From Candidatus Nanopelagicaceae bacterium (GTDB lineage Archaea; Asgardarchaeota; Lokiarchaeia; Sigyniarchaeales; SOKP01): a stretch of 40,425 nucleotides of DNA. Shown here piece by piece: positions 1 to 40,425 of the stretch. Position 1 is the first letter of the stretch. Each line of letters starts with the position of its first letter. The notes below the pieces were generated by a model. It was not told the DNA's origin, did not search any database, and saw only the letters and a list, made by a program, of their open reading frames with translations. The stretch lies in the NCBI GenBank assembly GCA_035530895.1, contig DATKTW010000010.1, forward strand, positions 1 through 40,425, given 5' to 3'. The translations under genes were made by a program, and so were the position numbers.

Positions 1-418
1 AGCTAATGCAGTTACTGCCGCGGGAACGGCCCCAACGGAAACTCTGGATTTCTTTAATGAAATTTGTGAACAATATGGATTACTTTCTATGATCGATATG
101 CTTGGTCAGGAAAATCCTTTGCGTAAATTGCTACCATTAAAATTTAAACCTAAAGGAGTGGTAATTCATAAGGGCAGAGACGAAGAAATCAATCCACGAA
201 GTATTATCAGATTTAAAGATATCAATAAGATCCGTTCAAAATACGGCGTTTTAATATCTGTGGCGGGTGGTTTAAATCAAGATTCGGTAAGAAAAGCTTA
301 TTTCAATGGAGCAGATATAGCAATTTTAAATATTGTTAAACCCTCAGATGAGAATAAAGGATTAATAGATACAGTGAATTTTCGATCACTGATTCCCTCA
401 ATTCTAAAAGAAGTTTAA
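1..418 (+). CDS. 3' part of a 3-hexulose-6-phosphate synthase / OMPDC-like (HUMPS family) protein, 5'-truncated by the window edge
   Basis: Frame is open from base 2 (ANAVTAAGTAPTETLDFF...SMIDMLG) through VIHKGRDEE and SVAGGL...GADIAI, the ribulose-phosphate-binding barrel pattern of archaeal HPS. Confidence 0.7.
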   Translation, partial: ANAVTAAGTAPTETLDFFNEICEQYGLLSMIDMLGQENPLRKLLPLKFKPKGVVIHKGRDEEINPRSIIRFKDINKIRSKYGVLISVAGGLNQDSVRKAYFNGADIAILNIVKPSDENKGLIDTVNFRSLIPSILKEV

Positions 419-790
419 TTAAGTAATTTAAATACTTATTTTTTTATTTATCTCTATTCTATTATAATCGTATTTTTACAATCTTTACAGAATAATTCTA
501 AGTAATTATGAGATTCCTTTAAGAATAACTTATGTCGTTTTATATCGCAACCATAACATTTCCTCTTTCTATAAAAGAAATTGGGGATATAAAAGTTATT
601 AGATTCTTTTATTCTACTCATGAAGAGGAAAAATCAAGATTTTTATTTAAATCCCGCCTCATTAATGATTTCTCGTTTTTGAAATATAATAACAAAATTT
701 TTTTTGGGACCTTTAATTTGTAATAAACGATTTACTAGATACTTTTCTTTACTAAAATATAGATGATCATAAAAATTCCCAAGGAAAATT

Positions 791-1774
791 GTGAAAAACA
801 TAATGGCTCAACAAAAAAAAGTAACTAATAATGAAGCTCTGATAACATTTCAGAATATCTCAAAAAGTTATAATAACTCTTTAGCATTAGATAATATCTC
901 CTTCACTATAAATAAAGGAGATGTGTTTGGGTATATTGGACCTAATGGAGCGGGTAAAACCACAACAATTAAGATATTGGTAGGACTGATCAGGGATTAC
1001 ATTGGGAAAGTGTATATCGAAGGGAAGGATATATCCAATTCTCGACAAGAACTTTATAAAATACTAGGTTATCATCCACAAGAAGCAGGGTTTCAAAGTT
1101 GGCGTACGGTAGAGCATGCTCTAAGAACTTTTGGTCGATTATCGGGATTGAAACAAGATCACCTTGAATTAAAAATCACAGAAGTGTTAAAATTTGTTAA
1201 CTTAGAAGAAGTCAGGAATAAAAAAATAATCCATTTATCGGGTGGAATGCTACAGAAATTAAGGTTGGCTCAAGCACTTCTAAATGATCCTCAGATTCTC
1301 GTACTAGATGAGCCATTATCTGGACTAGATCCGAGTAGTAGGTATCAGGTAAAAAACCTCATTAAATCTCTAAGTCTACAGGGGATTACAATATTCTTTT
1401 CCTCCCATATTTTATCAGATATTCAAGATATTTCTAACAAGATTGGTATTTTAAATAAGGGGAGAGTAATCAAGATTGGAGATCCTAACGAGTTGCAAAA
1501 TGAGTTCCTCATAGGAAATATTATAGAAGTAGTATATACCGAAGTAGGAAATCCTTGCCAAAATTTGGAGCAAATAGATGGAGTTGAAAAGATCGAATTA
1601 GGAGCTCCTAACAAACAACTTATTCATTTAGAAGCAAACGCAGATTTAGATAATACTATTCAAAAAATACTTAGATCAATAGCAGATCAAAAATGTAAGA
1701 TGCGTAATTTTCAAATTCTTAAACCAAGTTTGGAGGAAGTTTATTTAAAATATATTGAAGGTGATATTAAATGA
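791..1774 (+). CDS. ABC-2 type transporter ATP-binding protein
   Basis: Walker A GPNGAGKTT, signature LSGGM, Walker B LVLDEP, H-loop SSH; true start may be ATG at 803. Confidence 0.95.
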   Translation: MKNIMAQQKKVTNNEALITFQNISKSYNNSLALDNISFTINKGDVFGYIGPNGAGKTTTIKILVGLIRDYIGKVYIEGKDISNSRQELYKILGYHPQEAGFQSWRTVEHALRTFGRLSGLKQDHLELKITEVLKFVNLEEVRNKKIIHLSGGMLQKLRLAQALLNDPQILVLDEPLSGLDPSSRYQVKNLIKSLSLQGITIFFSSHILSDIQDISNKIGILNKGRVIKIGDPNELQNEFLIGNIIEVVYTEVGNPCQNLEQIDGVEKIELGAPNKQLIHLEANADLDNTIQKILRSIADQKCKMRNFQILKPSLEEVYLKYIEGDIK

Positions 1775-2433
1775 GTTTAAAGATATTGTTCGTGGACGAA
1801 TTAAAGGGATTCTACAAATCAAAGGTGATGATTGTGCTATGGGTAGGATTACCGCTTCTATCCCTACTATTTCATTATATAACGCCAAATACAGAAGGAT
1901 TTCCTATCTCCTCCATCGTAGCAATAATTTTATCAAGTGTTGGTGGAACTCTTGCTAGTGCCATGTTAAGTACCTCTATTGCAAGCGAAAAAATGCGCCA
2001 TGTTTATGATCTGTATTTAATTCGACCAGTAAAACGCGCAAATATACTCTTAGCAAAGTACTTTTCCGTTTATTTATGCCTAATTATTGCTACAGGCATT
2101 TCTCTTACTCTCGGACTTATACTAGATCAGATATTTATCGGGAATCTTCCCGAGTATGTACTAAATCAAACTATAGAGTCATTAACAATAAGTATGGCGG
2201 CTATGGCAATTTCTTGTTCGATAGGTGTATTTTTTGGGATAACTGTTTCATCTGTTCCTGTAGCTACGATATTATCGGTTTATATAGGTAATCAAATTTC
2301 AGCTATCTCAATCTTACCGACAGTATTCTTAGATTTTATCGATCCTGTTATCTTCTCTTTACTAATTGGTCCTATAGCAGCAGTAATTATGCTTACCGTA
2401 AGCAGTATATTATTTTCGAGGAAACAATTCTAA
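1771..2433 (+). CDS. ABC-2 transporter permease
   Basis: About 6 TM segments, SEK...LIRPVKR..ILLAK motif; ATGA overlap with the ATPase stop. Confidence 0.85.
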   Translation: MSLKILFVDELKGFYKSKVMIVLWVGLPLLSLLFHYITPNTEGFPISSIVAIILSSVGGTLASAMLSTSIASEKMRHVYDLYLIRPVKRANILLAKYFSVYLCLIIATGISLTLGLILDQIFIGNLPEYVLNQTIESLTISMAAMAISCSIGVFFGITVSSVPVATILSVYIGNQISAISILPTVFLDFIDPVIFSLLIGPIAAVIMLTVSSILFSRKQF

Positions 2434-2460
2434 ATAACATGTAATGTTGAAACATTTGAA

Positions 2461-2837
2461 TTAAACCTTAACTTTTTCAAATTCCTCAATCCACTTATCC
2501 AAAGAAGAAACCCACCATGCAGCGGCGTCTTCCTCCCCGTTCTCGTTTAGAAATACTACTTTCAATAATTTTCTTAACACAGATTTATGTAAAAAAGATT
2601 TCGTAATTTCAACTTTTAAAATAGCAGAAGTAGGGATTTGTAGTACTTTTTTCGGATGCCACATTTCGAAATATAATTCTTCATGAGTGAGGATTAAAAC
2701 GCCGTTTCCCCTAACTTGGGTAGTTTTACGAGATTGTTGGCCAAAAAATTTACACTATTTAGTGATATAATAATATCGGTATCTTTATACTTATCCCGGA
2801 TCTCACTAATTCGTTTTTGAAACAATTTCTTTACCAT
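2461..2837 (-). pseudogene. ~125 aa hypothetical protein interrupted by a -1 frameshift (or programmed frameshift / homopolymer error)
   Basis: ATG 2837 preceded by GGAG gives MVKKLFQKRISEIRDKYKDTDIIISLNSVNF; the -1 frame continues FGQQSRKTTQVRGNGVLILTHEELYFEMWHPKK... to TAA 2461; shift at A AAT TTT (2751-2745). Confidence 0.7.
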
Positions 2838-2916
2838 TTTATCTCCAACCTCTTCATTTTGCTTTGCTTATGATATATTCAGTTTAGAAATACATTTTAT
2901 TTAAATTTTAAAATGT

Positions 2917-4485
2917 TTATTGATCCTGTAAAAATTCCTCTTTTTTAGGATAATTTACATCAAATGCTTTAAGTAATGGGATGAAATTTTCTAATCGTTT
3001 TAAGAAAGACTCAAAATTTCTTTTATTTTTAGGTGTCCATCCTGTTTCTGCGACAGCAATTAATCTTGGAAAAGTTTGCCATTCTAACTTATCCTTACTA
3101 TTAATATATTCAGTCCATAAACATGCTTCTATGCCTAAAATATGTTTTTCATAGTTGTTGCCATATTCTTCAGGTACAGGATCATATAAATATGTTTTTT
3201 TAGTAGGGATTAGTTTATACGGGTAGTTTAGATATACCGCTGACATCTCAGACATCACTACCTTCCTTCCCTTCATTGCGTGTTGTAGAACCAATTCTAA
3301 ATTATTTGTCCAATAATGGCATATAGCGTCTTCGTTAAGTTTATCGTTTAAGATTTCGTTCCAGCCCATTAAATGACGCCCTTTAGATGCCAAATAATCT
3401 GCAATACGATTTGTAAAATAGACTTGAAGGTTTTCAGAGCCCGCCACTCCTTCTTTAATTATTCGATTCTGACACTCGGAACATTTATTCCACCGATGTC
3501 TAGGCACTTCATCTCCTCCCGTGTGAATTATTTTAGACGGAAAGATATCCATTACCTCGTCTAAAACATTCTGAGAAAACTCGAAAACTTCCTCTTTTCC
3601 TATACAGAAAACATCTTTATGAATTCCAAAGCGTGTACTAACCTCAAATGGGCCTCCAGTACAACTCAATTCGGGGTATGCTGCTAATGCTGCCATAGTG
3701 TGACCTGGAAAATCGATCTCTGGAATAATGGTTATATAGCGTTCACTTGCATACTCGATTAACTCCATAAGGTCCTCACGCGTGTAATAGCCCGATACAG
3801 GGATTCCATCAATAGGAAGTTTTCGCTTCTGAGAACTGAGTAAAAGTTTTTTTCTGGATATAATTGTCCCCTCCCTTTTTGATCCAATTTTAGTAAGTAA
3901 GGGATACTTCTTTATTTCTACTCGCCAACCTTGATCATCTGTGAGGTGCCAGTGAAATGTATTTAATTTTAAGAGAGCCATTAAATCTAAAATTTTTTTC
4001 ACTTGTTTTTTTCCAAAAAAGTGGCGCGATTCGTCCAACATGAAACCTCGCCATTTAAAACGAGGGAAATCTTCAATCGAAACGCAAGGGATAGAAGATT
4101 CTAAAGAAACCTTATCTCCTTTTGAAGCTTTATGAGGGATTAGTTGAATTAAAGTTTGGATACCATAAAAAACTCCGATTGATGTGGTTGCAGATATAAT
4201 GATGTTCTCTCTTGAAACTAAAAGATAATACTTCTCAGAATTATTAAGATTTTTTTCATTAGAAGTTTTAAGTTTTATTGAGTTCTTTCCTTCATTATTT
4301 TGAGAGGATTTCTCAATAGCTAGATTCAACCCGTACTTTGAAGTTATTACTTGTTTCAAATATTCACCATTTCTTGTAGATGTTAAATCCACTTGAATGG
4401 TAGTTTTTTGACTGAGGATAAATACACCATCATTTAATGAGACTTTCGCAGGTTCAGGGATTATTTTCAGCTCTTCTTCAATCAT
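2917..4485 (-). CDS. beta-N-acetylhexosaminidase (GH20)
   Basis: PRFKWRGFMLDESRHF, HWHLTDDQGWR, PEIDFPGH and catalytic HTGGDE motifs; no signal peptide. Confidence 0.95.
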   Translation of the reverse strand: MIEEELKIIPEPAKVSLNDGVFILSQKTTIQVDLTSTRNGEYLKQVITSKYGLNLAIEKSSQNNEGKNSIKLKTSNEKNLNNSEKYYLLVSRENIIISATTSIGVFYGIQTLIQLIPHKASKGDKVSLESSIPCVSIEDFPRFKWRGFMLDESRHFFGKKQVKKILDLMALLKLNTFHWHLTDDQGWRVEIKKYPLLTKIGSKREGTIISRKKLLLSSQKRKLPIDGIPVSGYYTREDLMELIEYASERYITIIPEIDFPGHTMAALAAYPELSCTGGPFEVSTRFGIHKDVFCIGKEEVFEFSQNVLDEVMDIFPSKIIHTGGDEVPRHRWNKCSECQNRIIKEGVAGSENLQVYFTNRIADYLASKGRHLMGWNEILNDKLNEDAICHYWTNNLELVLQHAMKGRKVVMSEMSAVYLNYPYKLIPTKKTYLYDPVPEEYGNNYEKHILGIEACLWTEYINSKDKLEWQTFPRLIAVAETGWTPKNKRNFESFLKRLENFIPLLKAFDVNYPKKEEFLQDQ

Positions 4486-4622
4486 AGTATTAACATCCGT
4501 TCAAATATTTTATAGAAATAGACAAGGTGGTTAATCGTAAAGAATTTGCATTCGAATAAAAATATTGTTTATCAACCGTATTTGTTCTAAAATAAGAAAT
4601 CTTAAAAATAAATCATACCATT

Positions 4623-5120
4623 TTGATCACTATGAATGATAAGAAACCTTTAGTCGAAGAGGTTGATCTTAATATTTTAGGCGTTCTCAGCGAAAATAGC
4701 AAGGAAAACTATAATCAAATCGCAAAAACATTAGAAAAATCCCCTGTAACGATAAAAAAGCATATAGAAGAACTAGAACAACAAGGTGTTATCAAAGGTT
4801 ATGGGATCGATATTGATTTTGAAAAATTGGGATATGACATTATAGCTACAATAGAAATTACAGTCTCAAAAGGTAAAATGATAGAAGTAGAAACAGATAT
4901 AGCTGAAAACCCTAATGTTTTTGGAGTTTACGACATAACAGGAGATTACGATGCCCTCGTGTTTGCGCGTTTCAAAACTCGATCGGAATTAAGCGCAATG
5001 ATTAAAAAACTTCACGCCTCTCCTAATGTAGAACGGACAAATACCCATCTAATTTTAAATGTAATTAAAGAAGGAAGTTCTTTCGTTAAATTGTTAGAAA
5101 AAGAATCTAAAAAGAATTAA
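4623..5120 (+). CDS. Lrp/AsnC family transcriptional regulator
   Basis: N-terminal HTH (D..IL..L...IAK.L..S..T...I..LE..GVIKGY) and RAM domain ITGDYD; start may be ATG 4632. Confidence 0.93.
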   Translation: MITMNDKKPLVEEVDLNILGVLSENSKENYNQIAKTLEKSPVTIKKHIEELEQQGVIKGYGIDIDFEKLGYDIIATIEITVSKGKMIEVETDIAENPNVFGVYDITGDYDALVFARFKTRSELSAMIKKLHASPNVERTNTHLILNVIKEGSSFVKLLEKESKKN

Positions 5121-5667
5121 AAACACTTCGGATATTAAGTGCATAACTTTTTATACGGGATTTTTCCTTTATTGAATTGAAAATTCACTTCCTATTTTCA
5201 CTTCTATTACTAAATTTGTCGAGAGTCTTGATTTATTTTTAGTCGATTTATTTCTATATTTAAAAAATCCCCGATTTTGATCAATCTGAGTATAGAAATT
5301 ATAGAAAATGGACCTCCGATTTTGAAGGAAAAAATCAATGATGAAGATTACTTCAATTATTCGAACGCCATTATTCCGTTTTCAGAGTTTTTTCACAAAA
5401 TCGAACTTTTAGATGTATATTCGGGAGTTGAAAGCATACCCTTTGAAGAAAGAGCTCCAGAATATAAAAAAATATTACTCGCCGAGTTTTTGTAATTGCT
5501 CCCAAATGACTCAAAGCTCCACTTATAGATTAAAACTTATATTTTATATTTTAACTCATTTCTTTTTAGCCCAAATCTCCAATTTCAGATATTATAAAGT
5601 GAAATAAAACAATATTTATATAATTCAATTCTTTTTGTTTGAATATCAAATATAACAGGAAATTCTA

Positions 5668-6504
5668 ATGAAGTATGGATTTGTTTTTCCACGCGCAGAT
5701 GTGTTTGAAGCGATAAAATTTGCGAAAACTGCTGAGGAGGTGGGTTGGGATGCATTCTTTGTCTGGGAACCAACCTATGGTATAGATGCCTGGGTAACAT
5801 TGGCTGCTATAGCTGTAGAAACTGAAAAGATTCGTTTAGGAACATTATTGAGTCCCCCTTCAAGAATGCGTCCTTGGAAATTAGCAAGTGAGGCAATTAC
5901 ACTTGACATTTTGTCTAATGGTCGAATTACTATTTCTGTTGGATTAGGCGCGATAGATACGGGATTTGAAGAATTGGGAGAGAAAACCGATTTAAAAACT
6001 CGAGCAGAATTGCTAGATGAAAGTTTAGACATAATAGATGGATTATGGAGTCGCGATATGTGCAATTATAAAGGTAAACATTATAATATCAAAAATTTGT
6101 TTGGAAGTGAATTTTTCGAAAGACATCCGCCCCCAAAACTAATTCAAAATCCGCGTATCCCAATATGGGTTGTTGGCGCTTGGCCATATGAAAAATCTAT
6201 GAAGCGCGCAATAAAATATGAGGGAATAATCCCCACAATAATAAACAAGCAAGGAGAATTTGAAGATCTAACCCCGAAACACATAATTGAAATTAAAGCC
6301 TATATTCAAGAAAATCGTTCGAACAATGCACCTTATGATGTAATAGTAGAAGGAAAATCACCCGGAGATGATTTAGAAGTATCCATGTCAATTATTACGC
6401 CATTTGCTGAAGCAGGAGCAACATGGTGGATAGAGTCGGACTGGACTACAAAAAATCTTGAGCAGCTGTTTAAACGAGTAAAACAGGGTCCTCCCTCATT
6501 TTAA
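5668..6504 (+). CDS. LLM-class (luciferase-like) flavin/F420-dependent oxidoreductase
   Basis: AEEVGWDAFFVWE, DAWVTLAAIAVETEKIRLGT, TLDILSNGR and IPIWVVG motifs. Confidence 0.9.
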   Translation: MKYGFVFPRADVFEAIKFAKTAEEVGWDAFFVWEPTYGIDAWVTLAAIAVETEKIRLGTLLSPPSRMRPWKLASEAITLDILSNGRITISVGLGAIDTGFEELGEKTDLKTRAELLDESLDIIDGLWSRDMCNYKGKHYNIKNLFGSEFFERHPPPKLIQNPRIPIWVVGAWPYEKSMKRAIKYEGIIPTIINKQGEFEDLTPKHIIEIKAYIQENRSNNAPYDVIVEGKSPGDDLEVSMSIITPFAEAGATWWIESDWTTKNLEQLFKRVKQGPPSF

Positions 6505-6520
6505 ACTCTATCGCAATTTA

Positions 6521-7201
6521 TTACTTTAAATTCGATTTATTCTTTCTTTTAGCTCTTTTTAGCGATAATATTCCGTAAAATATCATAATTATACTCATAA
6601 TTAGTGTTGGGAACATATCAATAACGAATGATAAAAAAAATAAATCTGTAATAAATGGAACTACACAACATAAAAATATAGAAATAATATAAACTGTTAA
6701 AATAAGAGACATTGTTATTAGAACAACACCAAGAATTCTTTCGTTCCTAGCATTTACGATACCTTTTCTAATATAAAATAAATTTAGCTCTTTATTCCCG
6801 ATAATTGCAAAAATTGCACCAAACATAAATCCCCAAATCGATAACAGCAAAACAACCCTCCCGTAATTTATATAAAATTGAAATACCATTAGTTGTATAA
6901 CTGCAATTATATAAATTCGATTTTTATCGTATCGATTACCAAGTTTAGCATTACGCAACTGAACAAAATATACCCTTAATAAAACAATAGCACTAACTAA
7001 CAAGAATACTCCAAGAAAACTGAAATAGAGTTTTGGTTCCCCAACTGGATTACGAGGTATAAGGATAGAAAAGCCATAAACCCAATGAATCATGTCACCA
7101 ATATCAAATCCTATAGCCTGAGTTACATGAGTAGGAAAGATCAATCCACACAACGAACAACCAAGCGATAAATAAAAGTATATACTAATTTTCCAAGGCA
7201 T
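6521..7201 (-). CDS. hypothetical multi-pass membrane protein
   Basis: 226 aa ORF with about 6 hydrophobic segments and a basic C-terminus; GGAG upstream of ATG. Confidence 0.7.
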   Translation of the reverse strand: MPWKISIYFYLSLGCSLCGLIFPTHVTQAIGFDIGDMIHWVYGFSILIPRNPVGEPKLYFSFLGVFLLVSAIVLLRVYFVQLRNAKLGNRYDKNRIYIIAVIQLMVFQFYINYGRVVLLLSIWGFMFGAIFAIIGNKELNLFYIRKGIVNARNERILGVVLITMSLILTVYIISIFLCCVVPFITDLFFLSFVIDMFPTLIMSIIMIFYGILSLKRAKRKNKSNLK

Positions 7202-7522
7202 GCGCTCCCTCTTGTTTTATAAATTGTATAAAAATTTCTAATTATATATTGGTTTTTGTCAACTTAAATATATTTCTCATGTCTAGAGTAGACTCTTCAA
7301 GAAATTTTTTAGTAATACGCTATTAAATTCTCAGTTTTTTGTCGGTACGCGTTTTTTTGTGGTTAAAAATTTTTTAGCGCAAAACAATAAGTTTATAAAC
7401 AAGTTACGCACGCTTTACAAAATTTTCAAGAAAAAGATGATCAAACTGAAAATCTTTTAGATATTTCCTCCTTCAGAAAACTTTTTAAAGCGACAAACCT
7501 TACTAAATTTAAAATATTTTCA

Positions 7523-7544
7523 TTATGGGAAATAAATCCCATAA
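7523..7544. promoter_or_regulatory. perfect 8-bp inverted repeat TTATGGGA-N6-TCCCATAA, candidate operator
   Basis: Palindrome seen directly; lies downstream of a TATA-like TTTTTAAA (~7482-7489) and 41 nt upstream of the wHTH gene. Confidence 0.5.
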
Positions 7545-7585
7545 CAATAAAAAAAAATTTAAAAAAAATTGGATGTGAATTATGA

Positions 7586-7840
7586 ATGATGTTGGAAGAA
7601 ATAGAAAAAAGCCCTGAGGCTGCAATAATTGCAGCAAACGAAGTATTTAAGACATACGAGCTAATGTGTTTAGATAAGTTAAAGGAAATTGGAAGATCAA
7701 CAGCTCGAGAATGGTCTTTCGCAATGGGCTACACACATCGTAGTTCACTTGCGAAGATCATACGAAGAATCACAGAGAGATACCCTGAGATGCTTAAAAT
7801 CTATGATAACAGGTTTCCTCGACTCTACGAAGCAATATAA
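7586..7840 (+). CDS. small winged-helix-like DNA-binding protein
   Basis: LKEIGRSTAREWSFAMGYTHRSSLAKIIRRI HTH-like pattern followed by a beta wing; first gene of an apparent 3-gene operon. Confidence 0.6.
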   Translation: MMLEEIEKSPEAAIIAANEVFKTYELMCLDKLKEIGRSTAREWSFAMGYTHRSSLAKIIRRITERYPEMLKIYDNRFPRLYEAI

Positions 7841-7961
7841 CGTTCACTAAAGAAATGTAAGCTGAGATGTCTTTCTGGAACTTTTTCACACATCTGATTT
7901 CGCACAAATTAGAAATTCAATTTTTTTATAAATATTAAGATCTATTAAAAGTGGTTGAAGA

Positions 7962-8177
7962 ATGATAATAAAGTGTAAAGATTGTGGAATAGAGTACTCT
8001 TATGCTCAAAACATATGTCATGCGTGTGGAGATAATACATTCTTCTTTGGTGCAATTTTTGAAGAGGAACGATCAGAACGCAAATGGAACTGTGCTTCAG
8101 GTGCTGAATGTAATGAGATTTTAATAGAAAAACCAGAATTGCATGAATCAATTATAGAAGTATTTTCTGATAATTAG
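7962..8177 (+). CDS. small zinc-ribbon protein
   Basis: CKDC...CHAC knuckles plus two extra Cys; sits in operon position before the GOGAT-like gene. Confidence 0.65.
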   Translation: MIIKCKDCGIEYSYAQNICHACGDNTFFFGAIFEEERSERKWNCASGAECNEILIEKPELHESIIEVFSDN

Positions 8178-8196
8178 GATGGAGGTATGAAATGGA

Positions 8197-9846
8197 ATGA
8201 CAAAATTTTCTATGACTACACACCAGACAAGCATGATTGGTTCAAGGACAAGGGTTGAAGATTCTTGCGAGTCTGGATTATGTCCAATATGCATTGCGGA
8301 TTGTCCTGTGTTCTGCGAAGTTTCGAAATCAGCATTAAGAGGTCGCGAAGCGTTATATCCTCGAAGAGAATATTTTGGAAACTCAACTGCGGGAACACCA
8401 AAAGATTTTGGGTTAGCCTATGGTGATTTCCAAATTCAATTTGAAGTGCGAGGCGCTCAAGGGATCGAAGCTCATGAAGACAAGGTGATTTTTCCAAATG
8501 TGGATATGACGATGCGTTGGGGGAATATACTGCAAAAATTGCCTATCGTGATTGCTGGACTTGGCAGTACGTACGTAGCTAAACGAAATTGGGAAGGTTT
8601 AGCAATTGGCGCTGCTTTAGCAGGTGTAAGTCTTACAATTGGAGAAAATGTAGTTGGAATGGACCAATTTGCTCAATTTGCAAATCACAGAGTTTATCCC
8701 AAAGTAATTGATACAGATGATATGAAATTTCGTGTTAACATCTATAGAGAGTGGTGGGATGGAGAACATGGTGATATAATTGTACAGAAAAATGTTGAAG
8801 ACACTAGGCTTGGAGTATTCGATTATGTAACTTCAAAATTGGATGTAGAATCACTTGAGTTGAAATTTGGTCAAGGAGCAAAAGCAATCGGTGGGGAAGT
8901 AAGGTTATCGTCTTTAGAAAGAGCACAATTACTTCAAGAACGAGGTTATTTAGTCTTTCCTGATCCCTCCGATCCAATGGTTGTAGATCAATGGAATGCT
9001 GGGTTAATACCTGACTTTGAAAGGCATAGCAGAGTGGGGTTGTCCACGACTGAAGATGTTTTAGAAGAAATAGACCAAGTTCGCTCATCAGGAGCAAAAA
9101 ATATATTTATTAAAACTGGAGCCTATCGTCCAGCGGCAACAGCTTGGTTATTAAGGTTAGCAGTGGAAGGAGAGGTAGATGGAATAACATTTGATGGTGC
9201 GGGAGGAGGAACAGGGATGAGTCCTGTGAGTATGATGAATGAAGGCTCAATTCCAACCGTTTATTTAGAAGCTCTTGTAGTTGGATGTTTAGATATGATA
9301 AAGAAGAAAAATCCTAATGTTAATATTCCAACCGTAGCCATCGCGGGAGGAATCGCAAACGAGACGCAGATTTTCAAAGCTCTTGCCATGGGTGCCCCCT
9401 ATGTGAAGTGCATAGCCATGGCAAGGGCTCCACTAACAGCTGCTATGAAATCTAAGTATATTGGTGAAACAATATCAAAGGGAACGGTCACACCAGCGAT
9501 GTTGAAGAACTTAGGATTTCCTAAAGAGAAACAGCCCTCCAGTTTAACCCTTAATGAAGCTTTCGTAGAATACGATAAATTGCAGAGGACTTACAAAGGA
9601 AAAGAAATTCCTCCCTCCGCAGTGGGAGTTTATACATATTTTGAAAGTAAGCTCGGTATAGGTCTAAAACAACTATTAGCTGGGGTTAGAAAATTTAATT
9701 TGGACCTTTTAGATCGTCATGATATCGCTTGTATTTCTCAACGAGCTAAAGATGTATGCAATAAATGGAATTTGCAAATTGAGTCTCAAGAATCTCTTGA
9801 TTTTGAATTGGTAAAAAACGAGATATATTCGGGAAACTACAAATAA
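8197..9846 (+). CDS. FMN-binding glutamate synthase family protein (stand-alone GltB2/GlxD-like)
   Basis: N-terminal Cys cluster SGLCPICIADC..C, ELKFGQGAK.IGGE, IKTGAY, DGAGGGTGMSP, IAGG..IFKALAMGAP; GGAGGT RBS upstream. Confidence 0.9.
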   Translation: MTKFSMTTHQTSMIGSRTRVEDSCESGLCPICIADCPVFCEVSKSALRGREALYPRREYFGNSTAGTPKDFGLAYGDFQIQFEVRGAQGIEAHEDKVIFPNVDMTMRWGNILQKLPIVIAGLGSTYVAKRNWEGLAIGAALAGVSLTIGENVVGMDQFAQFANHRVYPKVIDTDDMKFRVNIYREWWDGEHGDIIVQKNVEDTRLGVFDYVTSKLDVESLELKFGQGAKAIGGEVRLSSLERAQLLQERGYLVFPDPSDPMVVDQWNAGLIPDFERHSRVGLSTTEDVLEEIDQVRSSGAKNIFIKTGAYRPAATAWLLRLAVEGEVDGITFDGAGGGTGMSPVSMMNEGSIPTVYLEALVVGCLDMIKKKNPNVNIPTVAIAGGIANETQIFKALAMGAPYVKCIAMARAPLTAAMKSKYIGETISKGTVTPAMLKNLGFPKEKQPSSLTLNEAFVEYDKLQRTYKGKEIPPSAVGVYTYFESKLGIGLKQLLAGVRKFNLDLLDRHDIACISQRAKDVCNKWNLQIESQESLDFELVKNEIYSGNYK

Positions 9847-9889
9847 CTGTTAAGCTAATTCGATGTAAAGGAAAAAAATAATAAAAAAA

Positions 9890-11701
9890 TTAATTCATTG
9901 CTTTTTCAAATTCGTTAACAAATGCTTCATATTGGTTTATCCCTAACTCCCAGAAATCTTGTTTTGTGATATCTAATCCAACTATCTCACCTAAATCTTC
10001 TGGAGATAAACTACCGCCTGCTGCGAGTAATTTTTTAAATTTAGGAACAAAATCTTTTCCGTCTTTTTTATAAGTCTTATACAACGCATATACAAAAAGT
10101 TGAGCGTAAACATAGGGATAATTATAGAATCGAAAATTCGGGAAAAAGTAATGCGGTTTCATTGTCCATTCCCAGTCCATCTCTTCGAACCATTCAATAG
10201 AATTTCCGTAAATCTTATCTCTTCCAGCGCACCAGTATTTTGAAATCGTTTTACCATCTAAATTTTCACTCTTTTCAATAGCTTTATACAAATCTTGTTC
10301 AAACCACACCCTCGCGCTTACTTGAAATACTGCTTGTCCTGCGTCGTCTAAAACATGTGCTAAAATAGCTAATTTTTCTTCTTTAGAGTTAGCTTTTTCA
10401 AGGAGGAGATCTGTCATTAATAATTCTCCAAAAGTGGATGCTGTTTCTGCAACTGTGTAACCTGGAAATGTGTTAAAGTACGTTTGTTCATCAATCGCGA
10501 GATAATCGTGTATAGCGTGGCCAAGTTCATGTATTAATGTAAATATTTCAGTCAATTCTCCAGTATAGGTCATGAGAATATAAGAGGATTTCCCTTTAAA
10601 CCAAGAAGCGCAGTTTGCTCCATTCCGTTTTCCCTCCCGTGGACTTGCATCGATATGATTTCGATTAAACATATCACGTACAATCTCTACACATTCTGCA
10701 TCGAATTTTTCGTATGCTTGAATTACTAATTCTTTTGCATCATCCCAGGAATGCTTTGTATGTGGAACATTAGGCAGTGGAGCTCTGATATCCGCGCAAT
10801 TTAACTTAGGAAGGTTCAAAACATCAGTTTTAAGTTTTAAATATCTACGATACACTCCTACATTCTTTTCTATAGCTTTCATCAAATTATCAATAATTTC
10901 TTGCGTTGTATCATTAGCTAAGAGGCTGTCGTGCATTGGACTATCGTACTTGCGCCTTTTAGAATTATTTACCCAATCTCCACATATACTTCTTAATGCT
11001 AAAGAAAATACAGTTTCCTCTTTCCCTAATAAGCCATAAATAGACTTATTCACTGATATCCGGGTTCCTCTATCTGGGTGAGTAAATAAGGCATTAGCTT
11101 CCCCATAGGATAATTCTTTACCTTCACCCTCAACATTTACTATGATTTTTCTTGTATTCAACCACTTAGACTGCAAATTACTCCATGCTCTTATTCCATA
11201 TTGATCCTTTTCAAGAATCAATTGTTCTTCTAATTCGGTTAGATTATGAGGAAACTTTCTTTTAATATTTTCTAAAATATGTTGATAGTTCGATAAAATG
11301 GGATCATCTACCAAAACGGGATTATCATTAACATACTTTGCTACATCAAGTTCTAGAAAAGCTAGATCCTTCGATATTTTAGTCGTAAAATCTTCTACTT
11401 TGTTTTTTAAGGCTTCACTCTCAGGAACAGTCATTTTTGCACTATATAGCCTATTCTGATAGAGGTCAATTTCGCTTATATCGGCTTGAAATTTCTCTTG
11501 TCTCTTGAATAAATCTAACAATTTTTGTGGAGTAAAGAAATCCGAAGTAATCTTTCCTTTATAATCGTTTATAATATTTTCTGTTTCTTTTTTAAGGCTG
11601 TTCAATATTTCAGCGATTTTAGGATCATCATGACTAGCAAAGATTTCAGTTAAATCCCATGCAATTTCGTTTTCGGTCATAATAAACAAAATGTAGGTCA
11701 T
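9890..11701 (-). CDS. pepF: M3 family oligoendopeptidase F
   Basis: AWDLTEIF N-terminus, GKRNGA, HELGH zinc motif, AETAS, FYNYPY; start probably ATG 11680. Confidence 0.92.
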   Translation of the reverse strand: MTYILFIMTENEIAWDLTEIFASHDDPKIAEILNSLKKETENIINDYKGKITSDFFTPQKLLDLFKRQEKFQADISEIDLYQNRLYSAKMTVPESEALKNKVEDFTTKISKDLAFLELDVAKYVNDNPVLVDDPILSNYQHILENIKRKFPHNLTELEEQLILEKDQYGIRAWSNLQSKWLNTRKIIVNVEGEGKELSYGEANALFTHPDRGTRISVNKSIYGLLGKEETVFSLALRSICGDWVNNSKRRKYDSPMHDSLLANDTTQEIIDNLMKAIEKNVGVYRRYLKLKTDVLNLPKLNCADIRAPLPNVPHTKHSWDDAKELVIQAYEKFDAECVEIVRDMFNRNHIDASPREGKRNGANCASWFKGKSSYILMTYTGELTEIFTLIHELGHAIHDYLAIDEQTYFNTFPGYTVAETASTFGELLMTDLLLEKANSKEEKLAILAHVLDDAGQAVFQVSARVWFEQDLYKAIEKSENLDGKTISKYWCAGRDKIYGNSIEWFEEMDWEWTMKPHYFFPNFRFYNYPYVYAQLFVYALYKTYKKDGKDFVPKFKKLLAAGGSLSPEDLGEIVGLDITKQDFWELGINQYEAFVNEFEKAMN

Positions 11702-11768
11702 CTAATAAATAAAAATGTTATTTAACGAGAAAACGAATCTTCACAGTTTTCTTAAGAAAGGAATGAGG

Positions 11769-13328
11769 CTACTCATATTCAATTGTGCTTGGTGGCTTAT
11801 TAGAAATATCATATACGACGCGATTAATTCCCTTTACTTCGTTTATGATGCGAGTGCCAATTTTTTCTAGTAATTCCCAATCCAGCTTGGCAAAGTTGGC
11901 AGTCATAGCGTCTAAAGACTCGACAACTCGTATGGCACAAATGTATTCATAGGTACGATAATCTCCCATAATTCCTACGGTTTTTAAAGGCAAAAATACA
12001 CAGAATGCTTGCCAAAGATTATCGTAAACTTTAGCTTTCCTGATCTCGTCGATTAAAATCTCATCAGCGTCTCTTAGGATGTCTAGTTTTTTCTTTTCAA
12101 TTGGGCCAATTATTCTTACTGCCAATCCAGGACCTGGAAAAGGATGCCGTAAAACAATACTTTCAGGTAACCCTAATTGTATTCCGATTTTTCTTACCTC
12201 ATCTTTATATAGCTCTTTCAGTGGCTCTATAATTTTTAACGTCATGTCATCTGGTAAAGTTAAATTATGGTGAGATTTTATTTTTACTGATGCACTGCTC
12301 GTAGCGCTCGTTTCTACTCGATCGGGGTAAATAGTTCCCTGAGCTAAATATTTAATATCCGGATAACCCTTTTCTAATTCGATTGTTTTTTTTTCAAATA
12401 CTTCAATAAAAGTGTGACCGATAATCCGCCTTTTTTCTTCAGGATCATCAACATTTTTTAACCTTTCTAAAAACAAACCTTCGGCGTTAACATAATGGAA
12501 GTTTTCAAATTTTAACTCTTGTTCAAATGTTTTTTGGACCTGAATTTCCTCGTTTTTCCTTAGTACCCCATTGTTTACAAAAATACTATGTAACCTGTTT
12601 CCAATTGCTCTTTGAAATAGTGCAGCTACAACAGAAGAATCTACTCCTCCGCTTAGGCCTAATATAACTCTGTTTTTCGGTCCAACTTCTTTCTTAATAT
12701 TTTCAATTGACTTTTCTATCCAATTTTCTAAGTTCCATTCTTTTTTGGCGTGCACAATTTTCTCAATAAAATTTTTCAAAATCTTTATGCCCTTTTGGGT
12801 GTGTACTACTTCAGGGTGAAATTGAACGCCATATAATTTTAAATCTTCATTTGCATAAGCTGCTATTGGACATGTAGCTGTTCTGGCTAATATTTCAAAA
12901 CCCTGCGGCATTATTTCTATTTGATCTCCATGAGACATCCATACAATCTCCCTTTTATCTAGTGAATCTAATAATTTCCCAGGTTTTAGGATTTCCAATT
13001 CAGTTTTTCCATATTCTTTTTTAGTAAATGGTTTAATTTTGCCCCCTAAGTGATGGATTATCAAATGTAAACCATAACAGATTCCTAAAACTGGAATTTT
13101 GTCATTTTTTATAAACTTAAAGAAATCGTCTGTGAGATGGGGGCTACCATCCTCATATACACTACTTGGTCCTCCTGAAAGAATGATTCCTATTGGTTTA
13201 TATTCCTTTAGCTTTCCAATGTCAATGTTGTTTGGTAAAATCTCAGAAAATACTCCTAGTTCTCTAATACGTCTAGCTATTAAATGAGAATATTGAGATC
13301 CCATGTCAATAATACAAATTTTATCCAT
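11769..13328 (-). CDS. guaA: GMP synthase (glutamine-hydrolysing), fused GATase + ATPPase
   Basis: GICYG, QFHPE, SGGVDS, KSHHN, HPFPGPGLA and KPPSTIEYE motifs. Confidence 0.98.
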   Translation of the reverse strand: MDKICIIDMGSQYSHLIARRIRELGVFSEILPNNIDIGKLKEYKPIGIILSGGPSSVYEDGSPHLTDDFFKFIKNDKIPVLGICYGLHLIIHHLGGKIKPFTKKEYGKTELEILKPGKLLDSLDKREIVWMSHGDQIEIMPQGFEILARTATCPIAAYANEDLKLYGVQFHPEVVHTQKGIKILKNFIEKIVHAKKEWNLENWIEKSIENIKKEVGPKNRVILGLSGGVDSSVVAALFQRAIGNRLHSIFVNNGVLRKNEEIQVQKTFEQELKFENFHYVNAEGLFLERLKNVDDPEEKRRIIGHTFIEVFEKKTIELEKGYPDIKYLAQGTIYPDRVETSATSSASVKIKSHHNLTLPDDMTLKIIEPLKELYKDEVRKIGIQLGLPESIVLRHPFPGPGLAVRIIGPIEKKKLDILRDADEILIDEIRKAKVYDNLWQAFCVFLPLKTVGIMGDYRTYEYICAIRVVESLDAMTANFAKLDWELLEKIGTRIINEVKGINRVVYDISNKPPSTIEYE

Positions 13329-13673
13329 ATGGTGTTAACTCGTTTACTATCAAAGTTATGTTAATATTGATTTGATACAATAATTAACTTTCTGAATATA
13401 TATTATATATCTCTTTAATGTGCACCCTAATAATACAAGAAATTACTTGGTTAGTTATAGGCTTAGTGTTATAATTTTAGCTTATTTTTAGAAAAACATA
13501 CATCACTCTAAAATTAATAACATAAAATGAAAAACTTTTTTATTTTTTAATTTTTAATGAACAAAAAAACAATTCTTACCTACTAATAGATTGTTTTATT
13601 AAAAATAATTTAATTTTAAATACAATCTAAAATATTAAATAATTAAAATAATGATAATTTAGAGTCTAAGCTT

Positions 13674-14924
13674 ATGATAATAAACCCCTATGAGAGTGCT
13701 AAAAAAAAAATTGATATCGCAGCAGAATTAATTAATTTACACCCGAATACTTTGGAATATCTCAAAAAGACGGAAAGAGCGCTCGTTGTTTCTATCCCAG
13801 TAATGATGGATGATGGTTCTCTCGAAATTTTTGAAGGATTCAGAGTTCATCATTCTACTTTACGAGGTCCAGGAAAAGGAGGTGTAAGATTTTCTCCCTT
13901 TGTGACTCTTGACATGATGAAAGCTTTAGCCCTCTTGATGACATTTAAGACTGCTTTATTAGGGTTACCTTTTGGCGGTTCTAAAGGTGGTATAAGAGTC
14001 GATACTAAAAAGTTATCTGAGAGAGAATTAGAGGCTTTAACGAGAAGATATACCATGGAAATTATAAATATGATTGGACCAGATAAAGATGTTGCCGCAC
14101 CAGATATGTATACAGACTCGCGTACAATGGCTTGGATGATGGATACATATAGTATGCAAAAAGGCCGAACTATTCCTGGAGTAGTTACTGGTAAACCAAT
14201 TGAGATTGGAGGCTCTATAGGAAGGATTGAAGCTCCTGGTACAGGTATGATTTATATATTACAGCATTTATGTCAAAAACTAAATTATAATTTGAAAAAA
14301 ATGAGTGTTGCAATTCAAGGTTTTGGAAAAGTGGGATCTGTTGTTGCCAAGCAATTATGTAACAACTCCTGCAATATTATAGCAATCTCTGAAGAAGAAG
14401 GAGGAATTTATTCACCAGATGGTTTAGATATAGACACATTAATCAAATGGAAACAACAAGGTAATTTATTAAAAGAATATGAGGGTAAAAATACAAGCCC
14501 AATAACTAATGATAAATTATTAAGCACTGAATGTGATGTTTTAATTCCTGCTGCTGTTGAAAATCAGATTTATAGCAAAAATGCAGATAAGATAGATTGT
14601 AAAATAATATTAGAAGGAGCAAATAGTCCAACAACTTCCCAAGCAGATAAAATCTTGGAGGAAAAAGAAATAATAGTTGTTCCAGATATTCTTGCAAATA
14701 GTGGAGGAGTTTGTGTATCTTATTTTGAATATATTCAAGATATGCAGAGTTATTTCTGGAAGTTAGATCGCGTTAATCAAGAAATGAAATCGATTCTTAT
14801 AGATACGTTTGAGAAAATATTTGAATTTTCAAAAAAAACGGATTCATCACTCAGAACGGCAGCATATGCTATTAGCGCAAATCGATTAGCAAAAGCACAT
14901 GAATTGAGAGGGTTATTTCCATAA
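13674..14924 (+). CDS. gdhA: Glu/Leu/Phe/Val dehydrogenase (glutamate dehydrogenase), paralog 1
   Basis: GPGKGGVRF, GGSKGG, APD, VTGKP, QGFGKVG, EGANSP, PDILANSGGV. Confidence 0.92.
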   Translation: MIINPYESAKKKIDIAAELINLHPNTLEYLKKTERALVVSIPVMMDDGSLEIFEGFRVHHSTLRGPGKGGVRFSPFVTLDMMKALALLMTFKTALLGLPFGGSKGGIRVDTKKLSERELEALTRRYTMEIINMIGPDKDVAAPDMYTDSRTMAWMMDTYSMQKGRTIPGVVTGKPIEIGGSIGRIEAPGTGMIYILQHLCQKLNYNLKKMSVAIQGFGKVGSVVAKQLCNNSCNIIAISEEEGGIYSPDGLDIDTLIKWKQQGNLLKEYEGKNTSPITNDKLLSTECDVLIPAAVENQIYSKNADKIDCKIILEGANSPTTSQADKILEEKEIIVVPDILANSGGVCVSYFEYIQDMQSYFWKLDRVNQEMKSILIDTFEKIFEFSKKTDSSLRTAAYAISANRLAKAHELRGLFP

Positions 14925-15014
14925 ATATGTGCGTTTTAGTTTATGAGGAATAATTAATTATTAGATTTAGCAGAAATTATTAAATAAAATAAAAAAGAAA
15001 AAAAGTGTAAAATT

Positions 15015-16265
15015 ATGGCCGTCAATCCTTTTGAAATGGCAAAAAAACAGATTGATATTGTAGCAGAAGTGCTGGATTTAGATCCAAATATTCATAAGTT
15101 TTTAAAAAGAGTAGAACGTTCTTTAATAGTTTCTATTCCAATTATGATGGATGATGGTACTGTAAAAATTTTTGAAGGTTATAGGGTTCATCATTCTACA
15201 ATCAGAGGACCTGGGAAAGGTGGTTTACGATATTCTCTAGGTGTTAATCTTGATGAAGTTAAAGCTTTAGCAACATGGATGACATGGAAAACTAGTCTTT
15301 TAAACTTGCCTTTAGGGGGCTCTAAAGGTGGTATATGCGTTGATCCTTTTAAATTGTCTAAAAAAGAGCTAGAAAGACTTACAAGAAGGTTTACTGCTGA
15401 AATTATTAATATCATAGGACCAGATATTGATATTCCCGCTCCAGATTTAAATACTAACCCACAAATTATGGCTTGGATAATGGATACATATAGCATGCAA
15501 AAAGGACGAACGATTACTGGCGTTGTAACTGGAAAACCCGTTGAAATTGGCGGTTCTGTTGGCAGAGCAGATGCTACTGGAATGGGCTTGTATTTTGTAC
15601 TCCAAGCTATGGCTGAAAAACTTAAATTAGACTTAAAGTCCTTGAAGATTGTAGTTCAAGGATTTGGTAATGTAGGAGGTTCGATTGCCGATCTACTTTA
15701 TAAACACGGGTGTAAAGTTATTGCTGTCTCAGATATATCAACGGGTATTTACTATGAAGATGGTTTAGATGTAGAAAAATTATTAACATGGGCAAAACAA
15801 GGTAATTTATTACAAGATTATAAAAACGATAAGTATAAGCTTATTAGTAACGACGAGCTACTTACATTAAAATGCGATGTATTAATCCCTGCAGCTATAG
15901 AAAATCAAATAACAGAAAAAAATGCAGAGAAAATAGACTGCAAAATAGTTTTAGAAGGTGCAAATGGTCCTACCACACCAGAAGCGGATAAAATTTTGTT
16001 TAAGAAAGAAATTTATGTTGTACCAGATATTCTCGCCAATAGTGGTGGGGTTTGCGTATCGTACTTCGAATATGTCCAAGATATTAATTCGTACTTCTGG
16101 AAACTTGATCGTATTAATGAAGAACTTAAAAGAATCATAATTGAAGCATTTGAAGAAACTTATAAAATCTCAGAAGAGAAAAAGATACCCCTTCGGACAG
16201 CAGCTTACATAATAGCGGTATCAAGAATTGCAAAAGCAATTGAATTGAGAGGAATCTTTCCTTAA
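15015..16265 (+). CDS. gdhA: glutamate dehydrogenase, paralog 2
   Basis: GPGKGGLRY, MTWKT, GGSKGG, GRADATG, QGFGNVG, EGANGP. Confidence 0.95.
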   Translation: MAVNPFEMAKKQIDIVAEVLDLDPNIHKFLKRVERSLIVSIPIMMDDGTVKIFEGYRVHHSTIRGPGKGGLRYSLGVNLDEVKALATWMTWKTSLLNLPLGGSKGGICVDPFKLSKKELERLTRRFTAEIINIIGPDIDIPAPDLNTNPQIMAWIMDTYSMQKGRTITGVVTGKPVEIGGSVGRADATGMGLYFVLQAMAEKLKLDLKSLKIVVQGFGNVGGSIADLLYKHGCKVIAVSDISTGIYYEDGLDVEKLLTWAKQGNLLQDYKNDKYKLISNDELLTLKCDVLIPAAIENQITEKNAEKIDCKIVLEGANGPTTPEADKILFKKEIYVVPDILANSGGVCVSYFEYVQDINSYFWKLDRINEELKRIIIEAFEETYKISEEKKIPLRTAAYIIAVSRIAKAIELRGIFP

Positions 16266-16296
16266 ACCAAAACATTAATCTTTTTTTAATTTTCCT

Positions 16297-17598
16297 TTAG
16301 GTAAATAGAATAATGATAAACAGAAATCCCATTGCACATGCAATATGAATTAACGCAAATGTAGCCCCAGTTTTTAATAATCGTTTGTATCCAAGATTTT
16401 CAACGCCACTATCTTGTGCTACCTTAAGTGTCATAAGATCTGCTGCAGCTCCCTGTGGAATTAGATTTCCACCTAGATTAATTGCTATAATAAAAGCAAA
16501 TAAAAGAGGAACAGAAGGAAACTCAAATGTAGTAATAAGAGTTTGAACGATGGGTATAAAGATTAATGTAGTAGGGGTATTAGCAACGAAACCTGAAATC
16601 AAACTTACTAAGATAAGAATAATAAATGCTATCAATATAGGATTAAACGATTCAAAAGGTATAGCAATAAAAATTTCCTGAAAACCGGCTTTTAAAAGAC
16701 TTCCAACAATAACATATAAAGAAATAAAGAAAAAGATTATCTCCCATTCAATATCTTTTAATAATTCCCCCATTGGTTTTTTAGTATAGTTCCGATTTAC
16801 TAAAACAAGTATTAAGGCTGCTATGATTGCCGTTAAGTACAAAATAGGTAAGATCATAAAAAGCACGATGGTAACAATAAGCGCATAACTATTGAAATAG
16901 AACATCTTTTTATTTTTGATCATAATATCTGCATCCACGAGTTCTAACACAAATTTCTTCGTTTCTTCGTCGATTTTCGGCTCTTTCGAGAGTATAAAGC
17001 GATCTATTAAAAATATTGTAAAAAACAATAATAGAAAAGAGAAAACCCAATAATATTGGATGAAATATAGTGTATCAAGTCTAAACGCTGTAGATATAAT
17101 AATATTTTCTCCACTGGAAAATGGCGTTATTATTGATCCGATATTAATACAAATAGTCATCCCAAGCAAATATGTTCCTGCTCTAATTTTTAAGAAATGA
17201 CACAATCGGACAACGACAGGAGCCAAGATTAAAACTACAACAACATCAGTAATGACTGCTGCTAATAGCGTTGTAATCGTACAAAGAAGATAGAGAAAAG
17301 TTCTACGATTTCCTCTTGATAGTTTAAACAATTTTACTGCTACATATTCTAAAACATTTGAATCTTGTGCGATTTTAGTCAATATGCTCATGCTTAAGAT
17401 AATAAGAATAGCTTCCCATTCTACATCGAGAATAAATACCTTTATATCAATTCCTAATAGAAGACCCGTAATTGTAGCACCCAAAAACATGCAGAATAAG
17501 GATATTGCCACAAAATCTGAGCCTTTTATGGAATAACTTATAATAATTAAGATAAAAAGCACTAGAAGAAAAATTAAAAGCGGTAGATTCATCGGCAC
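16297..17598 (-). CDS. ArsB/NhaD/SLC13 (IT superfamily) ion transporter
   Basis: About 11 TMs; NIGSIITPFSSGEN, IEWEIIFFF, SGFVANTP and NLGGN motifs. Confidence 0.85.
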   Translation of the reverse strand: MPMNLPLLIFLLVLFILIIISYSIKGSDFVAISLFCMFLGATITGLLLGIDIKVFILDVEWEAILIILSMSILTKIAQDSNVLEYVAVKLFKLSRGNRRTFLYLLCTITTLLAAVITDVVVVLILAPVVVRLCHFLKIRAGTYLLGMTICINIGSIITPFSSGENIIISTAFRLDTLYFIQYYWVFSFLLLFFTIFLIDRFILSKEPKIDEETKKFVLELVDADIMIKNKKMFYFNSYALIVTIVLFMILPILYLTAIIAALILVLVNRNYTKKPMGELLKDIEWEIIFFFISLYVIVGSLLKAGFQEIFIAIPFESFNPILIAFIILILVSLISGFVANTPTTLIFIPIVQTLITTFEFPSVPLLFAFIIAINLGGNLIPQGAAADLMTLKVAQDSGVENLGYKRLLKTGATFALIHIACAMGFLFIIILFT

Positions 17599-17723
17599 CT
17601 AAATGATAGATTTAATGTTTTATTACTTATGTTAATAAATACCTTCTAATAAATCTAATTAAAGTATAAGATTTAACATTTTCATTACTATAAATTAAGA
17701 TATGGATATGTATGTAAGTTAAA

Positions 17724-18572
17724 TCACTTGAATAAGAAAAGCTGTAGAAGAAATTTAAATAAGTTTAATTCGTTTAATAGGGTAATATTTGAGATGAGGT
17801 AATCAAAGATATTTTCTTCGATAAAATAATGTAAAGTTACATAATAACCTTCTTCATGCTTTATCATCTCGGTGATTTTTTTAATAAGATTGATGATTTG
17901 TTTCTCTACTACAAGCATATCGCAGTTTTTAGGATTTATGTTGATAATGTTGATGCCAGAAGTGCGACTAAACGATAATTTACTTAATTCCGGATTATTT
18001 TGAACATATTGATGGTTCAAATAATTAGTAAACATGGATTCGATCTGAACATAAATATTCTCTTTTTTCTCGGTTGTAAAATGGCCTTCAATTACATTTA
18101 TGAGTAAATTTAAAATCTGTTGAAAGACGCCTAAAATATCAAAATATTCAGCAATCGCTGATACATCTTCAGCGATTAACCATTGGGAGTAGTACTCGTC
18201 GATAATATCTTTAAATGAACTGAAATGTTCGGTGTTGCCTTTCCATAAGCTTTTCCATTCATCTCTATTTTTAGAAACAAATTGTTCTAGGAAAGAATGC
18301 TTGATAATGTTAAGTCGAGCTTTTAACATGTTTGAACTGATGTTTTTTTCTGAAGTTGCAACAAACAATAAGTTAGCTGATTTTTCCTCCAAATAGGACC
18401 ATCTTAGGCCACCCATTTCGATGCTTTCTATCCCCTCTTTTAATTCATACGTTGTAAACTGGTTTAGGGCAGCTAATAAACCACTAATAAGATCTTCGTC
18501 TATTGGTAAATCCATATAGGGCTTGTATAATAGCGTTATACCACTTTCTGAGTCAAGAATCCAAATATTCAT
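17724..18572 (-). CDS. longin-like domain protein with helical C-terminal region
   Basis: N-terminal IWILD..SGITLLYK...DEDLISGLLAALNQF...IESIEMG...LLFV pattern typical of Asgard longin-like domains. Confidence 0.7.
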   Translation of the reverse strand: MNIWILDSESGITLLYKPYMDLPIDEDLISGLLAALNQFTTYELKEGIESIEMGGLRWSYLEEKSANLLFVATSEKNISSNMLKARLNIIKHSFLEQFVSKNRDEWKSLWKGNTEHFSSFKDIIDEYYSQWLIAEDVSAIAEYFDILGVFQQILNLLINVIEGHFTTEKKENIYVQIESMFTNYLNHQYVQNNPELSKLSFSRTSGINIININPKNCDMLVVEKQIINLIKKITEMIKHEEGYYVTLHYFIEENIFDYLISNITLLNELNLFKFLLQLFLFK

Positions 18573-18655
18573 AATAGAATGCGTTTTTAGAAATTACAAT
18601 TAGATATATAAAAGCACGATTTAATAAATGATTATTTTTAAATAAAATTTTAATA

Positions 18656-19153
18656 TCATTGTAAAAAATCTTTTAGATCTTTGGTTTTGCAATATTTTTC
18701 AATGTTCCTTAACATTTCAGAGATTTTATTTTGCAGAACAAAATCACTTACACTGCCTATAATACTTGAGAAATCACTACTAAGAGTAAAACTTTCCACA
18801 AAAACCCCAACTTTTGACTTATTGGGAGATAATGGTTTGATGCGTATTCTTCCCTCCAATTCTCGGACATCTTTATTATTCCTTACATTAAATTCGATCA
18901 GATGTCCTTTACCGGGATCTTGACCCTTATCAGAAAGTACCAGTTCTCCTTCCATTTCGATTGGAATTTTTATTACATCTACTTCATCATATATTTTAGT
19001 ATGTAGTACATTTGGTGCGGTAAATTTTGCTTCCATTTTCTTGGTAGGGTTAATTTCTTCCCAGAATTCTGGTACGTAGAGTGCTTTAAAGAGGTCATTG
19101 TCATTACAGTTATCTATTTCTAAAACTTTCGAGATTTTAGTCGTAATTTTCAC
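18656..19153 (-). CDS. hypothetical protein, possible SRPBCC/START-like fold
   Basis: 165 aa ORF, GTG start with AAGGTG; strand-helix-P..W-beta sheet-long C-terminal helix layout; fold is inference. Confidence 0.6.
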   Translation of the reverse strand: MKITTKISKVLEIDNCNDNDLFKALYVPEFWEEINPTKKMEAKFTAPNVLHTKIYDEVDVIKIPIEMEGELVLSDKGQDPGKGHLIEFNVRNNKDVRELEGRIRIKPLSPNKSKVGVFVESFTLSSDFSSIIGSVSDFVLQNKISEMLRNIEKYCKTKDLKDFLQ

Positions 19154-19237
19154 CTTAATTTATTTTAAGTATGATTTACTAATAAAAATCGAAAGTTTTT
19201 AACTTTTTATGTTAATGAATACAAAAGATAGAATGGT

Positions 19238-19305
19238 AGCCTCAGACTTCCTTGATTATTTCATCTTTTAGACATTAAATCATTTTTAGTTTGTCATCAT
19301 TGGCT
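19238..19305 (-). ncRNA. box C/D guide sRNA
   Basis: Minus strand reads AGCC-A-ATGATGA(C)-CAAACTAAAA-ATGA(D')-TTTAATGTCTAA-AAGATGA(C')-AATAATCAAGGAAGT-CTGA(D)-GGCT, with a terminal AGCC/GGCT stem. Confidence 0.7.
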
Positions 19306-19360
19306 CTTGTGCAAACCTCTTTAACTTAAAGAATCAGATTGATTTTAATTTTACTATAAT

Positions 19361-19561
19361 TTATTTATCACGAAATAACATACTTTTAGCTAAATTTCGT
19401 TCTTCTTTACAATTGGGACATAACCAAGTAGCATCGTTTTTTTTTATCGAATTTATGCACATATCACAAATAGCCGTGTCGCAAATGCAGTAATAGCACC
19501 TATCTAGTTTTTCTTCACAACTTTTTCCGCATATATAACAATTTGGAGGATTTTTAGACAT
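19361..19561 (-). CDS. stand-alone C4C4-type RING finger protein (CNOT4/Not4-like spacing)
   Basis: C-x2-C-x13-C-x-C-x4-C-x2-C-x12-C-x2-C ending in CPNCK. Confidence 0.75.
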   Translation of the reverse strand: MSKNPPNCYICGKSCEEKLDRCYYCICDTAICDMCINSIKKNDATWLCPNCKEERNLAKSMLFRDK

Positions 19562-19643
19562 ATCTATATTACAATTTATATTCTTTTATAATATTCATAA
19601 TTATGTTTATTATTAATTAAATTTAACAACATTTCTGAAGATA

Positions 19644-19829
19644 ATGGATAAATTTAGGTCGCGAATTCAAATACTCTCCTTGCTCATAATATTCTTTATA
19701 TATAGAGCGATTTCAGCAGCAATCTACAATAATGCTCCAGAATTAATACTTTGGTTGCTGATCTCTATAATTTACGCGATCTCTCTTACGATTTTATATA
19801 TAGTTTTCAGACAAAGAGAAAATCGTTAA
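19644..19829 (+). CDS. small 2-TM membrane protein
   Basis: 61 aa, two hydrophobic segments with basic termini, fills the gap divergent from the RING gene. Confidence 0.6.
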   Translation: MDKFRSRIQILSLLIIFFIYRAISAAIYNNAPELILWLLISIIYAISLTILYIVFRQRENR

Positions 19830-19884
19830 ATTTATTCACTGAGAGAGAAGAAATAGGCGAATATATATTTAGAGCCGTTTTAGT

Positions 19885-20154
19885 TCATTTATCCCTTTTT
19901 TTAAAAATGTCAGGGATTAAACCCTCTATTCCTAAACTCTTTAACACACTATCCCTAATATCTACTTGTACTCTCATGTCTTGCATTACTTTTAATGTAT
20001 CTCCTAAAGTTTTTGAGAAAGTATCGCTCATTTCCTTAATAGTGTCTGATGTAAGTTTTAGAGATTCTCGAATTGATATGTTAGTTTCATGCAATTCCGC
20101 TGTTAACTCTTCCATTGTTTTTCTCATTTCTGAGAGTTCTTCTTTCAGTCCCAT
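19885..20154 (-). CDS. small coiled-coil hypothetical protein
   Basis: 89 aa with heptad-like amphipathic helix; ATG start. Confidence 0.7.
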   Translation of the reverse strand: MGLKEELSEMRKTMEELTAELHETNISIRESLKLTSDTIKEMSDTFSKTLGDTLKVMQDMRVQVDIRDSVLKSLGIEGLIPDIFKKRDK

Positions 20155-20316
20155 TTTGGTTCAAGATTTACAATTATTTTAATAATCTTCTTAAAGTAAG
20201 TTTGATTTTAAGTTTTTTTTATCCGAGAATCTAATAGCATTATCAAATATAATCAGTAGTCTTTTAAGAATCCATAATTTTATAAAATCAATAATAAGAA
20301 GACTCTCGTGAATATT

Positions 20317-20481
20317 ATGTCGGAATGGAAAAACAGAGTTAAAAAGCCAGTTTCAGACGAGTATTACTGTACGGGCTGAAATATTGTTGATGGATTTATA
20401 CAAATAATCAATTCATTAAAAAAAAAACGGAAAGTAAAAAGAGCAATAAAAATACAAATTAAAACAAATCTCGTAGATTAA
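20317..20481 (+). CDS. small ORF with in-frame TGA at codon 21 (candidate selenoprotein, CxxU): MSEWKNRVKKPVSDEYYCTG-U-NIVDGFIQIINSLKKKRKVKRAIKIQIKTNLVD
   Basis: ATG 20317, TGA 20377-20379, frame open to TAA 20479-20481; TATA-like TTTATAAA about 30 nt upstream; collinear with the ORF at 20692. Confidence 0.55.
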
Positions 20482-20529
20482 ATCAAAAATTTTAGGATTT
20501 TATCTAAAGTTCCGCAAGAACTCGAGATT
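20467..20529 (+). ncRNA. structured three-way-junction RNA element, copy 1
   Basis: P1 AATCTCG/CGAGATT; P2 TAGAT-T-AAATC/GATTT-T-ATCTA; P3 AGTTC-CGCAA-GAACT; covaries with copy 2. Confidence 0.7.
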
Positions 20530-20691
20530 CTACCAAAATTTAAAACAAAAGAACTCAAAGAAATTTTTATCAATAAATGAATTGGTTTTTCGAACAACAA
20601 TAGCCTTCTAGAACCTTATTTTTTATAAAACACACCCTTAATAGGCTTACTTTTTCTATAATATATACTATTGGAATAGTGATGAAAACTT

Positions 20692-20826
20692 ATGTCTGAA
20701 GAAGAAAACGAATTTGATTTCGGTTTTGATGATAATTGTTATTCAACCAGTTGATCGTTAATCAATATGTGGTACTTAAGAGCCTTAAAATCGCGTAACA
20801 ATGAAGAAAATAAAAAAACCCCTTAA
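20692..20826 (+). CDS. small ORF with in-frame TGA at codon 21 (candidate selenoprotein): MSEEENEFDFGFDDNCYSTS-U-SLINMWYLRALKSRNNEENKKTP
   Basis: ATG 20692, TGA 20752-20754, frame open to TAA 20824-20826; TATA-like TATAATATATA about 30 nt upstream; shares MSE, N6, D14, Y17, T19 and TGA21 with the 20317 ORF. Confidence 0.55.
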
Positions 20827-20843
20827 AAATTAAACAAAAATAA

Positions 20844-20908
20844 ATCTCGATGGTTAAGTCGTTAAATGGTAGGATTTGATTAATAAGGTCCTCGCAAGGA
20901 CTTGAGAT
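20844..20908 (+). ncRNA. structured three-way-junction RNA element, copy 2
   Basis: P1 ATCTCG/TGAGAT; P2 TGGTTAAGTC/GATTTGATTA; P3 GGTCC-TCGCAA-GGACT; six G.U pairs indicate the + strand. Confidence 0.7.
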
Positions 20909-21056
20909 AAAACAACTTTTTCTTCTGAATTAACTCATTAGACATACAAGAATTTTCGTTATTTAATTTTTATCGATATTATTATTCTTGATAAAAAAAT
21001 GATAGAAGGAGAAATCGAGGTTTACTTTCAACAATGATTTTTTATTTAAATAGACA

Positions 21057-22421
21057 TTAAACCGGATTTTTGGCACCTTCTCCGACTTTCCGGTAAATAA
21101 AGCCTAATTTTTCAACAGTTTTCTTATCGAATATGTTTCTTCCGTCAATAATAATTGGAGTATTTACTCTTTTTTTAAGGTCATCCAAATCTATATCGTA
21201 ATATACAGAATGATTCGTAGTGAAAAGTAAGACATCTGCATTATCAACAGCTTTATTAAAATCGCTTGTAAGTTCAGTAAGATTATAATCTCGCTCTTTT
21301 ACATAAGGATCATGAGCTAAATAGACGATATTGTGTGAATGATATCGTGTTTTTAGGATTTTTACAATATTTTCAGTTGGGGTATTTCGGGTATCGTCAG
21401 TATTTGCCTTGTAAGAAACACCTAAAAGAGTGATTTTAATATTGTCTACTAACCGATGCGAGTCTCTAAATACATTTTCCATCAACTCGATCAAATGATA
21501 TGGCATGAAATCGTTTAGTTTTCTTGAATGAGGAATTATTTTCATTTTCGATTCGTTAATTCTTTCAGTGTATTTGTTAAAACCGTAGAGTAAAAGCCAA
21601 GGATCCTTCGTGAGACAATGACCTCCTACTCCTGAACCGGGATAATGCATCATTCTGTCATGACGGTTATTGATTAAAGGGATAATTTCGAATATATTTC
21701 TATTAAAATCTTCACATAATAAAGCCATCTCATTTGCAAATGCGATATTCACGTCTCTATATGCATTTTCAATGCATTTTGTTAGTTCTGCTGTAAGCGT
21801 ATCAGTTATTTGTAGTTCTTTTTTAACGACCTTCCCGTATAAAAATTTAGCTTTTTCATTGGCTTGTTCGCATCCACCTCCTATTACGCGAGGAAAATCC
21901 GTAATATATTCAATTAATTTTCCTGGCATAACTCTCTCAAACGAAAACACTAAATAAAAATCAAAACCTCTTTTTAGTCCACTTTTTTCCTCCAATATAG
22001 ATTGAACAATGTTGTCTGTTGTTCCAGGGGCAACCGTAGATTCAATTATTATTGTTGCTCCCTTTTTTATATGCGTAGCAATTTTTTTGGATACTTCCTT
22101 TAAAGACGCATATCTTGGAATTTTTTCGTCATCAACGGGAGTTTGAACATCGATCAAAATGAAATCAGCTTCGCTTACATCATCGTAGCTATCTGTAACT
22201 TTAAATTTTCCTGTTTTTACTACTCTCTCGATTAGTTCATCTAAACCTGGTTCTACTCCCTCGTAAGGATTCTTACCGTTATTAAGCCAATCAATTTTCC
22301 ATGCTGATCTATTCGATCTCCGCTGAATTCCTGTAACATAGAAATCATCAACATCAGCTAAAATTGCTGCCATAGGAATCCCAACATATCCCATTCCAAT
22401 TACTACAATTTTTGTCGTCAT
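21057..22421 (-). CDS. wecC: nucleotide-sugar dehydrogenase (UDP-N-acetyl-D-mannosamine dehydrogenase-like)
   Basis: GMGYVG, ESTVAPGTT, ERVMPG, K..EN.YRDVNIAFANE, GVGGHC and YK.NTDD.R motifs. Confidence 0.85.
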   Translation of the reverse strand: MTTKIVVIGMGYVGIPMAAILADVDDFYVTGIQRRSNRSAWKIDWLNNGKNPYEGVEPGLDELIERVVKTGKFKVTDSYDDVSEADFILIDVQTPVDDEKIPRYASLKEVSKKIATHIKKGATIIIESTVAPGTTDNIVQSILEEKSGLKRGFDFYLVFSFERVMPGKLIEYITDFPRVIGGGCEQANEKAKFLYGKVVKKELQITDTLTAELTKCIENAYRDVNIAFANEMALLCEDFNRNIFEIIPLINNRHDRMMHYPGSGVGGHCLTKDPWLLLYGFNKYTERINESKMKIIPHSRKLNDFMPYHLIELMENVFRDSHRLVDNIKITLLGVSYKANTDDTRNTPTENIVKILKTRYHSHNIVYLAHDPYVKERDYNLTELTSDFNKAVDNADVLLFTTNHSVYYDIDLDDLKKRVNTPIIIDGRNIFDKKTVEKLGFIYRKVGEGAKNPV

Positions 22422-22545
22422 TTTCTTAAAGTAAAATTGAGTACTATTTTTGAGTTATTATTGGTTTGAATAAATCAAAGCTAAATAAATTATAGATCAA
22501 AAAAGTAAAAAAAAAGATAAAAAGTTAATTATTTGTTTTTTACAA

Positions 22546-23217
22546 TTACTTCGGTTTCTTCTGATAGGAACTACCTTTTACGGATTTAAAAATTACCGCT
22601 ATTATTGCACCCGCAACAAAACCACCTACATGGGCAAAATGAGCTGTTCCAGTTAACTCAAAAGAGAAAAATGCGTAAATCAATTCCGTAATAAAGTAGG
22701 TAATTATAAAGTAACTTGCAGTCACTTTGCGCATGTAAGTTCCGGTAGGGAGATAAAACTTATTATTGGGATAGAGTATCACATATACTGCCATAAGGCC
22801 AAAAATCGCTCCGGACGCTCCAAGTGAAGGGATATATTGTGCTATTGTTGCCCCCCAGAAAGGAATGAAGACCGTACTCCAAGCGTGAAGCATTGTCGCG
22901 AAAATACCGGAAGCGAAATATGTTATTAAATATAGAAGATGTCCCATTGCGTGTTCGCAATTATCCGTAATAACCAGAAAAAACCACATATTCATAATGA
23001 TGTGAACGAAATCTCCATGCATAAACATAGAAGTGAAAATAGTCCATAATTTCACTCCTGCAAAGAACTCTGCAGGGACAAAAGCTGCTTCAATATGCAT
23101 TTGACCAGAGGGATCCATCAATTGCCAAACGAAGAAACCTATATTCGCTATTAAAATTAAAACCGAAAAGTATTGCTTAAAAAAAGAAATTTTGTCGTCA
23201 GTTGCTTCTAATACCAT
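22546..23217 (-). CDS. rhomboid family intramembrane serine protease
   Basis: TSMFMHG..H..MNM, catalytic GASG and AHVGG. Confidence 0.95.
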   Translation of the reverse strand: MVLEATDDKISFFKQYFSVLILIANIGFFVWQLMDPSGQMHIEAAFVPAEFFAGVKLWTIFTSMFMHGDFVHIIMNMWFFLVITDNCEHAMGHLLYLITYFASGIFATMLHAWSTVFIPFWGATIAQYIPSLGASGAIFGLMAVYVILYPNNKFYLPTGTYMRKVTASYFIITYFITELIYAFFSFELTGTAHFAHVGGFVAGAIIAVIFKSVKGSSYQKKPK

Positions 23218-23373
23218 TTTAAAACATCGATTACGTATAATTTGATTAATACTTAAATAAATATATTGATTTAGAGAGTTATTTAAGATTAATCTAAATA
23301 ATTAATAAATAATTAGTAAAACTTTATCCAAGGAAATTAAAAATTAAAATACTAATTAATGCTTATTTAAACT

Positions 23374-24558
23374 ATGAAATTAGGTAAATCAAGTTTAAAT
23401 GACATAGCAAAGATACAACCAGATTCCGTGAAAAGAAGAAGAATTTCAAGTTATGATGTTTCTGGTGGCAACCATGATTGGATTGATATCGAACCAGGGG
23501 AAAAAGTTGTAATAGGCGAAGTGAATGATCCAGGTTGCATTACTCATATTTGGTGCACGATTTTATGCAAGTCACGCTATTATTTAAGGAACATCATACT
23601 TAGAATGTATTGGGATGACGAACAAGAGGATTTTCCTAGTGTAGAAGCCCCTATAGGAGATTTTTTCGGATTAGGTCATGCTAAACATAAAAATTATGTT
23701 TCTTTACCGCTCCAAATGAGTCCCCAGTGGGGCAAAGGATTTAATTGTTGGTGGCCGATGCCTTTTTCAAAAGGATTCAAAATTTCAGTAGAAAACGATA
23801 ATTCAAAACCCATGAGGTTTTTTTACTATATCGATTACGAAATTTATCAAGAGGGATTTGAAAACGAAAAAGATTATGGGCGTTTTCACGCACTCTGGCA
23901 TCGAGAAAATCCAACAATACCAAAAAAGAAAGATAGCAACACGGGCAAGAGATTTACTAAAACCAAACCTAAAAACTATTGCTATGAAGGATGTAACATC
24001 GAAGACCCTCAATCTCAGAATTACAAAATTCTCGAAGCCCGAGGAAAAGGTCATTTTGTAGGATGTCATTTAGATATTGATAACATAACATTTCTCCCGT
24101 GGTATGTAAATTGGCCAGGTGAAGGCGATGATATGATATATATCGATGAGGATATAGACAGAAAAATTCCCACCTTACACGGAACTGGAACCGAAGATTA
24201 CGTAAACCAGTCTTGGGCGCCATTTCAGAAATATCACGCTCCTTATCACGGTACCATCAAAGCGGGGGGAATAAATTGGTGGGGAAAAATTTCTTATTAT
24301 AGATACCACATAGAGGATCCTATCTATTTCAACAAAAAAATTCTTGTAACCATTGAACATGGACATGATAATCATCGTAAAGATGATTGGTCATCCACTG
24401 CTTACTGGTATCAGATAGAACCACACGATCAAACTTTATTTCCAAACTTATTAGATAAAAAAGGAAGAAAACCACGCTTTCACTATGCACATATGGCTAG
24501 AAAAACATTTTGCATTGTCTTAATACTTACTATTGCATACTTTTGGATTTTTCTTTAG
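23374..24558 (+). CDS. DUF2961 / GH172 family protein with C-terminal hydrophobic tail
   Basis: PG.ITHIW, VEAPIGDFFG, WPMPF, YYIDYE, WPGEGDD, GTGTEDY, YRYHIEDPI, EHGH motifs. Confidence 0.9.
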   Translation: MKLGKSSLNDIAKIQPDSVKRRRISSYDVSGGNHDWIDIEPGEKVVIGEVNDPGCITHIWCTILCKSRYYLRNIILRMYWDDEQEDFPSVEAPIGDFFGLGHAKHKNYVSLPLQMSPQWGKGFNCWWPMPFSKGFKISVENDNSKPMRFFYYIDYEIYQEGFENEKDYGRFHALWHRENPTIPKKKDSNTGKRFTKTKPKNYCYEGCNIEDPQSQNYKILEARGKGHFVGCHLDIDNITFLPWYVNWPGEGDDMIYIDEDIDRKIPTLHGTGTEDYVNQSWAPFQKYHAPYHGTIKAGGINWWGKISYYRYHIEDPIYFNKKILVTIEHGHDNHRKDDWSSTAYWYQIEPHDQTLFPNLLDKKGRKPRFHYAHMARKTFCIVLILTIAYFWIFL

Positions 24559-24642
24559 TTTTTTGACTTGAATGTTTAAAAAAGAGGCTGAAAAAACCAA
24601 CAAGTGAAAATTATAAGATATAATAATTTTTAACTAATATCT

Positions 24643-25650
24643 ATGTCAGAAGTTACTTTAATTAACGCAGTTGTTGGAATAATTCTTGCTTTAATCACTA
24701 CTTTTTGTTTCAATATTGGGATAGTTTACCAGAAGAGAGGTCTGAAAGAAGCTGCATTAAAGGGTATTGAGATAAAAACTGAAGAAGGTTTCATCAACGT
24801 TGTAAAAACTTTTATAAAATTGTTTAAAATTAGATACTGGTTTATTGGTGCGATTTTAGGAATCGCAGGTTGGTTTCCATATATAATATCTATCGGTCTG
24901 GTTGGTGTTCTAGTTACAGAACCGGTAATGGCTACAGGTTTTATATTTTTTGTATTTGCAGCTATGAAAATATTAAACGAAAGGGTTGGTATTATCGAGT
25001 ACATTGCAATAGGGATATTAACGGTTTCACCAATACTCATTGGAATTGCAGGGATATCTGATGTAGAATTAGATCTAATCGAGTTTGTACCTTCACTTGT
25101 TATATTTTTAACAGTCTCGCTTTCCCTCAGCATTATATCTTTGACAATCGCAAGGAAAAAAAGAGGCAAGAGCTCTGAAGGCCTTTTTATAATGTTTGGA
25201 GGCGCTATCCTTTTCGCTCTTGGAGGGTCTGCTACAAACATATTAGCACAAGCGTTAATTCAGACCGGCGAAGGTTTTCAATGGTATACTTTATTCCAAT
25301 TACCTTTTGGCATTTTCTGGTTTATTTTTGCAGGAAATTACATTGTTTTATGGGTATTTTTAGGATTTTGGATGATGGCTATTTTTAACCTCAGTAGTCT
25401 TCCGTATTATCAAGGTGGATTCCAAAAAGGGAAAATTCTTATAATGTATCCAATATTAGATTCAATTGCTCTACTCTTTCCGATTTTTGCCGGTATTTTC
25501 GTATTCAAGCAAACCTTTGCGAATTTTCCGTTATTCTTTATCGCTTTACTCCTTACTGTTTTTGCTACAATTGTTCTAAGTAAGTATCAGGTAGCAGTTG
25601 AAGAAATGGGTACTGTTCGTAACCCAACTAACGAAAATGTAGATAGTTAA
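24643..25650 (+). CDS. DMT-superfamily (NIPA-like) membrane transporter
   Basis: About 9 TMs; FNIG..YQK, W..G, LNER.G..E pattern. Confidence 0.65.
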   Translation: MSEVTLINAVVGIILALITTFCFNIGIVYQKRGLKEAALKGIEIKTEEGFINVVKTFIKLFKIRYWFIGAILGIAGWFPYIISIGLVGVLVTEPVMATGFIFFVFAAMKILNERVGIIEYIAIGILTVSPILIGIAGISDVELDLIEFVPSLVIFLTVSLSLSIISLTIARKKRGKSSEGLFIMFGGAILFALGGSATNILAQALIQTGEGFQWYTLFQLPFGIFWFIFAGNYIVLWVFLGFWMMAIFNLSSLPYYQGGFQKGKILIMYPILDSIALLFPIFAGIFVFKQTFANFPLFFIALLLTVFATIVLSKYQVAVEEMGTVRNPTNENVDS

Positions 25651-25795
25651 TCAGATATCTCCATAAAATTGGGCTGAAATTACTGTTATTTTCTATTTTG
25701 AAATGATTCTACTAAAATAAAATTGTTAAACTGCCAATTCTTTTATCCATGTAATATATCAAATAGTAATTAATCAAAAAAAATATGCAAAGAAT

Positions 25796-26380
25796 GTGAG
25801 TGACTTGAAGAAAAATAAAATAAAGCCAAGCGCATATTTATTTCCTATGCCTGTTGCGCTAATTGGAGCAAATATAGATGGAAAACCAAATTTTGAGCCA
25901 ATAGCTTATGTTGGTATCGTCGAATATAAACCACCTTTAATATCAATTGCGTCCTATGAGACTCATTATACGAATATAGGAATAAAGGAAAATGGAGCGT
26001 TTAGTGTAAATACACCTTCTGAGAATATTATAAAGGGTACTGATTATTGCGGTATAGTTTCAGGAGAAAATGTAGATAAATCAGAAGTTTTTGATGTATT
26101 CTATGGCGAACTCAAGACTGCACCAATGATAAGTCAGGCTCCACTAAATTTAGAATGCAAAGTTATTAAAACCATAAAAATCAGCGAATTTGTTGATATT
26201 GAGAAAAGCCACGAGTTGTTTATTGGAGAAATTGTGAACGCGTATGCGGATGACGAATATCTAACAGAGGGTGCTCCAGACATTTCTAAATTTAAAACCT
26301 TCACATTTTCAATGGGTCATTATTGGAAAGTAGGTGAAAAATTCGCAAAAGCATGGGAAGTTGGTAAAAATTATAGGTAA
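25796..26380 (+). CDS. flavin reductase family protein (flavoredoxin-like)
   Basis: FPMPVALIG, GKPN, FSVN.P, DYCG..SG, LEC.V, HELFIGEI. Confidence 0.9.
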   Translation: MSDLKKNKIKPSAYLFPMPVALIGANIDGKPNFEPIAYVGIVEYKPPLISIASYETHYTNIGIKENGAFSVNTPSENIIKGTDYCGIVSGENVDKSEVFDVFYGELKTAPMISQAPLNLECKVIKTIKISEFVDIEKSHELFIGEIVNAYADDEYLTEGAPDISKFKTFTFSMGHYWKVGEKFAKAWEVGKNYR

Positions 26381-26453
26381 GGCTACAAAAGAAATTAGCG
26401 AAAAACCTCTTCAATAGTTCATATTATAGTCAGTTTTAATAAAAATTAAATAA

Positions 26454-26837
26454 CTAGTTTTGCTTATTTTTGAGGATATTCTTAACATAAGCTACAATTT
26501 CATTACCAGAAATAGCTTTAACCAAGTAACCATCAGCTCCTAATTCCTTACCTTTTTGAATGTCTTCAAAAAAATTTTTCACAGAAAATAAAACTACAAG
26601 AATTTTAGGATATCGTGATTTGATTTCCGTTAGTATTTCATACCCGTTCATTCCAGGAAGCATAATATCAAGCAAAATAAGTGCTATGTCGTCATGCTTT
26701 TCTTCTACTATATTTAACGCATCGGTTCCATTATTACAAGTAATTGTTTCGTATTTCTCCAATTGCAAAAACTTTTCAGTCAAATGCGTAATATCTTCCT
26801 CATCGTCTACTATTAAAATCTTTTTGACTGCTGACAT
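26454..26837 (-). CDS. stand-alone response regulator receiver protein
   Basis: ILIVDDE, LLDIMLPGMNG, LFS, GADGYLVK. Confidence 0.93.
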   Translation of the reverse strand: MSAVKKILIVDDEEDITHLTEKFLQLEKYETITCNNGTDALNIVEEKHDDIALILLDIMLPGMNGYEILTEIKSRYPKILVVLFSVKNFFEDIQKGKELGADGYLVKAISGNEIVAYVKNILKNKQN

Positions 26838-27072
26838 TGAAACGCTAATTTCTGATAAACCTAATTTTTATTTAAAATTCTTAAAATTTAATCTTTTTTT
26901 AATAACTACCTAATATTGTTTCATTTTAGTTATTTAAAAAGTATATATGATTCGCAGGTTTTGATCCCTAGGCTCGATCAATTTTTTTATTTAAAAAGGG
27001 ATTGAATCCAATGTGATTAAGCATTTAGAGATGTTATAAAAGTCCGATAATTGAACGAATAATCAATAGAAC

Positions 27073-27453
27073 TTAATTATTTAATATTTCCTTTACGTAA
27101 GATCGAAGCTCGTTTCCTGAAAATGGTTTAGTTACATAACCATCTGCACCTAATTCCTTACCTTTTTCTATATCTTCCTTAAAGCTCTTAACTGTAAAAA
27201 GAATTACTTTAATATTTTTATAGGAATCCTTCGATCTAATGGTTCTCAGAACTTCAAATCCGCTGAGCGCTGGCATCATAACATCTAACAATATTAATAA
27301 GATTTCATCATATCTTTCTTCTAGAATCTTTAATGCTTCTTTACCGTTACTACATGTAAGGGTATTGTAATTATCAAGCTGTAAAAATTTTTGAACGAGA
27401 CTAACTATATCAGGCTCATCATCACAAATAAGAATAGAATTTTTATCTGACAT
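27073..27453 (-). CDS. stand-alone response regulator receiver protein
   Basis: ILICDDE, LLDVMMP, LFT, GADGYVTKPF. Confidence 0.95.
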   Translation of the reverse strand: MSDKNSILICDDEPDIVSLVQKFLQLDNYNTLTCSNGKEALKILEERYDEILLILLDVMMPALSGFEVLRTIRSKDSYKNIKVILFTVKSFKEDIEKGKELGADGYVTKPFSGNELRSYVKEILNN

Positions 27454-27566
27454 ATTAAATCTTAATTCCTTTTTTTAATCACTTATATTAAATTTCGTTT
27501 AAATATATCAATTTATTTAACTAATTTATATGTATACTTTTTACTATTCTTAATTAAAATTCCATT

Positions 27567-28223
27567 ATGTCCAATCACGATAGCACTCCGAAGTTCCCTG
27601 ACTCTTATCTTGGGAATAATTCCCTAGACTATGATTCATCAATATGGATGGAGAGAAATCAAAAAAAAACTACACTCCTTTGTTTACAATATTTGTATGA
27701 TGAAAGATTAGATAATCTAGAGAAACTGGATTTTTTAAAAGATGAACCTTTTTTCATTATTGATTTAGGCTGTGGAACTGGTTTTTCCACTGAGATTTTA
27801 ATAGAGAGAGGTTTTAGAGTAGTCGGAGTCGATGTCTTACACGATATGCTTTCAAAAGTAAAAATTAAGAAGAATCATATGAACAATCAAAACAATCTCG
27901 AGCTCATTTTAGCAGACATAAACTATATACCTTTAAGAAGTTCTTCAATTAATCACGCAATTTCTATCTCAGCCTACAATTTCATCACCCATAGAGCAGA
28001 GTCGATTCGAGACAAAACGAAAATTGCAAATAATACTGCAAAATATTTGTATAAATTACTAAAACCAGATGGAAGAATTATAATTGAATTTTACCCTAAA
28101 GACGATAATGAGCTGGAAATGTTTACCTCATCTTTTAAAAATAATGGGTTTAATGGGTTTGTCATCAAACAGAATCCTAATCAGAAATCAGGACAGACTT
28201 TCTTATTGCTAAAAAAGCGGTGA
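27567..28223 (+). CDS. class I SAM methyltransferase, Bud23/WBSCR22-like
   Basis: DLGCGTG motif I plus Bud23-type AISISA, FYPKDD and GF.G....P..K...L.L motifs. Confidence 0.75.
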   Translation: MSNHDSTPKFPDSYLGNNSLDYDSSIWMERNQKKTTLLCLQYLYDERLDNLEKLDFLKDEPFFIIDLGCGTGFSTEILIERGFRVVGVDVLHDMLSKVKIKKNHMNNQNNLELILADINYIPLRSSSINHAISISAYNFITHRAESIRDKTKIANNTAKYLYKLLKPDGRIIIEFYPKDDNELEMFTSSFKNNGFNGFVIKQNPNQKSGQTFLLLKKR

Positions 28224-28229
28224 TTAAAT

Positions 28230-29327
28230 ATAGGAACATGTAAATTTTGCGGCAGCTCTGACAAAACCATTTCAAATATACTCAGTGCATGTAGGAATTG
28301 CATTATTAACAACAATTGGAATTTAATTAAACCACATATCTTAGATGTTCATAAACAAGTTAGGAAGTTAATGGAATTACCATCTACACCCCCAAGAGGA
28401 AGTAAAAATGAACTAAAGTTGAGATGCAACTTCTGTATTAATGAATGTAGGTTGTCTGAAAACGATATTAGTTATTGTGGGTTGCGAAATATTAGCAAAA
28501 ATAAAAGTGGGGAATTGCCATTACCTTCGAAACAAAAAGGATATATTCATGGTTACCTCGATCCGATACCTACCAATTGTTGTAACGCGTGGTTTTGTTC
28601 TGCCGAGAACAATACTTATTCTTACGCAGCTTTTCTATACGGCTGCTCATTTGACTGTCTTTTTTGTCAGAATGCATCTCATAAACATTTTTCTAATTAT
28701 AACTTAACTGATGTTGAGGTTATAGCGAATATTATATATAAAAATAAAAAAATTACTTGTATATGCTATTTTGGTGGCACACCAGAAGTACAACTACCTT
28801 TTACAATTAATTTAGCTAATTTAATTATTGAGAAGATTGAGAAGGAAGATATTTCACGAAAATTTAGAGTATGCTGGGAATGGAATGGAACTGGGAATAC
28901 GGGTTTGGTTGAGGAATGCATGAGAATTGCTATTAGTTCCGGAGGTAATATTAAGTTCGATTTAAAAGCATTTAGCGAAAAGTTAAATATAGCATTATGT
29001 GGAATAAGCAATAGGCGAACGCTGGAAAATTTTCGATACCTGGGGGAAGAATATTTTGGTAAGCGAAATAATGATGTACCAGTAATGAGTGCCTGTACTT
29101 TATTAGTTCCAGGGTATGTAAACCACGAAGAGATTAGTCTGATTGCAAAATTTATTAGTGATATTGACATAAACATACCTTATAGCCTGTTAATCTTCCA
29201 TCCTGATTACCAGATGAAGGATTTACCTATAACACCTCGAAAACAGGTAGATCAGTGTATCAACGCTGCAAAGAAATATCTAAACAAAGTTAATTTAGGA
29301 AATAAGTTTCTACTAGGATTCTCGTAA
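28230..29327 (+). CDS. radical SAM protein (PflX/AmmeMemoRadiSam-like) with N-terminal Cys pairs
   Basis: CSFDCLFC motif; CNFCINEC, YCGLR, DPIPTNC, FGGTPE, TLLVPGY, FHPDY; frame extends upstream of ATG 28371 through CKFC/CRNC to ATA 28230. Confidence 0.85.
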   Translation: MGTCKFCGSSDKTISNILSACRNCIINNNWNLIKPHILDVHKQVRKLMELPSTPPRGSKNELKLRCNFCINECRLSENDISYCGLRNISKNKSGELPLPSKQKGYIHGYLDPIPTNCCNAWFCSAENNTYSYAAFLYGCSFDCLFCQNASHKHFSNYNLTDVEVIANIIYKNKKITCICYFGGTPEVQLPFTINLANLIIEKIEKEDISRKFRVCWEWNGTGNTGLVEECMRIAISSGGNIKFDLKAFSEKLNIALCGISNRRTLENFRYLGEEYFGKRNNDVPVMSACTLLVPGYVNHEEISLIAKFISDIDINIPYSLLIFHPDYQMKDLPITPRKQVDQCINAAKKYLNKVNLGNKFLLGFS

Positions 29328-29478
29328 TTTACTTTAAAATTTTCATAATATTCTATAAATTTAAGTCAATTTTTAGGGATTTTTCCAATTTTACGACTAC
29401 TTTTCTTTCAATAACAATCATTAATAGTAAAACAACATTTTTGTATAATTATTATAGGAAAAAAAATGGGATAGAAAA

Positions 29479-30576
29479 ATGAAGAGAGTCCAGACCATTG
29501 ATATGATTCGAGGATTTTGTATATTTCTTATGGTATTCGGACACTTACTTGATTGGTGGATAATAATCTCGGATAGATGGTTAATTTTTTATTTATTCTC
29601 GTTTATAGCGTCTATAGCCGCTACGGGATTTTTATTTATCTCTGGATTCAGCGCAGCAATAGCATTTAAAAGTAGGGTTAAAAAGGCAGAAATTTCTACT
29701 GACAATAGTATGACCCAGGCCAGGAACATCTATATCATTCGAGCATTACTATTATTGGCAATAAGTTTAATTTATAATACAGCAATTGCTTTAACACTAA
29801 ACGACTTGAGGTGGATTTGGGCTTGGAATGCTCTCCAAACAATTTCGATATCGCTCATATTGGCGTGGCCTTTATTACGCACCCCTAAATATTTGCGAAT
29901 TGGTTTAGGAATTGGATTATTAGTTGTTAATGAAATGCTATCACCATTTTTACTTACATATAGCGGTCAACTAAATACTTATGGCGTTTTATTCCACATA
30001 TTTTACCATCCAATAGAAGCATTTACGATTTTGCCTTATTTCGCAATATTCATAATCGGAACTGTAGTTGGAGATTTCTTCTTTAATTTCAATAACATTA
30101 AGGATTCAGATGAAAGGAAAGAGTCTATAAAGTGCGTGTTTATAAGGACGATATTGATAGTAGGGATAATATTTACTTCATTCGGCATTATATATCGTTT
30201 TTATGATTTTTTTTATCGCCGAACTCTTTCGGCTATGTTTTATTCTATTGGGGTTATCTTCATTTTGCTCGCAATACTCTTGTATCTCGAGGAATTTGAA
30301 AAAATAAAACCGAAAAAAAGATATAGATTCTTCTTTTATTTCTCATTTTACTCTTTTACTATCTATTTAGCTCACGATCTGTTGTATTTTATATTTTATC
30401 GTCAATTAAACGCTATAAATATTTGGTTAGTTGTTATAGGGATATTTATTTTAATAACACTTTTACTCAAGGGTATGCATAAAACGTTAGGAAGAAAAGT
30501 CTCATTAAAAGCACAATTGGGTATCTTAAGTGTAATAATCGCAAATAAAATCGAACAAAGGAAAAGTAGAAATTAG
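29479..30576 (+). CDS. membrane acyltransferase, HGSNAT/DUF1624-like
   Basis: RVQTIDMIRG...M..GH, FLFISGFS, WNALQTI, SFTIYLAH; multi-TM. Confidence 0.8.
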   Translation: MKRVQTIDMIRGFCIFLMVFGHLLDWWIIISDRWLIFYLFSFIASIAATGFLFISGFSAAIAFKSRVKKAEISTDNSMTQARNIYIIRALLLLAISLIYNTAIALTLNDLRWIWAWNALQTISISLILAWPLLRTPKYLRIGLGIGLLVVNEMLSPFLLTYSGQLNTYGVLFHIFYHPIEAFTILPYFAIFIIGTVVGDFFFNFNNIKDSDERKESIKCVFIRTILIVGIIFTSFGIIYRFYDFFYRRTLSAMFYSIGVIFILLAILLYLEEFEKIKPKKRYRFFFYFSFYSFTIYLAHDLLYFIFYRQLNAINIWLVVIGIFILITLLLKGMHKTLGRKVSLKAQLGILSVIIANKIEQRKSRN

Positions 30577-30663
30577 AAAATTAAGGTCTTTTAAGGTATT
30601 AATGATAAAATTTATTACATTTTGATAATTTTTTTAACTACTCAATTAAAAAAAGTTTAAAAA

Positions 30664-30969
30664 ATGCAACAAGCACGTATAAGACTTAGTAGCACTCAAT
30701 TACCTGCTTTGAAAGCTGTGTGTGAGCAAATTGAAAGCGTGTGTAAGAATCAAGGAATTAGAAAACTAGGTCCTATTCCTTTACCTACAAAGAGCTTACG
30801 AGTTCCCGTGATGAAAGCACCATCTGGGCAAGGTACATCGACCTGGGCAAAATTCGAAATGAGAATTCACAAACGACTTTTTGAAATAACTGCCAACGAA
30901 CGTTCGATGCACCTTATTATGAAAATTCAAATTCCTGAGTCAGTTTTAGTAGAAATTGAGTTAATGTAG
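30664..30969 (+). CDS. rpsJ: 30S ribosomal protein uS10
   Basis: ARIRLSS, GPIPLPTK, P.G.GT.TW..FEMRIHKRL (archaeal/eukaryotic type). Confidence 0.97.
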   Translation: MQQARIRLSSTQLPALKAVCEQIESVCKNQGIRKLGPIPLPTKSLRVPVMKAPSGQGTSTWAKFEMRIHKRLFEITANERSMHLIMKIQIPESVLVEIELM

Positions 30970-31040
30970 TAATACTTATTTCTTTGGATTTTTAATATCT
31001 TTTCAAGAGAATTAATATAATTTGCATTTATCCCTTATTT

Positions 31041-31559
31041 ATGCCCTTTACACCATTTCATTTTGGTCCAGGTTTACTTATTAGTTTAACATTTCTTTCG
31101 TTCATTGATATTCCTACTTTCTTAATAGCGAGTGTAATTATTGATGTTGAACCATTTTTAGTTTTGGTTTTTCAATTAAATTATCCCCTTCATGGGTTTT
31201 TCCATAGTTTTTTAGGAGGTTTTATCGTCGCCGTTCTTTTAACTATGGTTATGAGTAAAATTAGGAGGTACTTTACACCTTTGCTTACATTTTTTAAATT
31301 AGAACAATCTATATCGTTTAAAAAAATATTTTTTTCGAGTACTTGTGCCATTTTTCTCCATATATTATTGGACTCTCCTATGTACTTGGATATTCGACCA
31401 TTTTTCCCATTTGAATTTAATCCATTTTATCGTAGTACTATATGGCCTGGATTAAGTGAGTATTTGATATGTGTTTGGTGTTTTGTAGGGGCAATATTAG
31501 TATATATAATTAGACTGCTTCAACATAAAATTAAAATTAAAAAACCCCCCTTAATGTGA
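31041..31559 (+). CDS. membrane-bound metal-dependent hydrolase-like protein
   Basis: MPFTPFH.GP, D.EP, LHGFFHS, LHILLD and PF.P motifs. Confidence 0.8.
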   Translation: MPFTPFHFGPGLLISLTFLSFIDIPTFLIASVIIDVEPFLVLVFQLNYPLHGFFHSFLGGFIVAVLLTMVMSKIRRYFTPLLTFFKLEQSISFKKIFFSSTCAIFLHILLDSPMYLDIRPFFPFEFNPFYRSTIWPGLSEYLICVWCFVGAILVYIIRLLQHKIKIKKPPLM

Positions 31560-31565
31560 TTCCAT

Positions 31566-32393
31566 ATGTCTGATGATTTTTCTCTTGATTCCGGTTCCAT
31601 AGAAGAAACTATGCTAGGACCATTATGGGCTCGAGCAACCTATAGTAAACTATATCCTGAAATATTAGATGAACAGCAAGCTATACAAATTATTGAGAAA
31701 CTAGATTACGATTTTACCAATATTTCGATTTATTTAAAAGAGTGGAGATTTCTAGGATTGTTAGTTAGAGCTAAAAGTTTTGATGAAGCAATTAAGAGGT
31801 ACATTGAATATTATCCCGACTCAACAGTGGTAAATATAGGATCTGGGTTAGATACTACATTTTTTCGCGTTGATAATGGTACTATTAAATGGGTTAATTT
31901 GGACTTGTCTGATGCAATTAAATATTGCAATCAAGTTATATCGGAAACATCTAGAAGTAAGAATATTTCTAAATCTGCGTTTGATTACAGCTGGATGGAT
32001 GAAATTGATTATAAGCCTGAAAATGGGATTATATTTTTTGCAGGAGGGTTTGTGTACTATTACGAAAAAAAAGAAATACGCAACCTTCTCGAATGCATGG
32101 CAAATAGATTTCCCGGGGGAGAATTTATTTTTGAAGGCATTTCAAAACTAGCTATTAAAGTTATTAATAGGAGGGCAAAAAAAGCCGGTGTAGATATACG
32201 CGTCCATTATGGAATAGGTAATCCTACGAATGAATTCTCAAACTGGTCGAAAAATATTGAACTGATTGATTGGTATACTATCTGAGCTCGTACACCCATT
32301 AATCCAAACTGGTCAAAAAAAACCCTAAAAATGCTCAAAGTTTCAGAGCGACTTAAAACAAGTAAGATAATTCACTTAAAATTTTTAGGATGA
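31566..32393 (+). pseudogene. LCM/TcmP-type SAM methyltransferase with in-frame TGA at 32283
   Basis: ETMLGPLWARA, VVNIGSGLDTTFFRVDNG; after the TGA the frame continues 35 codons (ARTPINPNWSKKTLKMLKVSERLKTSKIIHLKFLG) to TGA 32391-32393. Confidence 0.7.
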
Positions 32394-32448
32394 ATTTAAA
32401 TCAATAGATAAATATTATGTTTTTAAAACATAGAGCTCTTTTTGAATT

Positions 32449-33171
32449 ATGACAGATTATCATACTAAAACATTTTATGGTCAAAAATCAAGCATTACCC
32501 TTACAAGCCCTTCTAAGTCGGCTCCGCATGTTTTCTTAAATTGTATAAAACGTAAGGAAGATGGGACATGGGAGAAAATATCGGAGGGAGAAGGGAAAAC
32601 TGTTAAGATAAGTATTGAAGAAATCATTTGTATATTAGAAGTTCTTCTTAAAAAGAGCGCAAATTGGAGAGGTTTTCACATCTTTAAAGAGCGTAAAACA
32701 GAAATATATGTAGGCTGGGAAAAAGAATCTCGTGAAGTAATTCAAATTAGAATTGGTGAATACATAAAGAAACTCCGTTTTCCTAATCTAAATTTTTTCA
32801 CCTTAATGCTTGAACATATATTAAGCGAAAAAATTGAATTTGCTACTAGCGGAAAATCTAAGAAGAAATCAAAGGACGGAGATACTCAGGAAGAGGGCGA
32901 TTATAGCCTATTTTCTGAACAAATCATTGCAAGAGACGGATTACAAGTAGTAGAAACTACGGAAGTAGGTGTTTTAGAAGAAACAATCGAGATTAAAGCT
33001 AAAGTTAAAGTAGAAAGCCCTAAAGCTCTTTTAATAGCATTAGAATCGGATAAAGAATTTTGGATTCCAAAAAGCACAATCCACAACAATTACGATGTGG
33101 AAAACAAAAAGAAACTGCAAACACTTATTGTGGATAAATGGATTATAGAAAAACAAAGAATAGTCAAATGA
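32449..33171 (+). CDS. two-domain hypothetical protein
   Basis: 240 aa; beta-rich N-domain, charged linker, C-domain ESPKALLI...FWIPKS.I. Confidence 0.8.
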   Translation: MTDYHTKTFYGQKSSITLTSPSKSAPHVFLNCIKRKEDGTWEKISEGEGKTVKISIEEIICILEVLLKKSANWRGFHIFKERKTEIYVGWEKESREVIQIRIGEYIKKLRFPNLNFFTLMLEHILSEKIEFATSGKSKKKSKDGDTQEEGDYSLFSEQIIARDGLQVVETTEVGVLEETIEIKAKVKVESPKALLIALESDKEFWIPKSTIHNNYDVENKKKLQTLIVDKWIIEKQRIVK

Positions 33172-33368
33172 TAAGTAAAGATACAAGTGAAAAATTTTAT
33201 AGCAAGCCATTATTTGTGAATTTACTATTATTAGTTATGAATCTATTTTTGTTTTTATTCAAGCTTATTGTTTCTAGTTTAAGTGGAAGTTTAGCCATTC
33301 AAGCAGATGCTTTTGATAGTTTAACTGAGATTGTCGAACAAGAAACACAAATTCAAGTCTTAAAATAA
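33168..33368 (+). pseudogene. truncated cation diffusion facilitator fragment
   Basis: TM1-TM2 of a CDF (FKLIVS.LSGSLAIQADAFDSLT) then stop after about 13 aa; ATGA-coupled to the upstream gene. Confidence 0.65.
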
Positions 33369-33413
33369 GAAATATTTACCTAAGAACATTTTATTATTTA
33401 ATTAAACTTTTAA

Positions 33414-34262
33414 TTGATTTCTATGGAACTCTCTATTAACCTGTTAAAGAAAATTGCGTTAAATGTATATGATGTAATTCACCCTATTTTAGGATCTAGT
33501 TTAGCCGCAGAAAAATCTCAGAGAGGCGCAGGAGGTGATATCTCCATGCAAATAGACTTACTTGCAGAAAAAATCATTATAGACGCTTTAAAGAGTGAAA
33601 AAGTAAATACTTTGCTTATTAGTGAAGAAATTGGAGAAAAATACATCGGAAATAGAGATAAAGCGATTAATAACCATAATATTCTTATTATTGATCCCGT
33701 TGATGGTTCCAACAACGCTGTACGAGGAATTCCTTATTGTTCAGTTTCAATCGCCTATGCGATAGGTAAGAGTATAAAGGACATAAAAAAAGCTGTGGTA
33801 TTAGATTTAGTTTCAAAAGACATTTATTGGGCTGTTAAAGGAGAAGGTGCTTATCTAAACGGTAAGAAAATTCGCGTTTCAAATCTGGACCTTTCAGATA
33901 ATTGCATTTTTGAGCTGAATCTTCCAAAGAAAAACGCTTTTACATATATCGAGAGTTTAAAACCAATTATTGAACGATTCCATCGTATTAGAATACTAGG
34001 GAGTTGTGCTTTAACCTTATGCCAAATTGCTAAGGGCAGTATAGAAGCTTTTATTAATTTACGAGAATCTAATAGGTTAGTTGATGTTGCTGCTGGCCTT
34101 CTAATACTCAAAGAAGCAAATGGTCAATTTTTCTCTCTTGATGGAAGCGAAATTGATCAAAAACTATCCATAACCTTAAAATTTCCCTTTGTAGCTTGTA
34201 ATGCGAATTTAGAAGCTTTCTTAAAAAATGAATTAAAAGATATTAATCAGGAATATTTATAG
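33414..34262 (+). CDS. suhB: inositol monophosphatase / FBPase (archaeal bifunctional family)
   Basis: ID..AE, SEE, IDPVDGS.N, RILGS.AL, DVAAG; start may be ATG 33423. Confidence 0.9.
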   Translation: MISMELSINLLKKIALNVYDVIHPILGSSLAAEKSQRGAGGDISMQIDLLAEKIIIDALKSEKVNTLLISEEIGEKYIGNRDKAINNHNILIIDPVDGSNNAVRGIPYCSVSIAYAIGKSIKDIKKAVVLDLVSKDIYWAVKGEGAYLNGKKIRVSNLDLSDNCIFELNLPKKNAFTYIESLKPIIERFHRIRILGSCALTLCQIAKGSIEAFINLRESNRLVDVAAGLLILKEANGQFFSLDGSEIDQKLSITLKFPFVACNANLEAFLKNELKDINQEYL

Positions 34263-35322
34263 GATAAGTCCCGTATTTTCTCTTAATATTTTGCATAGCT
34301 TCAAATCTGTCGAGTGTAACTGCGGGATGTATGCTATGCCCTGAACTAAAGATATAGCCCCCTCTGGGTGCTAATTCCCGTAGTAGTCTTTTGGAATAAT
34401 CTTCAATCTCAGAAATCTCTCCTACAGCTAACATGACAGGGCTTAAATTACCCACAAAGGTAATTTTATCGCCAAATTTTTCATTTAACTTAAATATGTC
34501 ATATTCTGGGTTAGCGGTTGTAGATTCAATGGGATGCATTGCATCCACTCCGCAGCTTATAATGTCTTCAAAAATTTCTAAAAGATCCCCATCTGAATGT
34601 AGAAGTATTTTGCAATTATGCTTATGAGCTGTATCACATATTTGTTTTAACCATGGAAATATATGTTTTCGATATAAGCTTGGTCTCATGAATAGTCCGT
34701 TTTTAAATCCGTAATCATCCCATAGTAACACCATTTTGGCATCGTTTTCCGCTAAGATTTTCACTAGCTCTACTGTGAAGGTCCCTCTGTCGTCAAAAAT
34801 CCTCTTCATTTGCTTCTCGTTGCCTAAGATTCTTGAAAATGTTTCAATTCCAAAACCTTCCCAAGCACATTCCATAAGAGCGCCAGTTGAAGGGATAGAA
34901 AAAACTGCGTCATCCATTTCTTTTTGAACACTTCTTCCTGATAGAAATTGATCCATTCGAGTTTGTAAATTTGGATCTGGCTGTTCCCAACTTTCGTAGT
35001 CCTCAAACGACTTGAAGTGCCCTCCGTGGTAAGCTAAGATCATAGTTTTGTCTTCAGCATATTGAAATTTCATTACTCTACCATACTCATCGATATATCC
35101 TCCCCTAAACATTTTCCGGGGAAATACACTTACAAAACTAGTGACTAAATCTATTCCTGCTTTACTAAAAAAGTTATATATGTTTTTATATCCACGACCT
35201 CCACTAGGGTTTACACCATAATGTTTTATTATAGTATTGTTTGTAAACGCACTTTCAAAAGCGGGAACTTTATCCGGCTCTTTATGCTCAATAGTAGTTA
35301 AAACTCTTTCTGGAGCATTCAT
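34243..35322 (-). CDS. uroporphyrinogen decarboxylase family protein (MtaA/CmuA-like)
   Basis: ERV....H.EPD.VP, DDYG, LHSDG, GN, GGYIFSSGHSI. Confidence 0.88.
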   Translation of the reverse strand: MNAPERVLTTIEHKEPDKVPAFESAFTNNTIIKHYGVNPSGGRGYKNIYNFFSKAGIDLVTSFVSVFPRKMFRGGYIDEYGRVMKFQYAEDKTMILAYHGGHFKSFEDYESWEQPDPNLQTRMDQFLSGRSVQKEMDDAVFSIPSTGALMECAWEGFGIETFSRILGNEKQMKRIFDDRGTFTVELVKILAENDAKMVLLWDDYGFKNGLFMRPSLYRKHIFPWLKQICDTAHKHNCKILLHSDGDLLEIFEDIISCGVDAMHPIESTTANPEYDIFKLNEKFGDKITFVGNLSPVMLAVGEISEIEDYSKRLLRELAPRGGYIFSSGHSIHPAVTLDRFEAMQNIKRKYGTYPINIPD

Positions 35323-35425
35323 TAAATCTCAAGTTAATAATCTTTTATTAAAATCCTATATTACATTAAAAAGGTCTTTAAAATATAAAAGTTTAATTTT
35401 ACAAATTTGTAGGGCTGATTTCGTT

Positions 35426-36028
35426 TTGAGCGAACTTAAAAGACTAACAACAAACTTCTTTTCAAGAGATACGGTCGAAGTAGGTAAGGATCTCTTAGGT
35501 AGATACCTAATAAAGAAAACTGAGAAAGGAGATATGATAGGAAAAATAGTAGAAGTCGAAGCTTATTTAGGTCCAAACGATAAAGCCTGCCACGCATTTA
35601 ATTACAAAAAAACAGAAAAAACTAAAGTAATGTTTATGAAACCAGGTACTCTTTATGTTTATTACATCTATGGTACGTATTTCTGTCTTAATGTTATTAC
35701 TGAACCAGAAGGGATACCATGTGCTATTTTCATAAGAAAATTGTTCCCAATTGGGGGAATTGAATTAATGAAAGAAAACAGAACGGTAAAAATCGGAAGG
35801 AATTATAAGAATTTGGCTGATGGACCAAGCAAGTTGTGCATGGCATTGAATATAACTAAAGAAAAATATAACCGTAAAGACTCCTGCGCGGAAAGCTCAA
35901 AACTCTATTTTGCTCAAGGGAAAAATATTGGAGATAAAAAAATTACATTAGGTAAGAGAATTGGGATAGAATATGCGGAAGAAGACAAAGATCGTCTTCT
36001 ACGTTTTACTTTAGAACAAGAATTATAA
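35426..36028 (+). CDS. mpg: DNA-3-methyladenine glycosylase (MPG/AAG family)
   Basis: FFSRD..EV.KDLLG, IVEVEAYLG..DKACHA, YVY.IYG, GPSKL, RIGI; TTG 35426 chosen because the longer ORF overlaps the divergent gene. Confidence 0.93.
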   Translation: MSELKRLTTNFFSRDTVEVGKDLLGRYLIKKTEKGDMIGKIVEVEAYLGPNDKACHAFNYKKTEKTKVMFMKPGTLYVYYIYGTYFCLNVITEPEGIPCAIFIRKLFPIGGIELMKENRTVKIGRNYKNLADGPSKLCMALNITKEKYNRKDSCAESSKLYFAQGKNIGDKKITLGKRIGIEYAEEDKDRLLRFTLEQEL

Positions 36029-36059
36029 AAAACCTAAATCTCGATTCCAATTCAAATAC

Positions 36060-36328
36060 TATGACCAGATAATATGCTCCTCCCCGACCTTACCATAAAG
36101 CGTGAACACCTAAACTTACGATTGCTCCATCCCTGGCCTGATCGGGTTTGTTATTACGAGCTTATGCCTTTCCTACGAAAGGCACTACTCTGGCACCCAC
36201 CATTATGGGGATCGCTTCGACGGAACATAAAATTGGATAATATTCCTCATGAAACCTGAATCTAGGCAATTTGCGCTAAAGACCATTTTACGCTTCATCC
36301 AATATAGGATTGCAGAACGGGCCTAATG
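36060..36328 (-). ncRNA. ffs: signal recognition particle (7S) RNA
   Basis: Minus strand: helix 8 CAGGCCA-GGGA-TGGAGCA (SRP54 site), helix 6 TGCCTTTC-GTAG-GAAAGGCA, long helix-5 pairings (CCATAA/TTATGG, TATGTTCC/GGAGCATA), CTGCAATCC Alu-like motif, TATA-like box at ~36351-36360; ends approximate. Confidence 0.85.
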
Positions 36329-36403
36329 TTCCAAGAAATACAATGAATGCATTAATAAAAACTTGATGGACTATTGAAAATAAGAGAGATAAAGCTTAAG
36401 GGA

Positions 36404-36547
36404 TTAATCTAGGGTTAATTCTTTATTGATTTTACGTCGTAATATCGATAAAAATTCTTCAGTATCTGGAAAGACATAAGTTATATTGTCTCCATCGTCT
36501 TCAATAGTTACTTCTTTGAAAAATTTACCTTCTACTTTCATTCTCAT
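36404..36547 (-). CDS. 47-aa hypothetical protein (not in ORF track)
   Basis: MRMKVEGKFFKEVTIEDDGDNITYVFPDTEEFLSILRRKINKELTLD, ATG 36547 to TAA 36404; protein-like composition, fills the gap. Confidence 0.55.
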   Translation of the reverse strand: MRMKVEGKFFKEVTIEDDGDNITYVFPDTEEFLSILRRKINKELTLD

Positions 36548-36707
36548 ATCATTTAATATCATACTAAAAGAATATTAATCGAATTTCAAAAAACTGCATA
36601 ACATGGAAGTAATATTAAGTTAAACTTTATGTAAAACCAAAAATAAGCTAAAATATACTTCAATTATCATAAAATAATGAATTAATAGTAAATTTTAAGG
36701 GATTACT

Positions 36708-37811
36708 ATGTCTGAAAATATTATATATCTCGACGCAGAAACACTTGAAAGTTTTATGAGAGATGTTTTTATTGGGCTTGGGGTGCCTAAAGACGACGCT
36801 CACATTATTGCTAAAGTATTAATTGCTTCTGATATTCGAGGGATTGATACTCATGGAATACAGCGCTGTAAGATGTATTTCGATAGAATAAAGGCGGGTA
36901 TCTATGAGGTAGATACAAAAATCGATATCATTAAGGATGGTCCAACGACTGCTCTTTGGGATGGAAATTGTGGAATGGGACATGTTATTGCTTATAAAGC
37001 TATGAAAAAAGCAATTGAAAAAGCGAAAATGTATGGACTAGGCTCTGTAGCAGTCAGAAATTCAACTCATTTTGGCATTGCGGGCTACTATTCGCTCATG
37101 GCAATAAAGGAGGGGATGATTGGTTTTGCAGTAACTAACGCTCGACCCTCCATGCCACCTACTTTTGGAGTCGAACCGATGCTTGGCACAAACCCTTTAA
37201 CTGCGGGCGCACCAACGGACGAAGAGTTCCCCTTTTTAATTGATTGTGCTACTACTATTGTTCAAAGGGGTAAAGTAGAGTTATATAATAGAATAAATAA
37301 ACCTTTGCCTGATGGGGTTGTAATAACGGATGAGGGAAAGACAGAAACTGACCCTGCTACAATATTGGAAAATATGGGTAAAGGTAAAGCTGCTTTACTG
37401 CCTTTAGGTGGTAAGGGAGAAGAAACTTCTGGGTATAAAGGTTATGGTTACGCCACATTGGTTGAATTATTATCAGCAGCCTTACAAGATGGAATATACC
37501 TTAAAGATACAGTAGGGATCGTAGAAAATGGTCAAAAAAGATTAAAAGTGGGGCATTTCTTTTTAGCAATTAATATTGAGAGTTTTCTCCCTCTTGAAGT
37601 TTTTAAAAAGACAGCAGGAAACATCATGAGAGGTCTTCGATCTTCAAAGAAAGAACCCGGAGCAGACCGAATTTACACAGCAGGCGAAAAGGAATATGAT
37701 GCTATGACAAGAAGAGGAAAAATGGGAATACCTCTTAATAAAAGTTTACAAGAAGATATAAAAATTATGCGAGAAGAACTCAATTTGGATAAATATAAAT
37801 CTCTTTTTTAA
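36708..37811 (+). CDS. Ldh_2 family (type 2 malate/L-lactate/sulfolactate) dehydrogenase, paralog 1
   Basis: D.RGIDTHG, VRNSTHFG, GTNP, D.ATT, GYKGYG. Confidence 0.92.
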   Translation: MSENIIYLDAETLESFMRDVFIGLGVPKDDAHIIAKVLIASDIRGIDTHGIQRCKMYFDRIKAGIYEVDTKIDIIKDGPTTALWDGNCGMGHVIAYKAMKKAIEKAKMYGLGSVAVRNSTHFGIAGYYSLMAIKEGMIGFAVTNARPSMPPTFGVEPMLGTNPLTAGAPTDEEFPFLIDCATTIVQRGKVELYNRINKPLPDGVVITDEGKTETDPATILENMGKGKAALLPLGGKGEETSGYKGYGYATLVELLSAALQDGIYLKDTVGIVENGQKRLKVGHFFLAINIESFLPLEVFKKTAGNIMRGLRSSKKEPGADRIYTAGEKEYDAMTRRGKMGIPLNKSLQEDIKIMREELNLDKYKSLF

Positions 37812-37954
37812 AAAATGTTCTCTTTTTTTAATTTTTATTAAGAAAAGAGCAAAGAATTAATAAGTTTAGAGCTGTAAATACGAACTTTCAACTTATATTA
37901 GATATGATTTTTATTAAATAGTCTTCTAGATAAATAACTTCTATTGCATTCAAA

Positions 37955-39097
37955 GTGATCTTCATGACAAGTACAAAAGTTGATGTCGTATCTAATTCTA
38001 AAGATGTGGTATATATAGATTTTAGAACCCTTAAGAATTTCATTAGAGATGTGTTTATTGGTCTTAATGTGAAGAGAAACGACGCCGATATCATTGCTGA
38101 TGTTTTGATTACGTCAGATTTACGAGGTATAGATTCACACGGCATTCAAAGATGTAAGATGTATTACGATAGGATTAAAGAAGGAATATATAATACAGAC
38201 ACTAAAATAAAGATCGTTAAAAAAGGCCCCACTACAGCTGTTATTGATGGTGGCTGTGGATTGGGGCCTGTAATAGGTTATAAGGCTATGAAATTAGCTA
38301 TTCAGAAGGCTAAAAAATATGGTCTTGGGGCTGTAGCAGTGAGAAATTCAACACATTTCGGAATTGCTGGATATTATTCGCTTATGGCGATAAACGAGGG
38401 TATGATAGGGATTACCACTACGAATGCTAGACCGGCAGTTCCTCCAACATTTGGTGTAGAACCAATGTTGGGAACAAATCCATTAACTGCAGGCGCACCC
38501 ACAGATGAAAATTTTCCTTTTTTAATTGATTGCGCTACCTCAATTATTCAAAGAGGTAAGGTAGAAGTGTATGATAGAATACACCAACCGCTCCCCAACG
38601 GTCTAGTAATTACTAAAAATGGGAGATCACAGAATGATCCTCACGAAACCCTTAAAAATTTAGAAGAAAGGACTGCTGCTCTTTTACCATTAGGGGGATT
38701 AGGTGAAGGAACATCTGGTTATAAAGGTTTTGGCTATGCTACATTTGTAGAGATTTTATCATCAGCTTTGCAAGACGGGATTTTCCTAAAAGGTACGGCA
38801 GGAGTTATTGAAGACAATCAAAAGCGTTTGAAAGTCGGGCATTTCTTTTTAGCGATAAATATAAATCATTTTACCCCTTTAAGACGGTTTAAGCGAACTA
38901 CAGGTACTATCATGAGGAACCTTAGAAACTCTAAGAAAGTTTCTGGAAAGTCGCGAATATATACCGCTGGAGAAAAGGAATATTTATTTGAAAAAGAACG
39001 GAAAAACCAAGGTATTCCAATTAATAAAAGTTTGCAAGAAGATATTAAAACCATGCAGAAAGAATTAAAATTGTTTAACTACAATTTTCCGTTTTAA
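37955..39097 (+). CDS. Ldh_2 family dehydrogenase, paralog 2
   Basis: DLRGIDSHG, VRNSTHFG, GTNP, D.ATS, GYKGFG; start may be ATG 37964. Confidence 0.92.
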   Translation: MIFMTSTKVDVVSNSKDVVYIDFRTLKNFIRDVFIGLNVKRNDADIIADVLITSDLRGIDSHGIQRCKMYYDRIKEGIYNTDTKIKIVKKGPTTAVIDGGCGLGPVIGYKAMKLAIQKAKKYGLGAVAVRNSTHFGIAGYYSLMAINEGMIGITTTNARPAVPPTFGVEPMLGTNPLTAGAPTDENFPFLIDCATSIIQRGKVEVYDRIHQPLPNGLVITKNGRSQNDPHETLKNLEERTAALLPLGGLGEGTSGYKGFGYATFVEILSSALQDGIFLKGTAGVIEDNQKRLKVGHFFLAININHFTPLRRFKRTTGTIMRNLRNSKKVSGKSRIYTAGEKEYLFEKERKNQGIPINKSLQEDIKTMQKELKLFNYNFPF

Positions 39098-39100
39098 TTA

Positions 39101-40425
39101 CTAGAATATAATTCCCTCAGTTCGTCCTTCTAAGGGTTCAGAATGAAGAATTACTTCTGTTAAATTTTCAATATTCAGAGTATTTTTTATTCGTTGCTCT
39201 ACTTCTGTTATCAAAGTATGAACTCGCGTTATATTAAGAGCGCCGTTAAAAAAAACATGAAGTTCGAGCACACAAAAATCCAATGCAGCCCAAAATTCCA
39301 AACCATGATATCCTTTAACCTCTGGAATCGATTTCAAAAGGGTCTCTAGGGAAGCTTGAATTTCTTTCTTCCTTTTAGGCTCAATAGGTGTGCAAACTAG
39401 ATGATCTGTTAGAGATTCTTTCAGCATGTTTTGGGATTCTATATGAGTAATAATTCGCGAGATAAATGGGATTTGCTTTTGTAACTGTTTTTCAAACAGA
39501 CTGCTTAATTCGTGAGCCTCCTCTAAAGATAAACTATCATCGACAACTATAGCTAATGACAAGAAGTAATTGTTTTCAATTCTAAACACATTCAAATCTT
39601 TAAAATCTGATATCTCTTTAAATTCACTTTTCATAGTATAAAGCAAGTTGACAATCTTTTCTCCGAGCGAAGATTCTCCACTTAAAGGATTCATTTCAAC
39701 TAATGTCTCTACATTGTAGGACGGAAAAAATTTTTTGCTCAAAGCTCGAATCGCTTTCGTAATATCATTCGCATGTACTACAGATATATGATCCTCAACA
39801 GCTAGTCGAATTTCTAAAAATAGAGTCTTACCACTAAATCTAACTTTTAATTCCTCAACACCGTTTACATGATCAAGATTAAATATACTCAGCTTTATTT
39901 CCTCAATAATAAGTGAGTTTACTGGGTTTACATCGATTAAATCTTTAATTCCTTCTTTAGAAAGCATGAATGAAGTTATAATTATCAATATAGAAAGAGT
40001 AATACTAAAATAGGGATCTAAAAATTGAATGCTAAAAAATAAAGCGATAACAAAATTAATTATAACTATGAGTGCTCTAAGAGAGTCTTGGAACAAATTT
40101 AAACCTTGAATTTTAAGGGATAAACTATTTTGTCTCTTTCCTTGCCATATTAATATTCTAGAAAATACTAAATTAATAATAAATGAAATAATTAGAATAA
40201 TTAATCCCAAATCGGGATTGATAATTCTAAAAGAGCTTGTTAAGATGGTTTGAATTGCTATAAAAACAAGAATACAATATATATTGATTAAAATAACACC
40301 CTGAACCAATCCTCCTAAAGAGTCAATTTTGGAGTGCCCGTACATATGTTCGAAATCGGGGGGTTTCTGACTTACATAAAGAGCATATATCGTAAGAGTA
40401 ATAAAAAAAATGTCAGTTAGCGTAT
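39101..40425 (-). CDS. cation diffusion facilitator with three C-terminal ZT_dimer-like domains; 5' end outside the window
   Basis: Frame is open past 40345 to the edge (TLTDIFF...KPPDFEHMYGHSKID); three repeats of the V..x.S/N...AH/VH...E domain. Confidence 0.88.
   Translation of the reverse strand, partial: TLTDIFFITLTIYALYVSQKPPDFEHMYGHSKIDSLGGLVQGVILINIYCILVFIAIQTILTSSFRIINPDLGLIILIISFIINLVFSRILIWQGKRQNSLSLKIQGLNLFQDSLRALIVIINFVIALFFSIQFLDPYFSITLSILIIITSFMLSKEGIKDLIDVNPVNSLIIEEIKLSIFNLDHVNGVEELKVRFSGKTLFLEIRLAVEDHISVVHANDITKAIRALSKKFFPSYNVETLVEMNPLSGESSLGEKIVNLLYTMKSEFKEISDFKDLNVFRIENNYFLSLAIVVDDSLSLEEAHELSSLFEKQLQKQIPFISRIITHIESQNMLKESLTDHLVCTPIEPKRKKEIQASLETLLKSIPEVKGYHGLEFWAALDFCVLELHVFFNGALNITRVHTLITEVEQRIKNTLNIENLTEVILHSEPLEGRTEGIIF

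Follow-up and report, generated by a model that had tools for sequence, protein, structure and literature searches.

Introduction

The euryarchaeal SECIS has two stems, a GC-rich one of 10 bp and a GC one of 3 bp, separated by the asymmetric bulge GAA_A. In Lokiarchaeia, the case for continuity with the eukaryotic SECIS has been built mainly on the core of the element (lokiSECIS). To our knowledge, SBP2 has no reported homologue in archaea. Among small selenoproteins, VhuU is a subunit of about 50 residues of the F420-non-reducing hydrogenase in Methanococcales and Lokiarchaeia. The SelW/Rdx family consists of CxxU redox selenoproteins with a thioredoxin-like fold.

According to the accessible text of the two studies, the AUGA/GA core is invariant in every lokiSECIS of Mariotti 2016 (PMC4989117) and near-invariant in the Asgard SECIS of Huang 2024 (PMC11227280). 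In the same text, the Asgard selenoproteomes comprise seven families and were obtained by homology to known families together with SECIS models in which the AUGA/GA core is obligatory (PMC11227280, PMC4989117). One SECIS located after two cistrons is described for Loki hdrA-vhuD in the available part of Mariotti 2016 (PMC4989117). As far as the accessible text of PMC13188914 goes, VhuU corresponds to the C-terminus of the [NiFe] hydrogenase large subunit, split off as a separate protein, and possesses a UxxC motif; prokaryotic CxxU families are catalogued in the same paper.

In this study, we analyzed a window of 40,425 nucleotides (contig DATKTW010000010.1) from a Lokiarchaeial genome. Two short genes, A and B, lie in this window, and each of them is followed by a structured RNA. 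From the comparisons described below, A and B are very probably independently promoted, paralogous mini-genes for selenoproteins of 54 and 44 residues, in which UGA would be read via the downstream RNA.

Two Short Genes with TGA at Codon 21

Gene A (20317..20481, + strand) possesses 54 codons and a TAA stop codon (20479-20481). The proposed selenocysteine (Sec) codon, TGA at codon 21 (20377..20379, + strand), is followed by 33 codons. When TGA is read as U, the product starts with MSEWKNRVKKPVSDEYYCTGU NIVDGFIQIINSLKKKRK. The final 14 nt of the ORF are shared with the RNA downstream (RNA element A). A TATA-like box, TTTTATAAAA, is found at 20278..20287 (+ strand), and the A/T-rich block at this position is kept in the aligned homologues. 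Since the box is only about 34 nt 5′ of the ATG, the mRNA would be leaderless or nearly leaderless.

Gene B (20692..20826, + strand) possesses 44 codons and a TAA stop codon (20824-20826), and 23 codons follow its proposed selenocysteine codon, TGA at codon 21 (20752..20754, + strand). The product with TGA read as U is MSEEENEFDFGFDDNCYSTSU SLINMWYLRALKSRNNEENKKTP. The TATA-like box of gene B, TTTTTCTATAATATATA (20651..20667, + strand), lies about 32 nt 5′ of the ATG in a block that is also kept in the alignment. Runs of five T residues occur 3′ of the RNA elements at 20564..20568 (unit A) and 20917..20921 (unit B), both on the + strand. The TATA-like boxes and the T-runs may act as promoters and terminators of the two genes.

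An initial annotation of the locus had described two units offset by about 375 nt, with TGA at codon 21 in both, and our analysis agreed with it in every coordinate; the ATG codons lie at 20317 and 20692, 375 nt apart. Its read-through peptides were reproduced by re-translation, its TATA-like boxes were found again about 32-34 nt 5′ of each ATG, and the ATCTCG starts of the RNAs (20468 and 20844) are located 89 and 90 nt past the last base of the TGA, as it had given.

The assignment of redox motifs in that annotation was partly revised. The SxxU motif of unit B (STSU) is present, but the same segment also contains C-x4-U (CYSTSU), so that SxxU is not the only motif there. For CxxU, the presence of a Cys upstream of Sec was supported, whereas the strict two-residue spacing was not: the Cys-Sec spacing is 2, 3, 4 or 7 residues in family A and 4 residues in family B. 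Because this spacing varies, CxxU in the strict sense does not hold as a general motif.

The HMM of family A gave matches in 105 of the 161 genomes of the class, nearly all within one family. In this family, which holds most of A, the HMM of family B gave matches in 65 of the 135 genomes. An alignment of the A and B profiles with hhalign (53% probability, E 1.3e-4) aligned U to U, suggesting that A and B are paralogues. The N-terminal half is basic in gene A and acidic in gene B.

Three-way-junction RNA Downstream of Each Gene

RNA element A (20468..20528, + strand) is composed of P1 (AUCUCG/CGAGAU), P2 (10 bp with an 11-nt loop, AAAAAUUUUAG) and P3 (GUUC-CGCAA-GAAC). RNA element B (20844..20908, + strand) has the same arrangement, with P1 (AUCUC/GAGAU), P2 (10 bp with a 12-nt loop, GUUAAAUGGUAG) and P3 (GGUCCU-CGCA-AGGACU). 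The MFE z-scores on the + strand were -3.3 for RNA A and -3.6 for RNA B, and shuffled sequences folded equally well in 1/200 and 0/200 cases, respectively. On the - strand, the z-scores were -1.6 and -0.1. The covariance model R1 scored RNA A at 83.8 bits (20464-20532) and RNA B at 77.3 bits (20840-20912).

The structure was further supported by homologous copies. In an alignment of 33 copies, 92.9% of the cells were paired, as compared with at most 55.2% when the partners were slid, and compensatory changes were observed at 10 of the 21 pairs. In a second alignment, 94.5% of the cells were paired and compensatory changes were found at 15 of the 21 pairs. The lower stem, AUCUC/GAGAU, is nearly invariant in sequence. 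The junctions are 1-3 nt long, and the GC content of the element is 0.21-0.37. In the apical loop, an AAA triplet is present in all 79 copies compared, and 1-3 other bases may precede it; the loop of unit A begins with AAAAA. The loop ends with A and G, each in 79/79 copies (in the 33-copy alignment, these two show no or almost no variation), preceded by U in 76/79.

The element was detected in 101 of 151 genomes, with one or two copies in each and five in one genome, and all the listed places that were compared fall at A/B loci. The distance from UGA to the element is 67-100 nt across the loci. No match was obtained in 24 genomes outside the family, and a blastn search of the host genome with the RNA returned the two copies and nothing more. 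In genus g27, gene B is located directly 3′ of gene A at four loci, and a single RNA follows B.

No Rfam family matched at the gathering score anywhere in the window. Under permissive settings, rox2 and C/D-box snoRNA families matched at the locus (E 0.6-9), which we attribute to chance in A/T-rich sequence.

Comparison of the RNA with Known SECIS Elements

Like lokiSECIS, the new RNA belongs to the 3′ UTR and immediately follows the coding sequence. It shares with lokiSECIS a stem of 9-10 bp and an apical loop of 11-12 nt, which contains an A-run and ends in UAG with an invariant terminal G and preceding A. We found six canonical lokiSECIS elements in the host genome, and their layout of stem, loop, side hairpin and lower stem is the same as in the new RNA, which likewise possesses a small hairpin at its side and a lower stem that closes it. 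Furthermore, the single RNA after the two cistrons in g27 resembles the arrangement of one lokiSECIS serving two adjacent cistrons in the accessible text of PMC4989117.

Unlike lokiSECIS, however, the new RNA possesses neither AUGA 5′ of the stem nor GA/AA 3′ of it. These positions are occupied by Watson-Crick pairs that covary; one of them, for example, is AU in 14 copies, GC in 13 and GU in 4. No conserved GA was found 3′ of the stem in the copies of the new element, and model R1 matched none of the six canonical SECIS elements when searched against the host genome. The 5′ junction, P1 and the J23/P3 region were also inspected for an AUGA/GA or k-junction arrangement that might be hidden there. 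Such an arrangement was rejected, since the candidate bases pair and covary or are not conserved.

The initial annotation had called the RNA a non-canonical 3′ element. The absence of the core agrees with this description, but the apical loop and the three-way layout are shared with the lokiSECIS elements of the host. These features suggest that the RNA is a lokiSECIS variant, in which Watson-Crick pairs and a tight junction replace the AUGA/GA kink-turn core. As the RNA does not have this core, a SECIS function rests on its co-occurrence with the genes and not on class membership. The element also resembles the euryarchaeal SECIS in being a 3′ UTR element of an archaeon. In contrast to the euryarchaeal SECIS, the structure supported by covariation contains no GAA/A bulge and no GC-rich stems.

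If the RNA works as a core-less SECIS, the lineage closest to eukaryotes could do without the kink-turn core, and this would bear on what the Asgard Sec machinery recognises. Core-less and canonical elements occur side by side in one cell and could be compared directly in binding and reporter assays.

Proposed Decoding of the In-frame TGA

In the mechanism that we propose, the short mRNA of each gene, which is probably leaderless, would bear UGA at codon 21. This UGA would be decoded as Sec by the archaeal system of tRNA-Sec, PSTK, SepSecS and an EFSec-type factor. The decoding would be directed by the 61-65 nt three-way-junction RNA about 90 nt past the UGA, which lies after the stop codon or overlaps it. 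In this scheme, we infer that the RNA serves to recruit the Sec-decoding factor.

The host genome was searched for the Sec machinery. SepSecS was found above the cut-off (316 bits). An EFSec/SelB-like gene scored 235.7 bits, below the cut-off of 242, and a full-length PSTK-like match scored 146 bits, below the cut-off of 290. SelD is present with one in-frame TGA, and two VhuD genes contain two in-frame TGAs each. tRNA-Sec was not found in the host assembly, which is 87% complete. A tRNA-Sec above the Rfam cut-off was detected in genome G106, and the same sequence is present in 38 of the 41 congeners.

The TGA codon is kept in 20/20 A and 13/13 B loci of the genus, and all family A HMM matches with E ≤ 8.5e-6 in the 161 genomes of the class possess one in-frame TGA each. 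Neither TAA nor TAG was found at codon 21 among the homologues; the codon is always TGA, or TGT in B. Among the tabulated B orthologues, 57 have TGA and four have TGT, a Cys codon (G122, G101, G127 and G148). The database protein P0028 is a further Cys form of family B. Judging from the peptide sequences, Sec may have been exchanged for Cys twice independently in this family. For family A, the 161 genomes and a collection of 5.8 billion proteins yielded no Cys form.

The RNA element is present 79-90 nt downstream in all 57 B genes of the TGA form, and it is missing 3′ of three Cys-form genes (G122, G101 and G127). In the fourth, G148, the element is retained with a score of 42.9 bits, the second-lowest of the 79 strong matches. 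The tabulated orthologues show that the predicted Sec/Cys exchange in family B is coupled to loss of the RNA.

Of the 33 conserved columns, 3 are off-consensus in the G148 element, whereas the median is 1. We considered whether this copy is decayed, but the idea was not upheld since it is not the worst copy, and it can be called low-scoring at most. One of its changes may be compensatory.

A read-through of the UGA that does not involve Sec, in which the RNA structure aids near-cognate decoding (Trp, Cys or Arg), is quite unlikely. Such decoding would fit an RNA that has no canonical SECIS core and a host assembly in which tRNA-Sec was not detected. Short contigs have also been called with TGA as W, although this is a choice of the software. 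However, Cys is the sole replacement at the position (4/61), and TGG, CGA or any other codon never occurs there; the replacement matches the loss of the RNA in three of the four cases. Moreover, the loop features of the RNA are those of the SECIS elements of the host itself, and the host possesses Sec machinery and other selenoprotein genes. These observations point to Sec decoding, as the initial annotation had proposed.

That annotation had also offered an alternative, in which translation ends at the TGA and yields 20-residue peptides (leader, RiPP-like or toxin-like), with a separate structured RNA downstream. Under standard decoding the ORFs are indeed 20 codons long, and the database protein P0027 was called as ending at the TGA. 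We nevertheless regard this alternative as very improbable, and it does not fit the selection acting past the TGA. In A, pN/pS for the 17 codons 3′ of the TGA was 0.47 in the ORF frame, whereas it was 1.09 and 1.28 in the other two frames. For the 15 codons of B, the ORF frame gave 0.19 and the other two frames gave 1.24 and 1.55. In addition, the frame and the peptide motifs past the TGA, U-[GNS]-[IM]-x-D-G-x-I in family A and U-S-L-I-x-M-W-Y-L-R-A-L-K in family B, are kept in more than 100 genomes despite indels ahead of the TGA, which come in multiples of three. The Cys-codon orthologues encode the same full-length protein with no stop at the position.

The summed entropy by codon position was 13.8/8.3/18.5 in A and 4.6/4.1/11.3 in B. 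This codon periodicity argues against a whole unit that is a non-coding RNA gene, such as a C/D-box-like small RNA, with incidental ORFs, and we give this explanation almost no likelihood. It would draw on the strongly structured 3′ domain and on weak Rfam C/D-box matches over 20653-20752 (E 1.2-7.4, far below gathering), but no Rfam family reached the threshold, unit A has no C/D-like motifs, and the ATG, the frame and the stop codon are conserved.

A mobile element or virus with a TGA=Trp/Gly code, in which TGA is a sense codon, has a similarly negligible probability. In its favour, 26 short contigs bearing gene A were called with a TGA=W code. However, each gene has exactly one TGA, always at the same aligned position, and some A orthologues (L106, L108 and L139) apparently use TGA as the terminal stop. 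The chromosomal genes on either side keep their synteny across genera and have open frames under the standard code. Among the families searched elsewhere in the genome, in-frame TGA was confined to known selenoprotein genes, and neither a suppressor tRNA-Trp(UCA) nor many in-frame TGAs in neighbouring genes were seen.

Catalogues and Gene Calls

Gene callers drop A and B or translate them with the wrong code, placing W at the Sec position. Among 27 database proteins of gene A, 26 have W at the TGA (code 4) and one (P0027) has a stop there. The published catalogues used homology and core-requiring SECIS models. A pair of orphan micro-selenoproteins such as the one proposed here, found in the majority of the genomes of a single large Lokiarchaeial family, would have escaped both approaches.

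In the accessible parts of the Asgard selenoprotein papers (PMC11227280, PMC4989117, PMC13188914 and PMC9723677), the A/B family and the core-less element are not described, with the reservation that the per-genome Tables S3-S5 of PMC11227280 could differ. A literature search for SECIS with a three-way junction returned no title or abstract on Asgard archaea, and one for small selenoproteins of Asgard archaea returned no paper.

Features of the Products and Gene Neighbourhood

Neither A nor B matched Pfam or NCBIfam over the threshold, and the best match was DUF3088 (E 0.006), below the cut-off. No Trx-like domain was found in A or B over the threshold in these two collections. In both proteins, the Cys 2-7 residues before Sec lies at the start of a predicted amphipathic helix, which is followed by a basic tail. 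A and B resemble the CxxU thioredoxin-fold proteins in this placement of a Cys a few residues ahead of Sec at the start of a predicted helix. They differ in that 44-57 residues are too short for the fold and that the spacing varies.

Like VhuU, A and B would be very small archaeal selenoproteins with one Sec, each encoded by its own short gene with a proposed 3′ SECIS. Unlike VhuU, they have the Cys upstream of Sec, match no hydrogenase family and have no adjoining hydrogenase gene.

A and B match no protein family, and they might be redox-active or metal-binding micro-proteins. With one N-terminal half basic and the other acidic, the two proteins may work together. We give even chances to a broader proposal, in which Asgard Sec decoding would read the A-rich ...UAG loop on a three-way junction and not the kink-turn core, and in which the lineage-specific orphan pair A/B may be a Cys/Sec couple for redox or metal handling.

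The synteny of the A/B neighbourhood is conserved across genera, and the neighbours gave no functional lead. A divergent gene for an 89-aa coiled-coil protein was found at 12 of 20 loci, and a convergent gene for UDP-glucose dehydrogenase at 11 of 20. A longin-like protein and a 165-aa protein are further neighbours.

Layout of the two tandem genes

Re-reading of the sequence bore out in full the description of this region in the initial annotation. Gene A starts with the ATG at 20317 on the + strand and has its TGA, the proposed Sec codon 21, at 20377-20379; the read-through product is 54 residues long and ends at a TAA. Gene B lies on the same strand with its ATG at 20692, 375 nt from that of A, and its TGA (codon 21) at 20752-20754, giving 44 residues to the TAA. 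The RNA elements begin with ATCTCG at 20468 (A) and 20844 (B), also on the + strand, 89 and 90 nt 3′ of the respective TGA. The feature is real, and the comparisons below indicate that it is very probably a new selenoprotein gene pair whose SECIS variant has no kink-turn core.

In the window (20467-20481) and in many orthologues, the last codons of A (...N-L-x-D/E and the stop, from AAT CTC ... GAT TAA) are often made from the 5′ strand of the lower (P1) and upper (P2) stems of the element. A ribosome on A would need to melt the element ahead of termination, and the NLK[DE] motif at the C-terminus may have arisen as a side effect of the RNA sequence. The 5′ part of B (window 20680-20735) carries C/D-box-like words (GTGATGA ... 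CTGA ... TGATGA) with weak snoRNA matches in Rfam (E 1.2-7.4). These words were judged to be chance because they are absent from unit A and lie inside the coding sequence. No Rfam family exceeded its threshold at the locus.

Translation beyond the TGA

A DNA search matched 35 of the 61 related genomes. The fetched loci (n = 20) yielded 20 unit A copies and, once two rows that were cross-matches of unit A had been dropped from the unit B set, 13 genuine unit B copies. The TGA was kept in every one of these copies (20/20 and 13/13). The peptides can be aligned beyond the TGA, and insertions ahead of it are multiples of three in both genes. The pattern of A is MSEWK...C-x(2-7)-U-[GNS]-[IM]-x-D-G-x-I...basic tail, and that of B is an acidic N-terminus...C-Y-x-T-S-U-S-L-I-x-M-W-Y-L-R-A-L-K. 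After the TGA, pN/pS in the ORF frame was 0.47 for A (17 codons, 20 sequences) and 0.19 for B (15 codons, 13 sequences), whereas the other two frames gave 1.09 and 1.28 (A) and 1.24 and 1.55 (B). Variation was highest at third codon positions in both. These results argue that translation runs on past the TGA without a change of frame.

In three g28 genomes (genus g28; L106:1150-1320(-), L108:1150-1320(-) and L139:416-586(+)), A ends with TGA where its relatives have TAA. This terminal TGA is 33 codons past the Sec-TGA and near the RNA element, and readthrough would add only four residues. If it is a stop, two UGAs of one short mRNA are decoded differently.

The proteins have a Cys 2-7 residues ahead of the proposed Sec, which opens a hydrophobic/amphipathic stretch; beyond this comes a tail rich in Lys and Arg. 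The N-terminal half of A is basic, that of B strongly acidic. By hhalign the two families align with an E-value of 1.3e-4, U on U, and they are probably distant paralogues. Neither matched Pfam or NCBIfam over threshold. Our guess is that these micro-proteins work as a pair, in Cys/Sec redox chemistry or metal binding.

Sec/Cys exchange and linkage to the RNA element

No stop interrupts the frame in four B matches, all of which carry TGT (Cys) at the position aligned with the TGA, in line with the Sec residue proposed there. In three with closely similar peptides (genomes G122, G101 and G127), no element follows B, the sole covariance-model match being the one behind gene A. The fourth (G148), with a different peptide, has kept an element of 42.9 bits, the second-lowest of the 79 strong matches. 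The element lies 79-90 nt downstream in 57 of the 57 TGA-form B genes (46 counted by script and 11 read from match tables). The public protein collection also holds a Cys-form B as a called gene.

For A, 76 TGA-form rows were tabulated, with 73 distinct peptides. The element starts 67-100 nt 3′ of the TGA in 72 of the rows, three loci among them being represented by two rows each (L017/L066, L019/L065 and L020/L068). In the remaining four, all from genus g27, B is directly 3′ of A and one common element follows B, with a GAGGTG-like ribosome-binding site ahead of B. One SECIS common to both genes is described for Loki hdrA-vhuD pairs in the text of PMC4989117.

Structure of the RNA element and comparison with lokiSECIS

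Stable folding relative to dinucleotide shuffles is confined to the + strands (z-scores of -3.3 for A and -3.6 for B; reverse strands, -1.6 and -0.1). In the founding set of 33 copies, from which the covariance model was built, 92.9% of cells were paired (best slid control 55.2%), with compensatory changes in 10 of 21 pairs. A further 34 copies, taken from different species and genera, gave 94.5% (control 60.4%) and 15 of 21 pairs, values biased towards the model structure by fitting to it. Thus covariation supports the predicted three-way structure. Across 79 copies, the AAA triplet of the P2 loop and the A and G of its closing UAG are invariant (79/79 each), the U occurs in 76, and the G of the GNRA-like loop on the side hairpin P3 in 78.

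In the host genome, the model finds only the two copies (83.8 and 77.3 bits; next best, 23.8 bits). It matched 101 of 151 genomes of the class: 100 of 126 other genomes of the window's family, usually with one or two elements each, and 0 of 24 in other families. All listed matches that were compared sit at A/B loci. The complete genome G107 has five elements; its second locus (L134, G107:C1:189436-192202) adds two B-type genes, both with an element of their own, and one more element upstream (190007-190079).

Mariotti et al. (PMC4989117) define lokiSECIS by AUGA, a stem of 9 bp, a loop of 11 nt that starts with about five adenines and ends in an ultraconserved G, mostly after an A, and GA (or AA) past the stem; in Huang et al. 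(PMC11227280) this core recurs with variants. Six canonical elements were found by pattern scan in the host genome (C27:6389(-), C119:4914(+), C156:17768(-), C168:13387(-), C172:1306(-) and C173:3199(-)), two of them after TGA-containing vhuD genes. In each, a short hairpin appears to follow the GA/AA on the 3′ side and a lower stem to close the structure, giving the three-way layout of the new element; three were judged from their MFE fold and the other three by eye. PMC4989117 does not use the term "three-way". The new element shares the upper stem, loop signature, side hairpin and lower stem with these host elements. However, it has covarying Watson-Crick pairs and 1-3 nt junctions at the AUGA and GA positions. 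Because it lacks this defining core, the element was not filed as a lokiSECIS member; our reading is that it is a variant without the core which would do the work of lokiSECIS.

Sec machinery of the host

The host genome (2.64 Mb, 87% complete, 32% GC; the window is contig C10) contains the Sec genes that go with the selenoprotein assignment: SepSecS with a score over the cut-off, an EFSec/SelB-like gene just below the bacterial SelB cut-off, a full-length PSTK-like match and SelD. In-frame TGAs number one in SelD and two in each of two VhuD genes. tRNA-Sec was not found in this 87% complete assembly. It is clear in G106 (UCA anticodon, 60 bits), and 38 of 41 congeners have this sequence. Among the closest relatives of the window genome, tRNA-Sec matched in two pieces (query 1-45 and 40-75) about 22-27 nt apart (G004:C109:1337-1439, G027:C33:15811-15913, G002:C101:1305-1406 and others). 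The split fits an intron beside the anticodon loop and would explain why the Rfam model missed the gene in these relatives.

Host contig C135 (2.8 kb) carries 18 tRNA genes head to tail in about 1.45 kb (L028:53-1494), out of 29 found by ARAGORN in the assembly. This array could be a tRNA gene cluster, a mobile/viral element or a binning contaminant.

Distribution and novelty

The A profile matched 105 of 161 genomes of the class. Within the window's own family 103 of 134 other genomes matched; in five other families there was one weak match among 26 (E 0.0018), with TAG and TAA. Among the 161 genomes, exactly one in-frame TGA is present in all matches with E ≤ 8.5e-6. Matches to the B profile came from 65 of the family's 135 genomes and span four genera. 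In a collection of 5.8 billion proteins, 27 matched A: 26 have W at the TGA position, so that the gene caller must have read the TGA under another code, one stops there, and none is a Cys form.

The surveys report seven Asgard selenoprotein families, found through homology to known families (PMC11227280; PMC13188914). A 44-57-residue orphan is not among the seven in the survey text, and a full-text literature search returned nothing on this pair or element. The largest archaeal selenoproteome in the text of PMC13188914 belongs to MAG bin41, a close relative of the window genome.

The neighbourhood of A and B is syntenic but carries no functional information. Neighbours include a longin-like protein, a Cys-rich protein and a rhomboid protease (window 17724-18572(-), 19361-19561(-) and 22546-23217(-)). 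The 66-aa Cys-rich protein has a weak RING-like match. The longin-like protein has a weak longin-domain match (Fuz/Mon1-like, E 5e-4), and synteny of its gene with A and B extends to 10 of the 20 loci.
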